Shown: positions 1 through 64,000 of the stretch, piece after piece | Numbering within the stretch: position 1 is the first letter of the stretch | Layout of the letters: the number at the start of each line of letters is the position of its first letter | Source: a phage | NCBI GenBank assembly: GCA_018865545.1 | Contig: GCA_018865545.1_3633.1 | Strand: one strand, 5' to 3' | Length of the DNA stretch: 64,000 nucleotides | Program-made: the position numbers and the translations under genes | Notes under the pieces: generated by a model | What the model was told of the DNA's origin: nothing | Seen by the model: only the letters and a program-made list of their open reading frames with translations | Databases searched by the model: none

Positions 1-33
1 CTACGTGCGTTAGCCTCCCTGTGTGGTTAAATT

Positions 34-468
34 TTACTCTTCTGGTGTATCCCAATCGAGATGACTATGGAGAAACTTCCTCACGTACTCCCTTGCATCC
101 GTTTCTTGTGTGTGGTCATCTGCCCACATTTTAGCCACATTCCCAGCCACTTCGTAGAGTTCCCTCTCAAAATCTGTGAGTCCTGGGAGAATATTTACCA
201 AGAGTTTTTCACTCTCTGATATATTTTGTGGGTCAAGTGTCATGCTGGGATCAATTAATGTTTTCCAACCAGACCCAAAAAATTTCTGTATTTCAAGAGA
301 TTTCCTTGTGCAACTTACAAAATATTTTGTGGTATCTTGTCTAAGCGACCCAAAAATAAATTTACCACCGTTCCAACTCTTCCATGATATATCTATGGCA
401 CACCCTAGAGACAGGAAGTGAATATCCACTAACATGTCGAAAACTTTTAATTTATTTTGCGTGTTCAT
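34..468 (-). CDS. hypothetical protein
   Basis: 144-aa ORF, no recognisable motif. Confidence 0.35.
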   Translation of the reverse strand: MNTQNKLKVFDMLVDIHFLSLGCAIDISWKSWNGGKFIFGSLRQDTTKYFVSCTRKSLEIQKFFGSGWKTLIDPSMTLDPQNISESEKLLVNILPGLTDFERELYEVAGNVAKMWADDHTQETDAREYVRKFLHSHLDWDTPEE

Positions 469-1888
469 CTAAATTTACAGCCCTTCCGAAAGGTGGTACA
501 AATTTATTATTTCCGCGACCACAAATAACCCAAAGAATATCCCATTTGCGTCCCCAATCTTTTTTCTTGTGTCTTAAATCCTCTATATATCCGTCTGTAA
601 AAATAATAACGTCTTTTGCATCAAAAATGTTATTTTCAATATACTCAAAAGCCGATGCTGCAAGTGTCCCACCCGTATAATTTACTTTATAATCAAGCAT
701 TTCCTTGATATTATCATGTGTATAAACTTTAACCTCTCCGACTTTTGTTGACCAACAGAACAATGTCACGCGAAAAACGCGGTAAAGCTGGCATAATCCT
801 ACAATTTCTCCGAAGATTTTGTCTAAATTCGCCTTCGAAATTGATCCAGACACATCGAAGCCAATAACTATATCTATAGTATTATCGTACTCCCTTCCTG
901 GTAAAACAATATGCTGTTTTTTTCCAATAGCTCCATACTGCCGAAGTGCCTGTGTCATAGATCCAGACCTACGAGATGGTTTCCTGTATGTCAGGTTAGA
1001 CTTGATCCGAGAAAGCATACGCTGTTTGATTATCTGAAGATAATTTATGTGTGGTTTACGCATTCTTGCAATAACGTCACGCACCTCTTTCGGCCCCTCT
1101 CCTCCCGCTGCTTCCATCGCGGCCTCGATAAGACCAGATGACCACGACATATTATCATCTTTTTCTGCTTGGCTTGGCACTGGGTGAGGATCTTCATATC
1201 CTAGGATATTGCTGTCTTGATCATAATCACCTATGTGTGTGCCCATAGGTTTACCAACAGACGGTTGGCCTTTGTTTATGAGACTGTAAATCTCCTCCGC
1301 TGTCTTACCGTGGAAATTAAAATCACAGTAGCAATAAGCCATAAACCCAAACTCTTTACCTTTGTCAAAGGTTGTCTGTTTCCCCATTGGGAAGAAACAC
1401 ATCTGGCTGGAGCGTGGCCCAAGATCAGACACCACTAAATCCGTGTTAATATAATGATCTGCTGCTGTGTTGTAGGTTTTAGAATCAAATGCTTTTCCAC
1501 GGGATAAATGATCGTTAGTAATATGACGTAGCTCGTGCATAAGAATAACAACAACCTCTTTGGGTGTTTTCTTACGATAAAATACGTTCACATAGTCTTT
1601 ATAGTCATCTTTTTCTTGTTGTGTCATTGTGGGGTGATTATCCACACGCTCAAAAACCTTCTTCTTCCTTTCTTCAGGCATACCCATAATAAACTCAGGG
1701 TTGAAGTAGAGGTTTTTGTGATCAGTCGCTGCTGTTGGCAACCATTTCCAGTTAGCAACTAAGGGTAGAGAACTTAACAAAGTCCCGTAAAATGGTCTGT
1801 ACTTTAAAAGAGCTATTCGTGCCGATTGGATAACTTTTACAGCATCCTTCTCTAACTTGGCAATCATTTCATATTCGTCTTTTTGCAT
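452..1888 (-). CDS. VWA-domain protein with N-terminal HExxH metallopeptidase-like domain (MoxR-partner type)
   Basis: HELRH motif; C-terminal MIDAS-like GFDVSGS and FTDG motifs of the von Willebrand A fold. Confidence 0.7.
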   Translation of the reverse strand: MQKDEYEMIAKLEKDAVKVIQSARIALLKYRPFYGTLLSSLPLVANWKWLPTAATDHKNLYFNPEFIMGMPEERKKKVFERVDNHPTMTQQEKDDYKDYVNVFYRKKTPKEVVVILMHELRHITNDHLSRGKAFDSKTYNTAADHYINTDLVVSDLGPRSSQMCFFPMGKQTTFDKGKEFGFMAYCYCDFNFHGKTAEEIYSLINKGQPSVGKPMGTHIGDYDQDSNILGYEDPHPVPSQAEKDDNMSWSSGLIEAAMEAAGGEGPKEVRDVIARMRKPHINYLQIIKQRMLSRIKSNLTYRKPSRRSGSMTQALRQYGAIGKKQHIVLPGREYDNTIDIVIGFDVSGSISKANLDKIFGEIVGLCQLYRVFRVTLFCWSTKVGEVKVYTHDNIKEMLDYKVNYTGGTLAASAFEYIENNIFDAKDVIIFTDGYIEDLRHKKKDWGRKWDILWVICGRGNNKFVPPFGRAVNLDEHAK

Positions 1889-1899
1889 AATTATGCTCC

Positions 1900-1932
1900 A
1901 TACAAAAATAGGCTATCTTTCGACAGCCTATT
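1900..1932 (-). terminator. rho-independent terminator
   Basis: 8-bp stem AATAGGCT/AGCCTATT with 10-nt loop, U-rich tract on minus strand; between stop of 1940..2203 and start of 452..1888. Confidence 0.45.
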
Positions 1933-1939
1933 ATACTTG

Positions 1940-2203
1940 TTATTTTTTACTTGTAAATAATTCTATGGTATCAAGCGGCATAAAATTATTACCGCCAGTT
2001 AATCTGGCTCCCCATACCGGAACTTGTCCTCCAGTTGGTTGGTGTGGGAACATAAATAATACTATAGCCTCTACAGAAGTTATAACGTTTCTGGCATTTT
2101 TATAACGAACCCTATCACCAACTTTAAAATTTGGTTTCTTTCCAGATTCAATCATCTGGGCTTCTTGATCGGTAGCTGGCCTTCCAAGAATCTCTTCAAA
2201 CAT
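1940..2203 (-). CDS. hypothetical protein
   Basis: 87-aa ORF in operon-like arrangement. Confidence 0.35.
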   Translation of the reverse strand: MFEEILGRPATDQEAQMIESGKKPNFKVGDRVRYKNARNVITSVEAIVLFMFPHQPTGGQVPVWGARLTGGNNFMPLDTIELFTSKK

Positions 2204-2204
2204 A

Positions 2205-2393
2205 TTATTTTACCTCTTTATTACCGACATTCCACCAACTTACAGCAGTAGGCTCACTCAGAGCCTGTGGCCCAGATGTTCCACATTTCTGGCAGTAAAT
2301 GTAGTGAAATATTGTTTGACCAGAGCGTGATTGTTTAAGCAGAAGTGCATCATTTTTACAAAACGGACACGGTTTTGGTAGAGAATCTTTCAT
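2205..2393 (-). CDS. Lar-like restriction-alleviation zinc-finger protein
   Basis: 62 aa; CPFC...CQKCG cysteine pairs and SWWN motif resembling the Lar family. Confidence 0.5.
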   Translation of the reverse strand: MKDSLPKPCPFCKNDALLLKQSRSGQTIFHYIYCQKCGTSGPQALSEPTAVSWWNVGNKEVK

Positions 2394-3208
2394 TAAACCA
2401 CCTTGTTCAGCATAGCTGTAATTTTTGGTAAACTCATTTTCGTATTGATCATGAGTTGTGTTAATGCTGTTTCCATCTTTTCAGAAACAATAATGAAGTT
2501 GTCTTTTGCAAACCCAAGATCTAAATCCATAATGAGAATAGGTTTTGGTGTTTTTGTTAACTTCTCCCCTGTTAGAGAACAGGTGTTTCTTGAATATTTA
2601 GCCTTAAATTGTGCATAAGTAACGCTAACATTCATACCTGCTTCTGCAAATGTTTTACAGTAGTTTGCGTATGCAAGTGCAATTTCAACATCGTCAGGAA
2701 GAGATTTTTCTTTCATCTCTTCAACCTGCTCATCAATAATTACGTTCTCTGTCTCTTTCATATCTGTTTCCGTAGGTATGTATTTAAGTTTTAACTTTTC
2801 CAAGTGATCCTTTGACATATTTAACATCATTCCTTGGACGATATCCATGTCGAGTGGATCTACAATCGTTAGAGCTTTCTTTTTGTCTACAAGAAAATCT
2901 TTTAACTGGTTTGCTCTCTTACCGACTACACAAACGTTTCCACGAACATACCCTTTTTTGTCATCTATTCGTTCAACAGACGGGTAGAGGGGGTCATTAG
3001 GTGTCGCAGAAAAAGGTAGGCCTGTGTAATCACAAACACCTTTCCCAAGTAATCCGTTGCCCATCATAAACCAGTCATCTTCTGTCAGATTGAACTCTAT
3101 ACCTCTCGCTTTGGTATTCCTCTTTTTGAAAAAGAGTCGTGTTTTGAGATACCTTATCTCTTTGGTTGTAAACTCTTCATTCCAGTTCATACAGAATATC
3201 TCTGTCAC
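2393..3208 (-). CDS. hypothetical protein with degenerate HNH-like motif
   Basis: 271 aa; PSVERIDDKKGYVRGNV segment resembles nuclease-associated DNA-binding motifs; acidic C-terminal half. Confidence 0.35.
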   Translation of the reverse strand: MTEIFCMNWNEEFTTKEIRYLKTRLFFKKRNTKARGIEFNLTEDDWFMMGNGLLGKGVCDYTGLPFSATPNDPLYPSVERIDDKKGYVRGNVCVVGKRANQLKDFLVDKKKALTIVDPLDMDIVQGMMLNMSKDHLEKLKLKYIPTETDMKETENVIIDEQVEEMKEKSLPDDVEIALAYANYCKTFAEAGMNVSVTYAQFKAKYSRNTCSLTGEKLTKTPKPILIMDLDLGFAKDNFIIVSEKMETALTQLMINTKMSLPKITAMLNKVV

Positions 3209-3254
3209 TTAACTTGTGTTCGTAGTATCTCACAAATTTCCAGTTTGTCAAGTA

Positions 3255-3283
3255 TTGACTTTGATTTTTTAGTTATGTACATT
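3255..3283 (+). promoter_or_regulatory. candidate sigma70-type promoter
   Basis: TTGACT, 17-nt spacer, TACATT; in the divergent intergenic region upstream of ATG 3320. Confidence 0.25.
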
Positions 3284-3319
3284 CCTCATAACCAATGAAA
3301 ATATTTTTGGAGTTTGACC

Positions 3320-4174
3320 ATGGCAAAGATACCTGACGAAAACATTTCTTCTTATTTTGATGACTACCTGCATCACACAAAATCTATGAAAATAAATTTT
3401 AATGTATTCCGTGAAGCCATTATAAGGGAAGTTGAAAGTCGCCACCATGAACCAAACCCTTTAATAGAACTCATAAAACATGCTGTGCTTATGTGTTTTG
3501 ATACTCTGGATAGGAAATGTTACTGGAAATATTATGTTGAAGCTGACGAGCGTGCTTACATGGCAAGCGTAAACTTAACGCATGAGTTTTCAAGCTATGA
3601 TATTACTTGTGGGCAAATAACAATTTCTTTCCAAGGCTTTAATTATGGAATGTGTTTAGCAGGATCGTTGTCTGCACGAACACAAAAATTCCTGTCTGTT
3701 TTGTCCCAATTGGGGCATTGGGATGGTAATATGTTTTCCATAAAGGCTTCCTATGTCAGAACAAACCCAGATATTCTCCACATCAGGGAGATTAACTCCA
3801 GTTTTGGATCCTTTTCTCTGGCGGGTTGTTATGGAATGTTTTACCAAACAAAGATGTATGATTATGCAGGTCATGCTGCAATTAAGATAGCCAACACGCC
3901 AAACGTAGAGAATAAGAAATCGCACTACTACTTGGTGTGTAATACCCAAGAAGTAATGTACCATCGTGTTGTAGAAAAGGAGCTAAAAGAGCTTATCTTG
4001 GGGGAGATCCCTACCCAAGAGGAACGCTCAATGATAGAAATGGCTGGGTACAAAGGAGAATTTTTTCTTGATTCTCTTGTAGATTTTGATAATATTGGTA
4101 TAAAACCCTTTAACATGCAAGAGGCATATGAATGGCACAATCGAAGTCTGTCCCCAGTAACATGCAAGATTTAA
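3320..4174 (+). CDS. hypothetical protein
   Basis: ORF from ATG 3320 (track start 3314 is TTG); no motif recognised. Confidence 0.45.
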   Translation: MAKIPDENISSYFDDYLHHTKSMKINFNVFREAIIREVESRHHEPNPLIELIKHAVLMCFDTLDRKCYWKYYVEADERAYMASVNLTHEFSSYDITCGQITISFQGFNYGMCLAGSLSARTQKFLSVLSQLGHWDGNMFSIKASYVRTNPDILHIREINSSFGSFSLAGCYGMFYQTKMYDYAGHAAIKIANTPNVENKKSHYYLVCNTQEVMYHRVVEKELKELILGEIPTQEERSMIEMAGYKGEFFLDSLVDFDNIGIKPFNMQEAYEWHNRSLSPVTCKI

Positions 4175-4629
4175 GACCCCATCAGGAGTTGGCTTTAGCT
4201 ATAAAATTGGCCTCTGAAAACCATCTTAAGCAAAAAGATCGTGGTGGAATGCCCTACATTCTTCACCCATTAAGGGTGATGCATGAACTTGGTAATGATG
4301 ACTTACAGCTAATGGCAATCGGTGTCCTTCACGATATCCTTGAGGATACTAAAGTTACAGCTTACGATTTGGTAATGTTAGGGTTCACTAACAGAGTAAA
4401 AGATGCAGTTCTTCTGCTAACAAAGAAACAGAGCCTGACTGAAGAAGAGTACATTGAGGGCATCTGTACTAATTATGATGCGATTCGTGTAAAACTCGCT
4501 GATTTAAAAGACAATATGGACGTAAAACGTCTTAAATCCTTATCAGATAAGGATTTGGCAAGGTTAAAGAAATACCATGAAATGCATCTTAAACTTGCTG
4601 ATGCAAGAAAAAGATTCGAGGGGAAATAA
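4132..4629 (+). CDS. HD-domain hydrolase, small alarmone hydrolase (Rel/SpoT HD)-like
   Basis: HPLRV...LMAIGVLHDILEDT matches the HD signature of (p)ppGpp hydrolase domains; 165 aa. Confidence 0.55.
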   Translation: MAQSKSVPSNMQDLRPHQELALAIKLASENHLKQKDRGGMPYILHPLRVMHELGNDDLQLMAIGVLHDILEDTKVTAYDLVMLGFTNRVKDAVLLLTKKQSLTEEEYIEGICTNYDAIRVKLADLKDNMDVKRLKSLSDKDLARLKKYHEMHLKLADARKRFEGK

Positions 4630-4844
4630 TGAATGTTTATCAACCACATCCATTTGATCCAAAGAACAAAGCGGTGATCCACAGAGAATGGGTGGAGAGA
4701 AGGAAAACAGACTGTCCTGTTAAAGGTACAGAGGATTACAATAGGTTTTACATAGCAAAGTTTGTTGAGTATACTTTTATTAACAAAAAGGGTAAGAAAG
4801 TGCATGTTGCAGAATACCCTTTATGGATAAAATGGGAGGATTAG
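4629..4844 (+). CDS. hypothetical protein
   Basis: 71-aa ORF tightly packed with neighbours. Confidence 0.4.
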   Translation: MNVYQPHPFDPKNKAVIHREWVERRKTDCPVKGTEDYNRFYIAKFVEYTFINKKGKKVHVAEYPLWIKWED

Positions 4845-4845
4845 G

Positions 4846-5040
4846 ATGTATTGTAAACAACAATATACCCACAAAGGAACCATTAGGAAAAAGCAGTTCG
4901 GTTGGGTATGGGAAGACAAGTTAAAAGATGAAGGTGCTTATTGGGTAGCATTTGAAAGCAAGGCAAAATACCGTAAGAAAGACGGTAAACGAGTGGGTGG
5001 TGATGAATATCTTGATTTAGAATCTGTTAAGGAGTTATAA
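4846..5040 (+). CDS. hypothetical protein
   Basis: 64-aa ORF. Confidence 0.4.
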   Translation: MYCKQQYTHKGTIRKKQFGWVWEDKLKDEGAYWVAFESKAKYRKKDGKRVGGDEYLDLESVKEL

Positions 5041-5041
5041 A

Positions 5042-5398
5042 ATGGCACAGTGGAAACATCGACTTGATTTACGTGATATCTGGAAAGGTAATCCCGTAGA
5101 AGGTAAGGTAGAGCCTTGGGCAGATGATAATATTCACCTGTTTGTGGACATGCTTGTAAAAAGAGTAAAACGACTTTTACCAAAGCAAACTGATGAAGAG
5201 AATGCTGACTTCGATGGATGGTTGTATGATATTCTTGAAGAAATGCAGCATATTCTCACATATGAAGAATACTTGGAAATCTGTAGCAAAGAAGATAACC
5301 CCAACCTTATCGTGAGTCCTCTACAGCAGTTCAATCTGGCTTTGAACGAGTTCTACGACTGGTGTGATGAGAACAGAGTTTGGGTGGATAAGTGGTAA
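5042..5398 (+). CDS. hypothetical protein
   Basis: 118-aa ORF. Confidence 0.45.
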   Translation: MAQWKHRLDLRDIWKGNPVEGKVEPWADDNIHLFVDMLVKRVKRLLPKQTDEENADFDGWLYDILEEMQHILTYEEYLEICSKEDNPNLIVSPLQQFNLALNEFYDWCDENRVWVDKW

Positions 5399-5634
5399 AA
5401 CCTCTTGATTTTTCAGAGAGAGCGGAGTATTTAAAAACCGTTGTTAGAGCGAGGATGACACGACGACAATGGTTTTTAGTTTTTGGTGCAGAAAGAGTAG
5501 ACAATTTTTCTGCCAAAGACCTTGCATCAAGCATTATGAATCTGTATGCTGATATTGAATCAGCAGATATAGACAGTATCATTGAAAGTTATCTTGAGCA
5601 GAAGAACGATTTAAGGAACGAGACGAATGTCTAG
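5392..5634 (+). CDS. hypothetical protein
   Basis: 80-aa ORF overlapping neighbours by a few nt. Confidence 0.4.
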   Translation: MVKPLDFSERAEYLKTVVRARMTRRQWFLVFGAERVDNFSAKDLASSIMNLYADIESADIDSIIESYLEQKNDLRNETNV

Positions 5635-6835
5635 TAGAAATATTTTTGAAGATCATCGTGTTACACTCCGTGATATTCCAAGCCTCATGAAATTTTGTAA
5701 GAAGGCAAACAAAGCACTTATGATGTTTGGTGGTGCTGGGCTTGGTAAGAGTCAAGTCATGAAGCAAGTTGCCAATGAGATGTTTGGTGAACGAGATGAT
5801 AATCTCGTTGATTTTCGTCTTGCGGATAAAGATCCGACAGACGTAGTCGGTGTACAGATTCCTGTAACAGACGACAATGGAAAAACACGTACAGTCTATG
5901 CGCTACCAGATTTCTGGCCAGAAGACCCAGATTGGGAAGGTATTATTTTCCTTGATGAACTTTTACATGCTGATAACTACTTACAGAAAGTAGCTTTCCA
6001 AATTGTTTTGGATCATAAGATTGGTAAGTACACCTTTCCAAAAGGTGCAGTTTTTGCAGCGGCAGGGAACCGTCCTGGTGATGGTACGGCAGTGACCATG
6101 ATGGAAGCTCCTTTGGCTAACCGTTTTATTGTTGTGGAACTTGATTACGATGCCTCTGTGTGGATGCAGGATTATGCGTTGCGTAAAAATGTGCATCCAT
6201 CAGTAATTGGCTTTATCCAGGCCAATCCTGATAAACTGGAAAACTTCGAGGCCATGTATGAGATTAACAGTCCTGCATATGCCACACCACGAACTTGGGT
6301 TACTGCAAGTGATATTCTGTATGCGTATGAGGATGGTGATCTTACTTCCCGTCTTGCAATGGCTGCTTTGCAAGGGTGTATTGGTGGGCCATTAATGAAA
6401 GAGTTATGGTATTACCATACTCGCGTTGCTGATATGGTCCCCATTGAGAAAGTAATGGATGGTTCAATTAAGGAACACACTGGCTCTGATAGCTCTGATG
6501 TATTGTGGACGCTAGGATCACAAGGTTGCATCTGGCTACGTAAGGCTATGAAGAATACCAACTACACAGATGATCAGATTATTGACTTCTCAGCCAATTT
6601 CTTGCAATATCTGTATGATAACTTTGGTAAAGATGATGCTCATTCCAACCGCGATTTTGTATCATCTGTCTTCATGACGTTTATTAATGACAGTTCCACA
6701 GGGAAGGGTATTTTGTTAGATGGCCTTCGTGACAGACTGCCAGCGAAGTTACTTAAGAAGTATCCTGTCGTCATGCAGATTATTACTGAATATCACAAGA
6801 ACTTTGCAAAAGATGTAGATGCAATTTTAAATTAA
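5627..6835 (+). CDS. MoxR-like AAA+ ATPase
   Basis: Walker A GGAGLGKS, Walker B IIFLDEL, sensor AAGN. Confidence 0.75.
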   Translation: MSSRNIFEDHRVTLRDIPSLMKFCKKANKALMMFGGAGLGKSQVMKQVANEMFGERDDNLVDFRLADKDPTDVVGVQIPVTDDNGKTRTVYALPDFWPEDPDWEGIIFLDELLHADNYLQKVAFQIVLDHKIGKYTFPKGAVFAAAGNRPGDGTAVTMMEAPLANRFIVVELDYDASVWMQDYALRKNVHPSVIGFIQANPDKLENFEAMYEINSPAYATPRTWVTASDILYAYEDGDLTSRLAMAALQGCIGGPLMKELWYYHTRVADMVPIEKVMDGSIKEHTGSDSSDVLWTLGSQGCIWLRKAMKNTNYTDDQIIDFSANFLQYLYDNFGKDDAHSNRDFVSSVFMTFINDSSTGKGILLDGLRDRLPAKLLKKYPVVMQIITEYHKNFAKDVDAILN

Positions 6836-6837
6836 TA

Positions 6838-6862
6838 GCAGCAGCCTAATGGCTGCTTTTCC
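6838..6862 (+). terminator. rho-independent terminator
   Basis: stem AGCAGCC/GGCTGCT, loop TAAT, then TTTT directly after the MoxR stop. Confidence 0.55.
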
Positions 6863-6875
6863 CAGGAATACCTGA

Positions 6876-7292
6876 ATGAATGATATGTGGATAAAAACAC
6901 CAAATGGTGTTAAAGATCTTGATGTTGGTAGATGGCTTGTCGTTTTGGCAGATGGTGAGATCGGTATTTGTGAATCCTATCAAGGTTATAACAGCATTGT
7001 TCATGTCATCAATGGATCTTTCTACTTTGATTGTGAACCTGTCATTGCTTATATGCCTATGCCATCTGTCAGTAATCTTCTGAAAGAGCATTTTAAAACA
7101 GATGCTAATTTTAAGACCGCTGGAGCTAAGGTGATGGATCTTGATGATTGGAATTTCGGTGTCCTAGCGGCGATTTTTAGCCCTGAAGATGGGAATGGAT
7201 ACTGGTGTCCTAACGATAGCTATGAATCTGACGTTTCAGTATGGGATAAAAAGCCAGACTGGGCCACACATGTGGTATGGTATAATCGTTGA
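6876..7292 (+). CDS. hypothetical protein
   Basis: 138-aa ORF. Confidence 0.45.
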   Translation: MNDMWIKTPNGVKDLDVGRWLVVLADGEIGICESYQGYNSIVHVINGSFYFDCEPVIAYMPMPSVSNLLKEHFKTDANFKTAGAKVMDLDDWNFGVLAAIFSPEDGNGYWCPNDSYESDVSVWDKKPDWATHVVWYNR

Positions 7293-7468
7293 TGGCAAAA
7301 CATAAATTTAAGAAAGACCAGCTACATGAGAAATGGTGGATTGAAAGATCCGATATGGTTATGGCTGGGTACACCTATAAAAATAAGCGTGTGTTTGTTG
7401 TTTGTGCTAAAAATAAAAGCGAGGCATTGGAAAGTATGAATGCCTTCCTTGAAAGGAGTTGTGAATGA
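7292..7468 (+). CDS. hypothetical small protein
   Basis: 58-aa ORF absent from the track (<60 aa); ATGA start/stop overlaps on both sides suggest translational coupling. Confidence 0.35.
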   Translation: MAKHKFKKDQLHEKWWIERSDMVMAGYTYKNKRVFVVCAKNKSEALESMNAFLERSCE

Positions 7469-7647
7469 AGGTTAAAATGATTTCTGATTTTTCGGATGTT
7501 GATGGATATCCAAAAACAGGAGATATTCTTGAAGTAAGAGAAGAAATATTTAATGGTAGTTTTCTTGAGTGTTACTCTTGCGAATGGAATGGGAAAAGAC
7601 TGGATATCTATCCATACGAATGCGAAGAGGTATCAGACAATGCTTAA
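7465..7647 (+). CDS. hypothetical protein
   Basis: 60-aa ORF. Confidence 0.35.
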   Translation: MKVKMISDFSDVDGYPKTGDILEVREEIFNGSFLECYSCEWNGKRLDIYPYECEEVSDNA

Positions 7648-8161
7648 GTATAAAGTTGGTTGCTTAATAGAGGCAGCACTTAAAAGGGATGTTAATGTGA
7701 TAGCTCATGGTTGTAATACATTTTGCACCATGGGGTCTGGAATTGCTAAAGAAATAAAGAATACATTCCCAAAAATGTATGCTGAAGATTTAAAGACAGA
7801 GAAAGGTGATCGAACAAAACTGGGCAGTTATACTTGGGTTGTCATGAACGAAGGTAAACTGGCTGGTTTTAATCTGTACACACAATACGGTTATAATGGG
7901 CGTAGAATGGGTGTGAGGGATCTGAATTATAACGCCCTTTACGATTCCTTAGCAGCAATGCGAGATTGTTTGCAAAGGCACACAGATGGCTTTATGTCTG
8001 ATTATAAGATCGGGCTGCCAAAAATAGGTGCTGGACTAGCAGGTGGGGATTGGAAAATCATAGAAACTATGATAGAATCTGTTCTCCATGATTGTGATGT
8101 GACAATTTATGTCTTAAATGAAGAGGAGATCCCCGATGGCAAAAGAGAACATGCATCCTGA
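7640..8161 (+). CDS. macro-domain (ADP-ribose binding/hydrolase-like) protein
   Basis: VNVIAHGCNTFCTMGSGIAKEI and GLPKIGAGLAGGDW resemble the two glycine-rich macro-domain loops; start moved to ATG 7640. Confidence 0.5.
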   Translation: MLKYKVGCLIEAALKRDVNVIAHGCNTFCTMGSGIAKEIKNTFPKMYAEDLKTEKGDRTKLGSYTWVVMNEGKLAGFNLYTQYGYNGRRMGVRDLNYNALYDSLAAMRDCLQRHTDGFMSDYKIGLPKIGAGLAGGDWKIIETMIESVLHDCDVTIYVLNEEEIPDGKREHAS

Positions 8162-8321
8162 TATTGCTTACGATAAAATTGCGGAAGCAATTAAAAGTAT
8201 TGATCCAAAAATTGTAGATGTGTTAGATCGTAAAGATGCTATGAGCGCAATTTATGACGCTTGCTATGAAGTTCTGTGGCAAGATGGTATGGAAGATATC
8301 GACGAGGTGGAGGGCCAATGA
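8136..8321 (+). CDS. hypothetical protein
   Basis: start at ATG 8136 preceded by GAGGAG. Confidence 0.35.
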   Translation: MAKENMHPDIAYDKIAEAIKSIDPKIVDVLDRKDAMSAIYDACYEVLWQDGMEDIDEVEGQ

Positions 8322-8704
8322 TGGAAAGTAAATCTGTAACAGGCGTATCTAAAGATACTTATGTCTGTGGGAAGAGATACGCTGGTATCCTGTTTGGTGC
8401 TGAACCCTATTTCGGTTTTGGTTATACAAAAGATGTGCGTTGTATCTGCGGATACTTAGCAGATGACCTCAAAAAGCGTGGATTTAGCGGTTCTAATATC
8501 AGGACTTCTGTTGTCGAAAGTCTGATTATGCACGATGGGGAAATCTATGCTATTACGATGAACAGCGCCTATCGCTTAGGTAGCCTCCAATTACAACATT
8601 TTATCTCCAGTCCTGTATGGAGTCAGGAGATCACGAAACTTCTCGCCCAAGCAACTCTTGGTGTGACTTTTATTAATAAGGAAGATAGTAATGCAAGCAA
8701 CTAA
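8318..8704 (+). CDS. hypothetical protein
   Basis: start at ATG 8318 preceded by GGAGG. Confidence 0.4.
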   Translation: MMESKSVTGVSKDTYVCGKRYAGILFGAEPYFGFGYTKDVRCICGYLADDLKKRGFSGSNIRTSVVESLIMHDGEIYAITMNSAYRLGSLQLQHFISSPVWSQEITKLLAQATLGVTFINKEDSNASN

Positions 8705-9725
8705 GTACCCAAGCACTAGTCAATTTCGCAATGTTATCCGAGCGGTTAATGACCGTCTGACTTATGATGGTCGTGATGAGAATGGCAATATAAAGCGTAA
8801 GGTTGCCTCTCCAGACCAATATCTCATTCCTTATGTAGGAACAGTTAAAATTCACGGGACTAATTGCCGTGTAGTCTTTAATTCTGAAAATGAGGTTGTA
8901 TACCAGTCCAAAGAACGCGTTTTGTCTCTGGAAGAAGATAATTATGGGTTTATGGCCTTTATGGTTGAAAAAGACCCTAAAGGCCTGTTGGAGCAAGTCA
9001 AACAGATCTGCGAAGATCGTGGTATTGAATTTAAGTTCCCAGTAGAAATCGCTGGGGAATTTGCAGGGAAAGGTATCCAGAAAGGTGTTGCGGTATCTGA
9101 AATCATGCCTTTCTTTACTATTTTCCGTGTGGCAGTAGGAAAAGAGAATGACCATCGGAAATGGTTAGCTTTAAACGATATTCTTGGCATTGGATTACCA
9201 GAACAACGTATTTATAATATTTTAACTTTTGGTAAGTGGGAACTGGATATTCCTTTTAACATGCCAGAGACAGTGCAATCAGAAATTGCACAGATTACCG
9301 AAGGTGTGGAAAAAGAGTGTCCAGTAGGTAAATATTTTGGCGTATCTGGTGTTGGTGAGGGTGTGGTATGGACACCTAAAGATCGCCACTTGGCACATGT
9401 TTCTGCACTTTGGTTTAAAGTGAAAGGGCAAAAACATTCTGTTTCTAAAGTGAAAACCCTGGCTGCTGTTGATCCTGTGAAACTGCAATCTATCAAAGAT
9501 TTTGTGGAGTATGCAGTTACTGAGAACCGTTTACGACAAGGGTTGCAAGAAATTGGATTGGACATCGCATCTCTGGGGGCATTTATCGCATGGGTTAACC
9601 GCGATATCAACAAAGAAGAAGCAGATGTGTTAGAAGCCAATTCTCTTTCTATGAAAGACGTGGCAAAATTTACAACAAATAAAGCCCGTAGTTGGTACAT
9701 GGAACAACTTAACGAGGTGTCTTGA
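8691..9725 (+). CDS. RNA ligase (Rnl2-like nucleotidyltransferase)
   Basis: motif I VKIHGTN (lysine nucleotidyltransferase), EGVVW (motif IV-like), FKVKG (motif V-like). Confidence 0.7.
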   Translation: MQATKYPSTSQFRNVIRAVNDRLTYDGRDENGNIKRKVASPDQYLIPYVGTVKIHGTNCRVVFNSENEVVYQSKERVLSLEEDNYGFMAFMVEKDPKGLLEQVKQICEDRGIEFKFPVEIAGEFAGKGIQKGVAVSEIMPFFTIFRVAVGKENDHRKWLALNDILGIGLPEQRIYNILTFGKWELDIPFNMPETVQSEIAQITEGVEKECPVGKYFGVSGVGEGVVWTPKDRHLAHVSALWFKVKGQKHSVSKVKTLAAVDPVKLQSIKDFVEYAVTENRLRQGLQEIGLDIASLGAFIAWVNRDINKEEADVLEANSLSMKDVAKFTTNKARSWYMEQLNEVS

Positions 9726-9910
9726 TGGCTTTAATTGTTTCTACGACACACACAACTGTAGAACGTGGTATGTTAAAGGCAAAGTGTGACACAATTATTT
9801 TTGAAGATGAAGAACAGGGCAGAAAGTTTATTGAAGACAATAAAACATTTGTATACTCTGTTCAGAAAGCACCTATTGTTAAAGAGAAACAAAACAATGA
9901 TTACGATTAA
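9722..9910 (+). CDS. hypothetical protein
   Basis: 62-aa ORF. Confidence 0.35.
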   Translation: MMALIVSTTHTTVERGMLKAKCDTIIFEDEEQGRKFIEDNKTFVYSVQKAPIVKEKQNNDYD

Positions 9911-10241
9911 TGGTAATACAATTTCTGGAAACTATACCAATGGTAGTATCTCTATCACCACTAAGGGTGATAATGTCTATATCAATGGTGATTTAGTTCA
10001 TACCACAAACGATAAAAACATCACAGTTATTATCAAAGGTGATGCTAAAGAGGTACGTACAACATCAGGTGGTATCAATGTCTATGGAAATGTCTCTAAT
10101 GGTGTGATCTCAACATCTGGGGATATTAATGTTGAGAAAGATATCTTAGGCAATGTATCTTCGGTGTCTGGTGATGTTTGCGCAAATACAATCCATGGAA
10201 GTGTAAACACAGTGTCTGGAGATATTCGTTTCCATCGCTAA
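9897..10241 (+). CDS. small beta-solenoid-like repeat protein
   Basis: 115 aa from ATG 9897; periodic G-x-(I/V)-x-V / SGD(I/V) repeats. Confidence 0.4.
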   Translation: MITINGNTISGNYTNGSISITTKGDNVYINGDLVHTTNDKNITVIIKGDAKEVRTTSGGINVYGNVSNGVISTSGDINVEKDILGNVSSVSGDVCANTIHGSVNTVSGDIRFHR

Positions 10242-10245
10242 CAGA

Positions 10246-10270
10246 AAGCCCCTTTATGGGGCTTATTTGT
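10246..10270 (+). terminator. rho-independent terminator
   Basis: stem AAGCCCC/GGGGCTT, loop TTTAT, then ATTTGT. Confidence 0.5.
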
Positions 10271-10282
10271 CTGGAGTTAGTT

Positions 10283-10801
10283 TTGAAAATAAGATCTTTA
10301 TTATTTGCAGTTTGCTGTGCACTTTCTCTGTCTATTACCCCTGTTCTAGCCAAAGAAAGTGCAAAGAAGCCCCAAGTTCTTCACATTTGCAAGAAGAATG
10401 ATACAGAGCTTAATATTCTTGCCTGTAACTTGTATAAAGAGGGAAGAGGAGAAGGTGATTATGGAATGATGGGTGTCGCTTTTGTCACATTGAATAGAAA
10501 AGATGACAAGAATTTCCCGCATACTATCAAGAAAGTAGTTTACCAGCCGGGGCAATTCTCTTGGACATTCGGTGGGCAATCCTTTAAAGTCTATGAAAAG
10601 GATAGGTGGTTAAGAGCTAAATTTTATGCTAAAATCTTGATGAGATTGCATAAAGACCACAAAAGTTTATACAAGGCTCTTGACTACACAAAATCAGCAA
10701 CGTACTATCATGCAACTACTGTTAGGCCATCTTGGGCAAAAGTCATGGTGAAAACAGTGAAGGTTGGGAATCATATTTTTTACAAGCATCCTGACGCATA
10801 A
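10283..10801 (+). CDS. secreted SleB-like cell wall hydrolase (candidate endolysin)
   Basis: signal-peptide-like N-terminus (KIRSLLFAVCCALSLSITPVLA); KEGRGEGDYGMMGVAFVTLNR and QPGQFSW match the SleB/Hydrolase_2 signature; start placed at TTG 10283 after GGAG. Confidence 0.6.
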   Translation: MKIRSLLFAVCCALSLSITPVLAKESAKKPQVLHICKKNDTELNILACNLYKEGRGEGDYGMMGVAFVTLNRKDDKNFPHTIKKVVYQPGQFSWTFGGQSFKVYEKDRWLRAKFYAKILMRLHKDHKSLYKALDYTKSATYYHATTVRPSWAKVMVKTVKVGNHIFYKHPDA

Positions 10802-10821
10802 TTAGTTCATAGAGGTATTGA

Positions 10822-12822
10822 ATGATTATTCAAAGATCTGACAACAAAGTTCAGGTAACTGGGAACGTAGAAAGATACCAAGCATCAATTGCAATGAATC
10901 CTGAGACTTTCAGTATTCTTATCGATGGAATTTATAAAGATAAACCTTTGGCAGCAGTACGAGAGCCTCTCTTCAACGCTGTAGATGCTCATACAGAGGC
11001 AGGGTGTTCTGATAAACCCATCATCATCCACTCACCAACAGACTTGGAACCTTGGTATTCTGTTAAGGATACAGGGTTAGGTATGGATCATGAGATGGTA
11101 ACACGTACATTCATGATGATTGGTGAGTCCACAAAAAGAAACAGTAATGATCTGATTGGCGCGAAAGGTATTGGGTCAAAAGCGCCTCTTGCAGTAACAG
11201 ATATGTTCACAGTTGTTTCTGTTAAAGATGGAGTGAAAACAACATACTCTGTTCACAAAAACAGCGGAATACCAGAGGTTGTACCTTTATTCTGTTGTGA
11301 AACAACAGAGGAGAATGGTGTAGAGGTTAAATTTAACGTAAACACTTGGGAAACAGGAGCTTATCGACAGGCTATTGTAAAATGCCTTCGTTATGCCAAA
11401 TTCCCATATATTATTAACGATCCTTTTGTTAAAACTCAGATTGAAGATCGCACTTATCCTGTTCAGTATCGGTATGAGGATGAGGAGACTGGCTGGGTTC
11501 TTGAGATGTATAGTAGCATTTCAAGAAACGCTGATAGTGTTGTCATCATGGGGCAACAACCATATCTCTCTGATTATCTCTCTACTCGCAAAGAACTGCC
11601 TATGATGACGGTATCTATCCCTATTGGGGATTGTAATGTAGATCCTGGCAGGGAGTGGACAGTAGAAGGAAAGAATGACGGGGGATTTCGTGATAAACTT
11701 GAAAGTTTTGTGACGAAAGCTATCCGACTTCGCGGAGAAGAAATCACAAAAGAATTAAGCGATCTGCCAACTTTAAAGGCAGTTCTTGATCATATGAAGT
11801 TTATTGGCGGTTACTTCGCTACAAAGTACGGTGCTGCTTTTATTGCAAATAAGTTCAAGAATTATACTGATGGTTCTTACATAGATTACTGTGAAACATA
11901 TGGTGGCGAAGGCTCACGCCGTGGTAAGGATGAGCGTTATTCATACGCAGAGTTGATGAATGGTCATCCACTGGTTTACAATGATGATCACAAGTATGTG
12001 CGCTCTAAATGTAATTGGCTTGCAGAGAAGTTCGGTAAGAGATCGTTTATAACCGATGCTGATTACGCTCTGTCCTTATACAGTGATAAATTCTTTGAGG
12101 GGATGATTTTCAAGTTATCTGAACTTGAAAAACGACCAGTGCAAAAAGCAGATAAAAAGTATGGTGGCTATGGTTATTACGAACCGGGTCATAAAGTTTG
12201 GATAATCAACCAAGATGGCTCCGTAGATGTAACCCGCATTTCCCGTGCTCAGTTTGAAGATATTGAGGCGGCTATGGTCTACTGGGGTGGGCAGGTGAAA
12301 GGATTATGCCCGTTAGGATACGTTTCCAATCTTAGAACAACTTGGAGAAAGCAACCGCCAACATTTCTTAAGAATCTTGGTGTAGCTGGTAAGTTATATA
12401 TTGTGCCTTTAAACAGATCAAGTTGGCTGCCAGATGAGGCACGGGTTATAACTGAGGAGGATATTCATGCTCTTGCAAAAACTAACCTTCTTGAATATCA
12501 TTTATATCAAGAAGTGGGGAAAGATCATGAGTATCATAACATTGTTAAAGAGCTTAGCTATTTTGGTGTGATGGTAGCTAGTTTCCCAAAATGGGAGATG
12601 AAGGTAAACATACCCAGTTATTGTTCAGTTCCTGGCTACGAAGATAGTCGTGAGAAAGCATTAGGGATGATAGAGGCCAAGAAGAGAATTGGGAAAAAGC
12701 TACTACAGATTAAGAAAGATCGTTACCCATTGTTAAAATACATTAATATTAGGCATTTCAATACTCCAGAGATGCTAGAGTATCGTAAATTTATTGACAG
12801 CAAAGGAGAAAAAGGTGAGTAA
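10822..12822 (+). CDS. GHKL (Bergerat-fold) ATPase-like protein
   Basis: N-box EPLFNAVDA, G1 box DTGLGM, G2-like GAKGIGSKA; 666 aa, rest unassigned. Confidence 0.5.
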   Translation: MIIQRSDNKVQVTGNVERYQASIAMNPETFSILIDGIYKDKPLAAVREPLFNAVDAHTEAGCSDKPIIIHSPTDLEPWYSVKDTGLGMDHEMVTRTFMMIGESTKRNSNDLIGAKGIGSKAPLAVTDMFTVVSVKDGVKTTYSVHKNSGIPEVVPLFCCETTEENGVEVKFNVNTWETGAYRQAIVKCLRYAKFPYIINDPFVKTQIEDRTYPVQYRYEDEETGWVLEMYSSISRNADSVVIMGQQPYLSDYLSTRKELPMMTVSIPIGDCNVDPGREWTVEGKNDGGFRDKLESFVTKAIRLRGEEITKELSDLPTLKAVLDHMKFIGGYFATKYGAAFIANKFKNYTDGSYIDYCETYGGEGSRRGKDERYSYAELMNGHPLVYNDDHKYVRSKCNWLAEKFGKRSFITDADYALSLYSDKFFEGMIFKLSELEKRPVQKADKKYGGYGYYEPGHKVWIINQDGSVDVTRISRAQFEDIEAAMVYWGGQVKGLCPLGYVSNLRTTWRKQPPTFLKNLGVAGKLYIVPLNRSSWLPDEARVITEEDIHALAKTNLLEYHLYQEVGKDHEYHNIVKELSYFGVMVASFPKWEMKVNIPSYCSVPGYEDSREKALGMIEAKKRIGKKLLQIKKDRYPLLKYINIRHFNTPEMLEYRKFIDSKGEKGE

Positions 12823-13807
12823 TCCTTTATTCATGTCACGTCGTGAAGCTCGTGAATACGCTAAGAAAAATAATATGGTGGTTGTTGATCGTGGTCTAAA
12901 TGTTCTTAAACGCTGGACAGTTGCACCCAAGAAAGGAATGCCGACAACCAAAAAGGCTAAGGAAGATCCTGTAGGTATTATGAAGCCAGTGCATACTCTT
13001 GCACAACCAATTGTCCTTGTTACCCAAGACAATATCCATATCACTTTGTTAAATGGTGAACAATATACTCTAAATAGTAGCAGCCCCATCTTCAAAGAAG
13101 TTGGTGTTATCCTTTGGACAGGAGGAATAGATGCTGCTGTACAACGTATTTTGGAAGAGAAAGAAGCAGAAAAGAAAAAGACCATTGATTTTGGTGATAA
13201 TTTAGTATTGATAGATAGTGCTTTATATTGGCACGGTCAAAAACAGGAAAGCAGTATTGCTAAACGAATCATTAAAGATATTGAGAATGATTGCTTTGAC
13301 GAACGATATGTCAAATTCATGCAGAAGTTGCTACACAACCCGTCGTATGCTTCTGTTAAAATGCTTTATGATTTTGTAAAACATAATGATCTTGAGATCC
13401 TTGAAAACGGAAATATTAAGGCATACAAGAAAATTAAGATAACTGTAGATGGCCCACGAGATTGTCATACAGGTAAAGTTCCTAATTATAAAGGGCAAGT
13501 GATTTCCATGCCACGTAATATGGTTGAGGATAATCCCAATAGAACATGTAGCCAAGGTTTGCATGTTGCATCTATTGACTATGCCGCTACCTTTGAGAAG
13601 ACTTCAAGGGCACTTGTAGAAGTATCTGTGGATCCGGCAGATATTGTCAGTGTCCCTTATGACTATAACCAGAAAAAATGCCGTTGCTGTCGTTATGAAG
13701 TTCTGACAGGAACACCAAAACCAGCAGGTGCACCAGATATTATTGTCATTGGTGTACAGGGTAAAATTCTTGAAGAGATTTATCTACAAGAATCTAAGGA
13801 GGACTGA
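12815..13807 (+). CDS. hypothetical protein
   Basis: start at GTG 12815 after AAAGGAG (ATG 12833 is an alternative). Confidence 0.45.
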   Translation: MSNPLFMSRREAREYAKKNNMVVVDRGLNVLKRWTVAPKKGMPTTKKAKEDPVGIMKPVHTLAQPIVLVTQDNIHITLLNGEQYTLNSSSPIFKEVGVILWTGGIDAAVQRILEEKEAEKKKTIDFGDNLVLIDSALYWHGQKQESSIAKRIIKDIENDCFDERYVKFMQKLLHNPSYASVKMLYDFVKHNDLEILENGNIKAYKKIKITVDGPRDCHTGKVPNYKGQVISMPRNMVEDNPNRTCSQGLHVASIDYAATFEKTSRALVEVSVDPADIVSVPYDYNQKKCRCCRYEVLTGTPKPAGAPDIIVIGVQGKILEEIYLQESKED

Positions 13808-15111
13808 TGTCTCAATACGGGGTTGGCGTTGAAGAAGCTCTTGGCGCTATAATGTCCGGTGAAAATGTGTTTATCAGTGGTTATGCAGGTGCTGGAAAGA
13901 GCCATACCATAAAAACTATCCAATCCTTATACGCAGGTTCAGTCTTGACAGTGGCCCCTACAGGGGCTGCTGCCATTAATGTGGATGGTATGACGGCACA
14001 CAGAGCTTTCGGACTTTCATTAGGCGTGTCCACTAAAAAAGATGCAGAAGAGATAAAGGCAAAGGCTAAGAAGTTGCTTAAAAGTAAAGCACTGAAGATT
14101 CTTATTATTGAAGAGATAAGTATGTTCAGGGCAGACAAACTTTGGGAAATGGACATGAAATGTCGTCTGGCACGTAAAAAACCTAAAGAGCCTTTCGGTG
14201 GTTTGCAGGTGTGCATGTTCGGGGATTTCTTACAGAATCCACCTGTTTTGAAAGGTGAAGAAAAAGAGATCTACTACCAGTTCCACGACACAGAACTTTG
14301 TTGCTTTTCTAAAACATGGAAAGAATTGAACCCATATCCTGTATTTCTTGATAAAATATACAGGCAAAGTAGTGTTCATTTTTCAACACTTCTTAATTGC
14401 CTTCGCAAGGGAGAGCGTATTCCAGAGATTGTTGAGTTTATGAATACTTATTGCTACAACATGGGAAAACCCTTGGATGCTATAACAATAACCTCAACAA
14501 ACGCGGCAGCAGACAAAATAAACAAAAAACGTTTTGATGCAATACCTGGAATCCCAACAGTTTACAAGGCAAAAAAGACAGGGCAATTTAACCAGACACC
14601 TGTACCTGAAGAGTTATATCTGAAAGAGGGGGCGCAGGTGATGATTACTGTCAATGACCCCAGAGGTCTGGATGAACCAAGTTATGTGAATGGTTCCCGT
14701 GGGGAGATTGTTGAACTACGTAAATACAGTGTTAAAGTCCGCCTTGAGAATGGTGATATTGTTGACGTAGAACCTTATGTGTGGGAAAATGTTGAGTATA
14801 ACCCCATAAAGGTGAAAAACCCAGATGGTACAATAACTGAAGAAATTGAGAAGATTATCATTGGTGAGTACAGGGCTTTACCGATTCGTCTTGGGTGGGC
14901 TGTTACAATACACAAAGCACAAGGATTAACATTACCGGAAGTTAATGTTGACTTTGGCAATGGGACTTTTGCACCGGGCATGGCATACGTGGCTTTTAGC
15001 AGAGCAACAAGTGCAAAAGGATTAAGGTTATTACGTAGGATCAGGGATAAAGATATTATCGTTGATCAACGTCTTGTTAAGTTTTATGAAGAGACTTTCC
15101 CTGGTAAGTAG
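13807..15111 (+). CDS. Dda/Pif1-like SF1B DNA helicase
   Basis: Walker A GYAGAGKSHT, Walker B ILIIEEISM, C-terminal VTIHKAQGLT motif; 434 aa. Confidence 0.75.
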   Translation: MSQYGVGVEEALGAIMSGENVFISGYAGAGKSHTIKTIQSLYAGSVLTVAPTGAAAINVDGMTAHRAFGLSLGVSTKKDAEEIKAKAKKLLKSKALKILIIEEISMFRADKLWEMDMKCRLARKKPKEPFGGLQVCMFGDFLQNPPVLKGEEKEIYYQFHDTELCCFSKTWKELNPYPVFLDKIYRQSSVHFSTLLNCLRKGERIPEIVEFMNTYCYNMGKPLDAITITSTNAAADKINKKRFDAIPGIPTVYKAKKTGQFNQTPVPEELYLKEGAQVMITVNDPRGLDEPSYVNGSRGEIVELRKYSVKVRLENGDIVDVEPYVWENVEYNPIKVKNPDGTITEEIEKIIIGEYRALPIRLGWAVTIHKAQGLTLPEVNVDFGNGTFAPGMAYVAFSRATSAKGLRLLRRIRDKDIIVDQRLVKFYEETFPGK

Positions 15112-15121
15112 GAGATAGCTG

Positions 15122-15547
15122 ATGGCCTCATATTCAAAAAGTGAACTTTTAAAGAAATTTAAAGCTGAATTAAAGGGTTGGTGGGATAATAAAGAATCTC
15201 ATCATGGTAAAGACACCACACATATCCAGATGGCATCGGTTGATGAAATGATGGCTGCATTAGGATATGCACCTCGTTTACTACCTAACTACCCAGATGT
15301 TAAGGATGGTCGTTTTGGATATTATCGTGTTTGGGGTTCTGAAAAACACCCTTTAAACCTGTCTTTTGAAGATGCTGTGTCACTTCATAATAATTGTGTT
15401 TGTAAAGCTCGTGTTTTAGCTCCTGACGCTATCAGCTTTGCTTTACGGAGTAAAATTGTACAACAGGTGGCTGTCCAGCGTTTGAAAGGTAAAGGTGAGA
15501 AAGGTCAGATCAAATCCCAGAAGCGTTGGATTAAATTCGAGGACTAA
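15122..15547 (+). CDS. hypothetical protein
   Basis: 141-aa ORF. Confidence 0.45.
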   Translation: MASYSKSELLKKFKAELKGWWDNKESHHGKDTTHIQMASVDEMMAALGYAPRLLPNYPDVKDGRFGYYRVWGSEKHPLNLSFEDAVSLHNNCVCKARVLAPDAISFALRSKIVQQVAVQRLKGKGEKGQIKSQKRWIKFED

Positions 15548-15549
15548 TT

Positions 15550-15921
15550 ATGAAAATATCTACAAGTAAAGGTACAAGAACAGTGGCAGAAGAAACTTTC
15601 CGTCGACTTATGGAGATTTCTAAAGAACTCTCTGCAAAAGGTGAGCATCGTATGGCGTGCGATGTTGAGAATGCTGCACATATAATAAACTCCTTGGATG
15701 TTCTTATCCATCAGTCTTTGCAAGCCTGTAAAAGAATTGGTTTTGAATATGACCCGACCCTCAAAGAGGGTGAGTTTGCACAAGCGTTCTTCTGGTTGCA
15801 GGAAAAAGGTCAAGACGCATATAATTCTCGTATGGCAGACACAAAGTATCTCTTCTATAAAGGTGTGGAAGAGAAGATCACTGATCTGTTTAACTACTTT
15901 AAGGAAAATAAAGATGTTTAA
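15550..15921 (+). CDS. hypothetical protein
   Basis: 123-aa ORF. Confidence 0.45.
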   Translation: MKISTSKGTRTVAEETFRRLMEISKELSAKGEHRMACDVENAAHIINSLDVLIHQSLQACKRIGFEYDPTLKEGEFAQAFFWLQEKGQDAYNSRMADTKYLFYKGVEEKITDLFNYFKENKDV

Positions 15922-16096
15922 AGTCGAAGACTTTACAGATTTGAGTCAAGTTTCAACTGAGAAATTGTTGAAATTACGAGATGTTGCACGAGACAACTTT
16001 CTTGAAGCAAAGTTGTCTGCCGAAGAGTCGTGGCAGCGATACGAAGACATCCTAAATGAAATTAAGGAGCGAATGAATGTTGAAGAAGCTCTTTAA
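15914..16096 (+). CDS. hypothetical protein
   Basis: start at ATG 15914 overlapping the upstream stop. Confidence 0.35.
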   Translation: MFKVEDFTDLSQVSTEKLLKLRDVARDNFLEAKLSAEESWQRYEDILNEIKERMNVEEAL

Positions 16097-16403
16097 GTGG
16101 TTTTTCCCACCACACCAAAAAGCAGAAAAAGTTTTTGATTTTACTGAGTATAGGGGCAATGGCCATGATATTACACTGCGTCTCAACCAATCTGGGGAGG
16201 TTGCAGAAGCTGTGATTATCTTATCCGATGATGTAGAAAAACCGGAAGATGGTGATCTTGTTATCGTAGATCTTGATAATATTTTTGGTGATGGAAGCGG
16301 AGTGACGACATATGTGATTAGTCACATAGAGTATGTTTCTTCTGAGATCTCAAGAGCAAGTTTAGTCTTGAAGAAGGAGGATATCAATGCAGACAAAAGC
16401 TGA
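16077..16403 (+). CDS. hypothetical protein
   Basis: 108-aa ORF. Confidence 0.4.
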   Translation: MLKKLFKWFFPPHQKAEKVFDFTEYRGNGHDITLRLNQSGEVAEAVIILSDDVEKPEDGDLVIVDLDNIFGDGSGVTTYVISHIEYVSSEISRASLVLKKEDINADKS

Positions 16404-16860
16404 TATCTTAATCGGAGATATTGAGAAACTGGCAAAGAAAGCCACCAGAGGGCACTGGTGGATAGATAGCCATGGACATGCAATGGTAGCATTCCAAAAT
16501 GATAATAAAATAGAAACTGTTTTCATCACAGATCCTAAAATGGGTCCGGCAAAGAGACATGAGGGAACCGGGAATTTATCTCACTGGCAAAATGACTACG
16601 ATGCCAGTTACATTGCCACCGCAAGCCCAGATAATGTTCTGTACATTATTAATGAGCTAAGAGGAAAACGAGATGCTTATGATAAAATTAAAGAGCATCT
16701 CGACAACTTAGGCGGCTATGGCGCAGAATTGAAAAAGCGTGTAGAAGCCGAACTATATGCTAATGGTTGTCAGAGTTCTCTTGTTCACATATTAGCTTTT
16801 GTGGATGCCCTGTTAAAAGAAAATATTGAGTTAAAACAAGAGTTGGGGGAGTATGAATAG
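16387..16860 (+). CDS. hypothetical protein (shares SPxxVLxxIxEL motif with paralogues at 28092-28659)
   Basis: ASPDNVLYIINELRG resembles ATPQLVLALIEEIED and ITPHIVLALLDEIKK of the later ORFs. Confidence 0.4.
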   Translation: MQTKADILIGDIEKLAKKATRGHWWIDSHGHAMVAFQNDNKIETVFITDPKMGPAKRHEGTGNLSHWQNDYDASYIATASPDNVLYIINELRGKRDAYDKIKEHLDNLGGYGAELKKRVEAELYANGCQSSLVHILAFVDALLKENIELKQELGEYE

Positions 16861-17137
16861 CAAATCCCCTATGGTAGACATTGAGTTCGAATACGACCAT
16901 GAGGATTGCGGATTGGTGGTTGTCGAAGCTCTATTTTCTGTTCAAAAACCTGACTTCTTCAGTAAAGAAAGCGACTGGGATTACAACGGTTTTCAGGAAC
17001 TGGAATATTGCGCTGTATTCAAAAACGGTAAGCAAATCTATCTTGACATTCCAGATGATGTGCTATACCATCATTTAAGAGAATACCTAAGAGATCTAGA
17101 GATAAACGGGTGTTACAATAGAGAAGAAGGTTTCTAG
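16853..17137 (+). CDS. hypothetical protein
   Basis: 94-aa ORF. Confidence 0.4.
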   Translation: MNSKSPMVDIEFEYDHEDCGLVVVEALFSVQKPDFFSKESDWDYNGFQELEYCAVFKNGKQIYLDIPDDVLYHHLREYLRDLEINGCYNREEGF

Positions 17138-17141
17138 AATT

Positions 17142-17363
17142 ATGGTTAAAAACACTGTTAAACTCATTGAGTTCAAAATTAGCAAAACAAAAAGAGAAGA
17201 AGTAGAGAGCAAACTGGCTGAACTTCTTGATGATGGCTATGACATTGCAGGACAGCATGAAGCTGAAGGTTGGCTGGTGTATACTTTAGTGAGAAAGCAT
17301 TCCCAAGTGCAAGACATTCCATACGGTGCAGATGGAACTCCTGTCCATACAGCGTTGCATTGA
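17142..17363 (+). CDS. hypothetical protein
   Basis: 73-aa ORF. Confidence 0.4.
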   Translation: MVKNTVKLIEFKISKTKREEVESKLAELLDDGYDIAGQHEAEGWLVYTLVRKHSQVQDIPYGADGTPVHTALH

Positions 17364-17376
17364 TTTCTAGTGTACT

Positions 17377-17406
17377 CAAAAGGCCCACATTACGGGCCTG
17401 TTTTCT
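17377..17406 (+). terminator. rho-independent terminator
   Basis: stem AGGCCC/GGGCCT, 7-nt loop, then GTTTTCT. Confidence 0.5.
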
Positions 17407-17409
17407 GGT

Positions 17410-18132
17410 ATGGGAGGTGTATTGAGTGATACGGTTTTGTGCATGTTTGACGGATCAGGCATCATGGGTTACGAATGGGCAAAAAACGGGTATAAAGTAA
17501 TATGCCTTAACTATGATGATGCTGACCACGGCGGTTATGAAAGTATCCGAGTAAAACATAAAAATATAGAATACATTAATGTTTGGATAGATGACCAGTT
17601 TAACCCAACAGAGATAGGGATCTGTAAGCCAAGTATTATATTCGCATTTCCACCATGTACTGACATGGCTGTTAGTGGTGCAGCGCATTTCGCAAGAAAA
17701 GCTGCAAAAGACCCTTTATTCCAGATAAAGGCTGTAAATACAGCAAAGGTGGCAGCAAGGTTGGCAGATGAATACGACTGCCCTTACATGATAGAAAATC
17801 CTGTTAGTGTTCTATCTTCTCTGTGGCGTAAACCAGATCATTCATTTCATCCTTATGAGTACGGCGGGTATCTATCAGAGAATGATGTTCATCCGTTTTT
17901 TCCAGAATACATAAAACCCAGAGATGCCTACCCTAAGAGGACTTGTTTGTGGACAGGCAATGGTTTTAAGATGCCGGAGAAATTACCTGTCCCCGTGTTA
18001 AGAGGGTATTCTGAGCAGCACCTAAAATTGGGTGGTAAATCAAAAAAGACAAAGGTTATAAGATCGTTAACCCCAAGAGGATTTGCCAAAGCTGTATTCC
18101 TATATAATGATTTTAGGAGGGCTGGTGGATAA
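17410..18132 (+). CDS. C5-cytosine methyltransferase-like protein (compact)
   Basis: motif I-like FDGSGIMG, motif IV-like FPPCTD..SGA (PC dipeptide), motif VI-like ENP; only 240 aa. Confidence 0.45.
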   Translation: MGGVLSDTVLCMFDGSGIMGYEWAKNGYKVICLNYDDADHGGYESIRVKHKNIEYINVWIDDQFNPTEIGICKPSIIFAFPPCTDMAVSGAAHFARKAAKDPLFQIKAVNTAKVAARLADEYDCPYMIENPVSVLSSLWRKPDHSFHPYEYGGYLSENDVHPFFPEYIKPRDAYPKRTCLWTGNGFKMPEKLPVPVLRGYSEQHLKLGGKSKKTKVIRSLTPRGFAKAVFLYNDFRRAGG

Positions 18133-18274
18133 AAATGTCAAGATTCTCACAGGAACTAGTATTTCAGAATTAGAATTAAAGCTAAACACTTGGTTTAGAA
18201 AAGGTTACTGTATTTCAGGTGGTATATCTGTGTGTAATGGCTGGTATATGGCTGTAGTTACCAAACCCTTCTAA
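18125..18274 (+). CDS. hypothetical small protein
   Basis: possible GTG start after AGGAGG. Confidence 0.25.
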   Translation: MDKNVKILTGTSISELELKLNTWFRKGYCISGGISVCNGWYMAVVTKPF

Positions 18275-18283
18275 GGAGAAGAG

Positions 18284-20284
18284 ATGAAGATGACAAAATG
18301 GGGGGCTGGTGCATACTTTGAAGGTGAGAACCCAAAAGCATTCCGACCTACAAAAAGTGGTGGTAAAGTGAATTATCAGAAAAAAGAAGAAGAAACTGTA
18401 GAGTCTGTCCTAGATAGTACAAGGATCTTGGCTGTCCCCCAAATGGATATTAGTTTAGATGCAGCTAAGTACTTCAAGATCAGATCTGCAACAGATTTGA
18501 AAGACGGTACTACAGTGGTGGCAACATATCTTCCATATTATGACAAATATGGGAAATTGACAGGGTACAAAAAACGAGACTGGACTGTTCCGAAAGAGAA
18601 AAAGGGGCATTTCTCTGTTGTTGGCACAGTAAAGGCTTCCTCTCAATTTTTTGGTCAACATGAGGCCTCTATGGGATCTGGTAAAAAACAGATCTTTATT
18701 GTTGAGGGGGAAGGTGATGTAACGGCTGGCTGGCAAGCTGGGTTTGAGTATATTAAATTCCTTCATAGCAATCCTAACACGTCACGTTCAGTACGTGAGT
18801 GGGCAAACAATGCTTTAAAAGGCATCAAAGCAATTCAGGATGGGGAAGAGGTTTCTAATTGCCCGACATTACCTTTTATCGGGTTGAACTGTGGTACAGC
18901 CAATGCTGTGGATACATTCGCCCACAACGAAAAGTTTATCAGGGAATATGAAAAGATTGTCCTTGGCTTAGACAATGATGAAGCCACAGCAAGGGAAAAA
19001 GAACACAGAATTAAGAAAGGTAAGGAAGCCACAGATGATGTCGCAGGTTTTTTACTGTCTGACAACATCTATGTTGCACGATACCCAAATGAGCGCAATG
19101 ACCCAAATGGTGTTAAAGATATCCGGGATATTTACAAAAAAGGTAAATGGATGGATATCTGGAATATGTTTGCTAAAGCGCAGGATAAATATGTTCCAGA
19201 CAAATTGATTGGGTTGGAGAGAATATCTATTGAAAATCTCCGTAAAAAGAAAAAAGATGGCGTTCCGTTGCCGTGCTTTCCTCGTTTGTATGAACTAACA
19301 AGAGGCCCACGAACAGGAGAATTGTGGACACTGACAGGCCCATCTGGAGCTGGGAAATCAACTTTCTCAAGAAAGATTGAGTATGCAATTATCGAGTACC
19401 TCCGTAACATGGATATTCCCCGATTAGACGGTTGGAAAGAGAACGAGAAAATTGCAATTATTCGTCTAGAGGAGGATGAGGAGGAGTCTGTAAACAGCTT
19501 ATATGCTGAGGAGCTAAAGATTGACCCGAAAGCATTTGTTGCAGACCCAGAACAATTCCTTACCGATGAGCAGCACTTAGCTATACACCAACGATGGATT
19601 GCCGAAGATAAGGTTAAAATTTTCGATCACTTTGGTTCAATACCAACTGACCAATTACTACAAAAATTGAAACAGATGGTTTTCCTTGATGGGTGTAGAT
19701 GGATTATCTTAGATCACTTATCGATGGTGATATCAGGATTAAAATCCGATAACGAGCGAAGAGATTTAGATAACATCATGACGGAATTGGCTGCCTTCTG
19801 CAAAAAATATGACGTGTTTATCCTCAGTATCAGCCATATGAAGCGTAAAGAGATCCAGATTCCAAAAGACAAAGATGGTAATCTCTTACCGTTTTGGTAT
19901 CCTGTGCGGAAAGAGGATCTCCGTGGGTCAGCAGCACTCGAACAGTTATCATGGGTTGTATTAGGTGTTGAACCTGAAGAACTCCCTGATCGCTCTCGTG
20001 GGCGTATTCGTAGCGTTGTAATGAAAAACCGTCCACATAAAAAATTAGGTATAGCGGATACTCTGATTATGGATGATAATGGTCAGTTTTCTGATGCGTC
20101 AGGATGGGTGTGGGAAGACAATATGTTTAAACTCAACGGGGAGGTAATGCTAAGACCTAAATCAATGGTTCAAAGTTTAGAGCTTGAAACACCTGTGGGT
20201 AAAATTGCTGTTTCTGTTCCTCAACAAGAACCTGCTGTTGTTATTGAGGAACCTGAAGATTTGGACAACGACACACCATTTTGA
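18284..20284 (+). CDS. DNA primase-helicase (TOPRIM plus DnaB-like)
   Basis: TOPRIM-like IFIVEGEGD; Walker A GPSGAGKST; 666 aa. Confidence 0.7.
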   Translation: MKMTKWGAGAYFEGENPKAFRPTKSGGKVNYQKKEEETVESVLDSTRILAVPQMDISLDAAKYFKIRSATDLKDGTTVVATYLPYYDKYGKLTGYKKRDWTVPKEKKGHFSVVGTVKASSQFFGQHEASMGSGKKQIFIVEGEGDVTAGWQAGFEYIKFLHSNPNTSRSVREWANNALKGIKAIQDGEEVSNCPTLPFIGLNCGTANAVDTFAHNEKFIREYEKIVLGLDNDEATAREKEHRIKKGKEATDDVAGFLLSDNIYVARYPNERNDPNGVKDIRDIYKKGKWMDIWNMFAKAQDKYVPDKLIGLERISIENLRKKKKDGVPLPCFPRLYELTRGPRTGELWTLTGPSGAGKSTFSRKIEYAIIEYLRNMDIPRLDGWKENEKIAIIRLEEDEEESVNSLYAEELKIDPKAFVADPEQFLTDEQHLAIHQRWIAEDKVKIFDHFGSIPTDQLLQKLKQMVFLDGCRWIILDHLSMVISGLKSDNERRDLDNIMTELAAFCKKYDVFILSISHMKRKEIQIPKDKDGNLLPFWYPVRKEDLRGSAALEQLSWVVLGVEPEELPDRSRGRIRSVVMKNRPHKKLGIADTLIMDDNGQFSDASGWVWEDNMFKLNGEVMLRPKSMVQSLELETPVGKIAVSVPQQEPAVVIEEPEDLDNDTPF

Positions 20285-20478
20285 GAGAAAAAGAGGATAC
20301 GTGTAAAATATGATGAGTTAGCTATTCGTGTTGCCAAGGGGCTTGAGGGGTACATTCCCGCCAAGAGAAGCCCTTTGGCAAAGAAACATAAATCAAAAAT
20401 AGGTAGTTTTCCACATAATCTATAACCAACTAAGAGATGGGCGACGATACAGTCAAGCCCATCTTGAATAGGAGGAGT

Positions 20479-22515
20479 ATGAAAGGGCTTTTTGTCGGAG
20501 ATAACGAAGCTGACGGATTATTAGAAGAGGCAACTAAATATCACTGCACACTTTTTAAAGAATATGCTGTAAATAACTGGGTGTTGTTTCTCGATCCTGC
20601 TCACAAGGAATACCAGAGTGCAGTTAATTTTGCACGCAGCAAAGAAGGTGTTAATTTACGTATCCTTTCTTATGATGATTTTTACTCTTGGTTGCAGACC
20701 GAGCCAAGAGGGATAGCAATACATAACCTGTTCGGCTATGATTTACGTCTGTGGAAAAAACTTTCTGGGATTGAATATGACATGTTCAAAGACCCAAAAT
20801 GTATGGGGACGATAGGTAATAAACAGGTAAATCTTTACGACACTCTTTCAATGAGTCGTGTTCTTTACCCAGATCGCCCATTGCCTAATGGCTGCCCAGA
20901 TTCTGTATTGAACCCTGTAACAGGAAAACGTGACAGGGTTGGGCCACACGGCTTATTGGCATGGGGTTATCGTGTAGCAAACAAGAAAGTGCAGATTGAT
21001 GATTGGCGTAATCAGCCATTGTGGGAATATGTAAACCGTGTGTGGGAAGACGTTATCATTAACGAACTTGTGTGGAAAGCTCTTATTGATGAGTCAAATG
21101 GTACGCGATGGCCTGATGACAAGCAGTTTATGTACACTGATAAACCTCACGGGATGCACCAGATTAATTGGAAAAATGCATTACGTAGGAGAATGCTCAC
21201 AGACTATTTGATGATAGAGCAAGAAATACAAGGCGTATACTTTAATCGGGAGGAGGCAGAAAAATTAAGAGATCGCATAGATAAGATGATGCGAGAAATT
21301 GAAGAAGAGGTAGAACCACTTCTTCCAAAAAAAGAGATGACGAAATCTCAACAACCAAAATTCCCAGCTAACCCTTTTGACACAGCGGGTAATATATCTC
21401 ATCATGGGTGGAATTGGTTGGAATATAAACTTGGCTATCCTGTTAACAGGGAAGCTCTGGAGTTTAAAGCTCCACCAAAAACAGCTTTTAAGAGTAATGG
21501 GGATGTAAGTGCAGCAGGGGAGAGATATTGCATCCAGAATGGCATTGAAGATCCGGCTTTATACGGTGATTTCATTCGTTCCCAGCGAACCAAAGAGAAC
21601 ACACTCGAACCTTTACCGCCAGATCTTCTAGAGAAGGCTAAAGAAGACCTTCGAAACAGAAAAATGCCAGATTTAATGGTTCCAATGAAAATCTCTAATC
21701 AAGATGATATTAAAAAATATTTGATCAAAGATGCTGGTTGGAAACCTACACTGTGGCGTGTAAAAGATGTTACTAAGGATCAATTTAAAAAGACTCGTGA
21801 AGATTCTGAAATTGATGTACTAGTTAAGAAGTACATAGAAGAGTTGGCAGAGTCTGAGTATAAATCTCTTATTCTTGACTACCTTAATGATTCAGATGAG
21901 AAATTCAACATTTCAGAGCGTAAGTTTGACCATCGCCATGCATCTGAAAGGGGTTATTCAGAGATATTTAAGAAATTTCGGCGTAAAGCACGCCAGTTAC
22001 CGACATCTCCTCAATTAAAAGATAATTTTGGGCATCTGTGTCCAAATTTGGAGAAAATTGATGTGCATATGGCAAAACAGATTGTTAAGTGGCTATCACT
22101 TCGTAACAGGCGATCTGTTTTAGACCCAATGGATGAGGATAAGACGGATACAGGGTTATTAAATCACCCTCGTTTAGACATTGACGGAAAACTTCCAGCA
22201 CGTTTTTCTGGAATCACTAACACGGGCAGGTGCAAGCATACTGTTTGCGCAAACATGCCCAAGCCTGATCCGAAGGTTTTGTTGGGAAAAGAAATGCGGG
22301 GTCTTTGGACAGTCCCTGAAGGCTACTACCTGATGGGTTGTGATGGATCTAACTTAGAAGGTATGATTGCAGCGGCAGGGGCTTTTGAGTTTGATGGTGG
22401 TGAGTATTTACGTATCATGATGGAAGAGGATGCCCATGAACGAAACGCAAGAGCATACACAATAGCAGCAGGAAAGGAGGTAACACGCTCTGGAGGAAAG
22501 GGGGTTACGTATGGT
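20479..22515 (+). CDS. family-A DNA polymerase, exon 1 (3'-5' exonuclease to start of motif B)
   Basis: start ATG 20479 after AGGAGG; Exo I-like FVGDNEADGL; motif A-like CDGSNLEGM; ends ...RSGGKGVTYG, the first half of motif B. Confidence 0.75.
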
Positions 22516-23249
22516 TAATGATAGCCCCCTTACAAAGTAATTTGTAAGGTGCACCCATTGAATTGCTGGGAAGTCTGACCGAGTTATGTCGAAGATAATC
22601 AGCAGGTAAGCGAATGCTTCCCTCTTACAAAAGGAGGGAGAATATGAGTACATTTTGTTGTATAATCTGCGGTGAACAATGTGTTAAAACTGGTAAAAAT
22701 CAAAAAGTATGTCTCTCTGAAGGTTGTAGAAGAGAATATTCAAAGATAAAAACCAGAGAATATAGACGCAGAAAGGCCGAAAGAGAAAATAGGCTTGACA
22801 GAGTTGGCATAGGAAAAGGTGGTGGGCAGCCTCGTGGGAAATTGTCCAAATTTTATAAAAATGGCATATCGATGTTTCGTAAGTTATCCCCTGTCATAAA
22901 GGAACAGAGAAGATACTGTAATAGATGTAATAAAGATCTTCTTTATGCAGGTAAGGATGAGTGGTGCGTTCATCATATTGACCATGATAGGACGAATAAC
23001 GAAATAAGTAATTTTGAATTACTTTGTAAAAAATGCCATCAAATAGAACATAAATGTTGGGAAGCATTCGAAACTTCAACGACTAGCCGAAAGGCGTAGG
23101 GCCAAGCGGTGAGGGAAACCTCCAGTCTTTCAGACTGCCGAAGCAGTGGGCATCCTGAAAAGGATGAAGATATAGTCTGATCTGCATAGAAATATGTAGC
23201 AGTTCCTAAGAGGACGGGCATGGTGTAGCGAGCCATGTTGAACAATATG
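22516..23249 (+). mobile_element. group I self-splicing intron (IA-like) in the DNA polymerase gene
   Basis: exon 1 ends in U, intron ends in G; P-like AATTGCTGGGAAG (22561-22573), Q-like AATCAGCAGG (22597-22606), R-like TTCAACGACTAG (23075-23086), S-like GAAGATATAGTCTG (23166-23179); several GNRA-capped hairpins; HNH ORF between Q and R. Confidence 0.75.
22644..23099 (+). CDS. intron-encoded HNH homing endonuclease
   Basis: N-terminal Cys-rich zinc-finger-like region; C-terminal CVHHIDHDRTNN...CKKCH HNH motif; start ATG 22644 after AAGGAGGGAG. Confidence 0.7.
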   Translation: MSTFCCIICGEQCVKTGKNQKVCLSEGCRREYSKIKTREYRRRKAERENRLDRVGIGKGGGQPRGKLSKFYKNGISMFRKLSPVIKEQRRYCNRCNKDLLYAGKDEWCVHHIDHDRTNNEISNFELLCKKCHQIEHKCWEAFETSTTSRKA

Positions 23250-23882
23250 ATCATGTATGGAGCACAAGCTCCTAAGATAGCCGCAATGCTGGGTATCCCC
23301 CTTAATAGAGCACAGGCTGTAATAGACGCATTCTGGGATAGTAACTTCGGGTTGAAAATGCGTAGAGAGTGGTTAGAAAAATTCTGGGAGGCAAATGGGA
23401 GACGCTATATTCCAGGCATGGACGGGCGTAAAATTTGGACTCGTTCTAAACATTCTCTGCTGAATGCTTACCAACAAAACGGTGGTGCTTCATTGTTTGA
23501 CCTCATGGGAGTCCTGTTCCATTGGGAATTGGTGAAACGGGGATGGTACGACCAAGGTGTCAGGAGGGTTATCTACTACCACGATGAGATACAGGTACAA
23601 GTACCGGAAAGATTTAAATCAATAACGGAGCATTCTAACTTAGAGGCTGCACAAAGCTATGTAGACATGATGCTTGAAAAAGGCCATCGTTTCGACGGGC
23701 ATTATGTGAAAGCAGGTAAAGTTATTGTTGAACCTGATGTGTATGGGAAATACAGGATACTGCATTGCCCAGTAGGAGAGCTTGCAACAAAATGTGTAGA
23801 AAAAGCATCTAAGATAATGGGACTTCCCGTTTTAATTACAGGAGAATATCTTTGTGGATACACATGGGCAGATTCCCACTGA
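23250..23882 (+). CDS. family-A DNA polymerase, exon 2 (rest of motif B, motif C)
   Basis: begins IMYGAQAPKIA, completing motif B (K..YG..YGA...KI) when joined to exon 1; YYHDEIQV matches motif C. Confidence 0.75.
   Translation: MMYGAQAPKIAAMLGIPLNRAQAVIDAFWDSNFGLKMRREWLEKFWEANGRRYIPGMDGRKIWTRSKHSLLNAYQQNGGASLFDLMGVLFHWELVKRGWYDQGVRRVIYYHDEIQVQVPERFKSITEHSNLEAAQSYVDMMLEKGHRFDGHYVKAGKVIVEPDVYGKYRILHCPVGELATKCVEKASKIMGLPVLITGEYLCGYTWADSH
23854..23870 (+). repeat. direct repeat, copy 1 (flanks freestanding HNH gene)
   Basis: GTGGATACACATGGGCA; 14 of 17 nt identical to copy 2 at 24410-24426. Confidence 0.4.
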
Positions 23883-24492
23883 TGAAGTAGAGGAAATTTG
23901 GAAGGATATCGTAGGGTATCCTGATTATCAAGTAAGTAATTATGGAAATGTAAGATCTTTTAAATCAGGAATGTGGAAATACTTAAAAACTAAAAGTGAA
24001 AATTTATCTCCACAATGCTATCCGAGCGTGTGCTTGTACAAAAGGGGTAAAGATTCAGGGAAAAGTTTTTCAGTCCATAGACTTGTAGCGGAGGCTTTTA
24101 AAGAGCCTCCTTCTCCAGAATTGCAGAAAGAATGTAGAAAAACTGTGCTAGGAGTTCCAATTATAAACCACATAGATGGTGACAGACATAATAATAGGGT
24201 TGAAAATCTTGAGTGGTGTACCTATAGCCATAACAATACAGTGGCTTATGGTATGGGGAGAATCCAAAAATTTGGTGATGATTATCATTTATCTGTTCTT
24301 ACAAAGGAGAAAGTTTTAGAGATTGTACGGCTTATTGATTGTGGGATAACACACAAAGCTATTGCGGAACTATTCGGAGTTTCCAGAAATACAATATCTT
24401 CTTTAAATAATGGATACTCATGGTCACATGTCACAGGAAGACCTAAGAAAGTCCAGAAAAGAAGATCAAAAACAGACCCTATATCAGAGTAA
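23854..24492 (+). CDS. freestanding HNH homing endonuclease (NUMOD4-like N-terminus, HNH, C-terminal HTH)
   Basis: EEIWKDIVGYPDYQVSNYGNVRS; HIDGDRHNNRVENLEW; HTH-like ITHKAIAELFGVSRNTIS; GTG start overlaps the polymerase 3' end. Confidence 0.65.
   Translation: MDTHGQIPTDEVEEIWKDIVGYPDYQVSNYGNVRSFKSGMWKYLKTKSENLSPQCYPSVCLYKRGKDSGKSFSVHRLVAEAFKEPPSPELQKECRKTVLGVPIINHIDGDRHNNRVENLEWCTYSHNNTVAYGMGRIQKFGDDYHLSVLTKEKVLEIVRLIDCGITHKAIAELFGVSRNTISSLNNGYSWSHVTGRPKKVQKRRSKTDPISE
24410..24426 (+). repeat. direct repeat, copy 2
   Basis: ATGGATACTCATGGTCA. Confidence 0.4.
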
Positions 24493-24502
24493 GGTAAAAA
24501 TA

Positions 24503-24874
24503 ATGAAAGTAAAAGGAACCAAGACAACAACACAACTTATTGATGTTGAAGTAAACGACTCTGAAATCAAAAGAATCATAGATAGCCAAGACAAAATAAT
24601 CTTGGCAGAAGCAATTCAACAAAAACTTTTAAACAAATTCTTCAAAAGATGCCTACCTTCAATAGACGGAGAGATTATCGTAAGAAAGGACGCTAAGGCT
24701 GGCAATAGAGGAACACGGGTCTTCGTCCATGTTGATGCCGATTGGGATTACCATAATAATGTTGGTGTGGATAAAGAAATCAGGCCATTGACACACGGAG
24801 AGATTGTGCTGTATGAGAACATCCGAAAGCTACCTGAGTATATAATGTCGTTGGATGCTGAATTGGCTAATTAA
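24503..24874 (+). CDS. hypothetical protein
   Basis: start at ATG 24503. Confidence 0.4.
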   Translation: MKVKGTKTTTQLIDVEVNDSEIKRIIDSQDKIILAEAIQQKLLNKFFKRCLPSIDGEIIVRKDAKAGNRGTRVFVHVDADWDYHNNVGVDKEIRPLTHGEIVLYENIRKLPEYIMSLDAELAN

Positions 24875-24940
24875 GAACACTTGCTATAGGCAATCTGTTT
24901 GTGTATCATTTCGCTACCTGACACTTTGTGGAGAATTTCT

Positions 24941-25360
24941 ATGAGAAATGTAAAGATACATGCAATACCAAGTGACTATTTATCACCCCCTGTACAAGGG
25001 AGTTCCTTCTGTACAGACATGGTTTCTTACGATGACTACAAGAAACTGGAGGGTATGTTCATTGACGTAGCATCAGAAAATGCACTCCTAAAGAAGTTCA
25101 TTCGTGAGAGTTGTTATGTTTTTGATGGGGAACAATCTGATATCTCTGATGCATATACCCCAGCAGATCAATCACTTTTAATGCCTGGTTTGGAAGCCAC
25201 ACAGAAGTTTTCTACAGAGATGATGGCTCAAGGTGTTCATATGTACGGTATGCTCACAATCCGTATCGGAGAGCAGGAGCAAGAAGAAAGCATCATCTAT
25301 GCGGGAAAGCAAGCCCTTCTTTATGCAGAACAACTTCGTAATGGAGATTTCGAACAATGA
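24941..25360 (+). CDS. hypothetical protein
   Basis: start at ATG 24941 (track start 24899 is TTG). Confidence 0.4.
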   Translation: MRNVKIHAIPSDYLSPPVQGSSFCTDMVSYDDYKKLEGMFIDVASENALLKKFIRESCYVFDGEQSDISDAYTPADQSLLMPGLEATQKFSTEMMAQGVHMYGMLTIRIGEQEQEESIIYAGKQALLYAEQLRNGDFEQ

Positions 25361-25851
25361 ATTTTGATATTACAAAGCTACATGTCTTACTACAAAGTTT
25401 TTACCTTTCTTACGATGCTTGGGTAAAAAGAGGAGCACCAGACTCTGATATTTTCTCTCGTGACTGCGGTTTGTGTGCTAATTTATATGATTGGTGTAAT
25501 GTGAATCATTTGTCCGGCTACATGGATGACCTACTGGACATGCTGCATGATGATTTCGAAAAGGCGGGGCTAGATAAAAGATTGCCTTTCAACCAGACAA
25601 GCCCCTATAGTAGAGAAATGTTTAAAAATACTTGCCATAAGAACAAAGAACGCTTGCAATGGGTACAAGACAATATAGATTTGTTCAAGAAGGAGCAAGG
25701 AGCTTTAAGAAATAAGTATGAAACTTTGAGCGACGCTGCTAAAATGGTTGTGTATACATGGGCAAGTGCGGACAGTAAACAATTTAAAGCAAGTATGGAT
25801 AAAAGCGTCCCTGTATTACGAGATATTCTGTTCAATGAGGGGGAATCATGA
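25357..25851 (+). CDS. hypothetical protein
   Basis: 164-aa ORF. Confidence 0.45.
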   Translation: MNFDITKLHVLLQSFYLSYDAWVKRGAPDSDIFSRDCGLCANLYDWCNVNHLSGYMDDLLDMLHDDFEKAGLDKRLPFNQTSPYSREMFKNTCHKNKERLQWVQDNIDLFKKEQGALRNKYETLSDAAKMVVYTWASADSKQFKASMDKSVPVLRDILFNEGES

Positions 25852-26162
25852 AAACCTTTACAAAAGAGCAGCTACTTAAGCATGTTCGCTCTAATGTTGA
25901 CCATCTGAAAGACCTCCAACAGCGTGTTGGTGAGGCTGGAGATGAGTATAAGAAGATTTTTGACATGGTATCTCTTGATTTGGAGATTGCTAAGATCGCA
26001 TTAAATGCATTAGAAGCAAAACCGATTGGTGCTTTCCATATCGCAGAGCAGCAAGTCGATGGTACAAGCGATTATATCAAAGATGGGGAATGGCCCATTG
26101 ATAACGGAACAATTGAAGTGTACACTTCACCACTTGCTTTTACAAAGAGTAGCCGATATTAG
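25848..26162 (+). CDS. hypothetical protein
   Basis: 104-aa ORF. Confidence 0.4.
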   Translation: MKTFTKEQLLKHVRSNVDHLKDLQQRVGEAGDEYKKIFDMVSLDLEIAKIALNALEAKPIGAFHIAEQQVDGTSDYIKDGEWPIDNGTIEVYTSPLAFTKSSRY

Positions 26163-26216
26163 ATAATTTACCAAAAATGGGTTTCTTTGGCATATTTTTC
26201 ACAAATGGTTCTTATT

Positions 26217-27086
26217 ATGAAAGATAAAGTTTTTGTTCCGCCTATAAAATCGCAAGGGATTAAGACTAAACTGGTTCCGTGGATAAAGAGAATTGTTCCT
26301 AAAAACTTTAATGGGGTATGGGTCGAGCCGTTTATGGGGACTGGAGTTGTTGCCTTTAACGTTGCTCCTAAAGATGCATTATTATGTGATACAAACCCTC
26401 ATTTGATTTCTTTTTATAATGCATTGAAAAATAAAGATATAACAGGGGATCTTGTTAAGGATTTTTTATATCGTGAAGGTGAAAAACTCTTATTAAGTAA
26501 TGGTGAGTATTATTATGAAGTCAGGGAAAGGTTTAATAATTACAAGGAACCTTTAGATTTTTTATTCTTAAATAGGTCTTGTTTTAATGGTATGATTAGG
26601 TTTAATAGTAAAGGAGGGTTTAATGTTCCTTTTTGTAAAAAACCAAACAGATTTGCACAAGCATATATTACCAAGATTTCGAATCAAGTTGATAGGATTT
26701 CTGAAATAATATCAAAAGGGAACTATACATTCTTGTGTCAGTCATTTGAAAAAACTATTGGCATGGTAAATAGGGATGATGTTGTTTATTGTGATCCTCC
26801 ATATATTGGTAGGCATGTTGATTATTTTAATTCATGGGGAGAGCGTGACGAGCGTTTATTATTTGAAACGTTATCATCTTTGAATGCTACATTTATAACG
26901 TCTACGTGGCATCATAATGATTATAGGGAAAATAAGTACGTTCGTGATTTATGGTCATCTTTTAGAATATTGACGAAAGAACATTTTTATCATGTTGGAG
27001 CGTCCGAAAAAAACAGATCCCCGATGGTAGAGGCGCTAATTACAAATATCAATTACTTACCCCAGGCTGAAGCTGCGAAATGTTGA
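26217..27086 (+). CDS. Dam-like DNA N6-adenine methyltransferase
   Basis: motif [11 protein letters not shown], catalytic DPPY; local GC about 26% against about 40% for the window. Confidence 0.75.
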
Positions 27087-27104
27087 GATTAAGGTGAAAT
27101 AGTT

Positions 27105-27476
27105 ATGACCACTATTACCAAAGAACGTCTGCTGACAATCAAGCAATGGCGCGAAACATACGGACTAGGTAGCAACGTTGTACTGCCAGCAGAAGAAGCG
27201 CAAGAACTGGCTCGAATTGCTCTGGCATCGCTGGAAACAGAGCCTGTAGCATGGATGTGTGAGGACGCAGATGGTCGTGAGTATAACGCTCGCAATGAAT
27301 TTTCTGGTGGGAGGAAAGGAACCCCACTCTACACCTCTCCTAACGTGCAGGTAGTGCCGGAAGAAATGTATTGGCAGGATGCGCCAGTTGAAGGCAGCAG
27401 CAAAGCGGCTGCATACGCTACAGGCTGGAATGCCTGCCGCGCCGCTATGCTCAAAAAGAAGGGGATGAATCAATGA
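27105..27476 (+). CDS. hypothetical protein (high-GC island)
   Basis: 123-aa ORF; local GC about 50%. Confidence 0.45.
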   Translation: MTTITKERLLTIKQWRETYGLGSNVVLPAEEAQELARIALASLETEPVAWMCEDADGREYNARNEFSGGRKGTPLYTSPNVQVVPEEMYWQDAPVEGSSKAAAYATGWNACRAAMLKKKGMNQ

Positions 27477-27540
27477 CTTGGCCTGAAGCATTCACAACGG
27501 TAGGGGTTGTAATGGCTGTAGCCTTTGCAGTGTACTCAGT

Positions 27541-27756
27541 TTGTCGATGGGGGTGATGATGATAAAAGAACAACTAGGGAATGATACTCAAAAATCACGT
27601 TTTCAGCAGTGGTTGGAACAACAACATGACCAGATTGATGTGGATTGTGGTTGTGTTTCTATTGAAACATTCATGTATTGGTTACAAGTGGCGTATGAGG
27701 CAGGAGGAGATTTAAATGAGCAATGGTTATCAACCTGTCATCTCGGAAATGACTAA
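27541..27756 (+). CDS. hypothetical protein
   Basis: 71-aa ORF in high-GC island. Confidence 0.35.
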   Translation: MSMGVMMIKEQLGNDTQKSRFQQWLEQQHDQIDVDCGCVSIETFMYWLQVAYEAGGDLNEQWLSTCHLGND

Positions 27757-28102
27757 TGTTGCGCTTCCACCTTCGTCACCAAGCCTTAAAGCAGCAACCC
27801 AACAACCAGTTGCTTGGCGCTATCGTTATGTAAAACAGGGAAATCTGTGGACTGGTGACTGGAAATATGTCCCAACAAAAGAAGATTGTAACGACAGACC
27901 AAACTACGAAATTCAGGCGTTATACACCACACCTGTAACTTTAGAAGGTTTGTCTAAAGCAGTGCGCTTCTATGAACAGGTTAAGCGTGAAAATCCACCA
28001 GTCGAAACAGGGGCATGGAAAGATGCTATTGACTGGATACTCAAAGAGGCATATGATGTGGTAAATAAAACCACACAGGACTTATCGAGTTATGAAAATT
28101 GA
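27716..28102 (+). CDS. hypothetical protein
   Basis: 128-aa ORF in high-GC island. Confidence 0.4.
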   Translation: MSNGYQPVISEMTNVALPPSSPSLKAATQQPVAWRYRYVKQGNLWTGDWKYVPTKEDCNDRPNYEIQALYTTPVTLEGLSKAVRFYEQVKRENPPVETGAWKDAIDWILKEAYDVVNKTTQDLSSYEN

Positions 28103-28421
28103 TTACCAAAAATTACGTAAGCTAGCGGAGATAGCAAGAGATGGTGGTACTTATCAAGAAATAACTGACTACCGTACTATGGCCACACCTCAGCTTGTGC
28201 TGGCATTAATTGAAGAAATTGAAGATCAAGGCAAACGTATTGCAGATCTGGAGGCACGGATAGTAGATCTTCCTCAACGGTTGCAACCTGGTGCTGATGG
28301 TTATGATGATTGGTATATGCACAGCGCAGATGATGGTGAATATTTCAAAGCCGATGAGGTTATCGCGGCAATCTACGCCGCTGGCATTCGCCTCAAGGAG
28401 GCAACCAGTGAGCGGAATTAA
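28092..28421 (+). CDS. coiled-coil protein, tandem paralogue 1 (possibly Ead/Ea22-like)
   Basis: DYQKLRKLAEIARDGG and ATPQLVLALIEEIED shared with the next ORF. Confidence 0.45.
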   Translation: MKIDYQKLRKLAEIARDGGTYQEITDYRTMATPQLVLALIEEIEDQGKRIADLEARIVDLPQRLQPGADGYDDWYMHSADDGEYFKADEVIAAIYAAGIRLKEATSERN

Positions 28422-28659
28422 TTACCAAGCACTGCGTGAGGCGGCGCAGAACGCGAAAGATTTAGGTGGGATTAAGAATTACAAGCGAGGCGAGCAAGCT
28501 GTTGCCGAATTTGAGTCCTTGATAACACCACACATTGTGCTGGCGCTACTGGATGAAATTAAGAAGTTAGAAGACACAAATATTGACGCCATGTGTCAAA
28601 TTGCAGAACTCAAAACTAATGTCAAGTTATTGAAGGAAGGGGTAACTAGCCATGACTGA
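28408..28659 (+). CDS. coiled-coil protein, tandem paralogue 2
   Basis: start GTG 28408 after AAGGAGG; NYQALREAAQNAKDLGG and ITPHIVLALLDEIKK. Confidence 0.45.
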   Translation: MSGINYQALREAAQNAKDLGGIKNYKRGEQAVAEFESLITPHIVLALLDEIKKLEDTNIDAMCQIAELKTNVKLLKEGVTSHD

Positions 28660-29107
28660 GAAATCGGTGCATATTGATGAAATCAAACGTCTTGGTGCTA
28701 AATGTGCAACTCTTTTAGAAGAGAAATACCATGATAAAAAGAAAATCTCCGAACTTGCGACTCGTTGTGCAGAGCTAGTCGCTGAAAATATAGTGCTGCA
28801 CAGGGCAATTAAAGCTGTCCACAATGTTGCTGATAACTCCAGTGGGGTTGCCGATTGGCATTTGAATGGCGATATCTCTGCATGGGAAGAGGTTCTTCCT
28901 GAAATTTATGATATCAAAACCCCAGCTACCGATGCTTTCCTGGCTGAAGTACGGGCGCAGGGCGTGGAGATGCTGGCAAAAAATCATCAGAGTATCGTCA
29001 ATGCACTTAAGGGAGATTCTTTATTTTCTGATGGTGAAAACCGACATGCAGCTATTGTTTCCGCAGCCGTATATTTCGCCGCAGAGCTTCGCAAAGGGGG
29101 TGAGTAA
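28652..29107 (+). CDS. hypothetical protein (weaker relative of the paralogue pair)
   Basis: 151-aa helical ORF. Confidence 0.4.
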   Translation: MTEKSVHIDEIKRLGAKCATLLEEKYHDKKKISELATRCAELVAENIVLHRAIKAVHNVADNSSGVADWHLNGDISAWEEVLPEIYDIKTPATDAFLAEVRAQGVEMLAKNHQSIVNALKGDSLFSDGENRHAAIVSAAVYFAAELRKGGE

Positions 29108-29289
29108 TGCGTGTGGCATGTATCGGCCTGTTACCGTATCCGATTCGATTTTGGGCATCTGCGCCAATTGCAAATCCGAATATCCTGATGGCTGACAACA
29201 TCATCTCGGCACAGAAGCGCCATACCGGTATTGCAGCGGCACGACGAGCAGCCAAGAAACGCAGAAAGTCAAAACATAAGAGGAAATAA
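29107..29289 (+). CDS. hypothetical protein with basic C-terminus
   Basis: C-terminal KKRRKSKHKRK. Confidence 0.35.
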   Translation: MRVACIGLLPYPIRFWASAPIANPNILMADNIISAQKRHTGIAAARRAAKKRRKSKHKRK

Positions 29290-29453
29290 TGAAAGAAATA
29301 TTATTTGCATTCATATTTGCACTTGTAAGTGTTCCTGTGGCGATGGTTATGGCTGGTTTACCAGTTCATAAAGGGCTGCTTTTTGCGGGGCATATAGGAG
29401 CTTTTGTCATAGGTTTGCTCACTTGTCTACAGGTGGTTGCTAAAGATGTGTAA
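29289..29453 (+). CDS. small hydrophobic (membrane) protein
   Basis: 54-aa ORF absent from the track; two hydrophobic stretches. Confidence 0.3.
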   Translation: MKEILFAFIFALVSVPVAMVMAGLPVHKGLLFAGHIGAFVIGLLTCLQVVAKDV

Positions 29454-30102
29454 AAATCGTTTTTACATGATGTGCTTGCGTGAAACTGTAGGTAATAACG
29501 CCTCATTCCATTGCCATAACGGTAATGGTTACAGTTCTGATATCGATCGCGCTCATGTTTACACGCTGGAAGAAGCCCAAAAAGCCTGGAATTGTGGTCG
29601 AGATATCGATCAACCTGTTTGTGCCGATAGTGTGGATGCAATGGCTGTGTGGCACGTTGATTGCCAGTACATCCCTACAGAAAGCCTGATTGAGTCAGAT
29701 TGCACTGCGTATGTGGCCTACAAAAAAGGTAGCTGGAACGGCAACGATGTTTACTGGCTTCAACACGGTGGATTGCCAACAGATGACTTCAGTAAAGCAA
29801 CCATCTTTAGCGTCACCAACAGAAACGAACCAGGAATAGTTTGGTTGCCATTTTCCATTGCTGATTCAGCAAAGCGCAGGACGTTCAATATCAATAACTT
29901 TAACCGCAGAACAATGGCTCAGGGCGCAGGTTTGATCATGCCTGACTGGTTGAAAAAGCAGAACAGAAGAAAGAAGTCACGAACCGGGAAGGTGCGTTGG
30001 AATTGTCCGTATTGCGGAAAAATAGTCTGGCAGTACAGTCCCTATGATTTTGAAGGATGTCGTGATCACAACTGTGAAGGGTGGGTATATGGAAGATTTT
30101 AA
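29446..30102 (+). CDS. cysteine-rich hypothetical protein
   Basis: start ATG 29446; C-terminal CPYCG...CRDHNC. Confidence 0.4.
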   Translation: MCKNRFYMMCLRETVGNNASFHCHNGNGYSSDIDRAHVYTLEEAQKAWNCGRDIDQPVCADSVDAMAVWHVDCQYIPTESLIESDCTAYVAYKKGSWNGNDVYWLQHGGLPTDDFSKATIFSVTNRNEPGIVWLPFSIADSAKRRTFNINNFNRRTMAQGAGLIMPDWLKKQNRRKKSRTGKVRWNCPYCGKIVWQYSPYDFEGCRDHNCEGWVYGRF

Positions 30103-30298
30103 AATTAAACAAGGTTGTTTATACAAGTCTAAATTATCTTGGGATCCAGAGCAGAAATACCTTGTTACTGCCGTTGGTTTAAATCATGTCTTGATTACTG
30201 ACTACCCTTTGATTAAAATTAACGAGGGTTATTTAGAGCACTGTTTAACATACAAACAGTTCAAAGAAGACTTTATCTATGTTGGGGAGGTAGAATAA
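30089..30298 (+). CDS. hypothetical protein
   Basis: start ATG 30089. Confidence 0.35.
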   Translation: MEDFKIKQGCLYKSKLSWDPEQKYLVTAVGLNHVLITDYPLIKINEGYLEHCLTYKQFKEDFIYVGEVE

Positions 30299-30828
30299 TG
30301 GAACTTTCTAAATTCGCAGACTTGGTTAACCATATAGCCTCTTTACGTGGGAAACAATATCAGGATCCAGACACTAAAGTAACAATTGTTATTCATTCCC
30401 CAAGTACTGTTGGAGCAACACCTTCGGTTGATGTTCAATCTATACATGCAGGATTCGATTGGGATAGTGGACAAATAATGATTTTCCCATCTCAACCACT
30501 CACTGTGCTCTCAAAAGAGCAAGTAGAGGCCATTTGTGAAAGTGTTCATAAAGGACAATCTTGGCACGCTTTTCAAGAATACAAAAGACATAAGGAAGAA
30601 ATTGAAAAAGCACAGGCTCGTATTAAAGAGCTTGAAGAAGATCTTGGAAATATAAAACTTGTTGCTTCGGGTCTGCTCTCTGAATATCTCATGAATAAAG
30701 GTACTGATCTGGAATTTATCGCCTGTGTGACTCCATCGAAAAACACAATAGGTAATGGTGGTGTGTGGGATATGTGGCGAAAACTGGATAAGATGATTGG
30801 AGATAAAGATGAAAAATCGCAAAGCTAA
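30298..30828 (+). CDS. hypothetical protein
   Basis: 176-aa ORF. Confidence 0.45.
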   Translation: MELSKFADLVNHIASLRGKQYQDPDTKVTIVIHSPSTVGATPSVDVQSIHAGFDWDSGQIMIFPSQPLTVLSKEQVEAICESVHKGQSWHAFQEYKRHKEEIEKAQARIKELEEDLGNIKLVASGLLSEYLMNKGTDLEFIACVTPSKNTIGNGGVWDMWRKLDKMIGDKDEKSQS

Positions 30829-31018
30829 AATCCTTCTCCTGCCAAGGAAAAGGGAATCCCAAGTATTAAAAGTAAGCAATAGACGTGTTGTTTTATTTAA
30901 GTATTATGGCGCAATGGTTGCCGGAGAGAGAAAAAAGTTAAGCATAAAACAAAAGATTAAATACAGGAAACTCGAAAAAATATTTAATAATGCAATGGCA
31001 AAATTGAGGAATAACTAG
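30809..31018 (+). CDS. hypothetical basic protein
   Basis: start ATG 30809; Lys/Arg-rich. Confidence 0.35.
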   Translation: MKNRKAKILLLPRKRESQVLKVSNRRVVLFKYYGAMVAGERKKLSIKQKIKYRKLEKIFNNAMAKLRNN

Positions 31019-31312
31019 ATGACCAAAGAAATGTGGGAACATCACGAGGATTTGTTTGGTGAAAACCAAGTTATTGTTAAAGGTAGTCTTGAGAAAGAGG
31101 GAAACGGAATGGAGAGCTACTCCCCAATCTGTACCGCTGAAAACGGGAATCTAGCTTTGGCTATTGCAATGTGTCCCTTGATTGTGGATGCTCTCGAACA
31201 AGCCCTACCATATGTAAAAGCGGCAGCAAAAACTGATGGACATGCCAACGGAACTTATCAGCTTGCAGCTAACATTGTTTCTGACTGGAAGAGATATATG
31301 AATAAAGGATAG
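31019..31312 (+). CDS. hypothetical protein
   Basis: 97-aa ORF. Confidence 0.4.
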   Translation: MTKEMWEHHEDLFGENQVIVKGSLEKEGNGMESYSPICTAENGNLALAIAMCPLIVDALEQALPYVKAAAKTDGHANGTYQLAANIVSDWKRYMNKG

Positions 31313-31316
31313 AAAC

Positions 31317-31673
31317 ATGATGTCTTTTTTAGAGTGGGTCCAGGTGCATAATAACTGGTTCCCTGCTTTATCGTTTTATGTGTTGTGTTCTATTTGGGCT
31401 TTCATTTTATCGTATAAAGGGACATGGAAACACGTTGTTGTCTCTTTTGTTATGTTCGTTATTCTTGGGGCAACAACTATTAACTACTTTCTCCTTTACG
31501 AGGATGGCTACAAAGAGTACACAAAAAACTGGGAATCGTGCACAACACAAAAAGCATTGGATGAAATGTATGTCTTCGATAATGTAAAAGAGAAATGTAT
31601 GAAGCCTGTTGTTGGCTTTGTACCAACAGAGAGCGTAGATATACTGGAAATTAAAAATGGAGATTGGACATGA
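31317..31673 (+). CDS. membrane protein
   Basis: two hydrophobic segments in the N-terminal half. Confidence 0.4.
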   Translation: MMSFLEWVQVHNNWFPALSFYVLCSIWAFILSYKGTWKHVVVSFVMFVILGATTINYFLLYEDGYKEYTKNWESCTTQKALDEMYVFDNVKEKCMKPVVGFVPTESVDILEIKNGDWT

Positions 31674-31945
31674 CAAACAAAAAGTTAACAGGTGCACAAC
31701 TTGTTGAGAATCTCAAAGAGAAACTTCGCAACAACCCCTCTTTGGAAGAGGAATTGCTACTTAAATATTTCGAAGATAATGTGGATATGCTCCCTGTGGA
31801 ATATGGTTGTCCAGAGGGTTTCCACAAAGCATTTCGACAAGTGGATGTGTGTAAGAAAGGCTATCAAGATATGGTTATTTGGAGTATCCTTTCAGGAGGG
31901 GATTCGGAAAGGGTTTGGGAAGTTATAGAAGAGTTTTTCTCTTGA
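31664..31945 (+). CDS. hypothetical protein
   Basis: 93-aa ORF. Confidence 0.4.
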   Translation: MDMTNKKLTGAQLVENLKEKLRNNPSLEEELLLKYFEDNVDMLPVEYGCPEGFHKAFRQVDVCKKGYQDMVIWSILSGGDSERVWEVIEEFFS

Positions 31946-31952
31946 GGTTTTT

Positions 31953-32144
31953 ATGAGATTTTTATCTGCGTTAAGCATTCTCTTCATAGCGTTGAAGTTG
32001 TGTGAGATTATAGACTGGTCTTGGTGGTTAGTTCTTGCCCCTCTATACCTACCATGGGCAATTGTTGTCATGCCCCCTTTGATTATAGCGGTTACAGCAT
32101 TTGTCCTGTCTTTTCTCCAAGAAAAAGACAAAAAATCATCTTGA
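31953..32144 (+). CDS. small membrane protein
   Basis: 63 aa with two hydrophobic helices. Confidence 0.4.
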   Translation: MRFLSALSILFIALKLCEIIDWSWWLVLAPLYLPWAIVVMPPLIIAVTAFVLSFLQEKDKKSS

Positions 32145-32200
32145 CATACATGCATGCATAGTGTAAGATGTGATACTCAACAACCTTGTAAGGAATAGAC

Positions 32201-32542
32201 ATGCCTAAAGAAAAACAAACACCTGAAAATAAAGAGGATATCCGTTTTCTTGATCTTGATGAAGGGCAGTTTGGAACAATCGTATACTTGTCCAGCGCCA
32301 GTCACCAGATGGGAACAGTAATCGGGTCGAAAGAAATTCGAGAAGAGATGCTAAAGCTCATCCAAAGTGGTAACTATAAAACGGTAGAGGATGCAATTTC
32401 ATGGATCCGAGGACACCGCAACAATTTGTTGAAATTAAATACTGCTTCCACTTTTGCATTGAACCTGCTAAATCAAGTTGAAGATTTAGTGGTAGATAAA
32501 ATGTTGAGCGTTGGAAACGAAACTGCTGAAGGCGTTAAGTAA
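32201..32542 (+). CDS. hypothetical protein
   Basis: 113-aa ORF. Confidence 0.4.
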   Translation: MPKEKQTPENKEDIRFLDLDEGQFGTIVYLSSASHQMGTVIGSKEIREEMLKLIQSGNYKTVEDAISWIRGHRNNLLKLNTASTFALNLLNQVEDLVVDKMLSVGNETAEGVK

Positions 32543-32556
32543 TAAAAGGAGAGAGA

Positions 32557-33774
32557 ATGAGCGTAATCAATGAATTTAAGAATCCAATCAACGGAAAAGT
32601 TGATTATTTTGCGAAAGGTTTTATCAAGTATGTTAATATTCGTCCAGTGAAAAACGCTGACGCAGATGGTATCCGGCGTACCCATATCCCTGCTCGCAAC
32701 GGGCAACCAGCTAAAGTTATTGAGGCTACGCACTCAATCAGTTTCCTGATGCAAGAGGTTGACGATAATAACAACGTTATTGACCCACAGAGCCAAGGTG
32801 AGTGGATTTCTATGGGTGAGAAAAAACTTCACCCAAGCCATGCAGACAAAATTCAGGTGAAATTTGATTCTGGATACAAAGATATTGTGGCGGGGATGGT
32901 TGTTTCTTTCCCTCTCAAAATTACTAAGAGTGGGGATAAAACGTATACAAACGGCACTTTAAACGGAAAGACCTTCAGCATTCTCGATGAAAGTAAAGTT
33001 GGTCAAAGTGCTCCTCGCCAGCAATCTTCGACCCAATCACCTGCAAATGCCCAAGTTAAAGGCACTAAAATTTATGGTGAGATTGCTGCAATCGTTGGCA
33101 ATGTGGTGACAGTTAATGATGAGAAGAATGGTCAAGGAAACCTTGTCCTCACAGATGAGCAATTGGCGCAAGTTGTAGTAGGTGGTCGTGTCACTGCGAT
33201 TGTTAACCTAAGTGATGGTACGGTCTTAAGTGGATTTAAAGCCTATGGTCCTGCTGGGCAGACTAAGAAGTCATCTGGCGGCTATGATGCTTTAGGTGTT
33301 GCTTGTGGACACGGCATCAACGGTGTGAAGGAACTCATTAAAGCTGGTTTTAAGATCGAGGATCGTCTCTCTGCCGCGAAGATGGTTCACAACGCTACAG
33401 TAGCTATGAAGGCTTTTGTGGCAGAGAAAACAGGAAAAGATGTGGAATCTAATGCGGTGGGCGCTAGTGCGGGTAATGCTATCTTAGTGGCTTGTGCTTT
33501 GTATCATCAAACCGATAAACTAACAGAAGATAGTATTCTGAATGCCGCCAAAGATGTTTACCTAACACTATCAGAGCCGTTTTACGAGTTCTTATCTAAA
33601 GGTGATGGGAAGACACAACAAAAGAACAAACAGCATGCTAAGGAACCTTTGAACAGTTCCAATAGCGATATTCCGAATATGGAATCGCCAGCACCTGAAT
33701 TTGACTATGATGAAGATATCCCTTTCAGTCCTGTAGGTCTACAGTACGGTAAACATCGGGTATACATCCTGTAA
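32557..33774 (+). CDS. hypothetical protein, possibly ssDNA-binding (acidic DEDIPF-like tail)
   Basis: C-terminal FDYDEDIPF resembles the SSB acidic tip; Gly/Ala-rich middle. Confidence 0.3.
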   Translation: MSVINEFKNPINGKVDYFAKGFIKYVNIRPVKNADADGIRRTHIPARNGQPAKVIEATHSISFLMQEVDDNNNVIDPQSQGEWISMGEKKLHPSHADKIQVKFDSGYKDIVAGMVVSFPLKITKSGDKTYTNGTLNGKTFSILDESKVGQSAPRQQSSTQSPANAQVKGTKIYGEIAAIVGNVVTVNDEKNGQGNLVLTDEQLAQVVVGGRVTAIVNLSDGTVLSGFKAYGPAGQTKKSSGGYDALGVACGHGINGVKELIKAGFKIEDRLSAAKMVHNATVAMKAFVAEKTGKDVESNAVGASAGNAILVACALYHQTDKLTEDSILNAAKDVYLTLSEPFYEFLSKGDGKTQQKNKQHAKEPLNSSNSDIPNMESPAPEFDYDEDIPFSPVGLQYGKHRVYIL

Positions 33775-33787
33775 ATACCTCATAAAA

Positions 33788-33815
33788 ATGGAGGGGAGAT
33801 CCCCTCCATTTTTTG
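33788..33815. terminator. bidirectional rho-independent terminator between early (+) and late (-) blocks
   Basis: 9-bp stem ATGGAGGGG/CCCCTCCAT with AGAT loop, A-run before and T-run after. Confidence 0.6.
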
Positions 33816-33959
33816 ATTAAAGTCTAGGTGTTTATTAGGGATTTATACAACAGTGGCGATCTTATGATAATTACATACTCCTATAAAGTGTGGATTATTT
33901 GTAATAAATATTTACTTGTAAAAATAAGTGATGTCCTACAAAATTATAAAAGAGCTTTA

Positions 33960-34592
33960 TTAAACCACCGTTACTGTTTCTTTGTGGGTGGCAGAAACAT
34001 CTTTGTATGTACCTTTTAATCCACATTGTGCCTCACCAGAGGATATGCATGTAAATATCCCGCTAGGAGCCATGCTTATGATGTTAGGTGTTTCTGCAAA
34101 CCCATAGACAGAGAAGTCATCTTCTTCCATGATCTCTGGCGGGAATACATCAAAACCAACCATATTAGGGGATGGGTTGCCAGGATCAAAAGAAGGATCG
34201 CCTCTATAGACAAACCAGAACCTGTCCCCGATTGATCTATTTCCTATAGGGTCAACGTCCAATCTCAACTCTTCTACATTTCCAGTTATAACATCGGATA
34301 AAGTTATATCTCCAACTGTCTTTGCTGTCATCAATATACTGAAGTAACCTTCTGAAATAAAGGATATTTCCCCATCTTTATTAACAGAGACCGAATCCGG
34401 CGTATTAGCTTCAAAAGTTATATCATATATATCAGCCCCTTCGGGGGAAACCGCATACGCCAGCTTTTTAGAACTACCTTTTAATGCAATACCTATAGGT
34501 TGTAAAGTTATGGATTGTGCCGCTATCTTGTTAATAATTGTATTATAGAAACAAGGAATTGGATACATTAAACCTCCTAAAACAAAGGCCAC
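33960..34592 (-). CDS. hypothetical tail-associated protein
   Basis: 210-aa ORF just downstream of a tail-fibre gene. Confidence 0.35.
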   Translation of the reverse strand: MAFVLGGLMYPIPCFYNTIINKIAAQSITLQPIGIALKGSSKKLAYAVSPEGADIYDITFEANTPDSVSVNKDGEISFISEGYFSILMTAKTVGDITLSDVITGNVEELRLDVDPIGNRSIGDRFWFVYRGDPSFDPGNPSPNMVGFDVFPPEIMEEDDFSVYGFAETPNIISMAPSGIFTCISSGEAQCGLKGTYKDVSATHKETVTVV

Positions 34593-34609
34593 TGCTGTGG
34601 CCTTTTACA

Positions 34610-36364
34610 TTATGGTTGTGGTCTACGGACAATAACAGTGTCGATAACCCCACCTTCAACACCATTAAAGGTTAATTGAAGGATGGTGACTGAATTTGCT
34701 GTTGTATTAACAGTTTCACTGTTAAGGACAACATAATTAGGATCCAGAGTCACACTGTGCCCACCTGTGGCATCCTGCGTCAGATAAATCATAGCGGAGA
34801 AAGGTTGCTGTGGATCAGGCCATGCTCCGATTGTCAGATTTTTATTTACTGTGACATTATAAATGTTGGATGTGCCGCTTGGTGTCCATGTTGCTGTCGG
34901 ATCGTCAACTTCTTCCGATTGTAAAGTTAGGAAACTTACATTGGTGGAAGAAAGTTGTGTCTGGCCGTTAACAAATAACTGATTTGTCGTTACACTGCTT
35001 TGAGCAGAAAGAGATGCTACGTTTACGTTTTGTCCTGTCAAATCAAACGTAATACCAGATACAGTCCCCTTAACAATCAGGTTGTTTACTGTTGTTGTGC
35101 CAGAAGATCTATTTAAAGTCACATCGCCATCAGATATTATCTTACCAAGGGTTGAAGTTCCGTTGACAGTTAGATCACCACCTACAGACCCGTCACCAGT
35201 CGCAGTGAATCCCTCCCCTAAAGTTAATAGCCCTGTGACATTACCAGTTGTAGAGGAGAAATCTTTGAGACTGGCTTGTCCATTAACAACAAGGTTGTTA
35301 GTAACTTCTAAGCTCTCACATGTTGTACTGTTGAGATTGGTGTTACCATTGACTTGTAAATCACCACCTACAGTAATCCCTTGTGCCGTTGTTACAGAAT
35401 TAGGCGAGATATCTTCCCCATTGACAGAAAAAGAAAGTCCTGTTACAGTACCTGTAATCTTTAAGTTTTCAAGTTCTGTTATCCCAGAAACTTTAAGACG
35501 AGCTTCAGAAGGGTCTTTTTTAGAGTTACCTGTAATGTAAACATAGTCGAAGGTATTATTACCAAGACCTGTGAAAGACATTGTTGTATTGTCTGCTACT
35601 GGCACACCGTTTATGATGATGTCTGTATGTAACTGATGTGTCTGCGCTGAGTATGCTTCAAGCCTTGTTTTTATAAACGTCGGGTTAGAATCATCACTGT
35701 AGGCAAAAGATAGACTTGAATTATCTTTTGTTAAGATAAGATTCTGGAATTTTCCTGTTTGATTTTCAGCATTAACAGGCCCATTAAATGTTGACACACC
35801 GCCAACAGAAAGCGTATTAAGACTCGCTAAACCTGTTACAGTAAGATCCGCGAATGTACCGTTGCCACCCGCAATTCCAGCCAAAGCAGTAGCAATAGCT
35901 CTAGTAACGAATTGTGTTGTTGCCAGAGTTGTACTGTTACTATCCGCTGATGGTGTTGGTGCTTGAGGGTTCCCTGTAAAAATAGGGCTGTCAATAGGCG
36001 CAAATAGCTGAGACATAGATTCTGAATCGTTGTATAATCTCCAGTTAACATTATTGACTGGATTAGGAGGTAGTGTTACAGGCGAACTCTCTGTCGCACC
36101 GGGTGCATACCACCATTGGACACCTCTTTCCCCTGTATAGGCATACAACTGATTAAATACCGTCGTCTGTTGTCCAGCAACCCACGGCAGTGGAGGTGTT
36201 TTAAAGAATAAATTGTCAAGAAATGCTTTTCTGACTGTAGGTATCAGACTGCCATCCTCTGTAACTACAGTTTCAGTAGCTGCCCCATTGACAACTTTAT
36301 GAAGGCGTTCAGAATCTTCTACAACCTGATCTACCGCCTGTTCAAATTTAGTCATGTCCGCCAC
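34610..36364 (-). CDS. tail fibre protein
   Basis: PIFTGNPQAPTP...TTQFV collar motif shared with 56066..57676 and 58239..59489; long Gly/Thr/Asn-rich repeat region. Confidence 0.55.
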   Translation of the reverse strand: MADMTKFEQAVDQVVEDSERLHKVVNGAATETVVTEDGSLIPTVRKAFLDNLFFKTPPLPWVAGQQTTVFNQLYAYTGERGVQWWYAPGATESSPVTLPPNPVNNVNWRLYNDSESMSQLFAPIDSPIFTGNPQAPTPSADSNSTTLATTQFVTRAIATALAGIAGGNGTFADLTVTGLASLNTLSVGGVSTFNGPVNAENQTGKFQNLILTKDNSSLSFAYSDDSNPTFIKTRLEAYSAQTHQLHTDIIINGVPVADNTTMSFTGLGNNTFDYVYITGNSKKDPSEARLKVSGITELENLKITGTVTGLSFSVNGEDISPNSVTTAQGITVGGDLQVNGNTNLNSTTCESLEVTNNLVVNGQASLKDFSSTTGNVTGLLTLGEGFTATGDGSVGGDLTVNGTSTLGKIISDGDVTLNRSSGTTTVNNLIVKGTVSGITFDLTGQNVNVASLSAQSSVTTNQLFVNGQTQLSSTNVSFLTLQSEEVDDPTATWTPSGTSNIYNVTVNKNLTIGAWPDPQQPFSAMIYLTQDATGGHSVTLDPNYVVLNSETVNTTANSVTILQLTFNGVEGGVIDTVIVRRPQP

Positions 36365-36374
36365 AAGAATCTCC

Positions 36375-36638
36375 TTATTGGTCTGACTCTTCCCTACGTT
36401 GTGCTTCTACACCCCAGCGTAGAGATATTAACTTACTTATTAACTGCGGGGCAGCTACTGTGGGGGCATACACCCACATATACCACTCCGTTAATGTGCC
36501 TTTGAAACCCCAATCCAAAAAAACTGCTGTCATTGCAGCTAATCCGATATTGCTCCAAAATTTTGTGTGGGAGGCTTTCTCTGGATTTACTGGGGATCTG
36601 ACAAGATCTTTTAAAAATTTCAATATTGATTTTATCAT
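36375..36638 (-). CDS. small membrane protein
   Basis: 87 aa with a central hydrophobic segment. Confidence 0.35.
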   Translation of the reverse strand: MIKSILKFLKDLVRSPVNPEKASHTKFWSNIGLAAMTAVFLDWGFKGTLTEWYMWVYAPTVAAPQLISKLISLRWGVEAQRREESDQ

Positions 36639-36653
36639 AATACATTAGAATCC

Positions 36654-37127
36654 TCAATAATTTACTCCAGGAACAATTCTGGCTATAATTATGAAACCAA
36701 CAACAACAGAAGTTTTAAACAATTCTTTTATTGTACCTGTTTTGTATGCAGCGCATAATAAAAGAACTTCCATAAATGTTGGATATGATGAATTTATCGT
36801 GAAGCCTAATGCGTTCGGTAAAATAAATGGGAACTGCATAATTAAAATTTGGCAAAACAAAACAGGTAGAGATAGTGCAAGCATTAGCTTTTTTCTCCAT
36901 CCTGTCAAAACACATGCAGTAAAGAAAATCAGAGATATATCCAAAAACCAACAAAAAGTTAGGTAGAGTGATAAATCAAATGCGTAGATATGGGAACTGA
37001 ACCACCAGTACAATATATTCTCTATCAGGATATGAACCATGCCAAGTACTGACATGGTTCGGATACCTTTATCATTATCAAGAAGTAGCACTGCAAAGCA
37101 TATAAAGTACAGTGCAGAACTTATCAT
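36654..37127 (-). CDS. multi-pass membrane protein
   Basis: 157 aa with several hydrophobic helices. Confidence 0.4.
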   Translation of the reverse strand: MISSALYFICFAVLLLDNDKGIRTMSVLGMVHILIENILYWWFSSHIYAFDLSLYLTFCWFLDISLIFFTACVLTGWRKKLMLALSLPVLFCQILIMQFPFILPNALGFTINSSYPTFMEVLLLCAAYKTGTIKELFKTSVVVGFIIIARIVPGVNY

Positions 37128-37438
37128 TTCATTTGGCTCTCTATAAGAATTTTAAGCTGGTCTATAAGATCAACTCTCAAACTGCTTACATCCTCTTTTA
37201 AGTCTTTTCTAAAATCTGAAACATCATCGCGGACAGCTTTCAGTTTTTTATCAAGAATCTCATCAAGTTTTTCTTTAGTGACCATTTCTGCCTTAATTCT
37301 TATGATGTCCCTATCAAGTTCATCAAGACGTTGTTGTGTCTTTTTATAGTCTGAGTATGTTAACTTCAGAACACCAACTAAGAAAAACGTCAATACGCCC
37401 CATACGGCTTTTAAGATAGCAAATAGGTCAATAGACAT
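37124..37438 (-). CDS. membrane-anchored coiled-coil protein
   Basis: N-terminal hydrophobic helix then charged coiled-coil (QQRLDELDRDIIRIKAEM). Confidence 0.4.
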   Translation of the reverse strand: MSIDLFAILKAVWGVLTFFLVGVLKLTYSDYKKTQQRLDELDRDIIRIKAEMVTKEKLDEILDKKLKAVRDDVSDFRKDLKEDVSSLRVDLIDQLKILIESQMK

Positions 37439-37450
37439 TCCTTAGCTCCT

Positions 37451-38035
37451 TTACTCAACTGACGGTCTTATAGCCCATGTTATGTTAGGAGCATCCTCAG
37501 TTTTAATGCTTAATACCTCACAACGATAAATCTTTAATTTCTTAAGAATATCTGCCATGTGCTCTGGTAGTTTTTTACCTGTTACCTGCTCATAGTCTTC
37601 ATATGTCTGAATATATTGACTTGCCCATGCAATTTCCTTATCCTTGTGAAGTTTTGCCTCTTGTATAGATCGGAAATAGGTATAAACAAATTTGCCATCT
37701 TTTAATGCCACGTCACCGAGGTCATACTCAATGCCTTTAGGCAAATTTTCTACCGGAACAACCGCTATTTTCCAGCCGCTGAAAGGAGTGCACCCATCAA
37801 AACCTTCATAGCAAACGCAGCAAACCCTATCGTCGAGATCCAGCGAAAGAAAAGCATATTTCCCCGGCTCTGTTTGGGATTTCAATTCTTCGGCTATTTC
37901 ATAATAGTCTTTCCCCGTAGATTCTTCATAGAAAAAAGGGGCGAAAGGGTTAGCTTCCAACAATCTTTTCGTAGCTCCTGTTGCATTATCAGGAAGTGGA
38001 GAATAAGGGAAAAATGGTCCAAATATTTTGTTCAT
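37451..38035 (-). CDS. hypothetical protein
   Basis: 194-aa ORF. Confidence 0.4.
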   Translation of the reverse strand: MNKIFGPFFPYSPLPDNATGATKRLLEANPFAPFFYEESTGKDYYEIAEELKSQTEPGKYAFLSLDLDDRVCCVCYEGFDGCTPFSGWKIAVVPVENLPKGIEYDLGDVALKDGKFVYTYFRSIQEAKLHKDKEIAWASQYIQTYEDYEQVTGKKLPEHMADILKKLKIYRCEVLSIKTEDAPNITWAIRPSVE

Positions 38036-38052
38036 GCAACTCTCCTGAATGA

Positions 38053-39147
38053 TTAAACTCTACTTACGTTGTGCCAGACACCATTTACTTGTTTCTGGAT
38101 ATACGCATAGTAAACCCCACCAATGTTGTCTGCTGAGTTTTTACCAACATCTTGAGGATAGATACCTGTCATAACTGCACCCGCTGGCGCTTGCCAGTTC
38201 CAAGATACTAGGTTACTACCAGGCCAGTACCATGTGTTACCTGTTAATCTAACATCTTGAACACCGCCAGTTTGGATATTAACATTGCCGTTACCATCCG
38301 CACCTACACCATTAACAGATCTTACGATATTTCTCCCAGCAACCGTAGCAGAGTTATTATTTACAATTAACGCATTTACGTTTGCTGTTCCATTAACTCT
38401 TGCAGATGGTGTTGTTAATGAGCTTGTTGCTACAACAGTCTGACCTTGAATTTGCCCTGTAGCCGTCAAAGAGGATGTTCTTGTTGTGGTGAATGTTGCA
38501 TTTGTGCCATTAACATTTGTTCCTTGTACAGTTCCTGTGGCAACAACATTTCCTGTTACTTTACACAAAGCCGCTGAGGAGCTAATAGCATTAAGCTCCA
38601 TCATAGTGAACATCCCAGAGTTACCTGAAGGAGAGAATCGGAAACGTATAGAATCTACACCGTTTGTCCCTGCTGTTCCCGGATTATCTCCAAGAACAAA
38701 ATCCCAGTACGTCCAGTCAGAAGCCGGATTTGTAGTTGTAATATACGCAGTATCTGTTTCAGAAGGTTGAAAATTCAATCTCGGCAATGACAAAGCTCCT
38801 GTCATTGTATCTCCCGTTACATTCACGTAACGGTTGTCGGCCTCTGATCTGCTCCACACATCAAGGTTGACTCTGGATGTTTCCTTGTCAGCTAAATCAG
38901 ACAGATTTTCACTTCTTCTTAAAAATCTTGTATCTAATTCAGGAATTTGATCCCCTGTAACATATTTTATCCAACTTGTCATCATATGAAGAACATAGTT
39001 AAATTCTTCACAAGCTGGTTTTTCTCCCATATCCCAACCTTTTAACCAAAGGTCGTCAATAGGTCTTATTTTATTCTCCCCGTGAGTATTAGGGAGAATT
39101 ACATCCCCCGCTGCCCAAATCTCGATTGGTATACTTGGTGTAGCCAT
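38053..39147 (-). CDS. tail fibre protein
   Basis: GDTMTGALSL fibre motif; Gly/Thr/Asn-rich repeats. Confidence 0.55.
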   Translation of the reverse strand: MATPSIPIEIWAAGDVILPNTHGENKIRPIDDLWLKGWDMGEKPACEEFNYVLHMMTSWIKYVTGDQIPELDTRFLRRSENLSDLADKETSRVNLDVWSRSEADNRYVNVTGDTMTGALSLPRLNFQPSETDTAYITTTNPASDWTYWDFVLGDNPGTAGTNGVDSIRFRFSPSGNSGMFTMMELNAISSSAALCKVTGNVVATGTVQGTNVNGTNATFTTTRTSSLTATGQIQGQTVVATSSLTTPSARVNGTANVNALIVNNNSATVAGRNIVRSVNGVGADGNGNVNIQTGGVQDVRLTGNTWYWPGSNLVSWNWQAPAGAVMTGIYPQDVGKNSADNIGGVYYAYIQKQVNGVWHNVSRV

Positions 39148-39162
39148 AAAAGTATCTCCTTC

Positions 39163-41226
39163 TTAAACTTCTGGTGGGGTATCTTTTAAATACCCTTTCA
39201 ATGCTGTATGCCCCATATGAAAGACTGCGGATTGAGAGTTGTGCACTGTTATAGAATCATGCATTACTTGTGGATACGCCCATATGTATTGATAAATACC
39301 TGGAAACTTAAACTCATTAAGAACGATGTTCCCTATAATCATTTTCCAAAGATATTCTCTATAATTAGAATTAGGGTCAAATCCGTATAATGGTGCTAGC
39401 CCTTCGTCTGGAACAAATCCTGCCAGATAATGTATCTTATCTTCTTTAAATTTTAAGACATCTCGCGGAATGGTGATGGCCTGGAATGATTTTTCCATTT
39501 TTCCTTGAAGTAACCAGTCATAGCACTCGGAGCAATAAAAATCAAAATTCTCAGGTGTATAACTACCACTAGGGAAATTTATCTTTTCCATAATACCATT
39601 ACCAATAATGGATGGTAAAAACGGTAAAAGTGTTATTTTTGCATTAGGATAAGATTTTTTAAGATCAGCACCGAATTTTACCACTCGCTCCCCTAAGCAC
39701 TGTCTTAGAAAATCTACATACTCATCATAGGGTGTTCCGGTCTTAAAGTCATAAATTGTTCCCATGTCTTGAGCATACAATCCAGTCTCTTCATTAAAAC
39801 GAACTTTTGTAGTATAATCATAGACACAAGGTAAGTTAGTAGCTGTATTATACCACCACCAAGGTTCTCCTATCTGAATGATAACAACTTGGTTAACTTG
39901 TTCGCACGTAGCTGCTATTTTATTTATCACACTTTGGATATATTGCATACCCTCATTAATATTAGGTGATAATACCCAACTAGGAGGTGTATAGCCTGTT
40001 TCAGCCAATGCATCATTCCAATCATGCTGCACCCATTCTGCCGGACATACAGTGCTCATCAACTCAAAACTAATAGAATTGATAACCTTATAACCATTTG
40101 CTCGTGTCAGTGCGAAATAGTTATTCATCCATTGTAGGGTTGCATTATTGACAGGGACATCTTTGTTCAGTTTCCATGCGGAGCTTTCCCAAGAGAACTC
40201 GTAATAATGCGACATACCATTATAGTGGTTTATCATATCCCTGTACCCAAGTTTCAAGCAGTTGTCCACCACTCGTTCAGGTGTCAGGTTATACATGTCA
40301 TCATAGGATGTACACATACGCACATCATGTGCAGGAATTGTCAAATTATTAACTCTCATCATTGTATAGCCTGTATCAGGCTCTTTAAGAGTTATTTTCA
40401 ACATAAGGTTCTGATTTTCTTTAGGGACAACATCTTCTCCTTCTGCATACTTCTCAGATATCATAGAAAAGAAAAACTGATCCACTTGAGAGGTATCCAC
40501 TGGCACGTTCACATCAGGGCCAGATTTTAAATTTGAAAAATCAAGTTTGATTGTGGCTCTTTTATAATCCTCGCTGATATTTTCAGCATAAGCGTACAGA
40601 GGGATATAATGGGTCGCCCCATCTAAAAGTTTAAGGGTTAATGTCGGGGTCAATTTCTCATTATTGAAATCAGGCATTCCGTCGCCCAACTCTATATCGA
40701 ACCACAGTTTAGCGTTTCGAAGATCTGCGTGATCTTGAAAAGAGATCCCTTTATGATCATACTTATCTTTTGTGCTCCAAATAACCCCTGCTAAACCGCT
40801 TACAGTTCTATTAGTCATATAAGCTGTAAGTATATTACCATTAGATATTATAGAGCAACTTTCTGTGGGTTGAGAATCAATTGTCCAATATTTAGGTAGA
40901 AACATTTTCTCTTCTTTTGTTCCCCACCCCAACTCAGACATATCCTCCTTGGTGCTAATAACACATCTGGAAGCCAGCCTGTCTAGCCTTGCACCAAAAG
41001 ACGGATTACTCATTTTTAAGGTAAATTCTCTTGGTAATGAGTTTTTAGGATGTTGTTTTATCTCCACAGGTATCTGTACAGACTTTTCCCCTTTAGGAAT
41101 TGTTGCCGTACCTACTTTGGGTGTATAATCTCTTCCAGCAATAGCTGTGTTTGATATTGTTTCATAGTCAAAGCTGACAGCTACAGAGTCATCTTCTCTT
41201 CTGGCTGTGAAAATAGCCTCTGCCAT
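39163..41226 (-). CDS. tail spike/fibre protein with N-terminal Calx-beta-like domain and large globular C-terminal domain
   Basis: VSFDYETISNTAIAGRDYTPKVGTATIPKGEKSVQIPV resembles a Calx-beta repeat; Trp/Tyr-rich C-terminal domain (IGEPWWWYN). Confidence 0.45.
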   Translation of the reverse strand: MAEAIFTARREDDSVAVSFDYETISNTAIAGRDYTPKVGTATIPKGEKSVQIPVEIKQHPKNSLPREFTLKMSNPSFGARLDRLASRCVISTKEDMSELGWGTKEEKMFLPKYWTIDSQPTESCSIISNGNILTAYMTNRTVSGLAGVIWSTKDKYDHKGISFQDHADLRNAKLWFDIELGDGMPDFNNEKLTPTLTLKLLDGATHYIPLYAYAENISEDYKRATIKLDFSNLKSGPDVNVPVDTSQVDQFFFSMISEKYAEGEDVVPKENQNLMLKITLKEPDTGYTMMRVNNLTIPAHDVRMCTSYDDMYNLTPERVVDNCLKLGYRDMINHYNGMSHYYEFSWESSAWKLNKDVPVNNATLQWMNNYFALTRANGYKVINSISFELMSTVCPAEWVQHDWNDALAETGYTPPSWVLSPNINEGMQYIQSVINKIAATCEQVNQVVIIQIGEPWWWYNTATNLPCVYDYTTKVRFNEETGLYAQDMGTIYDFKTGTPYDEYVDFLRQCLGERVVKFGADLKKSYPNAKITLLPFLPSIIGNGIMEKINFPSGSYTPENFDFYCSECYDWLLQGKMEKSFQAITIPRDVLKFKEDKIHYLAGFVPDEGLAPLYGFDPNSNYREYLWKMIIGNIVLNEFKFPGIYQYIWAYPQVMHDSITVHNSQSAVFHMGHTALKGYLKDTPPEV

Positions 41227-41238
41227 ATGTGGTCTCCT

Positions 41239-41916
41239 CTACTCTGTTGCATCTACAGAAATATTGTCAACATAAATAAGGATGTCATCCGATGTTCTTG
41301 GTGGATCCGGTACGTAAACTAGATGGGCTAAACCGCCATCCCCAGTTCTTGATTTCTCTGCCACAGATCCGAATCCAAGTGCATGTTTGTCATTCTTAAA
41401 GCCAAACGCCAAACCCACAGACTCTGTTAGTCTAAGGTGAGTTGGTAACGGTAATAGGTCAAGTATCTCATCTATCGCTGCTGCTAAGTCGAAACAGCTT
41501 TTCGATACGTTTACGTCAAAACGGTAATTATCCCCTTTGTAAGTTGTAAAATTTCCAACACCAAACAGTTGATCTAATGTTTCAATAAACTCTGGTCTTG
41601 TACCGTGTCTTGCAGATCCAGCAGCCAAGATCATTATTATTGCCCTATAGGTGGCATCATCAAGCCCGTTTCTCTCAATACCAACCTGATTACCTATCTC
41701 ATCAAGATTCAGCCCTGCGGCATTCCTTAATAATCTACCTTCTGATAGCTTTACAAGCATCTCATCAATAGCTTTCAATCTTTCAAGGTATATTGTCAGA
41801 AATTTTACAAGATTCTTTTTCTCTTTCAGAAAATCACCAGGGAGATAATCAATACCTCCCTCAACGAAATCTGGCAGTGTGTGTATATGATTTACATCTT
41901 TTAAATAGTCTGCCAT
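41239..41916 (-). CDS. baseplate-associated protein
   Basis: position between baseplate and fibre genes. Confidence 0.35.
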   Translation of the reverse strand: MADYLKDVNHIHTLPDFVEGGIDYLPGDFLKEKKNLVKFLTIYLERLKAIDEMLVKLSEGRLLRNAAGLNLDEIGNQVGIERNGLDDATYRAIIMILAAGSARHGTRPEFIETLDQLFGVGNFTTYKGDNYRFDVNVSKSCFDLAAAIDEILDLLPLPTHLRLTESVGLAFGFKNDKHALGFGSVAEKSRTGDGGLAHLVYVPDPPRTSDDILIYVDNISVDATE

Positions 41917-41926
41917 AATAACATCC

Positions 41927-43420
41927 TTAAAGAACTTGCTGGAAAGTTATGTCATTTAACTCTACAGCGAAAACTTCTGTCATAGTAGCAACAATATCAT
42001 CATTAGTGTACGTACTGTCTGGCTCACCTTTGTTTTTGACATCTACTAAAAGTTGAGTAAATCTGCCTGATGAGATGGATGACCCCACAGCAGAAACAAG
42101 TTGGATATTGTACAACGTATCTGCAATGTTAAGAGGATCAACAACAGCTTTAAGGGAATCCCTGATCGTGTTCTGTTCTGTAAGGGATAGTAATTTACCT
42201 TTATATCTGACACGAATTTCAAGTTGCCTTACTTTTGCCTTGCTATGATAAATTCTTTCTACTTGGTCATCTTCTGTAGTCACATCATAGAATACATCAC
42301 CATAAGTAGCATTAGAGAGTGCTATAGTATTATAAAGTGCCTTACTGATATCTTCTGTGGCCCCACCATAGACTACTGTCTCAAACTTATACGCTGGAAC
42401 ACCGTACTCGTTTGTCACACCAGTATTGTTGGAGAAAATTTTAACCTTACTTACACCAGGCACATTTAAAACAGCAGAAACAATAGCAGGTCGTGTTGCG
42501 GCAGCGCCCGCTGATGTGGTGTTCGAAGCCCTCAGCTTATATTCTGTATCCGTCTCAACATCTGTACCATCACTAAATGCTTCCCTGTTCGTCAAGCTAA
42601 CAAAACCACTTGGTGTCGGGCTTATGTTAGTAACTGTCTCTGCTTCTCTAGATATTTCTCCTGCTTCAACAGCAATAACATCCATGGTTATTGTTCTTTG
42701 ACCAAGTAGGGGTGATGTTCTAAAGTCCACAGGAGCATTAAGACCAATCATTTTCTTATTTTGATCATAACCTATAAACATACTTCCTGAAGAAGATTCG
42801 ATAAAGATCTTATCTTCGTTCAGATAAGTTGTATTATCGACTATAAACTCTTTCATAGCCATCATAAAAGAGTTTAATTCGGTACTGTTTGGAGTTTTGT
42901 TTTTCAGAGATAGGTTCAGTGTCTTTGTTGTCCCATCATTCTGGTTAACTATCTGGATGGTGTAGTTACCAAGAACCCAATCTTGATTGGTTATTTGCTG
43001 CGCTATGATATTGCCAGCAACGGCGGTATCTTCTGTTAACACAAAATTTCCACCGTCAATACTGTATGTTGCGGCATCATAAATCATGTTATACGGCACT
43101 GTGTTATTAATTACCATTTGAACAGTACCGGACCCTTTGGTTTTTCCTCTACGGAATATGCCACGACGACCAAGAATCTCGTCAAGATATATACCTTCTG
43201 CCCCTGCTAGCGTTTGTGCTGCATAAATAGATGCAGCCAAAAGAATTAATTGATATTCCCTTTCGTTGAAAATAGTAGTGATCTTATCAACAACAGAGTT
43301 AGTTTGGGTGTTAAAGTTTTCACCAAAAGCTCTAATAAGGGATTGCTTAGTGTCTGTTATCAAGTCATCAAGGGACGGAATTGAAAAACCGTAGTCATTT
43401 AATCCAAATTGAGCAGCCAC
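41927..43420 (-). CDS. baseplate wedge (J-like) protein
   Basis: 497 aa; position after spike and hub candidates; GTG start after GAGGAGG. Confidence 0.4.
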   Translation of the reverse strand: MAAQFGLNDYGFSIPSLDDLITDTKQSLIRAFGENFNTQTNSVVDKITTIFNEREYQLILLAASIYAAQTLAGAEGIYLDEILGRRGIFRRGKTKGSGTVQMVINNTVPYNMIYDAATYSIDGGNFVLTEDTAVAGNIIAQQITNQDWVLGNYTIQIVNQNDGTTKTLNLSLKNKTPNSTELNSFMMAMKEFIVDNTTYLNEDKIFIESSSGSMFIGYDQNKKMIGLNAPVDFRTSPLLGQRTITMDVIAVEAGEISREAETVTNISPTPSGFVSLTNREAFSDGTDVETDTEYKLRASNTTSAGAAATRPAIVSAVLNVPGVSKVKIFSNNTGVTNEYGVPAYKFETVVYGGATEDISKALYNTIALSNATYGDVFYDVTTEDDQVERIYHSKAKVRQLEIRVRYKGKLLSLTEQNTIRDSLKAVVDPLNIADTLYNIQLVSAVGSSISSGRFTQLLVDVKNKGEPDSTYTNDDIVATMTEVFAVELNDITFQQVL

Positions 43421-43490
43421 GATTATGCCTCCTCTTGTAAATTATTATAAGATGTGGTTATTTTACCACAATATGTCTTAATTATAAATA

Positions 43491-43521
43491 GTAAACACAA
43501 ATAAAGGGGCATAAGCCCCTT
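43491..43521 (-). terminator. rho-independent terminator
   Basis: stem AAGGGGC/GCCCCTT with ATAA loop, U-rich tract on minus strand. Confidence 0.45.
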
Positions 43522-43525
43522 TCCA

Positions 43526-44053
43526 TTATTCATTAGTTGCCCACTTATTCCACCAAGTTGCGTCACCTGTACGAGGTAAACGGAAATTGATGAGGTAATA
43601 GAGTTTGTTAGCCCAAAGTATCCAGCCATCATCATCGCAAAGGATTGTTGTCCCTGCATCAGCTTCTGGATAATAATACTCATCCTGCCCTATAAAGGCA
43701 ATCCTAACAACCTCTTGTTCTTTGGTTGTCACTTCAAAATATGCTTGATAGCTTCTTGTCCCTGAATCCATTGTGGAATGAAAATAAGTTATTTCCAAAA
43801 CGTCCGGTTCCTGCCTTGTTACCTCTTTTATCTTATTATCAAGTACAGTCTTCATAACCTTCTTGCTAATATATGTTCGATATGGAAATCCGAATGTCTC
43901 ATCGAAATACCAGTCTCCTTGCCAGACATTAAACCTTAGCCACAAACGTTGACGAAGACTAACTTGGTTTGATTCTATCAGTTTAAGACCTTCTGAGACA
44001 TCGAGATCCCCAGTAACAGGATCCATTAATAAATCAGAATAGAGAGTTGCCAT
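43526..44053 (-). CDS. baseplate protein
   Basis: 175-aa ORF in the baseplate cluster. Confidence 0.35.
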   Translation of the reverse strand: MATLYSDLLMDPVTGDLDVSEGLKLIESNQVSLRQRLWLRFNVWQGDWYFDETFGFPYRTYISKKVMKTVLDNKIKEVTRQEPDVLEITYFHSTMDSGTRSYQAYFEVTTKEQEVVRIAFIGQDEYYYPEADAGTTILCDDDGWILWANKLYYLINFRLPRTGDATWWNKWATNE

Positions 44054-44062
44054 TTACACTCC

Positions 44063-44764
44063 TTATTTGTTAGGGACATTTGTGTCACTTTCACCAGATG
44101 GGTCTGTCCAAATATAGTGATGTGTGTGTCTTGTAAACCAGTCGTAGAAATCATTTAGATTCACACCTCTAGCTGTCACGATATTCCCATCTGGTGTAAC
44201 CTTCGCCCCATTCATCTCTATATTCCCATCAGGCTTCGCTGTCAATGTCGCAGACCCGTTGGTAAAAGACATTTTACCATCTTTATCAACAGTAAATGTT
44301 CCCACTGGGCCTTTTAATACAAAATCTCCTTCAGGGGCAAGAGAGAAATGAACTTGGTCGTTCCATAATTCCACATTGTTTGGGTCGATAACCATTGCAT
44401 TCCCATCACTGTGAACACCAATGATTGACCACCCAGGAAATAAACCGTGTGTCGTTAAGTCATTAGCATCTGACTCATTTCTCTCTGAAAAAGATAACCC
44501 GACAATATCACCTGGTTTAACAGGCAATGTAAGTCTTGCCTTACCGCCGTTTGCGCTTGGCATCGAAAGCGGCACATCGAAAACAGCAGGATATGCATCT
44601 ACTGTTCCGTCATCGAAATTAGTGGATGCTAAAGGTTGTACAGTTGCTGAGGGTATGCTATAATCAACCTCAACAACCTTCGCCCTTAATCCTGTGTGGA
44701 TGTCTCTAGCTTGTCTCGCAAACCACTGATTCAATGCTGCGTCCATTCTTTGAATTGCTGCCAT
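44063..44764 (-). CDS. central spike (gpV-like) protein
   Basis: 233 aa; beta-rich; C-terminal His cluster TRHTHHY. Confidence 0.4.
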   Translation of the reverse strand: MAAIQRMDAALNQWFARQARDIHTGLRAKVVEVDYSIPSATVQPLASTNFDDGTVDAYPAVFDVPLSMPSANGGKARLTLPVKPGDIVGLSFSERNESDANDLTTHGLFPGWSIIGVHSDGNAMVIDPNNVELWNDQVHFSLAPEGDFVLKGPVGTFTVDKDGKMSFTNGSATLTAKPDGNIEMNGAKVTPDGNIVTARGVNLNDFYDWFTRHTHHYIWTDPSGESDTNVPNK

Positions 44765-45762
44765 TATTCCTCCACAACACCACCACGGGCTTCAGCAAGG
44801 CCAATTTCGGAAATCCAATCTCCACCTTCAAGTTGCCCTTTGTGTGTCAAATATACTACTTTATAAAAACCTGTATATTTATGACTCTTCAAATAAATTG
44901 TGCTCTCAGGAATAATTGCCCCATTAAGCTCTGTGGTTACAACCAACCCAGCGTCTTCTTTTATTCTTGCTCTACTTGGTCTTGTATCCGTGCCAGGTTT
45001 AGGTTTCCTTTTTTTCTTTTTGCTTTCTTTCTCAAGTCTTCTTTTAGCAGGTTCTGGATTCTGTGGGGTTGGAGAATCATGCATCCCAGATTCTGCGCTT
45101 ATTTCAAAAACAGCGTTCTTAAATCTTTTACCTTGGGTTGTCCAGTACACAGCACCGTCTTGGACACTAAATGTGGAACCTGTATTTCTAGCTAATCTCT
45201 CAAGATTATTAGCAGCATTCCCTGTGAATGCCATTGATTGTTGAAGAGTCTTATTCCCGAATTTAACAACTTTTCCGATAGGTAATTTTAAATCAGAAAT
45301 TAAATCATTAAGAACAGTATCTAAAGGTGTTCCTTTTTTATATGATCTTGCTGTTTTAGCAGTCATAATATTTGTGGTTGCATCACCAAGGATCATTTTT
45401 GTTTGGCGAGTATTTCCATCCCATTTATCCTGAACAAACTCTACTGTCCCAGAGAATAACATTTGGTTTTCACCATCAAACCCAGCCTCCAACACTATGG
45501 CTAGAGATTCTCTCTGATTAGCATCTAGATAGCTAACGGTCTCATCACTTAAATTGTAAATTGTTACGTAACCTTTGTTGGGGTCTTTTGAGTTGTCTTT
45601 TTTAACTTCAAATTCTATATTTGCAGAACCGTACTCATTACTTACAACATAAGCATCCTTATTATTCTGATTTGTATAATCTGAAATATTCGTTGGCTTC
45701 TCTCCAATGTATACTGGTTTACCTATTGTTAGTTTATATGTTCTTGTTCTGTAAGATGGCAT
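44764..45762 (-). CDS. baseplate hub-like protein
   Basis: 332 aa; position; Lys-rich linker. Confidence 0.35.
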   Translation of the reverse strand: MPSYRTRTYKLTIGKPVYIGEKPTNISDYTNQNNKDAYVVSNEYGSANIEFEVKKDNSKDPNKGYVTIYNLSDETVSYLDANQRESLAIVLEAGFDGENQMLFSGTVEFVQDKWDGNTRQTKMILGDATTNIMTAKTARSYKKGTPLDTVLNDLISDLKLPIGKVVKFGNKTLQQSMAFTGNAANNLERLARNTGSTFSVQDGAVYWTTQGKRFKNAVFEISAESGMHDSPTPQNPEPAKRRLEKESKKKKRKPKPGTDTRPSRARIKEDAGLVVTTELNGAIIPESTIYLKSHKYTGFYKVVYLTHKGQLEGGDWISEIGLAEARGGVVEE

Positions 45763-45767
45763 AATTA

Positions 45768-46118
45768 TTACTCCTCACCTGTTAACTCCTCATCAGGAGA
45801 TGAATAAAGAAGTTGGAGATCTGCAAGAAATCCGATATTGTATCTTCCGACACGTTTTGTAGATTGTTTAAAAGAAAAAACAGACAATTGACCAGATGGT
45901 ATATTCTCAAGGTATTTGAATGGCTCAAAGATATCAAATATTGTTGTTAATTTAAAAGATATCGTAGGTGTTGAACCAACATCCCCAAAATACACCAACC
46001 AAGATTCATCCCTCTCATTCCATTGAAATCTCATCTCGTATGTTTTACTGTCCAAGACAACTCTCATTGTTTGATCAGCAAACCCATCTATATCCCAGAC
46101 AAAAGTTATTTTAGACAT
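45768..46118 (-). CDS. tail/baseplate protein
   Basis: 116-aa ORF. Confidence 0.35.
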   Translation of the reverse strand: MSKITFVWDIDGFADQTMRVVLDSKTYEMRFQWNERDESWLVYFGDVGSTPTISFKLTTIFDIFEPFKYLENIPSGQLSVFSFKQSTKRVGRYNIGFLADLQLLYSSPDEELTGEE

Positions 46119-46128
46119 CTATAGTTCC

Positions 46129-46995
46129 TTACTTACCAAACTTCATAGGGTTCCCATCCAGATCTTTAAATTCCCCAGACGGAGTAAGTGTATATGACCC
46201 AACTTTCTGTAGAGAAGTAACATCATCTAAATTATGGTGTCTGCTCTCTGACCAGTTTTTCCAGAAATCAGCTTGGTCTCCAGAGTATAATGTTTTTCTA
46301 GCCATAATATCAACTTCTTGTTGGGTAGCGGATGATTGAACAGAACCTTTCTGTTTTGTTTTCCCTGACTTCTTAGGATCTGTGTAGATGGTGGCTAAAA
46401 CAGTCTTTCCTAATGTGAATGTACGGAACTCTGTAAACTCTAATTGAAAAACTAATGCCGCGCCATCTGAATTGCTACGAGATGCCTCCATTGAAGTAAG
46501 GATATAATTATCTAAGATTCTATCCTCTGTCACAAGAGTTACAATTTGTCTTTGGTCTATGAGGCGCTCAAGCACTTCCAGAGCTTTTTCTGGTCTTTTT
46601 GAAGCAGCGGGGTTCTGATTATCGGTATCTTTATCTATGTAATTAAACTGAATAATTGAAAGTGGTGATGAGCTAACCCTTGCACTAAAAGAGAATTTCC
46701 CATCTTCTATTACACCGTGATCACTAAACTTAACCCTATCTTCAACTGCATAAGAAGTCTTATCCACAGTTCTCGTATAGGAGTGTTCTTCAACAACATC
46801 AAAAATTATAGCTAAATCGTCTGTATAATTTTTATCTTTCAGTTCAATATTACGACCACCATAATTCAAACCGCTGGCAAAAAGTGTATACTTAACACCA
46901 GAGCTTGTTTCTTGTGCATTACTTACCTTTCTTTCGACATTTGCTGTAGCTTTACCTTGCTGCGGTTTTGACTGGTTATTGGAAACTGAAGCCAT
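46129..46995 (-). CDS. tail protein
   Basis: 288-aa ORF downstream of the tape-measure region. Confidence 0.35.
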   Translation of the reverse strand: MASVSNNQSKPQQGKATANVERKVSNAQETSSGVKYTLFASGLNYGGRNIELKDKNYTDDLAIIFDVVEEHSYTRTVDKTSYAVEDRVKFSDHGVIEDGKFSFSARVSSSPLSIIQFNYIDKDTDNQNPAASKRPEKALEVLERLIDQRQIVTLVTEDRILDNYILTSMEASRSNSDGAALVFQLEFTEFRTFTLGKTVLATIYTDPKKSGKTKQKGSVQSSATQQEVDIMARKTLYSGDQADFWKNWSESRHHNLDDVTSLQKVGSYTLTPSGEFKDLDGNPMKFGK

Positions 46996-47040
46996 AAGAA
47001 CCTCACTTGTTATTGTATGATTTTATCATAAATCTTTTAT

Positions 47041-47070
47041 TAAAACAACAAAAAGGGGCAAAAGCCCCTT
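47041..47070 (-). terminator. rho-independent terminator
   Basis: stem AAGGGGC/GCCCCTT with AAAA loop, then UUUGUUGUUUUA on minus strand. Confidence 0.55.
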
Positions 47071-47074
47071 CAAA

Positions 47075-48195
47075 TTATTGAGGGACAGCAAGAATAAGAT
47101 TAATGTTATCCATATTAGCTGTCTCTATTTGCTGATCAATCATATTCCGTAATTCTCCAGCATCTATTTTAATTGTTATTTCACCACTGACAGGCTCGGT
47201 AGGAATAACCATAGGAGCTACAATTTGACCCGCAGTAGATCCGCCCGGCATCAAATTATGGGATTGAAGATAGTTGGCTTTATCCTGCATATGCCCAGCC
47301 CAAAGCGATGTCCACCAACTACTTAACATCCCTCCGGTAACAGCCATTAAGTCACCACCACCAAATGAATAAGCATTTCCAAGATCTTGTTTTTTAGCGT
47401 TCTTTTCACTATCGTTGGAATTTACGTAGTCGTATCCCATAAGGGCAGCAGCAACGTAGGGATTTCGTATAGACCACCCTAGCAGCTTACCAAAAACCCC
47501 ACTTCGTTTCCCACCACCTTTCCTATCCCACGGTCCATTACCACCGCTATTACCTCCCCCAGATTTTGGTACGTCCGGCCCACCAAAAATTTCTTTAAGA
47601 ATTTTTAATGTTCCCGTTATTCCAGCAATTTTAGCCAAGATTCTGAATACTCTAACCAAGGAAGCTGCGAAGAATAGAGCACCGAGACCCCAACCTACCC
47701 AGTTAGTCGCTTTTTGGAATGTCTCACTTTTCTTTATCCATTGTGGGATATACATGTTTAATTCTGCATTTATAAAAATGCAGACATTAGATATCGTATG
47801 TGCGATATCCATAAAGCCCTTTATGAATCCAGAAGTAAATTGTCCAACTTTCTCAGCTAACGGTCCTTTAGCATCCAACATGTGGGACAAATCATTAAAC
47901 GTCTTAGTTAATTCATCCCCAAATCCACTTTCAAATATCTTATTTTGAAAGTTCATCCATGTTTGTTGTAAACGCTGCATAGCAACACGGTTGCTTTGTT
48001 GTGCCTTGGTAAGTGCACCACCTTTTCTTGCGGCCTCGGCATAATACTTAGCGACCAAAGGAAGAATTTTTGAAGCCTTTAGCTCCCCATTCTTCATCAT
48101 ATCCATTAATTTTGCAATGTCTATAGATGAATCATTGAATGCTTCTTGTGTGGCTTTAAGGAATACATCAAGGGAACCAGGGATGCCCTCGGCTA
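47075..48195 (-). CDS. tail tape measure protein, C-terminal part (putative exon 2)
   Basis: frame is open upstream of the first ATG (48106) to 48196, directly abutting the structured intron core; Gly-rich segment; 5' limit uncertain by a few nt. Confidence 0.5.
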
Positions 48196-49014
48196 CTTAT
48201 TGTCCCCTCAGTTCGCTACACTGAGGCGGTGTGCTAAAACACCCGCCACATGTTTCCATGTGGAACAGACTATATCTTCCTCTGATTTTACAGAGGCCAA
48301 CCATTTCGGAGCGGCTTCGCCCCTACTCTCCTACACTCATCGGAGATAGTCGTTGAGCACATAACTTAAAGATTTTTTAATAAACGTCGCCAAGCATTTT
48401 TATGTTTTATCCTGTGGATAGTTGATCTTGTTACACCAAACTCATTCATTAAAGATGTTGTATCCTCAAAACGCCTGTGGTAAATCCTAATAACTTGATC
48501 TTCTGTTAATTTGCAATTAGGATTTCTTTTTCCATCTACGGAGTTTAGACCTTTTGAGAAAGCATGTTTTTGGTTCTGCGACCTAGTAACATACTCCAGA
48601 TTATCTTTGTGGTTGTTGGCCTTATTACCATCTTTATGGTTAACTTCCATTTTTGGATGTGGCGGTTCACCAATGAATGTTAATGCGACTATCCTGTGTA
48701 CAAGATACAATACACACTTTCCGTCTACCCTAAAGTAAACTCTTTTATATCCATTGTGTATTGTTTGCTCAGTTAGTTTCTTCCATGTACCTCTTTTTGT
48801 TGAAAAGATTGCACCATCTTCTCGACAAAAGTACCCGTTATGTCCAGGCACGGGTCTAATCTCTAAGTTACTTCGCTGCGGATTGTCCATTGTTACATCT
48901 CCAAACTTTTTACTATACCTGAGATAGTTATTCTCAGCCATTATTATGTTACCATAATAATTTAGTATTTGGTAGCTTTAGGAGTTCCCCGCAATTAGAT
49001 TGGTTTTACAACAG
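48196..49014 (-). mobile_element. group I intron (IA-like) with HNH ORF; minimum extent, 5' splice site unresolved
   Basis: minus-strand RNA carries R-like CAACGACUA (48347-48355), S-like GAAGAUAUAGUCUG (48266-48279), GNRA-capped P9-like hairpin, P-like AAUUGCGGGG (48987-48996); GC-rich stem-dense segment 48200-48360. Confidence 0.6.
48366..48941 (-). CDS. intron-encoded HNH homing endonuclease
   Basis: NUMOD4-like N-terminus; HNH motif EVNHKDGNKANNHKDNLEY; C-terminal HTH-like region. Confidence 0.7.
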   Translation of the reverse strand: MAENNYLRYSKKFGDVTMDNPQRSNLEIRPVPGHNGYFCREDGAIFSTKRGTWKKLTEQTIHNGYKRVYFRVDGKCVLYLVHRIVALTFIGEPPHPKMEVNHKDGNKANNHKDNLEYVTRSQNQKHAFSKGLNSVDGKRNPNCKLTEDQVIRIYHRRFEDTTSLMNEFGVTRSTIHRIKHKNAWRRLLKNL

Positions 49015-50325
49015 CTAGTATGTCAACTGTTGTTTTAATTCTTCAGCCATGATCTGACCTTTACCCATCATTTGTTGGATAGCGGTAATACCACGCTGGA
49101 ATTTTACAGGATCAACCTGAAGTGCAGTAGCATATTCTGAGAAACCTTTGAACAGTTCGTCATTTTGCGCCTTGCTCAAAACACCTTTGGCAGATATGGA
49201 CATTTGGGTATAACCTTGGGCGGCGGTTTTTAAATCCAAACCCAATCTGTAAGATTGCTCCCGAACAAACTGTATTCTTTTCGCTGCTTCTTCTGAGTCA
49301 TCAGAAACCATTAACATGGTAGCTTCCATGCCTTGAAAGAATTGTCCTGTTTTCACAACACTTGCGGCAGCATTAAAAGCTCCGTATGCAGCAGAAACAC
49401 TAATTAATGTGCTACGAAGGTTTTTCAATCCTTGATCAAGAGATAGTGTATTTGCCTTAGCTTTGCGGAGTCCTGTTTCCATTGCTGCCAATTCAGCACG
49501 GAAATTAGAAGCTCTCATAGTCTGGCTTTGCATAAATCTCTTTTCCAGATCATCATAACCTTTAATTTTAGACCTGAAATCATCACCATACTTAGCACGA
49601 AGTCTTACAGCAGCATTAGCAATTGTTGATTGTTTTGCAGCCTTTATCCTTTCTGCTCTTAACGCTTCTCTTTCTTTCTTCTTATTAGCATCTTTTTCTG
49701 CCTTAATCTCATCCGCTGTTTTTTCTTTCGGAATAGATTTATGATAGCGTTCCATAGCAGAGTTCTGGGCAGCCACAAGACTTGGATCGTGACGACTATT
49801 AGGATCCCCAACAATACCAGAGGCAGACCCTGAAGACTTTCTTGCTGCAAGTTCTTGCTGCAATCTTGCTTGACGGGCAGCAGATATTTCTGGATTTGTT
49901 CCATATCCAGAACCTGTTTTTTCCATCTGCTTCAACTTTGATTTTAATGCATTATATTCTTTTTGTTCTTCAGGTGTTCTTCTGTTTGTTAGTCTGGCTA
50001 CTGCTTGCTTTCTTCTCGCGCTCTCAACTTTGGCTATTTGTTCACGAGCACGAGCTTCCTTTTTTGCCATTGCAATAGCATGTGCCGTAGATTTTGCTTG
50101 CTCTGCACGTTCAGTTTGGTGTAATCTTTTAGCTACAAGACGAGCCTCTTGCGCAGAACGTTTATAAATTGCTGCCGGATTACTTTTATTAGAAGTGAAA
50201 GCTCTGTTAGTCTTTTCCCATTCCTTCTTCAGGGATTTTATAGCTTTCATTGCACGACCGTAACTGGTGCGATCTACAGACCACTCGACAGCATTTACGG
50301 TTTTAGTTACTATGATATTCGCCAT
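49015..50325 (-). CDS. tail tape measure protein, N-terminal part (putative exon 1)
   Basis: Ala/Lys/Glu/Arg-rich coiled-coil; directly downstream of the frameshifted chaperone pair; the last 20-30 codons may be intron-encoded. Confidence 0.5.
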   Translation of the reverse strand: MANIIVTKTVNAVEWSVDRTSYGRAMKAIKSLKKEWEKTNRAFTSNKSNPAAIYKRSAQEARLVAKRLHQTERAEQAKSTAHAIAMAKKEARAREQIAKVESARRKQAVARLTNRRTPEEQKEYNALKSKLKQMEKTGSGYGTNPEISAARQARLQQELAARKSSGSASGIVGDPNSRHDPSLVAAQNSAMERYHKSIPKEKTADEIKAEKDANKKKEREALRAERIKAAKQSTIANAAVRLRAKYGDDFRSKIKGYDDLEKRFMQSQTMRASNFRAELAAMETGLRKAKANTLSLDQGLKNLRSTLISVSAAYGAFNAAASVVKTGQFFQGMEATMLMVSDDSEEAAKRIQFVREQSYRLGLDLKTAAQGYTQMSISAKGVLSKAQNDELFKGFSEYATALQVDPVKFQRGITAIQQMMGKGQIMAEELKQQLTY

Positions 50326-50334
50326 AGATTTTCC

Positions 50335-50371
50335 TCAATAAAAAAGCCAGGTTCCGAGAAGGAACCTGGCT
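50335..50371 (-). terminator. rho-independent terminator / attenuator
   Basis: 11-bp stem AGCCAGGTTCC/GGAACCTGGCT with GAGAA loop, then UUUUUU on minus strand. Confidence 0.55.
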
Positions 50372-50376
50372 TGAGA

Positions 50377-50766
50377 TTAACCTCTTCTACCTCGGCGCGA
50401 CCTATTTGCAGCGGCGGCAGCATTGGCTGCACTTTGTTCCTCTCTCTCCTGTACGTCTTGGATAAACTCTTCAATATCAAGATATTCGTTCAGTTTAAGC
50501 AGGTAGGCCATGTCAGCAGACTCAAGTGAGGAATAAGACTCACCTTTAAAACTCTTCAGAGCACGACACCACAAATAATCGAACCAAGTCAATGAGCTAT
50601 TTTTTCTTGCATAATTCATAGCTCTCAGGACAACTTTCGAAATATTAGACGGTGTTACTCCGCTTCCTCTGCCTGATCCATCGTGTTCAGTTGATGGGTC
50701 TGACCCAGGCGTCCCAGAAGATCCTGAAGGTTTGCGAAACCGTCTTTCGTGAAAAAACAGCCGTAG
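50377..50766 (-). CDS. tail assembly chaperone, -1 frame extension (GT-like product)
   Basis: -1 frame stays open for 37 codons upstream of its first ATG, overlapping the 3' end of 50655..51122. Confidence 0.5.
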   Translation of the reverse strand, partial: LRLFFHERRFRKPSGSSGTPGSDPSTEHDGSGRGSGVTPSNISKVVLRAMNYARKNSSLTWFDYLWCRALKSFKGESYSSLESADMAYLLKLNEYLDIEEFIQDVQEREEQSAANAAAAANRSRRGRRG

Positions 50767-51122
50767 TTAACCTCCAGCACTTTTGCCACGAGTTTGATAA
50801 GGTCCATCATCTTCCCTTGGAAAATATCATCAATGTCTACCTTACCTGCCATACCATCAACAGATACATCGTCCAGAATTAAGGCAAAAAGTTCTTCAAT
50901 ATTATCTTGCTCCATCTGGTCAAATAGGTATAATACTGCTGTTGGAATAGCATCAGAAAGATTCTGCCCACCAGACATAAGTGCTCCAGAAATGGATGCC
51001 ATTGGAACAGCAATATAACGTCCTATCTTAGGAATATTTTTAAATGCTTTTGTTGGGGACCAATGTGTAATAACAAAGTTGTGACCCGCTAGGTCAATTT
51101 CAGTTGTTTGTCTGATTTTCAT
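50655..51122 (-). CDS. tail assembly chaperone (G-like)
   Basis: between tube and tape-measure genes; start ATG 51122 after AGGAG (track start 51188 is GTG). Confidence 0.5.
   Translation of the reverse strand: MKIRQTTEIDLAGHNFVITHWSPTKAFKNIPKIGRYIAVPMASISGALMSGGQNLSDAIPTAVLYLFDQMEQDNIEELFALILDDVSVDGMAGKVDIDDIFQGKMMDLIKLVAKVLEVNYGCFFTKDGFANLQDLLGRLGQTHQLNTMDQAEEAE
50751..50757 (-). other. slippery heptamer U_UUU_UUC for -1 programmed ribosomal frameshift
   Basis: TTTTTTC in the zero frame as tgU UUU UUC within the overlap of the two chaperone frames. Confidence 0.5.
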
Positions 51123-51197
51123 GCACGCTCCTGCGTCTTTAGAAGTTGAACTATCCTTACGTGTATAAAGGCCACATCCATGTGGCACACGAAATTA

Positions 51198-51671
51198 TTA
51201 AATAATACCGGAAAGTCCAGCGAGGCCGAAGCCAACAGAGGACAGAGTATCAGGACTCAACCAAGCATCCAGAATACCAATTTCCCAGTCCATCTGACCA
51301 ACTTCCGTTCCGTAAGTAAGGTCAGGCTGTTTCTGAATCCATCCAATTGTACTCAAGCCCATACCTTGAGAACCTTCCAGAAGAACAGGGAAGAAAATAA
51401 GGCCAGTTACGGATGCTTGTTTTTGCCAGTTTGCTAAATTACCATTCCATGATGCTGTATTCTGAAGAGAAACCGTCATAACACCAGATTGGTTACGGGA
51501 CAGTGCAGCAGATAGCTCACCATCAACCCCCATGTGGGGGATGATATTGTCTTCATTACGGGACACAACAATTTTCGTGTCCGCTGCGAATCCTGTTACT
51601 CTTTGAGTCATCAGATACAATTTTACTTTTTTAGGGTCATATGCATACGGCGTTAGAATAGCTGTATTCAT
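51198..51671 (-). CDS. tail tube protein
   Basis: 157 aa, immediately upstream of the chaperone pair. Confidence 0.45.
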   Translation of the reverse strand: MNTAILTPYAYDPKKVKLYLMTQRVTGFAADTKIVVSRNEDNIIPHMGVDGELSAALSRNQSGVMTVSLQNTASWNGNLANWQKQASVTGLIFFPVLLEGSQGMGLSTIGWIQKQPDLTYGTEVGQMDWEIGILDAWLSPDTLSSVGFGLAGLSGII

Positions 51672-51674
51672 TTA

Positions 51675-53087
51675 TTACACTCCTGCTGTTACTGTCTGTG
51701 CGTTACCAGAATTTGAACCTGTTTTGTCCAGCATGACAGTCATACGGATCTTGACAAAATGTAGTGGTGTGTTGTATACCAGTTCCACTTTCACGTTGTT
51801 AAGTGTACGTGCTGCCAGATCGTTAGTAGGTATGCTTCCACGCAGAGGGATTGTGATTACAGGGTCGAAGAAGACCTTGTTAACCTCATCATAACCTGTT
51901 AAAATAGCTCCGTTAGAAATACCTACGTTGATAGGGTTATTCATGATGACAGACTTCAGGTTAGGGAGGTCATCATCACTCATTTTAACAGACAGCCCCA
52001 TGTTGGATCTGCGGGACATATATCCGAAAACACTTTCTTCGGTGCGGAACTTAAGCCAGTGACCAAATCTCACAACATCTACATAATTGCCGGAAGCGCA
52101 TTTGCCTTCATAGAAGGATCCTACACCATTAATCATGCGGTAGAAGTTCAGATTCTTACCCCAGATAGTCATACGTTCCGTTGCACTCAAGGTTGGAGCA
52201 ACAACCCCGTCCATAGTCTTCAGGTGGATAGAATCCCCATAGGAAGGATCATTTGAGGCCATCGCCCCGATAATTCCTCCTTCTGGATAGGCACTGTCTG
52301 CCAGCGGATCGTACATACCAATAGAGGTGTCGTATTGCAGAGCTTTCAGTTCATCTGCGATGGAATCACTATCAGCAGTTTTAGATTTTTCATCCGCAGT
52401 TGAGTAGACATGCATCTTGTAATTTGCAGCGGCGAATGCGGCGGCACTTAAGATAGATGTTTTTGTGTGTGACTCAGTGCTGACAAAATACCAGTTCTCA
52501 TTTGCGGTCATAACCTGCGGAAGAACAGAAGAAACTGTCTCATCGGAGGTATTGGTGATGACCATATTTCCGCTGTCTTTACCAACACTAAACTTGCCAC
52601 TATCTTTTGGGGCAATTGTTACTTTAGCCTCGCTTGCTGTTGCCGTAAGTACAGTCTTCAGCGTTGTATCCGCATTAATAGCGTCAGCCAGAGATGTAGC
52701 AATTGTAGAAGGCTCTGAAGATGCATTTACATTGACAAGTATGCTCTTTTGATAAGCCCCTGTCACAAAGTTTAGAGCTACAGGTGTTTCTGGGTCTGTG
52801 TTTGTCTGGTCTGTAAAATCCACAATCGTATTGGTGAAGCCTTGGCGACCAATCATCAGATATTGTGGACGGAATGTTCCAGAAAATGCCTTAGATGCAT
52901 AATTATATGCAGGTGTTCCAACAGCAAATCCATCATCAACTAATTGACTAAGTTCGGTATAAGCACGAACTCTTTCTGGGAAGATATTATGGATCGCAAG
53001 GAACAGTGGGGTTTCAAACCCTTTTGTGTCGATTGGTTGAGTACCAAGTGTGACTGTTACATCAACCACCTTGTCATTATAAGCCAT
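51675..53087 (-). CDS. tail sheath protein
   Basis: 470 aa, immediately upstream of the tube gene. Confidence 0.45.
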   Translation of the reverse strand: MAYNDKVVDVTVTLGTQPIDTKGFETPLFLAIHNIFPERVRAYTELSQLVDDGFAVGTPAYNYASKAFSGTFRPQYLMIGRQGFTNTIVDFTDQTNTDPETPVALNFVTGAYQKSILVNVNASSEPSTIATSLADAINADTTLKTVLTATASEAKVTIAPKDSGKFSVGKDSGNMVITNTSDETVSSVLPQVMTANENWYFVSTESHTKTSILSAAAFAAANYKMHVYSTADEKSKTADSDSIADELKALQYDTSIGMYDPLADSAYPEGGIIGAMASNDPSYGDSIHLKTMDGVVAPTLSATERMTIWGKNLNFYRMINGVGSFYEGKCASGNYVDVVRFGHWLKFRTEESVFGYMSRRSNMGLSVKMSDDDLPNLKSVIMNNPINVGISNGAILTGYDEVNKVFFDPVITIPLRGSIPTNDLAARTLNNVKVELVYNTPLHFVKIRMTVMLDKTGSNSGNAQTVTAGV

Positions 53088-53213
53088 CGATTTCCTCTTT
53101 TATTTCTGTACGTACAGTTATTGACCAGCACTTATTTGTGCTGTGTTGTGGGTTATTTCTCCACATCGTGATCACCAATAAGCCAGTGCTTATCAATAAC
53201 CAAAATATTTCTT

Positions 53214-53744
53214 TTAATCCTCTTTCGGAAAATGATATGAAAGTTGCGCATTGAGGGTTTCCAAATCTTCGAAAACTCCAGTGTCTGTTTCTGCAAAGCA
53301 AACATTAAAAGTTATCAGCACTACAGCCCGAGTTTCATATTTTTGGACATTCAAAGGAACTCTCAACCGAGATATTGTTGAAGAGGAGGAATATGCAAAA
53401 GGTGAATTAGTTGGGAAATACTTATCGTATATAAAAGGTAAGTTCATAGCTTGTAAAATACGACTTAGGGCATTTGGTGCTTTACCACGATAAGCAGTCA
53501 ATGTATATACAATTTCATAGTTATGAACTGTCATCGCTCGACCATCATCAGTAAATCCATCGTCTGATTGCCAGTCAAGCTGATCTACAGCAGTAAGATC
53601 CACTAGAATAAACTCACCATCAACTTTAGGTATTTCATCTTCCCCTGCCAGCACGACTTTCCTACCAGTAACTTCTTTACAAAAAGAACCTATTGTTTTC
53701 GTCAAAGCATCGAAGATTTCATCTGTACTGATAAAATCAGTCAT
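53214..53744 (-). CDS. tail completion / head-tail joining protein
   Basis: position between head and tail modules. Confidence 0.3.
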   Translation of the reverse strand: MTDFISTDEIFDALTKTIGSFCKEVTGRKVVLAGEDEIPKVDGEFILVDLTAVDQLDWQSDDGFTDDGRAMTVHNYEIVYTLTAYRGKAPNALSRILQAMNLPFIYDKYFPTNSPFAYSSSSTISRLRVPLNVQKYETRAVVLITFNVCFAETDTGVFEDLETLNAQLSYHFPKED

Positions 53745-54178
53745 TAAATACCTCCGTTTGTCCCTTCTGGTATTGCCACCACATAAGCTCTGAACCTAGA
53801 GACACCTGTGGTCTGATACAAATCAGATTTAATAACTGTGAACCACTCCATCTCACCACGAGAGTTCATTAATAGGATCTGATCAGCCATGTTATCAGAC
53901 CCTTCAACTGGGCCTTTCAACATCACAGATGAATACACAGTAAAGGAATCATACTGCCTACCACCTTCAGGAACTAATTGGGACGTATAATCCCTAGCTG
54001 CTTTACCACTAATAGGTTGAACGACACATTCAGGTACATCAAATTCAACATACTCAATATCCAACCCACCATTTTCAAATGGATTATCTAAGTCTGTCTT
54101 TTTGAACTGTCTGTGTCTACCTTTCATGGTGACTCTGGGTATCAATTTGTTCTTGCCTATGAGTTTGTATCCCGCCAT
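53744..54178 (-). CDS. head-tail connector protein
   Basis: position. Confidence 0.3.
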   Translation of the reverse strand: MAGYKLIGKNKLIPRVTMKGRHRQFKKTDLDNPFENGGLDIEYVEFDVPECVVQPISGKAARDYTSQLVPEGGRQYDSFTVYSSVMLKGPVEGSDNMADQILLMNSRGEMEWFTVIKSDLYQTTGVSRFRAYVVAIPEGTNGGI

Positions 54179-54181
54179 AAT

Positions 54182-54658
54182 TTACGCCCCTGAACCTCTT
54201 CTGTTCGAAATTTTATAAGTTGTGGAATCTCTTAAATCCCCATAATGATACATAGCTGCGCTAAAACCTTTGACATCTGCCCATGCATCTGATACAGTAT
54301 TATGAGGGAAAAGACCAGAGTCTATTACAAACTTAATTTTTTCAGCACCTGCTTTACCAATTTTTTTCAGCATTGGGGTTGGATTATTACTTCCAGATGC
54401 TAACGTGCCGAATAACTCCTTCTGTAATTTCTCCAAATCCTTTTGAAAGGACACAGCCGCGCTAGTTATGAATGTACGGGCTGGAAGATTATTCCAGCCT
54501 TGTTCATGGATAGCTGCCAGAGTTGCAGTATTTAGTCCTGAATAGTGTGGGTCATCATAATAACCATAGGAGACTTGTTTTTTATCAAGTTGCTGTACAG
54601 AGTTATAAAAATTCTCCAAAGCACTTAAATCTTGATGAGATTTAAATTTTGTTCTCAT
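54182..54658 (-). CDS. head-tail connector protein
   Basis: position. Confidence 0.3.
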   Translation of the reverse strand: MRTKFKSHQDLSALENFYNSVQQLDKKQVSYGYYDDPHYSGLNTATLAAIHEQGWNNLPARTFITSAAVSFQKDLEKLQKELFGTLASGSNNPTPMLKKIGKAGAEKIKFVIDSGLFPHNTVSDAWADVKGFSAAMYHYGDLRDSTTYKISNRRGSGA

Positions 54659-54723
54659 AAGAACTCCCGTTAAGGTATTTTACCACATTATCCAAGCAAA
54701 ATCAATAATTAGGAATACGATTG

Positions 54724-55242
54724 TCAATAATACCTGTGTTTTGGGTATCTCCGAGGAATACCGGGAACTCCTGTTTGAGGAACTATACCGGAAACATCAA
54801 ACGGGCTTCTTGAGTTAGGATTACTCTTAACACGCCAAAACTCATCCTGTCGCACACCGCCCACAATAACCAAACCAGAGACACCATTCAGGCAGCTATT
54901 GACGTAATCAGGGTTTTGCAGTAGCCAGTCCAGAAAATCTTTCCAGTTCTGATAGGAAGATCCACCTTTTACCTGTATCGTCTCATCACCTATCTTTTCC
55001 AATCTTTCTGTGATGGATGCCTCGCCAGAATTTATCTCTTGAAGAATTAACCATCTTAATACAGCCACCATTGTGTTATAGACCACTTTCCACATGTCGC
55101 AAGGCGTGGATGATGGGTTAGGCCAGTTTGCTCTTTTTTTCTCTATCTCAAGGAATGCCATGATAACTTCATCAGGTAGTGCCTCTGGGGATATTGACCC
55201 AAGCAGGAGCCTGATGTAATCAACAATTTCTTGGTCTGTCAT
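54724..55242 (-). CDS. head completion protein
   Basis: position. Confidence 0.3.
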   Translation of the reverse strand: MTDQEIVDYIRLLLGSISPEALPDEVIMAFLEIEKKRANWPNPSSTPCDMWKVVYNTMVAVLRWLILQEINSGEASITERLEKIGDETIQVKGGSSYQNWKDFLDWLLQNPDYVNSCLNGVSGLVIVGGVRQDEFWRVKSNPNSRSPFDVSGIVPQTGVPGIPRRYPKHRYY

Positions 55243-55314
55243 CTAACTCTCCATTTTATGTTACTTGTCAGTAACTATATTATCACAAAATACAATTTTT
55301 GTCATTAAAAACGC

Positions 55315-55342
55315 TTGACACGAAAAATTCCGTAGGTAAGAT
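55315..55342 (+). promoter_or_regulatory. candidate sigma70 promoter for the secreted-protein gene
   Basis: TTGACA (55315-55320), 16-nt spacer, TAAGAT (55337-55342); GGAGG before ATG 55370. Confidence 0.4.
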
Positions 55343-55369
55343 AAACACAACAATTGCTATGGAGGATTT

Positions 55370-55774
55370 ATGAAAAATATTTTAAAAATTACAATTGGTC
55401 TGTGCGTCTGTGCTGTTATTGCAGCGGGAACTCTCCAATATGTGAAAAAGAACCCAGATATTAATGATTATAAATCTGTCGAGGCAAGTTGGTTGTCGCC
55501 AGAAGAAAAAGATGAGGCAATTAGCCGTATTGTACAATTATCTTGCGATAAGAGATTCAGAGAAGCATTTAAACCAGGCGTTATTGTTGTGTCATCAGGT
55601 TTCGAGGGTAGGATAGCAGAACAGGCGGAAGCATATCAATATTTTGATGATGTCGCAATTATCTCAGGAAAACAATCTTACACTGGAAAATACATCTGCA
55701 CTTTTTACAAAGATGGGCGGGAAGTGTATATTAATGCAAACTTGGATAAAGGAGTGCAAGGAATCCTAAAATAA
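55370..55774 (+). CDS. secreted/periplasmic protein (moron-like accessory gene)
   Basis: N-terminal signal peptide MKNILKITIGLCVCAVIAAGT; opposite strand to surrounding structural genes; own promoter and terminator. Confidence 0.55.
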   Translation: MKNILKITIGLCVCAVIAAGTLQYVKKNPDINDYKSVEASWLSPEEKDEAISRIVQLSCDKRFREAFKPGVIVVSSGFEGRIAEQAEAYQYFDDVAIISGKQSYTGKYICTFYKDGREVYINANLDKGVQGILK

Positions 55775-55796
55775 AAGACCCCGAAGGGTCTTTTTA
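55771..55796. terminator. bidirectional rho-independent terminator
   Basis: AAAAGACCC-CGAA-GGGTCTTTT between convergent genes. Confidence 0.6.
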
Positions 55797-56054
55797 TCAC
55801 GACATAATACCAGCGGCTTTCAATTTGGCAAGCAAAGCATTAAAATCGTTGACCAACGTAGAGACATCTGAAGCCACAGAATCTGCTTGTGTTTGTGCTT
55901 TCTTAACACCTCCTAATACTGATTCCGTAGCCGCTGGAAGAACATAGCTATCTGAGCCTCCAGCAACAATATCTTCGATTTTCACAGATTTTCCAGTTTT
56001 TATATCAATAAGGCTTGATGCATATACTTTACCTGCTACGCCATTTGTTGCCAT
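55797..56054 (-). CDS. fibre-related small protein
   Basis: N-terminus MATNGVAGKVYASSLIDIKTGK resembles the N-terminus of 58239..59489. Confidence 0.4.
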   Translation of the reverse strand: MATNGVAGKVYASSLIDIKTGKSVKIEDIVAGGSDSYVLPAATESVLGGVKKAQTQADSVASDVSTLVNDFNALLAKLKAAGIMS

Positions 56055-56065
56055 ATTTTCTCCTT

Positions 56066-57676
56066 TTAACTTGTGTAACTATATTGAACAACATAGTTAA
56101 ATTCATGTGAGGCTTCATCAGCACCTGCTTCGGGTATTACTCCAGCTAACCCAGAATTACCAGCCCCACGAAGAAGTTTCTTGATTTCCTTTGTCTCAGG
56201 GTCGATGGTATGCGTGGGAACTGTTGGTAGAATAAGCCATACAGCCACTGTAGGTTTCTCTGATCCGACAACCTTGGGGTATTCTGCATAGATATCGTAA
56301 TCAAGATATGTACCATCTTCCATACAAGGTAGTTCTCTCAAGCGAACATCTGTAATAACATTTGTGCTGCCAGCAGGCGCGCTATACAGGGTGACTGTTG
56401 TTTTCAAATATATAGAAGACCCAGACCTCCCTACCGCTTTATCAGCCGAAGGTGTATCTCTATAATTGAAAGAAAAATTCCCAGATGTTGCTGACAACCT
56501 CATAGACGGCTGAGGGGAAAATGGGATATTAAAGCTCGCTTGTTGACTTGAATCATCTGTCATTGTAAAAGTTAGTGTAACCTGTTGTGCGTTATCAACT
56601 TCTTTCACAACAGCATTAACAGATTTTATTGTTTGACCATCAGGTGCTTTTGGTATTCCCAAATTTAAGACCTGTGATGGTGATTGACCAGTTATTTCAA
56701 TAGTAGGTTGTGATCCACTATCTAAAACAGTAACTGTGCCAGCAGACAGTGTGTAAGCATTATCAGAGATCTGCTTTTTAACAAATTCTACGTTGGCAAT
56801 CTGGGTTCCTATTGCTGAGTCACTTGGTGTCGGGCTTTGTGGTGTACCAGTGAACACAGGGCCATCAAGATCTGCCTTAAGGGAGATAAGACGTTTTAGT
56901 CCTTCAACATCAACCTTCAGGTTTTCCCATCCGATGAGATAACCACTACCAGTTGTATGATAACGGTTGTACCAAAAATCCCCGTTAACACCGAAAAAGA
57001 ATATCCCTTTCTCTTCGTATTGTGGACCAGAACTGTTCCGTGATGTACTAATATATTTTATTTCGATAAGTCCGTTGAATACCACTCCTGGAATTATTTT
57101 ATCTTCCCCTGCCAATTGTGATACTTGGTAAACCCCTGGTGTTGCTGCTCTAACCCATGTTAAGAACTCTGATGTTCCAGAGTTGCCACTAAAATTTTTT
57201 GTACTAGTGAGTATTGCTCCAAAACCAAACGCACCAGGTATAGCGGCAACACCTTCTGTACGATCATAAAGCCATTCTTGTACTTTAGTAGGTGCAACAT
57301 ACAACCCCTCTTCACCTTCAGAAGTTAGATTTGTTAAAGTATTTCCTTCTTTAGGAGATATAGGGATATTTATTTCGGGCGCTGTTACATATAATGCCCC
57401 TTGTTTCAACTCCAACAGGTTATTTGCAGCAGGGCTAACCTTAACAGCTAACCCATTATCTCCAGCTTGGAGAGCATTATTTTCATCTTCTGCCACCACA
57501 ACAACACCTTTAAGTGGTGTTGCTTTTTCACCATTACCTGAAAGTTTTATGGTCGCGGTGTCTTCTGTGTATAATTTAAAAGATTGGCTTGGGAGTCCTG
57601 ATCCTCCAATACTATGCCCATCTGGAAGTATGACTTCAGCATTGACAACTTTATCCTTATAATCCATAACTACCAC
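56066..57676 (-). CDS. tail fibre protein
   Basis: PVFTGTPQSPTPSDSAIGTQIANVEFV collar motif; C-terminal PGAFGFGA block shared with 58239..59489. Confidence 0.5.
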   Translation of the reverse strand: MVVMDYKDKVVNAEVILPDGHSIGGSGLPSQSFKLYTEDTATIKLSGNGEKATPLKGVVVVAEDENNALQAGDNGLAVKVSPAANNLLELKQGALYVTAPEINIPISPKEGNTLTNLTSEGEEGLYVAPTKVQEWLYDRTEGVAAIPGAFGFGAILTSTKNFSGNSGTSEFLTWVRAATPGVYQVSQLAGEDKIIPGVVFNGLIEIKYISTSRNSSGPQYEEKGIFFFGVNGDFWYNRYHTTGSGYLIGWENLKVDVEGLKRLISLKADLDGPVFTGTPQSPTPSDSAIGTQIANVEFVKKQISDNAYTLSAGTVTVLDSGSQPTIEITGQSPSQVLNLGIPKAPDGQTIKSVNAVVKEVDNAQQVTLTFTMTDDSSQQASFNIPFSPQPSMRLSATSGNFSFNYRDTPSADKAVGRSGSSIYLKTTVTLYSAPAGSTNVITDVRLRELPCMEDGTYLDYDIYAEYPKVVGSEKPTVAVWLILPTVPTHTIDPETKEIKKLLRGAGNSGLAGVIPEAGADEASHEFNYVVQYSYTS

Positions 57677-58242
57677 CCAATTTTTATCCTTTGTAATTCC
57701 TCAACCGTAGAGGCTGAAAGCACTTGATCTTTCATTTCTCGTTGCTTGATGTATATTGAATCATTCTTAGTTGCCAACTCGGAAGACATAGCCACAACAA
57801 GATTTTCAAATTCAGAGTTACTCATCTCTACAGGTTTGTTATCAACATCTCTCCAAACCACAGCTTGTCTAGCCGAGGATGCTTTTTGTGCTAATAATAC
57901 TGGATAAATACGACCAAGGGTTGCATTATTGACATCATACCTTGCACCATTATAAGAAACAATAGCTGTAGAGCTTTCTTCCAGTTTTCTCCACTCTTTT
58001 ATTTCTGATAACATCTGTTGCTTTAATGCCTCGATAAATTGAGGGTTTACTACATACGGGGCAATCTCCCCAAAATTACCAGATTGTAAGGAATCCCAAA
58101 CTGCCTTTCCTGTTTCGCTACAGTCGTTGCTGGAAGCGGTGTATGGGAGATAATCAGAGAAACCCTCAAAAAGGACGAGGCAATCAACGTCACCATTAAG
58201 AAGATACTGTGGAGACTTGATAGCTTTAATATCTAGCATCAT
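57670..58242 (-). CDS. tail fibre assembly/accessory protein
   Basis: 190 aa between two fibre genes. Confidence 0.3.
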   Translation of the reverse strand: MMLDIKAIKSPQYLLNGDVDCLVLFEGFSDYLPYTASSNDCSETGKAVWDSLQSGNFGEIAPYVVNPQFIEALKQQMLSEIKEWRKLEESSTAIVSYNGARYDVNNATLGRIYPVLLAQKASSARQAVVWRDVDNKPVEMSNSEFENLVVAMSSELATKNDSIYIKQREMKDQVLSASTVEELQRIKIGW

Positions 58243-59489
58243 GCAATCCTCATAAAAAGGCCAATATAACCTGTATCAGTACCATTTCTATTGCTTGGTG
58301 AACCGGATAAGGCTATAAACGTACCTCTCTGTGTTTCAGTACTGTGTGTAACAGAAACTGGTGTACTTTGATATGCACCTGTTGCGGAAACATTGCTATA
58401 AAGCGTTATACACCCTATGCGGGAACCTGGGATAGTCTGACCACGAACAAGTTTTCTGTTTGAATCACTATCCGACTCGCCAAGATACACTCCTAACATT
58501 ATTCCTCCAACATCAGGACTCCCCCAAGAATTGCCTACCGTAGACTGCAAAGAAGAGAATTGCCCTTTTATATTCACCCAGTCACCATTGGCAAAAATAG
58601 TCAGTAAGCGATAAAGGTACAACTCCCCATTTATGCCATAAAAATAGGCATGTTTACTATTTTTTGCTGCCTGCTCTGCATTCTCTGCTGGATATGGTGA
58701 CAATACCTCAACCATACCTCTAAAAGTGATCCCTTCAATAATACGTGTACCACCTGAAGGTAAATCTTGGCGAACAAGGTAACGACCAGGTTGTGCACTT
58801 CTCAACCAAGAAACCCATTCCTCTGGCCCATTCTTCTCTTGAAAAACAACTTCTTTCTCGGCAGGGATAAACGCCCCAAAACCAAATGCCCCTGGTAAAG
58901 ATACTACCCCATCGGTGGCATCATAGATATCGTTTTGTACATCTTTTGTAGCGGCGGTTTTTATCCCCAGATAATCAAGAACCCCAGTTTTTGAGTCTTG
59001 CCCTATAATAACTCGACCAACAGCGGAGAGATTTGCCAAAGCCATTACGTTTTTGTCACTGAAATAAGCTAGTTTATTTCCAGCAGTAATCAATCCTGAC
59101 AAAGATGTCAGTATTTCACTCAATGGTTGTTTACCCGCAAGCGCGTTAGTCATGGTGGTCGCAAAGTTAGGGTCATCACCTAATGCCTTCGCCAATTCAT
59201 TGAGAGTATCTAATGTTTCAGGCGCTGAGTCAGCCAATTTTGCAATTAAACCCCTCACATATTCTACATTAGCTATTTCCTTTCCAATAGCATCATCCAA
59301 CGGTGTTGGTGCTTGAGGGTTCCCTGTAAATGAAGGGCTTTCTATTGGGGCTTTAGATGCAATAAGATCTGTTATATCTTCTGGAATATTCCCGCCACCC
59401 AGTTCATCAAAATTTATTTTCTTTCCTGTCTTCTGGTCAACCAATGCACGACCATAAATTAAACCACCAACACCTGTTGTTGCTGTCAT
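58239..59489 (-). CDS. tail fibre protein
   Basis: PSFTGNPQAPTPLDDAIGKEIANVEYV motif; PGAFGFGA block. Confidence 0.5.
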   Translation of the reverse strand: MTATTGVGGLIYGRALVDQKTGKKINFDELGGGNIPEDITDLIASKAPIESPSFTGNPQAPTPLDDAIGKEIANVEYVRGLIAKLADSAPETLDTLNELAKALGDDPNFATTMTNALAGKQPLSEILTSLSGLITAGNKLAYFSDKNVMALANLSAVGRVIIGQDSKTGVLDYLGIKTAATKDVQNDIYDATDGVVSLPGAFGFGAFIPAEKEVVFQEKNGPEEWVSWLRSAQPGRYLVRQDLPSGGTRIIEGITFRGMVEVLSPYPAENAEQAAKNSKHAYFYGINGELYLYRLLTIFANGDWVNIKGQFSSLQSTVGNSWGSPDVGGIMLGVYLGESDSDSNRKLVRGQTIPGSRIGCITLYSNVSATGAYQSTPVSVTHSTETQRGTFIALSGSPSNRNGTDTGYIGLFMRIA

Positions 59490-59516
59490 TGCTTAACTCC
59501 TTGAAAAAAAAACATT

Positions 59517-60026
59517 TTAAAATGCTTCTAATTCAGATTTAAGATCAGCAATCATCTTTTCAAAGGATTTGTTCTTAGTCAGTGTAACACCTTTAGAAAG
59601 TGCAAACTCAACTAATCTATCTTTACTACCTTTTTTATCAGCTTCATCATTCAGAGACATTGCTTCCTCTAAAATCAGGTCAATAGATAGATTTTCTTTA
59701 TCATCCTTTTTATCTTGCACTTCTACAATCTTGGCATCAACTACCTTACCCATACTATTTGGGCTAGGGATATCTTTGTTGAAGAACACGATATAAGATC
59801 CCATACGAATAGTAGAGTGCTGTGCATCAACATCAAGACCAGACATCTCAGCAAGAGCAGTGAAAAACTCAACAGTGTTTCTGAATGCTTTGTGTTGTGT
59901 TCCCACACATAAACCATTCAAAGGCAGTCTTGCAGATACCGCTGCATTCAATTGTGGTGCATATGCTCCGAAAAACTTAAACAGTTCCACTTTATTAGGG
60001 AAAATACGATAATTTTGATTTGCCAT
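59517..60026 (-). CDS. hypothetical virion protein
   Basis: 169-aa ORF downstream of capsid gene and terminator. Confidence 0.35.
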   Translation of the reverse strand: MANQNYRIFPNKVELFKFFGAYAPQLNAAVSARLPLNGLCVGTQHKAFRNTVEFFTALAEMSGLDVDAQHSTIRMGSYIVFFNKDIPSPNSMGKVVDAKIVEVQDKKDDKENLSIDLILEEAMSLNDEADKKGSKDRLVEFALSKGVTLTKNKSFEKMIADLKSELEAF

Positions 60027-60100
60027 AAAATCTCCTTTTATTCCTTAGTAAAAACCACTTGACAACACAGGATAAGTGGCTATTATTAAGGTCAGAATGT

Positions 60101-60132
60101 GAAAAAAGGGGAGGTGATAATTCACCTCCCCT
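60101..60132 (-). terminator. rho-independent terminator
   Basis: 10-bp stem GGGGAGGTGA/TCACCTCCCC with TAAT loop, then UUUUUU on minus strand. Confidence 0.6.
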
Positions 60133-60157
60133 CATTAGAGGTAGCATTTAAGCTATC

Positions 60158-61171
60158 TTATGCGAAAGTACCAGTAGAACGCACAACCAGTTCAGGACGG
60201 GTGTTAACCGTCAAGAAGGAAGTTTCAGATTCAACTTTCTCTTCACGCAGATATGCAGAAGATTTGTACCACAGATACAGTTCTTCAGCTACAGTGTTTG
60301 CTTCACGAACATCATCTGCCGGAGCATAGTGGATCTGGAACATATCATCAATACCTTGCGGCAGGATGTATGCTTCACCATCTGGGATATATCCAGAGAT
60401 GTCTTCAATGTAGGTTACGTTCTTATGAACAAACATACGGTTGTTGGCATTCTCAGAACCCATACCCAGACGACGACGCAGCGGCTCTTGGGTAGAAGAA
60501 TAATACTGGTATGCATTCATGATCAGCGGATGGGCGATCAGAGCAGAGAACCATTTACGAGAAGCCAGAACAATGATATTGTAGTTATTGCCGTTATCAC
60601 CTGCATTGTCGATGATGTATGCACGAGCGTCTTTCTCAATCAGATCAGACGGGTCAACAGCGACATCTGTGAAGTCGATATTGGCAGTATGCTGGGTAAC
60701 TCCCCACTCAGTAAAGTAGTTGTACTGTGCGGTCGGATCTTGTGGAGACCATGATTTACCCATGATTGCCTGAACCATTGCTTTTTCTTTCAGTTGTTCA
60801 TGAGAAACGCGAATACGCTTAACTACGCGAGCAACTACGTCTTCAACAGTTCTCGGAGCGTCCGTAGTGAAATATTTACGGAAGTTCTGAACATCTGCCG
60901 CAGTGATCTGACGATCCAGAGGGAAGAACGGAATGTTGAAGTTCTTGATTTGAGCTTTTTCACTACCCACATAGTTACGTTCTCCACCACGACGACGTGC
61001 AGGAATATCCGCAACAATTTCGTCAACACGCTCAACACGAGCAATTGTGGTTTCACCATGGTAAGCGGTGAACAGATCCATGTTGGTAATCAGGCGATAC
61101 TGACGTGGAACAAGTTCCAGTGCTGCGCCAAGGTTTACGATTTGAAAGTCGTTAGTCTGTACTGCTGCCAT
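60158..61171 (-). CDS. major capsid protein
   Basis: 337 aa; follows scaffold-like and decoration-like genes and precedes a strong terminator. Confidence 0.5.
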   Translation of the reverse strand: MAAVQTNDFQIVNLGAALELVPRQYRLITNMDLFTAYHGETTIARVERVDEIVADIPARRRGGERNYVGSEKAQIKNFNIPFFPLDRQITAADVQNFRKYFTTDAPRTVEDVVARVVKRIRVSHEQLKEKAMVQAIMGKSWSPQDPTAQYNYFTEWGVTQHTANIDFTDVAVDPSDLIEKDARAYIIDNAGDNGNNYNIIVLASRKWFSALIAHPLIMNAYQYYSSTQEPLRRRLGMGSENANNRMFVHKNVTYIEDISGYIPDGEAYILPQGIDDMFQIHYAPADDVREANTVAEELYLWYKSSAYLREEKVESETSFLTVNTRPELVVRSTGTFA

Positions 61172-61194
61172 TTATAAATTCTCCTTGATGCAAA

Positions 61195-61617
61195 TTAGCT
61201 GATAGCCGTTACTTTAATATCTTCAGAACCATCGTAATATTTATCGGTGATTTTCAGACCTCTTGCCTCAAGAGCTTTAATAGCAGTCTCGTCAATTCCA
61301 GTGGAACCGTCGGAGAACACAATCTTGGACTTATTCAGAGTAACGCCACGAACAGCAACAACAAAATTATATTTGGTTCCTACTTTGTACGGGGTAACTG
61401 GCTCGTAAGCAGGTACAAGATCATGGTCAACAAGAACACCATAAGCATCCGCACCACTTCCAGAAGCGACCAGAGTACCGTCTTCTTTAACAATCATACC
61501 TGCTTTCATACCTGCTGCGTACTGAATCTCCATTTCCTTGAAGCTATAGCCTTGGTCAGAAGAATCAACTTTACCCAGTACAATGTCAGAGTAGAAACCT
61601 TGAATTGGATTAGCCAT
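61195..61617 (-). CDS. head decoration-like protein
   Basis: 140 aa between scaffold and capsid genes. Confidence 0.4.
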   Translation of the reverse strand: MANPIQGFYSDIVLGKVDSSDQGYSFKEMEIQYAAGMKAGMIVKEDGTLVASGSGADAYGVLVDHDLVPAYEPVTPYKVGTKYNFVVAVRGVTLNKSKIVFSDGSTGIDETAIKALEARGLKITDKYYDGSEDIKVTAIS

Positions 61618-61635
61618 TTATTTAATCTCCTCGAA

Positions 61636-62637
61636 TTACGCGTTCATTGCAGCCGCTTCGCGTGCACGGGCGCGAGCTTTTTCTACGTTGGCTTTCAGAA
61701 TATCTTCAGCAGACTTATTAATGTCGTCTGTAGCAGCTTCAGCACCGGAACCATGTTCAGCGGTAGCAAATTCTTTTTTCACAGTCTTAACTTCTTCTTC
61801 AAGCTCCTGAATACGAGCCTGTGCTTTTTCCAGAATAGCCACCACAGGAGCATTAGCTTTCTCGATAATAAAGTTAGCCAGTGCTTCATGATCAGAGTCA
61901 GCAGCGAAAGTGAAAGTTTTTGCTTTATTCAGAGCTTCTTTCTTTTCCACTTCAACGGCAGCTTTGATGATTTCATCAGCTTTAGCAGCTTTGGCTTCAG
62001 CTTCTTCTAATTTTTTAACCAGATCTAGATATTCCTGAGATTTGGTCACATCAACATTATTAGACACTGAGGTCTCCTCTTTTTTCTTGGATTTATCAAC
62101 TACAGGTTTTGAACCTGCTTCTTTGACGACCCCAGTCACCTGGAGATCTTTATCATCACCCTCTACGAAAGTGACTCCTAATTCTGCAACACCTTTTTCA
62201 AACAATTGTTGTAATTTTAGCAACTCATATTGTTTAGCGAGATCTAATTCTTTACCTTCGTGAGCAGCTTTAGCAATTGTTATTGCTTGCACGCGTTCTT
62301 CAAGAAATTCTTGATGTTGTGCATTCCACGCCACAATAAATTCATCATCAGGGTTTTGCGCCGCATCGTATTCAAGTTCAGTTTCAAAACCAAGAAGTTT
62401 TGCCAGCAGTTCTGCATCATCATGCCACATGTAGAAGAATCTACGCAGAAATTCTTCAAAGCTCATTGTAACAGTTACTTGCTGGAGGGCTTTGATAACG
62501 TCTTTAGTAAGCTGCTCAGGTTTAAGATCAGACTTCATAAGAAGTGATACTGGTCTTAAATTAGCAGAATACCCTTGAAGCTCATGACACAGTGCAATAC
62601 CCTTCTCCTTAATGGCTTTGGCCTTTACAATTGTCAT
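61636..62637 (-). CDS. capsid scaffolding protein
   Basis: Ala/Glu/Lys-rich coiled-coil; position. Confidence 0.5.
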   Translation of the reverse strand: MTIVKAKAIKEKGIALCHELQGYSANLRPVSLLMKSDLKPEQLTKDVIKALQQVTVTMSFEEFLRRFFYMWHDDAELLAKLLGFETELEYDAAQNPDDEFIVAWNAQHQEFLEERVQAITIAKAAHEGKELDLAKQYELLKLQQLFEKGVAELGVTFVEGDDKDLQVTGVVKEAGSKPVVDKSKKKEETSVSNNVDVTKSQEYLDLVKKLEEAEAKAAKADEIIKAAVEVEKKEALNKAKTFTFAADSDHEALANFIIEKANAPVVAILEKAQARIQELEEEVKTVKKEFATAEHGSGAEAATDDINKSAEDILKANVEKARARAREAAAMNA

Positions 62638-63323
62638 TCGTCCTCTTCCTCTGTTTCATCTAGATAACCCAGACATTCGATACCGAAATCAACATCTGTT
62701 ATTTCTCCTGTTGCTGTGTCCACACGCCCAGAGCACTGGATGCTTAAACCACCAACAACATTTGCTTTTTTCAAATTCCACAAATCAGGATCATTATACT
62801 TAACCTTGGCTACCCATGTTCCTGCTTTAATTATCTGTTCCGTCCCAATGACCACAACATCCAGTTCTTCTTGAATCCAAGTTTTTTCAATAGTGAATGC
62901 ATCAGTCTCGCTAAGATGGAATAAATTTTCTTTCACCAAACCAGCAGCGAGTGCCTTATCGTAAGATTCTTTTGCCTTTACTATCGTTTCAGGAGACATC
63001 CACTCTCCATGGGCATCCTTGGTGTTTGGCTCATAAATAACCTCATAAGAGATCATTTGTTCCGCATCTTTTTGGATATTAACTACAGATGTTTCTTTAT
63101 TAAGACTCTTTTTAAGATTTAGAGATAAAACTCTCTCAGAAGCCTTTTCTACAGAAATTTCTGGAGAATGGCCTGAAGCAATCAGGCCATTAGCGATATT
63201 CAGTATCTTGCTCTTTTGAACAAGAGACAGATCAGATACTGATGAAGGAAGGTCTTTAATGCTTTTAAATTTCATTATTTCCCCATTAACAGTTATTTTA
63301 ACATCGTTCTTTTTCTTTTGCAA
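62634..63323 (-). CDS. head maturation protease or head-assembly protein
   Basis: 229 aa upstream of scaffold; acidic C-terminus. Confidence 0.3.
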   Translation of the reverse strand: MQKKKNDVKITVNGEIMKFKSIKDLPSSVSDLSLVQKSKILNIANGLIASGHSPEISVEKASERVLSLNLKKSLNKETSVVNIQKDAEQMISYEVIYEPNTKDAHGEWMSPETIVKAKESYDKALAAGLVKENLFHLSETDAFTIEKTWIQEELDVVVIGTEQIIKAGTWVAKVKYNDPDLWNLKKANVVGGLSIQCSGRVDTATGEITDVDFGIECLGYLDETEEEDE

Positions 63324-63344
63324 GTTATTTCAGAAAGTTGAGTG

Positions 63345-63914
63345 TTAATTCTCTAAATTAGAAACAGAATTATCCCTCACTGTTGATATTTTTGATGTTC
63401 CGTTACCTGTTGACCCTGGAGTCATCCCATCACCAGAACGACTTACATCCTGACCAAGAATTTGCAACAACTCTTCAAGGTCCATATCTTCTGGGATTTC
63501 TTCGTCAAAACCACCAACCTCAAGAATTTTATTAATAACTGTAGGTGTCTTAGGCAAGTACCCAACAGCACCGATACGCTGAACAAATTTAGAGAAGCCT
63601 TCCATATCAACTTCTTGAATAAGCCCAGGTTTTAATCTTGGCATATCTTCGTCAGACAATCTTATATCGTTCAAAGCAAGAAGTTGAGGTATTAAGTTCT
63701 TATTGAACGCCTCAACAATAATATCAATATCTCTCTGGACAAAATGACCATGAATAGTTTGTTTTGATTCTGAAAGATTATAAGATCCTTGCCCATCGTT
63801 ACCTAAGTTAATAAACCCCGCACCAAAACGATCAAGAATAGCCTTCTTACGAGAGTTAACAAGCTCTTGTGTGCTGTATTGTTTACCTGCGCCATCGATC
63901 CCTTTAAGGGACAT
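63345..63914 (-). CDS. head morphogenesis protein (possibly 3' part of a gene running past the window)
   Basis: 189-aa ORF at the window edge. Confidence 0.3.
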   Translation of the reverse strand: MSLKGIDGAGKQYSTQELVNSRKKAILDRFGAGFINLGNDGQGSYNLSESKQTIHGHFVQRDIDIIVEAFNKNLIPQLLALNDIRLSDEDMPRLKPGLIQEVDMEGFSKFVQRIGAVGYLPKTPTVINKILEVGGFDEEIPEDMDLEELLQILGQDVSRSGDGMTPGSTGNGTSKISTVRDNSVSNLEN

Positions 63915-64000
63915 TTCATATTGTTTACCACCTTGATTATTGAGGTCAGATGGTAAGATAAAATAGGCTTGTTCCCCAGCGTGTGCGTTTGCAGCATCTG

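Follow-up and report, generated by a model that had tools for sequence, protein, structure and literature searches.

The window analysed here, a stretch of 64,000 nucleotides of phage DNA, raises the question of how a complete DNA polymerase could be made from a gene whose reading frame breaks off inside a conserved motif (motif B) and is taken up again 734 nt downstream. The answer at which we arrive is that the segment 22516-23249 is very probably a mobile group I intron (subgroup IA2) that sits in phase 0 within polymerase motif B and carries an HNH gene. In this region, the DNA shows 98.6% identity to Escherichia phage Av-05, a member of the genus Avunavirus (Vequintavirinae), and approximately 97% identity to phages 18-1-2, 19-1-2, 24-2-1 and TH18. 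Coordinates of the genes, predicted helices and conserved elements are listed in Table 1.

A sequence-only reading of this DNA had reported a polymerase frame that ends with the stop at 22516-22518, is taken up again at 23250 (IMYGAQAPKIA) and gives family-A motif B once the two parts are joined. These observations were confirmed. Exon 1 is directly followed by three stop codons in its own frame, TAA TGA TAG, at 22516-22524; its longest open reading frame opens at 20437, and the Av-05 annotation corresponds to a start at 20479. The joined polymerase comprises 889 aa and shows 86.6% identity, with one gap, to the uninterrupted 889-aa polymerase of Raoultella phage Ro1. The alignment to T7 polymerase, which had been proposed as a check of the spliced product, covers T7 residues 465-654 (E 1e-13), with motif A (GCDGSNLE vs GIDASGLE in T7), motif B (TRSGGKGVTYG/IMYGAQAPKIA, the slash marking the exon junction, vs TRDNAKTFIYGFLYGAGDEKIG in T7) and motif C (HDEIQV in both) in colinear order. 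The exon junction falls between the equivalents of T7 G527 and F528 in the O-helix of motif B, a site that we take to lie at about position 763/764 of E. coli Pol I. With the Pfam model DNA_pol_A (cut-off 34.3 bits), the joined protein scored 39.8 bits in a match that crosses the junction; exon 2 alone reached 17.9 bits, under the same cut-off, and exon 1 alone gave no match to this model. Motifs A, B and C are colinear on one family-A polypeptide only after exon joining.

The boundaries of the insert can be read from Ro1, a phage of the same subfamily with an intron-less polymerase gene. Its protein is unbroken across the insertion point (...GGKGITYGIMYGAQAAK...), and its DNA reads ACC TAT GGG ATC ATG TAT GGT at this position (GITYGIMYG); a target of this intron-less type has ...GGTATAACCTATGGG before and ATCATGTATGGTGCT... 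after the insertion point. Because the Ro1 allele fixes the junction, the insert is exactly 22516-23249 (734 nt) and lies in phase 0; U22515 closes the exon and G23249 the intron, as expected from the initial description of a 734-nt insert that follows an exon U and ends in G. A register shifted one base leftward would leave the protein unchanged but violate the U/G rule. In the predicted P1, the 5' splice site is marked by the wobble pair U22515-G22524, and the helix contains only three pairs between the exon and the internal guide sequence (IGS) plus two pairs from intron bases. We discarded an alternative P1 that pairs GGGGG (22500-04) with CCCCC (22525-29), since it would move the splice site 10 nt upstream, in conflict with the Ro1 allele, and since the orthologues do not conserve the G-run.

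Table 1 Genes, predicted ribozyme helices and conserved elements at the interrupted polymerase locus (window positions). Slashes separate the two strands of a helix; within the P1 sequence the slash marks the splice site.
Feature	Position	Strand	Remarks
Primase-helicase gene	18284-20284		DnaB_C domain (Pfam); precedes the interrupted DNA polymerase
DNA polymerase exon 1	20437..22515	+	longest ORF; ends ...GGKGVTYG, last base U22515
P1	22513-17 / 22522-26 (hairpin 22513..22526)	+	GGU/UA AUGA UAGCC; invariant in 6 orthologues
Group I intron (predicted IA2)	22516..23249	+	734 nt; UAA UGA UAG at start; terminal G (omega-G) 23249
P10	22518-22 / 23250-54	+	guide AUGAU complementary to exon 2 AUCAU, 5 bp; read from sequence
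P2	22528-36 / 22541-49	+	9-bp stem, GUAA loop; 4 pairs with compensatory changes
P3	22554-60 CCCAUUG / 23144-50 CAGUGGG	+	C-G to U-A compensatory change
P4-P5 domain	22561..22606	+	element P, P4, A-rich J4/5, P5, P5a, element Q; invariant in orthologues
Element P	22561-22572	+	AAUUGCUGGGAA
P4	22563-68 / 22600-05	+	
P5	22574-76 / 22593-95	+	
P5a	22577-79 / 22588-90	+	
Element Q	22597-22606	+	AAUCAGCAGG
P6	22608-10 AAG / 23074-76 CUU	+	
P6a	22611-22 CGAAUGCUUCCC / 23059-70 GGGAAGCAUUCG	+	2 compensatory pairs
SD-sequestering hairpin	22620..22638	+	CCCUCUU-ACAAA-AGGAGGG; Shine-Dalgarno sequence (SD) in 3' arm
HNH homing-endonuclease gene (predicted)	22644..23099	+	151 aa; in P6a loop; own frame, not that of the polymerase
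Element R	23074-23086	+	CUUCAACGACUAG
P7	23081-85 GACUA (in element R) / 23173-77 UAGUC (in element S)	+	pseudoknot with P3
P7.1	23086-95	+	GCC-GAAA-GGC
GUA linker	23096-98	+	joins P7.1 and P7.2
P7.2	23099-139	+	contains 26-nt two-hairpin insertion
P8	23152-65	+	AUCCU-GAAA-AGGAU; 2 compensatory pairs
J8/7 and P7 3' strand	23166..23178	+	element S (GAAGAUAUAGUCU)
Element S	23167-23177	+	AAGAUAUAGUC
P9	23182-99	+	GAAA loop
P9.1	23202-15	+	
P9.2	23217-39	+	
DNA polymerase exon 2	23250..23882	+	opens IMYGAQAPKIA; motif C HDEIQV; stop codon 23880-23882
Free-standing NUMOD4/HNH gene			next after the DNA polymerase in gene order

For structure prediction, the intron was folded in an ORF-deleted form lacking 22623-23058. 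The minimum free energy structure (-114 kcal/mol; z = -6.58) recovered P2, P3, P4, P5/P5a, P6a, P8, P9, P9.1 and P9.2. In the resulting model, the core helices P3-P9 follow the canonical order and include the P3/P7 pseudoknot and the P4-P6 domain, and P6/P6a close a 436-nt loop that carries the endonuclease ORF, leaving an AAA bulge between the 3' strands of P6a and P6 (23059..23076). All four elements P, Q, R and S, which had been described as lying in canonical order, were located, and the "several" GNRA-capped hairpins of the same description amount to five (GUAA on P2; GAAA on P7.1, P7.2a, P8 and P9). Elements P and S each have exactly two copies in the 64 kb window, both times as P followed by S on one strand; the second copies belong to a second intron, in the tape-measure gene. 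Two candidate pairings were discarded on comparison with the orthologues. A long-range helix between GGGAAG (22564-69) and CUUCCC (22617-22) meets GGGAAA or GGAAAA in the orthologues, and a P5 composed of GUUAU/AUAAU is broken in phiTE; the conserved pairings UCU/AGA and GAC/GUC were taken instead. A promoter and terminator scan of 22300-23400 gave nothing over background.

Subgroup IA2 is recognised by two extra helices, P7.1 and P7.2, that lie between P7 and P3' and are connected by G-U-A (PMC3428280). P7.1, the GUA linker and P7.2 are all present in the modelled structure, which assigns the predicted ribozyme to this subgroup. Its P7.2 contains an insertion of 26 nt, consisting of the hairpins P7.2a (23111-22) and P7.2b (23123-37), which among the six aligned orthologues is found only in the window and in Av-05. 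The inserted hairpins are clean and bulge out of a P7.2 that is otherwise intact, as are all core elements.

A scan of the whole window with Rfam at the default gathering thresholds gave no group I match. In E-value mode, the group I model RF00028 detected the intron at 22996-23199 with 46.8 bits (E 1.5e-10 for 1 kb and 9e-9 for 64 kb); like the fold z-score, these values are far from what chance would give. The covariance-model search that had been suggested for this locus therefore supports a group I intron by its E-value, but with a score 3.2 bits short of the gathering score of 50 bits. The alignment covers only P7-P9, where P7, P3', P8, J8/7 and P9 are placed correctly; the 5' half of the model is forced onto ORF sequence, as the ribozyme halves lie 436 nt apart. 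Same-site orthologues exceed the gathering score (phiTE 52.1 bits, SSE121 63.8 bits) with alignments that span the ORF, and ORF-less introns with the same 18-nt P3-J3/4-P4 signature reach 72-93 bits. This 18-mer, CCATTGAATTGCTGGRAA, marks about 115 intron loci in IMG/VR; since only three of them are orthologues at the polymerase site, the scan gave no new lineages for covariation analysis.

Covariation was analysed in an alignment of six ORF-trimmed introns (window, Av-05, NDO71, KpS11, phiTE and CB7), from which the intron of Salmonella phage SSE121 was left out because its P4-P6 region differs. Standard pairs form in 99.1% of the cells, and 12 pairs, distributed over P2, P3, P6a, P7.1, P8, P9 and P9.2, are changed on both sides, figures that come from about three or four independent lineages only and from a structure drawn from the same sequences. 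Controls in which the 3' partners were slid by 1-3 columns showed 34-43% pairing and 0-3 doubly changed pairs. Since the orthologues show no variation in P4, P5, P6 and P7, covariation is uninformative on these helices.

The internal open reading frame had been placed, together with its own ribosome-binding site, between elements Q and R. This holds for its 5' part: a Shine-Dalgarno sequence, GGAGG, at 22633-22637, 6 nt before the start codon, and the start codon itself lie between Q and R. It does not hold for the 3' end, because the ORF overlaps the 3' ribozyme core: the last 41 nt double as P6a', P6', J6/7, P7 and P7.1, the last 26 nt pass through R/P7 and P7.1, and the stop codon UAG overlaps the GUA linker. 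Over its full length the protein matches phrog_25862 (HNH endonuclease; E 8e-93), and both Pfam matches remain under the curated cut-offs (HNH 20.5 vs 21.4 bits; HNH_3 21.8 vs 24.8 bits). It shows the motif CxxC...HH.DH...N....N....CxxCH...H near its C-terminus (residues 92-136), in which C92, C95, H110, H111, D113, H114, N118, N123, C128, C131, H132 and H136 are invariant in six homologues. The ORF is thus predicted to encode an HNH homing endonuclease with a beta-beta-alpha metal-finger motif. The hairpin that encloses its Shine-Dalgarno sequence has an equivalent in Av-05, NDO71, phiTE and CB7 despite sequence differences. Introns of phage T4 provide a precedent for a Shine-Dalgarno hairpin that restrains translation, and by analogy the hairpin in the window would restrain translation of the endonuclease.

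Next, we compared the intron with its relatives. Orthologous introns occupy the same site in the five other aligned records (Av-05, NDO71, KpS11, phiTE and CB7). Those of the Klebsiella phages NDO71 and KpS11 (genus Mydovirus) are 74% identical to the window intron, and those of the Pectobacterium phages phiTE and CB7 (genus Certrevirus) 68%. Salmonella phage SSE121 (genus Seunavirus) has an intron at the same site with another endonuclease gene, located in another loop, which brings the genera in which this insertion site is occupied to four. Intron-bearing NDO71 and intron-less Ro1 belong to one genus, and their polymerase exons are 93.6% identical. At the protein level, a homologue of the 83-aa polymerase segment spanning the junction is present in 575 phage records, in 539 of which 80% or more of the segment is covered in one place; among the matches listed, every one with at least 80% coverage is a single uninterrupted match across the segment.

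Within the genus Avunavirus, Av-05 (NC_025830) contains an unannotated copy that is 98.9% identical over 734 nt, at the same site and with the same HNH gene, and phages 18-1-2, 19-1-2, 24-2-1 and TH18 have copies at this site that are 98.0% identical over 734 nt and likewise carry the HNH gene. All five records list split "DNA polymerase" CDSs and annotate no intron, and the genome announcement of Av-05 mentions neither introns nor HNH genes. For CB7, a member of Certrevirus in contrast to the Avunavirus phage of the window, Buttimer et al. (2020) entered CB7_52, located between CB7_51 and CB7_53 of the split polymerase, as an "intron associated with homing endonuclease", and demonstrated by RT-PCR that it is spliced at the mRNA level (PMC7344957). 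CB7_52 is the orthologue aligned here. The introns of CB7 and phiTE share with the window intron the site (TAYGGT/TAAT...G/ATCATGTAYGG), the ribozyme architecture and an HNH gene in P6a (68% aa identity), but they are 713 nt long, lack the 26-nt insertion in P7.2, have a GUGA-capped 4-bp P7.1 and begin with a single stop codon. The CB7 paper gives neither a secondary structure nor a subgroup for this intron (PMC7344957). The intron lineage was already present in GenBank in several genera, with splicing shown in one of them. The features that set the window and Av-05 copies apart are modest, namely the 26-nt P7.2 insertion, the GAAA-capped 3-bp P7.1 and the three in-frame stops.

Introns in family-A polymerase genes have been described at other positions. 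In E. coli Pol I numbering, the known sites are 674 (SPO1, SP82, Bastille and Pf-WMP3), 676 (phiL7) and 881 (PhiI and W31) (PMC3428280). Similar in type are the introns of PhiI and W31, which are T7-like phages (Bonocora and Shub 2004, via PMC3428280): they also belong to IA2, contain the HNH gene in P6a and reside in the family-A polymerase gene of phages with an enterobacterial host. They are inserted at 881, however, whereas the window site lies in motif B, and we set the sequences apart by site alone. The introns of SPO1, SP82, Bastille and Pf-WMP3, which encode I-HmuI, I-HmuII, I-BasI and I-PfoP3I, are IA2 introns in family-A polymerase genes as well and carry HNH nicking endonucleases (PMC3428280), but are located at 674. 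The Pf-WMP3 intron opens, like the window intron, with a UAA that serves as exon 1's stop codon, and an HNH gene in the P6a loop is found in the PhiI, W31 and Pf-WMP3 introns (PMC3428280). Enzymes of the I-HmuI type have an N-terminal HNH motif, while that of the window enzyme is C-terminal, as reported for I-PfoP3I and phiL7 gp45.

A further polymerase intron, annotated as a joined CDS, is present in Escherichia phage vB_EcoM_4HA13 (Chaseviridae, NC_049466). It interrupts the same turn of motif B (KTTNYA/.QYGAG vs KGVTYG/IMYGAQ in the window), and its HNH gene is related to that of the window (44% identity over the C-terminal half). In contrast, its splice site, as read from its P1, lies one nt further 3' (phase 1), the 5' half of its ribozyme is unlike that of the window, and the phage belongs to another family. 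The motif B site differs from the classical sites 674, 676 and 881 and is not unique to the subfamily.

Three other explanations of the locus have to be weighed against a spliced group I intron. An intein or another in-frame insertion at the protein level is favored only by the placement within a conserved replication-gene motif. This reading is refuted by the sequence, as three consecutive in-frame stops open the insert; moreover, the internal ORF is read from a Shine-Dalgarno sequence and start of its own, in a frame other than that of the polymerase, and Pfam finds in it no intein/Hint domain, only the weak HNH matches. We give it practically no chance. Alternatively, the insert could be a homing-endonuclease cassette that is kept in the RNA, with the polymerase made as two assembling polypeptides, an arrangement that the CB7 authors cite for nrdA/mobE of Aeromonas phage Aeh1 (PMC7344957). 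GenBank indeed holds two or three separate "DNA polymerase" CDSs for Av-05, NDO71, phiTE and CB7, in-frame ATGs exist at 23235, 23247 and 23253, and another intron-like insert of CB7, CB7_245, did not splice (PMC7344957). However, these ATGs are not preceded by a Shine-Dalgarno sequence, the break would split the O-helix between the positions that correspond to T7 Y526 and Y530, and a complete ribozyme core maintained by covariation would be left with no reason to persist. Together with the splicing of the orthologous CB7_52 (PMC7344957), these points make two separate polypeptides extremely unlikely.

The remaining possibilities accept the intron and concern its efficiency. It might be a poor self-splicer that requires the help of a protein from the phage or the host, or one that is spliced only in part. 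The P1 with only three exon-IGS pairs, the additional two-hairpin insert in P7.2 of the window and Av-05 copies and the RF00028 score of 46.8 bits, against 52-64 bits for the orthologues, would all fit such a weakness. On the other hand, P1 is equally short in the CB7 orthologue, which splices in vivo, the P7.2 insert forms two clean hairpins beside fully intact core elements, and splicing must be adequate because the polymerase is presumably essential for phage replication. For these reasons, we regard inefficient splicing as very unlikely. Conditional splicing, by which the intron would gate polymerase synthesis, or an independent function of the stop-terminated exon 1 product, appears very improbable to us; the P7.2 insertion and the 3-bp exon-guide pairing might nevertheless make ligation dependent on a factor of the phage or host or on timing.

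The claim of a group I intron with an HNH gene inside motif B is thus upheld by the Ro1 junction, the fold with its compensatory changes, the Rfam match by E-value together with same-site orthologues above the gathering score, and the RT-PCR result for CB7 (PMC7344957). According to this preferred reading, the polymerase pre-mRNA would fold and exogenous guanosine would attack after U22515; the freed 3'-OH would then attack after G23249 and the exons would be ligated, which is predicted to restore one colinear family-A polymerase. The three in-frame stops at the intron start would release ribosomes that translate unspliced RNA. We infer the splicing steps and the ribosome release from the established group I mechanism and the RT-PCR on the CB7 orthologue. 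The HNH enzyme, in turn, would nick or cut intron-less polymerase alleles of co-infecting relatives near the site, and repair from the intron-bearing copy would spread the intron (homing).

The finding leaves the general understanding of group I introns unchanged, and its consequences concern annotation and comparative analysis. In the window phage, Av-05 and many Vequintavirinae records, the polymerase calls for annotation as a single joined CDS plus an intron feature; at present, such records contain two or three "DNA polymerase" fragments. In addition, the locus represents a clean comparative set for the turnover of introns and homing-endonuclease genes, with four genera at one site, a different endonuclease gene in SSE121, intron-plus and intron-minus alleles within one genus and a mosaic of three introns.

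This mosaic follows from the differing presence and absence of three optional introns at the tape-measure and polymerase sites of phages that are otherwise approximately 97-99% identical. The second group I intron of the window (830 nt, minus strand, 49025-48196) splits the tape-measure gene, has its own P and S elements and is detected by RF00028 with 32.3 bits (E 2e-4); its HNH gene encodes 191 aa and is of the phrog_59 type. When 50325-49026 is joined to 48195-47075, the product is a protein of 806 aa that is colinear with the uninterrupted 793-aa tape-measure protein of Av-05. Conversely, Av-05 has a second polymerase insert of 844 nt with an HNH gene further into the gene, which is absent from the window, where the corresponding site (23581/23583) is empty. 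Near this 23581/23583 site, phage 18-1-2 carries an ORF-less intron of 275 nt that scores 91 bits with RF00028.

We compared the polymerase introns of related phages with the intron in motif B of the window. Salmonella phage SSE121 carries an intron at the same insertion site, and the P1-P4 and P7-P9.2 sequences of the two introns are almost the same, whereas the P4-P6 region differs. The HNH ORF of SSE121, which is unrelated to that of the window, appears to be located within the P5 loop; the 3' strand of P4 comes after the ORF. This combination of a shared site and scaffold with a differing P4-P6 region and an unrelated ORF suggests that the endonuclease gene was swapped within one ribozyme scaffold.

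An intron was also observed in the polymerase gene of Escherichia phage vB_EcoM_4HA13 (Chaseviridae), annotated in RefSeq as a joined CDS; its HNH gene is related to that of the window intron. The insertion falls in the same motif B turn, between KTTNYA and.QYGAG, but a reading of its P1 places the splice site one nucleotide away from that of the window. The first nine bases of the window intron, UAA UGA UAG (22516-22524), are all three stop codons in succession in the polymerase frame, whereas orthologues in other genera open with UAAUUGAUAG and a single stop; a one-base deletion in the P1 loop accounts for this difference.

The 18-mer CCATTGAATTGCTGGRAA, covering P3, J3/4 and P4, occurs in 115 viral contigs (IMG/VR, L008-L122). 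In nearly all of these, the same strand carries the S element GATATAGTC at a downstream distance of 130-900 nt. Contigs L010, L023, L033, L060, L075 and L119 each contain two such introns within 0.5-1.3 kb. Vibrio phage VnaP and a few other more distant phages matched the junction-spanning 83-aa polymerase query in its exon 2 part only (residues 34-83); their polymerase genes may be interrupted at this motif B position or close to it.

In addition, polymerase exon 2 of Escherichia phage Av-05 has a second insert, with an HNH gene, at a site that is empty in the window. A second polymerase insert is present also in phiTE, CB7 and SSE121, and in phage 18-1-2 a group I intron without an ORF lies close to the Av-05 site (91.2 bits against the Rfam group I model RF00028). 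The tail tape-measure gene of the window is itself split by a second group I intron, matched by RF00028 at 48246-48461 (32.3 bits, E 2e-4). The joined segments 50325-49026 and 48195-47075 encode a protein of 806 aa, which is colinear with the uninterrupted tape-measure protein of Av-05; the gene lacks this intron in Av-05 and the 18-1-2 group. Counting the tape-measure intron, three optional introns are distributed as a mosaic among near-identical Av-05-like phages.

Coordinates of introns, intron elements and endonuclease genes in the window and in loci of related phages
Feature	Location	Strand	Details
Tape-measure intron	window 48196-49025	minus	830 nt
P element, tape-measure intron	window 48996-48985	minus	
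S element, tape-measure intron	window 48278-48268	minus	
P1, tape-measure intron			ACAACAGU (splice site) U... / GCUGUUGU
HNH endonuclease gene in tape-measure intron	window 48941-48366	minus	191 aa, phrog_59 type
Empty second polymerase site	window 23581-23583		
Free-standing NUMOD4 + HNH_3 + helix-turn-helix endonuclease gene	window 23854-24492	plus	212 aa, phrog_59
Av-05 second polymerase insert	L001 4583-5426		844 nt
18-1-2 intron	L126 3074-3348		
SSE121 intron	L005 2497-3179		
4HA13 intron	L125 2228-2890		

The last 29 nt of the window's polymerase gene are overlapped by the free-standing endonuclease gene, and the two genes are arranged in the same way in Av-05.

Follow-up and report, generated by a model that had tools for sequence, protein, structure and literature searches.

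A probable free-standing I-HmuI-like homing endonuclease on a 622-bp cassette immediately 3' of an Avunavirus phage's DNA polymerase gene, and a 17-nt repeat that appears to have no role

Free-standing endonuclease genes occur in phages at intergenic sites by conserved replication genes, as described for the "intronless homing" of T4 mobE and the seg genes (PMC2988022), and their favoured locations include polymerase genes and the boundaries of genetic exchange (PMC10448857). Pectobacterium phage CB7 (Certrevirus, Vequintavirinae) has two HNH-bearing polymerase introns that splice, and an adjoining free-standing HNH gene, CB7_54, that does not (PMC7344957). In phage T3, gene 5.3 / I-TslI are presented as a case of collaborative homing (PMC3428280, PMC2988022). 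At the protein level, I-HmuI of Bacillus phage SPO1 (PDB 1U3E) is a nicking enzyme of a DNA polymerase intron and has an N-terminal beta-sheet (NUMOD4) region, an HNH domain and a C-terminal helix-turn-helix.

The gene described here, 23854..24492 on the plus strand of a 64,000-nt window (the whole stretch of DNA that was analysed), has the same three-part architecture. It is probably the free-standing gene of an I-HmuI-like HNH homing endonuclease, borne by a 622-bp cassette at an intergenic site immediately 3' of the polymerase gene, where the 17-nt repeat that had drawn attention to the locus is without a role. The window and CB7 share both a subfamily and a layout, going by the published description of CB7, which gives no cassette boundaries, polymerase-internal start codon or empty-site alleles (PMC7344957). 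The consequences are limited: this is another uncharacterised I-HmuI-like endonuclease, and its layout has been reported before from this phage subfamily.

Pfam, phmmer and AlphaFold/Foldseek agree on what the 212-aa product is. NUMOD4 matched at 41.8 bits (cut-off 23.4), HNH_3 at 32.9 (24.8), HTH_7 at 27.9 (23.8) and HTH_23 at 26.8 (24.6), and the sole solved relative matched by sequence was I-HmuI (PDB 1U3E; phmmer E 1.8e-10). An AlphaFold model built from 42 homologues reached a pLDDT of 91.4, with helices at residues 151-194, and in a Foldseek comparison with the PDB its sole match below 1e-3 was again I-HmuI (1u3e_M, E 6.2e-8, probability 1.00, 184 columns, 30% identity); the TM-scores against 1u3e_M were modest (0.47 / 0.57), as expected for an extended multi-domain protein. 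In the beta-beta-alpha-metal HNH motif, the catalytic His and the Asn residues (H106, N118 and N127) are invariant in alignments of 10 and of 42 homologues. On the strength of sequence and model, the product is a predicted homing endonuclease of the I-HmuI-like type, NUMOD4 + HNH + helix-turn-helix, uncharacterised but of a kind already well known. Like I-HmuI, it is associated with a phage DNA polymerase gene. However, a group I intron houses the I-HmuI gene, whereas the window gene is free-standing past the stop codon, and the window protein differs in an N-terminal extension of 11-15 residues, encoded where its gene overlaps that of the polymerase, and in a C-terminal tail that is basic and longer. 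The window and Escherichia phage Av-05 versions of the gene differ by six synonymous and three conservative codon changes. In a large protein database we found a 100% cluster and then a nearest relative that was 43% identical, with no intermediates.

By its sequence the window is assigned to an Avunavirus (Vequintavirinae) coliphage, and its identity to Av-05 is 97-98%. A megablast search with 22400-25000 found Av-05 (Vequintavirinae, Avunavirus) to be 98.4% identical with the full query covered, and phages 18-1-2 (L002), 19-1-2, 24-2-1 and TH18 to be ~96% identical over 76% of the query. In addition, one Logan contig (L026) was 100% identical to the window across 8.6 kb, and two metagenome contigs, OVXI01000004.1 (L015) and ERZ1090861 NODE-1373 (L017), were retrieved via an exact 23-mer of the polymerase 3' end.

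The family-A DNA polymerase gene upstream, also on the plus strand, was mapped by tblastn with the uninterrupted polymerase of VIK251. Exon 1 (20437..22515) ends ...GKGVTYG, and within it 20551-22515 aligns with VIK251 residues 1-654 (85% identity). It is followed by an intervening sequence of 734 nt (22516..23249, plus strand) that is a probable group I intron, judging from an Rfam RF00028 match at 22996-23199 (46.8 bits, E 8.8e-10, which is below the gathering score of 50) and from the protein-alignment junctions TATGGT/TAATGATAG ... AATATG/ATCATG, and that contains a separate HNH ORF (22614-23099) with weak Pfam HNH/HNH_3 matches below the cut-off. Exon 2 (23250..23882, plus strand), to which VIK251 residues 655-880 map at 23250-23879 (its Pfam DNA_pol_A match is weak and below the cut-off), ends ...ITGEYLCGYTWADSH with the stop TGA at 23880-23882. 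Within exon 2 lies the empty site of a second group I intron at YYH/DE (23580..23585, plus strand, between 23582 and 23583; blastn breakpoints 23581/23583). This second site is filled in Av-05 by 845 bp with an HNH_3 ORF that is 33% identical to the free-standing HNH protein (E 5e-16), in 18-1-2 and L017 by 318 bp with no ORF (the 18-1-2 insert matches RF00028 at 91.2 bits), and in L015 by 832 bp.

Comparison with cassette-less genomes defined the mobile unit exactly. Blastn and sequence comparison against 18-1-2, L015 and L017 place the cassette proper at 23881..24502 on the plus strand (622 bp). It is present in the window, and hence in the identical L026, and in Av-05, and absent from 18-1-2, 19-1-2, 24-2-1, TH18, L015 and L017, which is the length polymorphism among related phages that the original prediction had anticipated. 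The flanks are conserved: window 23583-23880 and the sequence from 24503 on are 94-99% identical to the HNH-less genomes (95-99% for the polymerase flank, 94-98% for the downstream flank), and this polymorphism between conserved flanks bears out the proposal that the HNH gene is a discrete mobile cassette. The left end of the cassette falls within the polymerase stop codon, TGA in the window and TAA in the empty alleles, and its right end, 24502, is the base before the ATG of the next gene. In place of the 622 bp, the empty alleles have 47-48 bp, ...CCCACTAA AAATGGTAAGGTGCTGAAAAGCACCTTTTT(T/A)... GAGGTGG(C/T) ATG, comprising a terminator-like hairpin and then a ribosome-binding site. On the question that had been raised, whether relatives lacking the HNH gene retain one repeat copy and a contiguous polymerase/downstream junction, these genomes keep a single 17-mer (copy 1), and the distinct 47-48 bp spacer occupies the junction. 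The exact map of the cassette, together with its empty-site allele, supplies ready substrates for target mapping. Between the empty-site spacer and the 3' end of the cassette we also noted possible GTAAGGT and TAAAAAT microhomology, which is too short and too out of order to interpret.

The HNH ORF, as originally noted, overlaps the polymerase 3' end, and the overlap with the polymerase gene through its stop codon is 29 nt. No Rfam match overlaps 23854-24502, even at E values up to 1, and because an intron signal is absent and the polymerase reading frame is complete upstream, the HNH gene is free-standing. That is, 23854-24492 does not lie inside a group I intron interrupting a host gene; the cassette is situated between the polymerase stop and the next ATG and is neither an intron nor an intein.

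What, then, is the 17-nt repeat? The original prediction had the HNH gene flanked by two imperfect direct repeats, copy 1, GTGGATACACATGGGCA (23854..23870), and copy 2, ATGGATACTCATGGTCA (24410..24426), both on the plus strand, and offered two explanations for them, an insertion footprint of the cassette or a duplicated translation-initiation segment. We found both 17-mers where they were said to be, with 14 of 17 bases in common (a repeat search extends the match to 16/19), and each does read M/V-D-T-H-G in its own frame. They do not flank the gene, however, as copy 1 ends 10 nt to the left of the cassette start and copy 2 is inside the HNH ORF, with 77 nt separating it from the cassette's right end. 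Moreover, the 14/17 match does not exceed chance. When 23801-24560 was shuffled 300 times with its dinucleotides preserved, 42% of the shuffles held one or more 17-mer pairs with at least 14 matches, and qualifying windows averaged 1.1. For a fixed 17-mer and up to three mismatches, only 0.12 further matches are expected across the whole window, but that expectation looks rare only if the site was chosen in advance.

The coding content of the two copies is informative. In the polymerase frame, copy 1 reads tgt GGA TAC ACA TGG GCA, or C-G-Y-T-W-A, close to the protein end ...CGYTWADSH*, and its +1 frame gives V-D-T-H-G. We take this stretch to be the conserved G-x-x-W-x-x-x-H terminus of family-A polymerases (Klenow, Taq, T7). 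Among relatives the C-terminal polymerase motif is CGYTW, TGANW, TGRSW or TGRNW, and copy 1 is base-for-base unchanged in the HNH-less L015 and L017. Copy 2, in the same codon phase, reads aat GGA TAC TCA TGG TCA in the HNH frame, or N-G-Y-S-W-S, and belongs to the C-terminal DNA-binding region of the endonuclease. A G-x-S-W-[SA]-H motif is kept at this position in the alignment of 10 homologues, which come from Klebsiella, Vibrio, Bacillus, Pectobacterium and Enterococcus phages (for instance TGRSWSS, TGRSWAH and NGSSWAH), so that it is found in the helix-turn-helix region of Bacillus and Vibrio phage homologues too, and at least 90% of the 42 database homologues keep the copy-2 tryptophan, W190. 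Copy 2 is intrinsic to the HNH family. Mydovirus phages with the same polymerase-HNH order have equivalent 17-mers that match at only 8-11 of 17 positions, and the resemblance in the window is a lineage-specific accident. Because runs of G-Y-[TS]-W codons give MDTHG when read in the +1 frame, the shared MDTHG is not an independent signal. The 17-nt repeat is a coincidence, without a role, of G-Y-T-W-A in the polymerase and G-Y-S-W-S in the endonuclease in equal codon phase.

These observations bear directly on the idea that the 17-mers are a target-site duplication or other footprint left by entry of the cassette. In favour of such a footprint are the 14/17 match, in which copy 1 coincides with the 5' end of the ORF, and the fact that cassette-less relatives retain copy 1 alone. 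But the indel ends, 23881 and 24502, differ from the positions of both repeats, and in the cassette-less junctions compared we did not find direct repeats at the exact ends of the inserted DNA with a single copy at the empty site. Furthermore, copy 2 is within the cassette in a motif kept by homologues of unrelated phages, copy 1 is a conserved polymerase terminus identical in cassette-less genomes, orthologous Mydovirus sites match poorly and an equally good pair is obtained in a large share of shuffles. The cassette-less junctions refute a footprint, which we regard as next to impossible. To our knowledge, target-site duplications are not created in homing by break repair. The case is a cautionary one: where two conserved peptide motifs, unrelated to each other, are read in equal codon phase, they can produce short "flanking repeats".

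The second explanation, that a translation-initiation segment was duplicated so that the HNH gene and its downstream neighbour would each start with M-D-T-H-G, takes the ATG at 24410 as the start of the downstream gene. Besides the MDTHG of both frames, it can draw on phage 18-1-2, in which the polymerase-embedded GTG is in frame with the downstream gene and was annotated as its start by RAST. In L015 and L017, however, a spacer of 47 nt puts the downstream gene in another frame than the GTG ORF, which terminates at a TGA. The ATG at 24410 has no Shine-Dalgarno sequence and is out of frame within conserved HNH codons shared with the Mydovirus orthologues (...TG.P.K...K...P.S), and it is very unlikely to be the start. 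We place the downstream gene at 24503..24874 on the plus strand (123 aa), where TAAGGT occurs 8 nt upstream of the ATG. The Av-05 annotation uses the equivalent ATG, alignments with homologues (44% identity) begin at residue 1 of the ATG 24503 product, and homology with the HNH-less genomes resumes exactly at this ATG, the spacer upstream of it being unrelated. With copy 1 forming the polymerase C-terminus, copy 2 a conserved HNH motif and MDTHG a mere +1 reading of G-Y-[TS]-W, a duplicated initiation segment is barely credible, and the preferred reading remains that of a cassette on which the repeat has no role.

A further question is "Where does translation of the HNH gene begin?" The probable initiation site (23840..23856, plus strand) consists of AGGAG at 23840-23844, a 9-nt spacer and GTG at 23854-23856, and lies within the polymerase codons for T-G-E-Y-L-C-G. 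From the in-frame stop at 23833 to the NUMOD4 motif, this GTG is the sole canonical start, and the Av-05 annotation starts the HNH gene at the same GTG. Mydovirus orthologues, on the other hand, have their own AAGGAG-N4-ATG ~26 nt past the polymerase stop, whereas in the window the ancestral ATG is GAG and the spacer is ~19 nt shorter. Given this replacement, expression of the HNH gene would rest on the putative GTG start, and since that start is within the polymerase gene, the first nine codons of the endonuclease would be polymerase sequence in the +1 frame. The N-terminal 10 residues of the model have a pLDDT of only 61, which is consistent with a borrowed, unstructured leader. RNA folding of 23815-23935 was unremarkable (z = -1.6), and promoter and terminator scans gave nothing above shuffles. 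We also considered a polymerase-HNH frameshift fusion and rejected it, as it needs a +1 shift, there is no obvious slippery site by eye and a good Shine-Dalgarno sequence and GTG are at hand.

The same facts could be read to mean that the HNH gene is decaying and no longer expressed, a relic whose own ATG and ribosome-binding site are gone and whose frame is open only because the loss was recent. The missing Mydovirus ATG and AAGGAG, the GAG, the shortened spacer and the low pLDDT of the first residues would all fit such a relic. Yet two lineages retain an intact frame of 212 codons with the catalytic residues conserved, a good AGGAG-N9-GTG is in frame, and an unrelated start-less HNH-AP2 cassette, described below, uses the same GTG, which argues that the start works. 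We therefore consider decay very unlikely and retain the interpretation of an intact endonuclease gene with a putative polymerase-embedded start.

Examination of other genomes revealed that the site 3' of the polymerase gene is a hot spot with three states: empty, occupied by NUMOD4-HNH, or occupied by an unrelated HNH-AP2 gene. In the sister genus, the Mydovirus phages NDO71, Ro1, VIK251 and Seu621 and the K54 phages have a homologous NUMOD4-HNH gene (37-40% identity) directly after the polymerase, and in Mydovirus KB57 the site is empty, with a terminator hairpin and ribosome-binding site there. Klebsiella phage Iguana_ER37 and contigs L014, L016 and L019 have an unrelated HNH_3 + AP2 gene at the site, and the last 268 nt of the polymerase gene are 100% identical between Iguana_ER37 and NDO71. 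In Vibrio phage PWH3a-P1, too, a homologue comes after a polymerase gene. Both cassette types, NUMOD4-HNH-HTH and HNH_3-AP2, begin exactly at the polymerase stop codon. The HNH_3-AP2 gene of Iguana_ER37 and L014, which is without a start of its own, opens at the equivalent GTG (V-D-I-R-G-Q-I-R-T-K...), as the Iguana_ER37 annotation also has it. As both types open at one GTG, their first residues are common, V-D-T/I-H/R-G-Q-I-P/R-T, and represent polymerase sequence in the +1 frame. That two different cassettes are in frame with a single polymerase-embedded GTG suggests that this start is really used.

How might such a cassette have spread? We envisage that in a mixed infection the enzyme would nick or cut the DNA of relatives without the cassette, the polymerase 3' region or its vicinity being the likeliest target, and that recombinational repair from a cassette-bearing genome would copy the cassette in, replacing the short terminator-containing spacer. 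Translation could then begin at the pre-existing Shine-Dalgarno sequence and GTG within the last ten polymerase codons. Over ~2.1 kb of flank in five genomes, the differences linked to the cassette were the stop-codon columns 23881 and 23882 and one site, 25777; with otherwise no flank polymorphism linked to the cassette beyond the stop codon, there is no co-conversion tract to prove homing over ordinary recombination. Two candidate marks were examined and set aside. The window and 18-1-2 differ at three synonymous positions of copy 1 (23858, 23861 and 23864), which might have been taken as a mark of target-site immunity or co-conversion, but L015 and L017 carry the window version, and a divergence from 18-1-2 that rises near the cassette proved, in the five genomes, to be an excess private to 18-1-2. 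Among the Mydovirus phages divergence peaks near the intron sites and near the HNH gene. As the independent cassette-bearing genomes number two, the window (with L026) and Av-05, and the next relative is only 43% identical, recent spread is undocumented.

Is the gene instead kept for the benefit of the phage, for example in attacking the polymerase gene of co-infecting competitors or in some other domesticated role, rather than as a selfish homing gene? Precedent comes from PhiPA3, whose intron-encoded endonuclease is described as interfering with a competing phage (PMC11620839). The position beside the polymerase is kept across genera, and the codon changes between the window and Av-05 genes resemble purifying selection. 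Against this, the gene is dispensable in close relatives, and a beneficial role and homing are not mutually exclusive. Such a role in place of homing seems unlikely to us, and a homing endonuclease on a mobile cassette remains the reading that we prefer.

Collaborative homing was reportedly described by Bonocora & Shub in 2009 for phage T3 gene 5.3 / I-TslI. The window gene resembles that system, and T4 mobE / seg, in being an intergenic free-standing gene beside a replication gene that is patchy among relatives, with an intron-encoded homologue in the same gene of a relative, the Av-05 intron-2 ORF. It differs in that no dependence between intron 2 and the cassette is visible here. We had considered such a dependence as a candidate, but all four combinations of intron-2 occupancy and cassette presence occur, so none can be claimed and nothing concluded on this point.

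Finally, the occupancy of the site by two cassette types raises the prospect, to which we would assign somewhat less than an even chance, that the polymerase-embedded Shine-Dalgarno sequence and GTG form a fixed "docking" start for interchangeable endonuclease cassettes, whose enzymes may also target the intron-2 site, as in T3 gene 5.3 / I-TslI. If so, expression of the endonuclease would be coupled to translation of the polymerase, and the polymerase 3' end would serve both as a homology arm and as a translation-initiation region. Two unrelated cassettes that borrow one start within an essential gene would then be selfish genes plugging into the expression signals of their host, a small point but one that the locus illustrates.

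As read from their sequences, the family-A DNA polymerases of Mydovirus, the sister genus of Avunavirus, are mosaic, and the boundaries of exchange fall at the intron and endonuclease sites. The polymerase proteins of VIK251 (L006) and Ro1 (L005) share 91-96% identity as far as the insertion site of the second intron, and over the last ~100 residues the identity is just 47-51%. At the nucleotide level, identity among Mydovirus genomes also drops immediately 5' of the first intron site and over the HNH gene's 5' half.

The first of these sites is occupied in the window by a probable group I intron of 734 nt (22516-23249), which splits the polymerase after GKGVTYG and matches Rfam RF00028 with 46.8 bits, slightly below the gathering score of 50. 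This intron holds an HNH ORF of 161 aa (22614-23099) of a type unlike the polymerase-adjacent HNH, and in metagenome contig L015 the intron is present without it. The second group I insertion site lies within polymerase motif C (YYH/DE; between 23582 and 23583) and has no insert in the window. Other genomes have it filled: Av-05 with an 845 bp intron that holds an HNH_3 ORF (L001 4183-5026), 18-1-2 (L002 4183-4500) and metagenome contig L017 with a 318 bp intron lacking an ORF (RF00028, 91.2 bits), and L015 with an insertion of 832 bp. The bases at the site read caC/gat in the window versus caT/.../gat in the three intron-bearing alleles compared, those of Av-05, 18-1-2 and L017.

At the post-polymerase site, Klebsiella phage Iguana_ER37 (L024 1705-2247) and contig L014 (13054-13596, minus strand) carry an HNH_3 + AP2 endonuclease gene unrelated to the window's HNH gene. 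Lacking its own start codon, the HNH_3 + AP2 gene opens at the GTG embedded in the polymerase, as the window's HNH gene does. NDO71 and Iguana_ER37 have identical polymerase 3' ends, yet the cassette of NDO71 is of the NUMOD4 type.

The polymerase 3' end of the Ro1 record (L005; L013) reads GTGGCAGATT versus GTGGGCAGATT in relatives, with one G absent, so that the annotated frame runs into the HNH region; the annotated CDS is 2670 nt long and terminates within the HNH gene. The missing G probably reflects a mistake in sequencing or assembly, or else a genuine frameshift.

In the cassette-less genomes the polymerase-embedded GTG begins a short ORF across the spacer (L002 4772-4849; L015 and L017, reverse strand), which may be a coupling leader or else due to chance. 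It stops in L015 and L017 at a TGA overlapping the next gene's ATG (ATGA). In 18-1-2 the GTG shares the reading frame of the next gene, whose start was placed there by the RAST annotation.

Elsewhere in the window, an additional putative HNH ORF of 191 aa (48366-48941, minus strand) shows 30% identity to the polymerase-adjacent HNH in a tblastn comparison (E 5e-12). The two large minus-strand ORFs on either side (47075-48106 and 49015-50325) resemble, by eye, halves of one tape-measure-like protein, and the arrangement may represent a further gene interrupted by an intron or endonuclease.

Follow-up and report, generated by a model that had tools for sequence, protein, structure and literature searches.

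The closest described relatives of the gene considered here belong to the EcoRV restriction-modification system. M.EcoRV is a type II alpha-class N6-adenine DNA methyltransferase whose target is the N6 position of the first adenine of GATATC. In the E. coli plasmids pLG13 (NC_005019) and pEC159 (NC_019982), its gene, ecoRVM, is oriented divergently from the genes of an HTH controller (C.EcoRV) and of the endonuclease; the neighbouring plasmid gene is annotated as 'type-2 restriction enzyme EcoRV', and its product matches the EcoRV entry of the PDB over its full length (E 1e-167). The cassette forms an island of 31.8% GC within a plasmid of 49.1% GC. A slightly diverged methylase allele (98%) shows the same M / C / R.EcoRV arrangement, and an M / C / R.EcoRV-like arrangement is also kept around a homologue of 73% identity in Erwinia piriflorinigrans CFBP 5888. 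According to PMC5333194, the native promoters PM and PCR overlap in the intergenic region of the EcoRV cassette.

There is precedent for the capture of restriction-modification methylases by phages for self-protection (PMC4190342, PMC12707154). In the lactococcal phage phi50, the LlaI methylase domain comes from plasmid pTR2030; 936-type phages carry orphan methyltransferases (PMC4190342). Orphan methylases are an established phage anti-restriction strategy, as is the avoidance of restriction sites (PMC12707154; PMC4190342; PMC6286503).

The DNA analysed here is a 64-kb stretch of a phage genome, hereafter called the window. Its ORF at 26217..27086 (+) encodes 289 aa, from the ATG at 26217 to the TGA at 27084-27086, and we identify it as ecoRVM, the modification methyltransferase gene of the EcoRV type II restriction-modification system, in an orphan and 3'-truncated form; this identification follows from its plasmid counterpart, which adjoins the gene for the authentic EcoRV endonuclease. 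Two alternative starts lie upstream (ATG 26205 and TTG 26187), and the N-termini of homologues favour ATG 26217. The protein matches Pfam PF02086 (D12 N6-adenine MTase; E 4.9e-63), and the FxGxG and DPPY motifs that an earlier note on this DNA had recognized were found as FMGTG at residues 39-43 and DPPY at residues 193-196, with motif I before motif IV. In these motifs and in its D12 alpha class, the enzyme is like M.EcoRV of pLG13 and pEC159.

The similarity to the plasmids extends beyond the coding sequence. The segment 26171..27049 (+; 879 bp), which is equivalent to pLG13 5290-6169, is 99.4-99.5% identical to the ecoRVM region of pLG13 and pEC159 over 879-880 bp, and the plasmids share with it both the 46-nt leader and the start codon. 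Residues 1-278 of the phage protein are 100% identical to M.EcoRV of pEC159 and 99.6% identical to that of pLG13, where the sole difference is W22 in the phage versus C22 in the plasmid; W is the family consensus at this residue. Five plasmids in PLSDB match the segment at 99.4-99.5%; all come from E. coli and are small, mobilizable and of ColE1 type. Of the 5426 complete E. coli genomes searched, six have the segment, each time on a plasmid and never on the chromosome. The plasmid gene lies next to R.EcoRV and C.EcoRV, whereas the copy in the window is carried by a virulent phage without both: a tblastn search of the whole window returned no sequence of R.EcoRV or C.EcoRV. On these comparisons, the window holds an incomplete EcoRV system, that is, a methylase without endonuclease, controller or an intact divergent PM/PCR region.

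Searches of phage collections gave only remote relatives. At the nucleotide level, 50,697 phage records yielded a single partial match of 74%, and at the protein level the best match in INPHARED was 48.7% identical, so far as these searches reach indicating that none of the catalogued phages has this gene. The best IMG/VR protein match was 65% identical, and the exact 41-mer across the right junction was absent from IMG/VR and from JGI metagenome contigs. We observed M.EcoRV-family methylases of 49-65% identity on unrelated uncultured viral contigs (IMG/VR loci L008-L013; INPHARED MT835745, from human faeces). Five of the six IMG/VR methylase loci have no EcoRV-like endonuclease in their flanks, and the remaining one (L011) is adjoined by a 36%-identical R homologue. 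The bacterial (Erwinia, 73%) and IMG/VR (55-65%) methylases belong to the same, highly conserved family; they are old, diverged lineages, whereas the gene in the window encodes what is in essence M.EcoRV of E. coli itself.

Regarding base composition, the gene is less extreme than had been proposed. The earlier note gave it about 26% GC, but the measured value is 33.2% (38.6, 34.1 and 26.9% at the first, second and third codon positions), and values near 26% are confined to third positions (26.9%) and to two 100-bp windows (26400-26599; 25-27%). Its other figures agree with our measurements: the mean GC of the window is 39.9%, for an estimated 40%, and the adjacent block put at about 50% has 50.7% GC at 27087-27500. 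Composition is not uniform on sliding-window analysis, and the dip at the methylase is real: the SD of GC across 870-bp windows is 2.35%, only 0.37% of these windows are as low as the methylase ORF, and their global minimum (31.7%) starts at 26121. The methylase is also the lowest-GC ORF among the 73 ORFs of at least 100 aa in the window. As a compositional outlier, however, it is only moderate (z = -2.2 for GC and -1.4 for GC3), and by codon-usage distance it ranks second in the window rather than first; because of this z score and rank, we rejected composition and codon usage alone as proof of acquisition. The neighbouring ORF at 27105-27476 is a stronger outlier than the methylase; its 51.6% GC is the highest of any ORF in the window. 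The low GC of the methylase gene came along with the EcoRV cassette, and the homology to the plasmids is a far stronger demonstration of acquisition than composition could give.

In the backbone that received the gene, positions 1-25000 of the window are 96.4% identical, at 100% coverage, to Escherichia phage Av-05, a virulent myovirus (Vequintavirinae, Avunavirus), and 95.2% identical to phages 24-2-1, 18-1-2, 19-1-2 and TH18. The alignment to Av-05 breaks at the AT-rich island, with homology up to 26144 and again from 27074. At the position of the methylase, Av-05 and 18-1-2 have two tiny hypothetical ORFs (41 and ~72 aa) and no methylase, and the gene is missing from the closest sequenced phages as a whole (Av-05, 18-1-2 and relatives, with 95-96% backbone identity). 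Small accessory genes make up a mosaic in the region around it (24-30 kb), where several further indels relative to Av-05 occur.

On the left, the insert is anchored by the ORF 25848..26162 (+; 104 aa), a homologue of Av05_00126 that is 95.1% identical to Av-05 up to 26144 and that matches phrog_660/60/5117. On the right, it is anchored by the ORF 27105..27476 (+; 123 aa), which is EaA-like, of lambdoid-prophage type. This high-GC ORF is assigned to the backbone, outside the captured segment: 27066-27476 is 91% identical to Av-05 at the nucleotide level. The same stretch is ~91% identical to ea-region genes of more than 100 Stx1/Stx2-converting lambdoid prophages, a likeness that reflects an earlier exchange of temperate coliphages with virulent Avunaviruses. 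The two flanking genes were observed to be paralogues (phrog_660, phrog_60, phrog_5117) with similar N-termini; therefore, the methylase sits within a tandem array of Ea-like accessory genes. A Pfam search of the flanking small ORFs gave no match.

Elsewhere in the window, two further features were observed. A second methyltransferase-like gene of the backbone, at 17410-18132 (+; 240 aa), matches phrog_757 (E 6e-87), contains an FPPCTD motif and is a homologue of Av05_00139, annotated as 'DNA methyltransferase'; Pfam gave no match for its product. At ~20500-24500, HNH/NUMOD4 homing-endonuclease genes break up the DNA polymerase region; their presence or absence varies between Av-05 and the contigs that carry the methylase (loci compared: L001 and L016-L021).

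Both edges of the insert can be placed on the sequence. The left junction (26145..26170, +) consists of diverged backbone, as seen in a four-way alignment of the window, Av-05, 18-1-2 and pLG13. It is a remnant of the RBS and the start of a small Av05_00125-like ORF whose ATG has been destroyed: from 26143 onwards, the backbone is remodelled relative to Av-05 by a 16-bp deletion and substitutions, with loss of the RBS and ATG. The crossover into plasmid DNA lies between ...TAATTTACC and AAAAATGGG, with ~3 nt of microhomology (CCA). The native 5' leader of ecoRVM is retained from there on (26171..26216, +), as a 46-bp part of the M/CR intergenic region of EcoRV. In the plasmids, this region has two CCCAAAATGGG repeats, which are putative C-boxes, i.e., C-protein operators, and the crossover falls inside the second of them. 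The phage retains only one, here in the form CCAAAAATGGG at 26171-26181, and has lost the other repeat together with the sequence upstream of it. At the right junction and fusion tail (27050..27086, +), plasmid homology stops after ...ACAAATAT, immediately after codon 278 (...ITNI), and the reading frame continues for 11 codons (residues 279-289), out of frame in the 3' remnant of an Av05_00124-like ORF, to the TGA. The RBS and ATG (27105) of the downstream gene are conserved and untouched by the insert, which is co-oriented with the surrounding gene cluster.

Considering the 99.4-99.5% identity to plasmid ecoRVM and the lack of the gene in the closest phages, the recent horizontal acquisition that the earlier note had proposed from composition is borne out, and these sequences make it virtually certain that the methylase gene was acquired horizontally, with an EcoRV plasmid as the evident donor. 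The comparisons show how: an 879-bp piece of a ColE1-type EcoRV plasmid of the pLG13/pEC159 family entered a virulent Av-05-like Avunavirus by illegitimate recombination, in its variable region of accessory genes. This piece, comprising the 46-bp leader and codons 1-278, replaced most of the two tiny ORFs, while the genes for restriction and control (C) stayed behind, along with most of the native regulatory sequence. Our reading of the locus as a whole, which we consider probable, is that ecoRVM was captured from an EcoRV plasmid, most likely for self-protection against EcoRV.

Among the alternatives, the one that survives best holds that the captured gene is a non-functional or unexpressed passenger that persists only because its capture was recent. 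Its first argument is the C-terminus. Native M.EcoRV has 298 aa; in the 289-aa phage protein, the native last 20 aa (residues 279-298) are replaced out of frame by 11 unrelated residues. In an alignment of 48 family sequences, conservation extends through ...EA(L/V)(I/V)TN and the sequences are variable beyond, and several natural members stop 1-4 residues after ...ITN, i.e., without the tail that the phage protein has lost. The 98% allele was modelled at full length with AlphaFold2 (mean pLDDT 81); by this model, the phage protein keeps the last core beta-strand, and what it lacks is a terminal helix (pLDDT ~50-77) and a disordered end (pLDDT <50). The whole conserved core is thus retained, and since tail-less homologues occur naturally and the last strand is kept in the model, the tail-swapped enzyme is predicted to be probably active.

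The second argument for a passenger is expression, given that PM lies in the intergenic region and just 46 bp of native upstream sequence were kept. Because only the M-proximal 46 bp of the intergenic region survive, native PM would be at best partly retained in the phage copy. No Shine-Dalgarno sequence is evident upstream of the candidate methylase starts, though the leader is the native one. A candidate sigma-70-like promoter, TTTACA-17 nt-GATAAT (26139..26167, +), spans the remodelled left junction, has its -10 element at 26162-26167 and matches the consensus at 10 of 12 positions, a consensus match only that is joint best in 24000-28500, and promoter-like matches in the region are not above the number expected by chance from shuffled sequence. 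Its spacing results from the 16-bp deletion and substitutions relative to Av-05 and 18-1-2, and the Av-05 spacing gives no such promoter. Expression would proceed from the junction promoter or together with the replication and early genes, which run in the same direction; transcription reading through from upstream genes of the same orientation would account for it just as simply.

A third argument is that divergence since capture is tiny, such that decay might still be invisible. Nevertheless, each of the seven independent contigs compared has an intact ORF, with none but synonymous changes in its coding sequence; the gene is co-oriented with its cluster, with the downstream RBS preserved; and the cassette occurs on backbones whose flanks differ by 1-4%, which suggests maintenance or spread. 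We therefore regard an inert passenger as unlikely.

Turning to what a functional gene would do for the phage, the distribution of restriction sites is informative. The window contains 31 GATATC sites, within the 21-37 expected, such that the sequence is not avoided; by base composition, it is the joint highest 6-bp palindrome in observed/expected ratio, while it remains within the Markov expectation of 37. In turn, 20 of the 64 possible 6-bp palindromes are wholly absent, including GAATTC (EcoRI; 14-21 expected), AAGCTT (HindIII; ~20) and CTGCAG (PstI; 9-13); the PvuII (CAGCTG), SacI (GAGCTC) and KpnI sites are also missing, and expectations for these six named sites are 6-21. Palindromes containing GATC were observed not to be avoided in the window. 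The 50 kb of Av-05 examined (locus L015), which lacks the methylase, show the same pattern, with 17 GATATC, 0 GAATTC and 0 AAGCTT; exposure of the lineage to EcoRV therefore predates the capture.

The gene thus has the features of the orphan anti-restriction class, i.e., a methyltransferase on a phage genome without its endonuclease, along with unavoided target sites, and the methylase appears to patch a hole in the site avoidance of the lineage. The predicted activity is methylation of GATATC. During replication, the enzyme would methylate the numerous GATATC sites of the phage, packaged genomes would enter the next host already protected against EcoRV and its isoschizomers, and the methylase would close the gap in a lineage otherwise reliant on restriction-site avoidance. 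From the 31 unavoided GATATC sites against 20 of 64 palindromes absent, we infer that self-protection from EcoRV is the likely function of the gene.

An active methylase might instead have been selected for a role unrelated to EcoRV, such as countering other defences that overlap GATATC or GAT, or epigenetic control of phage genes. The rarity of EcoRV plasmids in E. coli speaks for this, and selection by EcoRV may, at six of 5426 complete genomes, be weak or episodic; so do the orphan M.EcoRV-family genes (55-65%) without an adjacent R gene on unrelated IMG/VR contigs. Nevertheless, the donor is specifically an EcoRV cassette, the capture must have occurred in a cell with an EcoRV plasmid, where the benefit would be direct, and the GATATC sites show no sign of a regulatory arrangement. 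A non-EcoRV role is accordingly very unlikely in our assessment.

The 'Dam-like' label previously given to the gene is right at the level of the family and wrong for specificity: the protein scores 272 bits against the TIGR00571 'dam' subfamily model (cut-off 114.85), but it is M.EcoRV, whose site is GATATC and not GATC. According to a reference cited in PMC4417163, this GATATC site of M.EcoRV is an expanded EcoDam site. A canonical Dam-type orphan methylase acting on GATC, with a role in regulation, replication or packaging as in T4, T2 and P1, would share this subfamily and the D12 class; a remote resemblance to DpnM, EcoDam and T4 Dam (E 1e-22 to 1e-14) could also be cited in its favour. 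The phage and E. coli Dam enzymes do have the D12 fold family and catalytic motifs in common with the window protein, and those of T4/T2 and P1 are likewise orphan enzymes on phage genomes. However, their similarity to the window gene is distant (E 1e-14 to 1e-21), their target is GATC versus the GATATC expected here, and Dam is a long-resident gene in phages as opposed to a recent plasmid capture. Against the EcoDam equivalog model PRK10904 (NCBIfam), the protein reaches only 104.9 bits of the 441 required; 278 of its residues are identical to the methylase partnered with authentic R.EcoRV, and the nearest phage-encoded homologue in INPHARED is only 48.7% identical. These observations make a GATC methylase highly improbable.

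An exact-protein look-up, the only search to reveal carriers, found the fused proteins, of 289 aa and 293 aa, in public data. Of seven contigs read, six (L016-L021) are carriers from independent assemblies with the same phage context and junctions, such that at least six public assemblies besides the window have this event; L022, described below, is a hybrid. The carriers come from NCBI (GCA_003360955.1), ENA (ERZ12298795 and ERZ13617595) and Logan (SRR14792941, SRR11805643 and ERR4398818), and the contig from SRR14792941 is 100% identical to the window across 6.9 kb. In NCBI, the fused methylase was found as an E. coli 'DNA adenine methylase' (WP_115447828.1 / EHP9877542.1), a label that arises because the 82-kb phage contig QGXP01000105.1 sits in the isolate assembly GCA_003360955.1; its presence there is phage carry-over or a persistent infection.

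All phage copies have in common two substitutions found in no plasmid, including pLG13 and pEC159, namely 26200 T>C in the leader and the synonymous 26975 A>G, and two sub-lineages each have one extra synonymous change, at 26552 and 26330. The changes since capture amount to one 5'-UTR and three synonymous substitutions and nothing else, which indicates, for the copies compared, a single capture followed by diversification without amino-acid change; three synonymous changes are too few as proof of purifying selection. A block of ~1.5 kb, from ~25800 to ~27230, is nearly invariant among carriers, while the outer flanks differ by 1.2-3.8%, a pattern suggestive of homologous recombination or a sweep having carried the cassette to related backbones. 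It is possible, though we hold it only tentatively, that the ecoRVM cassette is an actively spreading counter-defence module among Avunavirus backbones, with exchange with EcoRV plasmids perhaps continuing.

The hybrid contig, L022 (ENA ERZ4239850 NODE_31821), is a 3452-bp metagenome contig at 2.7x coverage in which R.EcoRV, C and the plasmid intergenic region are joined to the phage-type 3' junction. As far as window position 26200, its SNPs resemble those of the plasmids; from 26330, they are of the L018/L021 phage type. The simplest explanation is chimeric assembly of a sample in which both plasmid and phage were present; alternatively, the contig may be a true plasmid-phage recombinant. 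This low-coverage contig, which switches between plasmid and phage within the shared 880 bp, is also what could be said for treating the window itself as an assembly chimera or contamination, with host plasmid reads mis-joined into a phage contig. Such an artefact is hardly credible here, since phage DNA lies on both sides of the insert with identical junctions in NCBI, ENA and Logan assemblies made by different groups, the phage copies have the two substitutions seen in no plasmid, and the insert precisely replaces two ORFs while the signals of the neighbouring gene are kept.

Regarding the direction of transfer, four observations indicate that the gene moved from a plasmid into the phage: of a complete M-C-R cassette, the phage carries no more than a truncated part, non-coding plasmid leader included; the insert is 0.5% diverged from the plasmids versus 3-9% for the backbone flanks from Av-05; the low GC fits the cassette (31.8%) and not the phage; and the family is found with R and C in bacteria, the M+C+R arrangement extending to Erwinia at 73% identity. 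For the same reasons, the opposite view, in which Avunaviruses had the gene ancestrally and Av-05, 18-1-2, 24-2-1 and TH18 have lost it, or in which the plasmids took it from a phage, has next to no probability and is effectively refuted, even though presence and absence alone give no polarity.

The capture of ecoRVM from an EcoRV plasmid therefore stands as our preferred reading, and it closely parallels phi50 and the LlaI system of pTR2030. In both cases, a lytic phage took part of a plasmid restriction-modification methylase gene, nearly identical to that of the donor, and left the endonuclease behind. The host clade, the enzyme family and the phage family differ from those of phi50 and the 936-type phages; phi50 is protected from the restriction system of its donor, whereas protection of the window phage is a prediction; and public data show the capture described here, unlike that in the phi50 account, on several diverged backbones. 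Methylase capture by lytic phages is thus already known, and the present case is a very well-resolved further example; we found no earlier report of ecoRVM capture in the literature on pLG13/EcoRV, Avunavirus and GATATC phage methyltransferases.

What the locus provides is an unusually clean natural record of the acquisition of a counter-defence gene by a virulent phage, in which the donor is known at 99.4-99.5% identity, both junctions are resolved to the base, the discarded parts are known and several independent assemblies agree. Additionally, the purge of palindromes that spared GATATC suggests why this methylase was kept, and a testable prediction follows for host range on EcoRV-bearing strains. 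The phage context and the EcoRV origin of WP_115447828.1 are unrecognised in its present annotation. If the cassette is indeed a spreading module, an arms race between phages and plasmids, fought over a textbook restriction system, could be watched in real time. For Avunaviruses that are candidates for therapy, the capture of methylases could mean a wider host range.

Follow-up and report, generated by a model that had tools for sequence, protein, structure and literature searches.

A mosaic island of temperate-phage-type accessory genes in the early region of an Avunavirus relative of phage Av-05

Introduction

How did a run of small genes of the type carried by temperate phages come to lie in the genome of a virulent phage, and did the tandem Ea22-like genes within it arise there by duplication? 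These questions are raised by an island of nine co-directional small ORFs (27105-30084, + strand), delimited through GC content, megablast and junction alignments, in the 64-kb stretch of DNA analysed here (hereafter the window). Sequences flanking the island are ~97% identical to Av-05, a classified Avunavirus, which places the window, by sequence, in Avunavirus (Vequintavirinae) as a relative of E. coli phage Av-05. Av-05 has been described as strongly lytic (PMC4463512), and it is on taxonomy and this description that a virulent lifestyle is assigned to the phage of the window. A first-pass annotation had proposed that the region was a block of about 50% GC picked up from lambdoid prophages of enterobacteria and then duplicated. 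Gene sharing of this kind between temperate and virulent phages involves ~36% of virulent phages, and transfer may go either way (Moura de Sousa et al. 2021, PMC8136500).

Results

The GC content of the island is 0.453, compared with 0.398 for the rest of the window, and among all 2980-bp segments of the 64 kb the richest starts at 27101 (z = 4.7 relative to non-overlapping segments, the maximum of which is 0.434). Composition is therefore not uniform, and the island is the richest ~3-kb stretch of the window; however, the figure of about 50% first given for it is too high, since the overall value is 45.3% and GC of 0.50-0.53 is confined to 27100-27600 (27105-27600 within the island). Only two ORFs lie near 50%, namely 27105-27476 (0.516) and 29107-29289 (0.492), and GC3 is not raised in 27716-28102, 28092-28421 and 28652-29107 (0.34-0.36). 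The sharp rise noted after the dam gene is a real jump, yet it looks exaggerated because the methylase gene is itself unusually AT-rich (GC 0.33, locally 0.27). This gene, encoding a D12-class N6-adenine DNA methyltransferase (26187-27086, + strand; PF02086, E = 5.5e-63) with a best phage homologue of 48% amino acid identity, is absent from Av-05 and 24-2-1; it is a separate low-GC cassette at the left edge of the island and not part of it. Donor loci have a GC content of 0.44-0.50, such that the island falls between the donors and the phage background; as expected of a horizontally acquired island, its composition departs from that of the genome hosting it and resembles that of the donors.

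The edges of the island are sharp. On the left, junction alignments place the start of prophage homology exactly at the ATG at 27105, the ribosome-binding region upstream being Avunavirus-specific; on the right, homology stops at 30084, 5 nt before the ATG of the next native gene at 30089. These homology boundaries are also the GC boundaries. Between them, segments of the island match Stx/lambdoid, P22-like (611R6) and P1/P7-like elements with 85-97% nucleotide identity, again as expected of DNA shared horizontally with unrelated genomes: 1615 of 2980 bases (~54%) match at ≥85% identity within the six temperate loci sampled, and for ~39% of the island the same six loci offer nothing at ≥75% identity. 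For 28051-28372 and 28624-28910, E. coli genomes searched at megablast sensitivity gave nothing further. Of the 5426 complete E. coli genomes, 1985 contained a match to the island, and this similarity supports the proposed origin in enterobacterial prophages.

The proposal of a block from lambdoid prophages holds as to the prophage source, but not as to a single block, and the donors include P1-like plasmid prophages. The share of the island covered by any single donor is at most about a third, and the order of modules is unlike that of prophages, in which a hkaG-like gene is followed by Ea22 genes, a 29107-like gene and a DUF551 gene; in the window the 5' module of the DUF551 gene comes first and the hkaG-like gene last. 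On these sequence comparisons the island is therefore read as a mosaic. The nearest DNA relatives of single modules lie in the early accessory regions of P22-like (611R6; HK620/IME10 hkaG) and P1/P7 (upf87-89, pmgU region) phages, with identities of 95-96% for the hkaG-like gene, 90-93% for the 5' end of the DUF551 gene and 93.5% for the Ea22 junction. In contrast to these regions, the window has a different module order, truncated or recombined genes, and no DUF551 domain.

The product of 27105-27476 (123 aa) is composed of modules from the 5' ends of prophage DUF551-domain genes (phrog_60, 660, 5117 and 3323), with nucleotide identities to prophage genes of 90-93% over 27105-27250 and 94-97% over 27344-27451; the ORF is in frame and ~97 codons shorter than the 220-aa Av-05 gene, the 24-2-1 orthologue of which is annotated as EaA protein. 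Pfam searches identified a 68-residue DUF551 domain (PF04448) in the 611R6 protein (74.9 bits) and none in 27105-27476, 27716-28102 or 25848-26162, and alignment with the Av-05 and 611R6 proteins indicates that only the N-terminal modules of DUF551 proteins are common to the window genes. Of these, 25848-26162 (+ strand) is a flanking gene of native GC and an older paralogue of 27105-27476, matching the same four PHROGs; its 3' half corresponds to the second of the modules in the prophage DUF551-domain gene, and 26013-26123 is 81-85% identical to prophage DUF551 genes. The second island ORF (27541-27756; 71 aa, phrog_924) is 75-78% nucleotide-identical to prophage loci and has an orthologue in Av-05 (L001, 3273-3470; dN/dS 0.21). 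The third (27716-28102; 128 aa, phrog_660) is a distant paralogue of 27105-27476 (blastp E = 0.024) with a dN/dS of 0.19 relative to Av-05. Its homologues sit in the nin region of lambdoid prophages, and 27836-28050 is 83-85% identical to E. coli chromosomal prophages at a position between replication protein P and RusA.

The next three ORFs appear, from sequence, to form a tandem array of Ead/Ea22-family genes. The first-pass annotation had recognised at least two such paralogues, 28092-28421 (gene 1, 109 aa) and 28408-28659 (gene 2, 83 aa, GTG start), which overlap by 14 nt, are homologous (30% identity over 80 aa, E = 4e-8) and share the motifs YQxLRxxA and TPxxVLALxxEI. To these we add a third member, 28652-29107 (gene 3, 151 aa), the ATG of which overlaps the stop codon of gene 2 (ATGACTGA). 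With a PF13935 score of 34.1 bits, gene 2 exceeds the Pfam gathering cut-off of 27 bits used as the threshold for membership. Gene 1 scores 19.4 bits, under this cut-off, and its homologues are named ead/Ea22-like and mostly carry PF13935, so that the family assignment stands for both. The nearest relatives of gene 1 are found in Salmonella, Citrobacter and Klebsiella, the best full-length homologue (57% identical) being from Citrobacter, and over its N-terminal 50 aa gene 2 is almost the same as the second of the Ea22-like genes on plasmid pCUVET19-970.2. Gene 3 has no Pfam match; it is linked to the family through phrog_368 (E = 1.5e-20), a local Ea22 HMM (E = 1e-8) and hhalign (probability 89.6% on the C-terminal domain), also matches phrog_492 (E = 4.8e-26), and has a C-terminal domain of the P1-like/lambdoid Ea22 type.

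The architectures of the three genes are those of modular variants (N-domain/coil/C-domain, N-domain/coil and coil/C-domain). Gene 1 combines a short N-terminal domain, TPxxVLALxxEI, one helix and a C-terminal module (LPQRLQPGADGYDDWY.HSADDGEY) that is nearly invariant in 29 homologues; gene 2 has the N-terminal domain and coiled coil without the C-terminal domain; and gene 3 has the coiled coil and C-terminal domain (TPATDAFLAEVRAQGVEM...FAAELRKGG) without the N-terminal domain. The description of these paralogues as coiled-coil proteins fits gene 2 (residues ~49-81) and gene 3 (residues ~10-56), in which a crude heptad count reveals the pattern, but not gene 1, for which the AlphaFold2 model (pLDDT 81) contains only a single helix of ~23 residues. 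In lambda Ea22, an early, tetrameric protein, an N-terminal segment is followed by a coiled coil and then by a C-terminal domain that is variable and differs between lambda and Stx phages (PMC10834534); the C-terminal domain is therefore a marker of subtype and not a criterion for belonging to the family. The island genes resemble lambda Ea22 in family (PF13935), partly in modular architecture and in their setting among small co-directional early genes. Unlike lambda Ea22 (182 aa), their products are of 83-151 aa with the domains spread over three genes, and the full lambda layout is reproduced by none of them, gene 1 having the three parts but only its one short helix. A Foldseek search of the gene 1 model against the PDB, where the C-terminal domain of lambda Ea22 should be represented, gave a best E-value of 0.38, and sequence searches for solved structures with gene 3 and with an Ea22-family profile including genes 1 and 2 returned no Ea22 entry.

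Two further genes with links to this family were identified outside the island, both on the + strand. The related motif noted in 16387-16860 (GC 0.40, native) does mark a distant Ead/Ea22-family paralogue: its own PF13935 score is 20.2 bits, under the cut-off of 27, and among its homologues at E = 1e-16 to 1e-46, which are named ead/Ea22-like, the majority have PF13935. Also, phrog_5585 matches both this gene (E = 5e-43) and gene 1 (E = 2.7e-6), and hhalign to a small Ea22 profile is limited to the motif. The flanking gene 30298-30828 (GC 0.386, native) has an Ea22-type PHROG match (phrog_368, E = 2e-14) and a heptad pattern at residues 93-126 indicating a coiled-coil segment, and 30379-30609 is ~70% nucleotide-identical to genes that the matching phage records label Ea22 or pmgU. 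Pfam found nothing in this gene and its hhalign comparison with the Ea22 profile was not significant; it is probably an older acquisition.

At the right of the island, a 60-aa basic ORF (29107-29289; phrog_13831, E = 2.4e-31) lies in DNA (29077-29275) that is 86-88% identical to P1-like and Stx2c prophage DNA. The adjacent 54-aa ORF (29289-29453), without a Pfam or PHROG match, has a hydrophobic translation and probably encodes a small membrane protein; its Av-05 orthologue is 87% identical at the amino acid level (dN/dS 0.25). The last ORF, the hkaG-like gene (29446-30102; 218 aa, phrog_2457), is the best conserved module and ends in a C-terminal four-cysteine motif. Values of dN/dS among island genes range from 0.19 to 0.37, similar to those of the flanks, suggesting that the island proteins are under purifying selection. 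No excess of promoter-like or terminator-like sites was found in the island, and its ORFs are closely packed or overlapping, which together fit read-through with neighbouring genes.

Comparison with related phage genomes revealed variant islands at this same locus. Av-05 (KM190144), 24-2-1, 18-1-2, 19-1-2 and TH18 carry an island at the identical position with the same boundary sequences, and with a GC content (0.449 and 0.454) near that of the window. The 27541, 27716, 29289 and hkaG-like genes are orthologous between the window and the Av-05/24-2-1 group, whereas the latter lacks the methylase gene and has a single hybrid Ea22 gene in place of two and a longer EaA-like gene. In addition, 24-2-1 differs in possessing a prophage-type hkaG-to-Ea22 junction and lacking the equivalent of 30085-31642. 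No empty site was seen: the three independent Avunavirus lineages available all carry an island, of differing modules, and IMG/VR returned Av-05 only. In the hkaG-like module, 24-2-1 has an allele that groups with the temperate ones (themselves 97-98% identical to each other) at 98.4% identity and that is only 95-96% identical to the alleles of the window and Av-05, which share 8 derived sites and carry most of the private changes; the virulent alleles show only a weak excess of GC-to-AT changes (13:6, p = 0.17). These sequence relationships indicate recurrent exchange, with at least two captures from prophages at one locus.

Whether the tandem Ea22-like genes were duplicated within the phage, following the arrival of a single lambdoid-prophage block, can be weighed at the level of DNA. 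Genes 1 and 2 are adjacent, overlapping, true homologues with two motifs in common, and the single gene of Av-05 and 24-2-1 is readable as the state before duplication. Recent tandem duplicates would, however, be more alike than either is to any outside DNA; here, each copy is much closer to its prophage relatives than to the other, and their 30% amino acid identity is a far greater divergence than that between the window and Av-05 (91-97%). In a three-way DNA alignment, identity between the genes is limited to a 10-nt core (TTGTGCTGGC) within two copies of the shared motif, one at 28195-28220, encoding VLAL..EEI, and one 340 bp downstream at 28535-28560 (both + strand). In the P1-like plasmid pCUVET19-970.2, two tandem ead/Ea22-like genes meet in a sequence 93.5% identical to the junction of genes 1 and 2 (28373-28557), and therefore the tandem arrangement appears to have come from the donor pool; arrays of two or three such genes are common among the prophage matches. 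Moreover, the Av-05/24-2-1 gene joins the 5' part of gene 1 cleanly to the 3' part of gene 2, which marks it as the product of a deletion rather than a precursor. Positions 3909-3938 of Av-05 match both motif copies of the window, identifying the first copy, on sequence, as the apparent crossover point, and removal of the 340 bp between the copies yields, by arithmetic from the coordinates, the in-frame hybrid found in both phages. Av-05 and 24-2-1 may thus have lost 340 bp through recombination between the two motif copies, and module shuffling at the Ea22 motif is seen in protein alignments as well as in the Av-05 hybrid gene. The claim of duplication is contradicted by these data, and a block duplicated in place is quite improbable.

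Discussion

The remaining alternatives concern the direction and the reality of the transfer. Older paralogues of native GC (16387-16860, 25848-26162 and 30298-30828), together with the two-way traffic reported by PMC8136500, would be compatible with genes native to Avunavirus-like virulent phages having been donated to temperate phages. We find this implausible, given that island GC fits the temperate loci and not the phage, that homologues occur in ~2000 E. coli genomes and many genera as opposed to a handful of Avunavirus genomes, and that the private changes of the hkaG-like module fall mostly on the window and Av-05, with 24-2-1 among the closely similar temperate alleles. Erroneous joining of host prophage DNA to the phage genome during assembly, which the abrupt change in composition and the high identity to host-species DNA might suggest, is highly improbable: related islands with the same boundaries occur at this locus in phages of Mexican (Av-05) and Chinese (24-2-1 and relatives) origin that were sequenced independently, no prophage comes close to 100% identity (the range is 75-97%), the module order matches no prophage, and the ORFs are intact and under apparent purifying selection. 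It is just as hard to credit that no transfer took place and that the island is ancient native DNA, its GC raised by the amino acid content of coiled-coil proteins. Such a view might draw on the low GC3 of several ORFs and on those parts of the island without a close prophage match, but amino acid composition does not explain why 54% of the island is 85-97% identical in nucleotide sequence to temperate elements, nor why GC and homology boundaries coincide.

We therefore consider it likely that 27105-30084 is the most recent layer in an early-gene region that is hypervariable and has been shaped by repeated uptake of small accessory genes from temperate enterobacterial phages, and that its tandem Ea22 array was inherited from the donor pool. 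Composition and how widespread the genes are point to transfer from prophage to lytic phage. The sources may have been the 'ea'/exo-xis region of lambdoid, P22-like and P1-like elements and the nin region of lambdoid prophages, with the lytic phage recombining with resident prophage DNA during infection. Joints would fall where genes meet and, inside genes, on short conserved motifs, namely TTGTGCTGGC...GAAATT in the Ea22 family and the ...IAL..LEAKP... region in the family of DUF551 N-terminal modules, and the older phage homologues (25848-26162, 30298-30828 and 16387-16860) may supply homology for recombination. This resembles the pattern of Moura de Sousa et al. 2021, in which a large virulent phage has a few very similar genes, annotated without function, in common with unrelated temperate phages; unlike in that study (PMC8136500), direction is here arguable from composition, joints can be located to a precision of a few bases, and two or more distinct exchange events can be recognised at one locus. 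The island would thus be a clear but ordinary case of gene flow from temperate to lytic phages, joining a known kind, prophage-derived accessory genes in a lytic phage, and of modest interest as such.

As to function, the nine ORFs may be read jointly with the surrounding + strand early genes. By analogy with lambda Ea22, the Ea22-like proteins might oligomerise via their coiled coils and, early in infection, offer their variable terminal domains to targets in the host. A pro-lysogenic effect of Ea22 has been reported for lambda and Stx phages (PMC7093339), whereas the phage of the window, a virulent myovirus, takes no lysogeny decision that could be biased; in a non-lysogenising phage the pay-off would instead be host manipulation or counter-defence. 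Island genes had no matches in PADLOC or NCBIfam, nor to solved structures, the model of the hkaG-like protein included. As a tentative idea, which we consider possible although on balance doubtful, the Ea22-family, DUF551-N-module and hkaG-like genes could be early host-manipulation or counter-defence factors whatever the lifestyle, and not lysogeny accessories, because a virulent lineage captured such genes at least twice at one locus and has kept up to five Ea22-related genes of different ages, with those that could be compared under purifying selection. If so, lambda Ea22 would be 'pro-lysogenic' only as a side effect of what it does to the host, and the hkaG-like protein, with its confident structural model and four invariant cysteines, would represent a new effector fold.

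Kinship and composition

The DNA around the island is ~97% identical to Escherichia phage Av-05 (KM190144), whose record is classified under Avunavirus, subfamily Vequintavirinae, and ~93-94% identical to four phage records, 24-2-1, 18-1-2, 19-1-2 and TH18, in which the host or source is given as marmot respiratory tract or Escherichia sp. An IMG/VR scan with a flanking protein as query returned Av-05 alone. Based on its kinship with Av-05, which is described as strongly lytic, has 40.0% GC and is reported to have a broad host range (PMC4463512), the phage of the window is likely to be virulent. The island is not mentioned in the Av-05 genome announcement (PMC4463512), nor in those parts of the Septuagintavirus paper that contain the relevant terms; literature searches gave nothing useful on Ea22-like genes in lytic phages and no published account of the island.

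The island (27105-30084) comprises nine + strand ORFs with short gaps or overlaps between them. Its GC content is 0.453, against a background of 0.398, and among all 2980-bp windows of the 64 kb the highest GC was found in the one starting at 27101, 4.7 SD above the non-overlapping windows of this length, for which the maximum was 0.434. The GC scan supports both the existence and the coordinates of the island described in the first-pass annotation, but not its figure of about 50%: GC of 0.50-0.53 is confined to 27100-27600, and the only ORFs near 50% are 27105-27476 (0.516) and 29107-29289 (0.492). The sharp rise described after the methylase gene (26187-27086) is likewise real, although the step looks larger because this gene is itself an AT-rich outlier (0.33; 0.27 locally).

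Prophage sources and mosaic structure

Megablast of the region identified matches in 298 phage records and in 1985 of 5426 complete E. coli genomes, with prophage homology beginning exactly at 27105 and stopping at 30084. Matches fall in Stx-converting and other lambdoid prophages, in the P22-like phage 611R6, and in P1/P7-like plasmid prophages. Two donor settings were found: the early-left "ea" region, with recombination genes on one side and xis/int on the other (611R6), and the nin region, from replication protein P to RusA. Local BLAST against six fetched temperate loci gave identities of ~93% at 27105-27251, 94-97% at 27344-27451, 75-78% at 27460-27704, 85% at 27836-28050, ~93% at 28373-28623, 90-100% at 28911-28975, 86-88% at 29077-29275 and 95-96% at 29455-30084. 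Together, the six loci match 54% of the island with identities of >=85%, and the enterobacterial prophage origin proposed earlier holds. Given that donor loci have a GC content of 44-50%, the composition of the island is that of its sources. Amelioration was also considered as proof of the direction of transfer and was dropped, the GC-to-AT excess being not significant. For 28092-28421, the first of three tandem Ea22-family genes (hereafter gene 1), no close E. coli DNA match was found; its closest protein relatives are from Citrobacter and Salmonella, which fits the broad host range of Av-05.

When Avunavirus relatives are set aside, the largest coverage of the island by any one record is about a third. 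Prophages run from an hkaG-like gene through Ea22 genes and a 29107-like gene to a DUF551-domain gene, the first 140 nt of which correspond to window 27105-27250, whereas in the window the 5' module of the DUF551 gene comes first and the hkaG-like gene (29446-30102) last. Rather than the single block previously envisaged, these coverage and order data point to a mosaic. The ORF at 27105-27476 is chimeric, combining two prophage modules, and is an in-frame version, ~97 codons shorter, of a 220-aa Av-05 gene (2528-3190 of the Av-05 locus, L001) whose 24-2-1 orthologue is annotated as EaA protein. Both ends of the Av-05 gene are kept, and ~70 nt stand in for its middle. In the DUF551 protein of 611R6, the N-terminal module of 27105-27476 is followed by the C-terminal module of 25848-26162, with the switch at a conserved ...LEAKP... 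motif.

The joints to phage DNA coincide with gene boundaries. The ribosome-binding region 5' of 27105 is Avunavirus-specific and common to the window, Av-05 and 24-2-1, and at the other edge prophage homology ends 5 nt upstream of 30089, where the ATG of the following low-GC gene lies. The acquisition of genes from host prophages by a lytic "therapy-type" coliphage is cleanly illustrated by the island and can be resolved to a few bases; gene boundaries and a short conserved motif within Ea22-family genes form the joints.

An array of Ea22-family genes

Gene 1 and its neighbour, gene 2 (28408-28659, with a GTG start codon), are 30% identical over 80 residues (E = 4e-8), and both motifs named in the first-pass annotation (YQxLRxxA and TPxxVLALxxEI) occur in each, confirming them as paralogues. 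Against Pfam Ead_Ea22 (PF13935; cut-off 27 bits), gene 2 scores 34.1 bits, above the cut-off, and gene 1 scores 19.4 bits, below it; homologues of gene 1 from Salmonella, Citrobacter, Klebsiella and E. coli bear the name ead/Ea22-like and contain PF13935, so that the Ea22-like assignment stands for both. Where at least two paralogues had been counted, we count three. Gene 3 (28652-29107) has a phrog_368 match in common with gene 2, matches a local HMM of Ea22-like proteins (E = 1e-8), and has a C-terminal domain linked to an Ea22-like profile by hhalign (probability 89.6%); these similarities identify it as the third member of the same array. Outside the island, the ORF at 16387-16860 has native GC (0.40) and a Pfam score of 20.2 bits, below the cut-off, and hhalign against an 11-sequence Ea22 profile matched a 20-residue motif alone (probability 3%). 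Because most of its homologues carry PF13935, the relationship suggested earlier is retained, as that of a distant family member. A crude heptad count favours coiled coils in genes 2 and 3 and in 16387-16860; gene 1 has only a 23-residue helix.

The start of gene 3 overlaps the stop of gene 2 at 28652-28659, in ATGACTGA, one frame apart. This arrangement suggests that the two genes may be translationally coupled. A frameshift split of one Ea22 gene into genes 2 and 3 was also considered, and was rejected on three grounds: each has its own coiled-coil segment, their matches to the PHROG profile (positions 1-126 and 76-237) overlap, and the two-gene layout is retained in Av-05 and 24-2-1. A fused product of the two genes arising by frameshifting is unlikely.

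The block had further been proposed to have duplicated after its acquisition, which is not borne out. The only identical stretch common to genes 1 and 2 is a 10-nt core, TTGTGCTGGC, after which GA(A/T)GAAATT is conserved in part, and their tandem junction already exists elsewhere: 28373-28557, which runs from the end of gene 1 into the start of gene 2, has 93.5% identity to the stretch joining two adjoining ead/Ea22-like genes of the P1-like plasmid pCUVET19-970.2, and over its first 50 residues gene 2 is nearly identical to the second of these. Prophage matches usually hold tandem arrays of two or three ead/Ea22-like genes. Av-05 and 24-2-1 each have a single 75-aa gene, a clean hybrid that starts as gene 1 (5' part) and, from within the core, continues as gene 2 (3' part). 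With 340 bp between the two cores and a difference of one frame between the genes, deletion from core to core yields an in-frame hybrid. The simplest reading is a two-gene state inherited from the donor pool, with a loss of 340 bp in Av-05 and 24-2-1. In alignments covering many family members, the same motif serves as a joint between interchangeable N-terminal and C-terminal modules.

History of exchange within Avunavirus

Comparison with related phages, recommended in the first-pass annotation as a check for presence or absence of the block, located islands at the matching place in Av-05 (GC 0.449) and 24-2-1 (GC 0.454), with equal edges and differing content. Between the window and Av-05, dS is 0.10-0.17 for most island genes and 0.07-0.20 for flank genes; this similarity implies that much of the island is older than the split of the two phages. 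Wholesale replacement, under which the island would be more diverged from Av-05 than the flanks, was dropped, most dS values being flank-like. The only outliers are 28652-29107 (0.56) and 29289-29453 (0.29), of which the former looks like an allelic replacement.

Within the hkaG-like module (630 bp), 8 derived sites are common to the window and Av-05. The 24-2-1 allele, by comparison, shares 98.4% identity with temperate alleles but no more than 95-96% with those of the window and Av-05, and its gene continues, prophage-style, into an Ea22 gene (MTIDYQALRE..., 74 aa), which we consider a sign of a more recent, independent exchange. Set against the derived sites of the window and Av-05, this allele and junction therefore indicate that the locus exchanged DNA with the temperate pool on at least two separate occasions, distinguishable as distinct events within one genus. 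The 24-2-1 locus (L002 5330-6195) lacks the window genes between 30085 and 31642.

Functional implications

Island genes show dN/dS values of 0.19-0.37, like those of the flanks. A promoter and terminator scan of the island found no sites in excess of shuffled sequence, PDB sequence searches with 28652-29107, 29437-30102 and the Ea22 profile gave chance matches only, and NCBIfam and PADLOC matched no island protein. The Ea22 of lambda is made early and forms tetramers; it consists of a short N-terminal segment, a long coiled coil and a C-terminal domain that varies, and its deletion favours lytic growth (PMC10834534, PMC7093339). Compared with lambda Ea22, the gene 1 product is a minimal version: its AlphaFold2 model (pLDDT 81) comprises three helices and a small alpha/beta C-terminal module. 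This module (residues ~60-100; LPQRLQPGADGYDDWY(V/M)HSADDGEY(L/F)K..(D/E)V) returned no structural match in the PDB. Its sequence hardly varies among 29 homologues whose N-terminal and coiled-coil parts differ widely, and it occurs in Ea22-like proteins from Salmonella, Citrobacter, Klebsiella and E. coli. It has the look of a conserved effector module. Tentatively, Ea22-like proteins might oligomerise via the coil, and their terminal modules might bind host factors early in infection; for a phage unable to lysogenise, the benefit could conceivably come from manipulating the host or from counter-defence. The family to which the hkaG-like protein belongs (~215 aa) occurs in many Enterobacterales and also in Acinetobacter; it has four invariant C-terminal cysteines and no Pfam domain.

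To our knowledge, work on Ea22-family genes has to date treated them solely as modifiers of lysogeny in lambda and Stx phages; here they are also retained under selection in a phage that cannot lysogenise, and such a lytic phage provides a simple system for seeking their host target. Phage mosaicism and recent sharing of genes between virulent phages and temperate ones are already well documented, and the island reveals no new mechanism or new kind of element. A survey inferred temperate-virulent transfers for ~36% of virulent phages, more often for those with large genomes (PMC8136500), and the island represents a well-resolved case of that kind.

Neighbouring genes

Two flanking ORFs of native GC resemble island genes. 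The ORF at 25848-26162 matches the same four PHROGs as 27105-27476, and 26013-26123 is 81-85% nucleotide-identical to prophage DUF551 genes. The ORF at 30298-30828 has a phrog_368 match, which alone links it to the family, its hhalign comparison with the 11-sequence Ea22 profile being not significant; over ~230 nt (30379-30609), it has ~70% nucleotide identity to genes that the matching phage records annotate as Ea22 or pmgU. Both appear to be older relatives of island genes, and the whole neighbourhood, beyond the high-GC part, has ancestry in common with the accessory regions of temperate phages. Within a region long engaged in gene exchange with such phages, the island forms the most recent layer.

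The methylase gene (GC3 0.27; cassette 26145-27073), encoding a D12-class adenine methyltransferase, is a separate cassette with a composition opposite to that of the island. Av-05 and 24-2-1 lack it and have in its stead ~350 bp containing two tiny ORFs, and its best homologue among 50,697 phage records, from an uncultured faecal phage, is 48% identical. It was probably captured recently from a low-GC source. In the PADLOC search it alone gave a match, to a Type II methyltransferase model (581 bits), and a role in protection against restriction is plausible.

The Av-05 flanks contain two additional small ORFs missing from the window (L001 1577-1840 and 5734-6144), which map between window positions 25835 and 25840 and between 30279 and 30298; they add to the small-scale insertion/deletion variation of this early region. 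In the left flank, 24000-24275 corresponds to the end of a gene annotated as HNH endonuclease in Av-05; homing-type endonucleases beside hypervariable regions can drive local recombination. Among the few flank genes with a family assignment is 31664-31945, which matches Pfam DUF7238 above the cut-off (38.3 bits).
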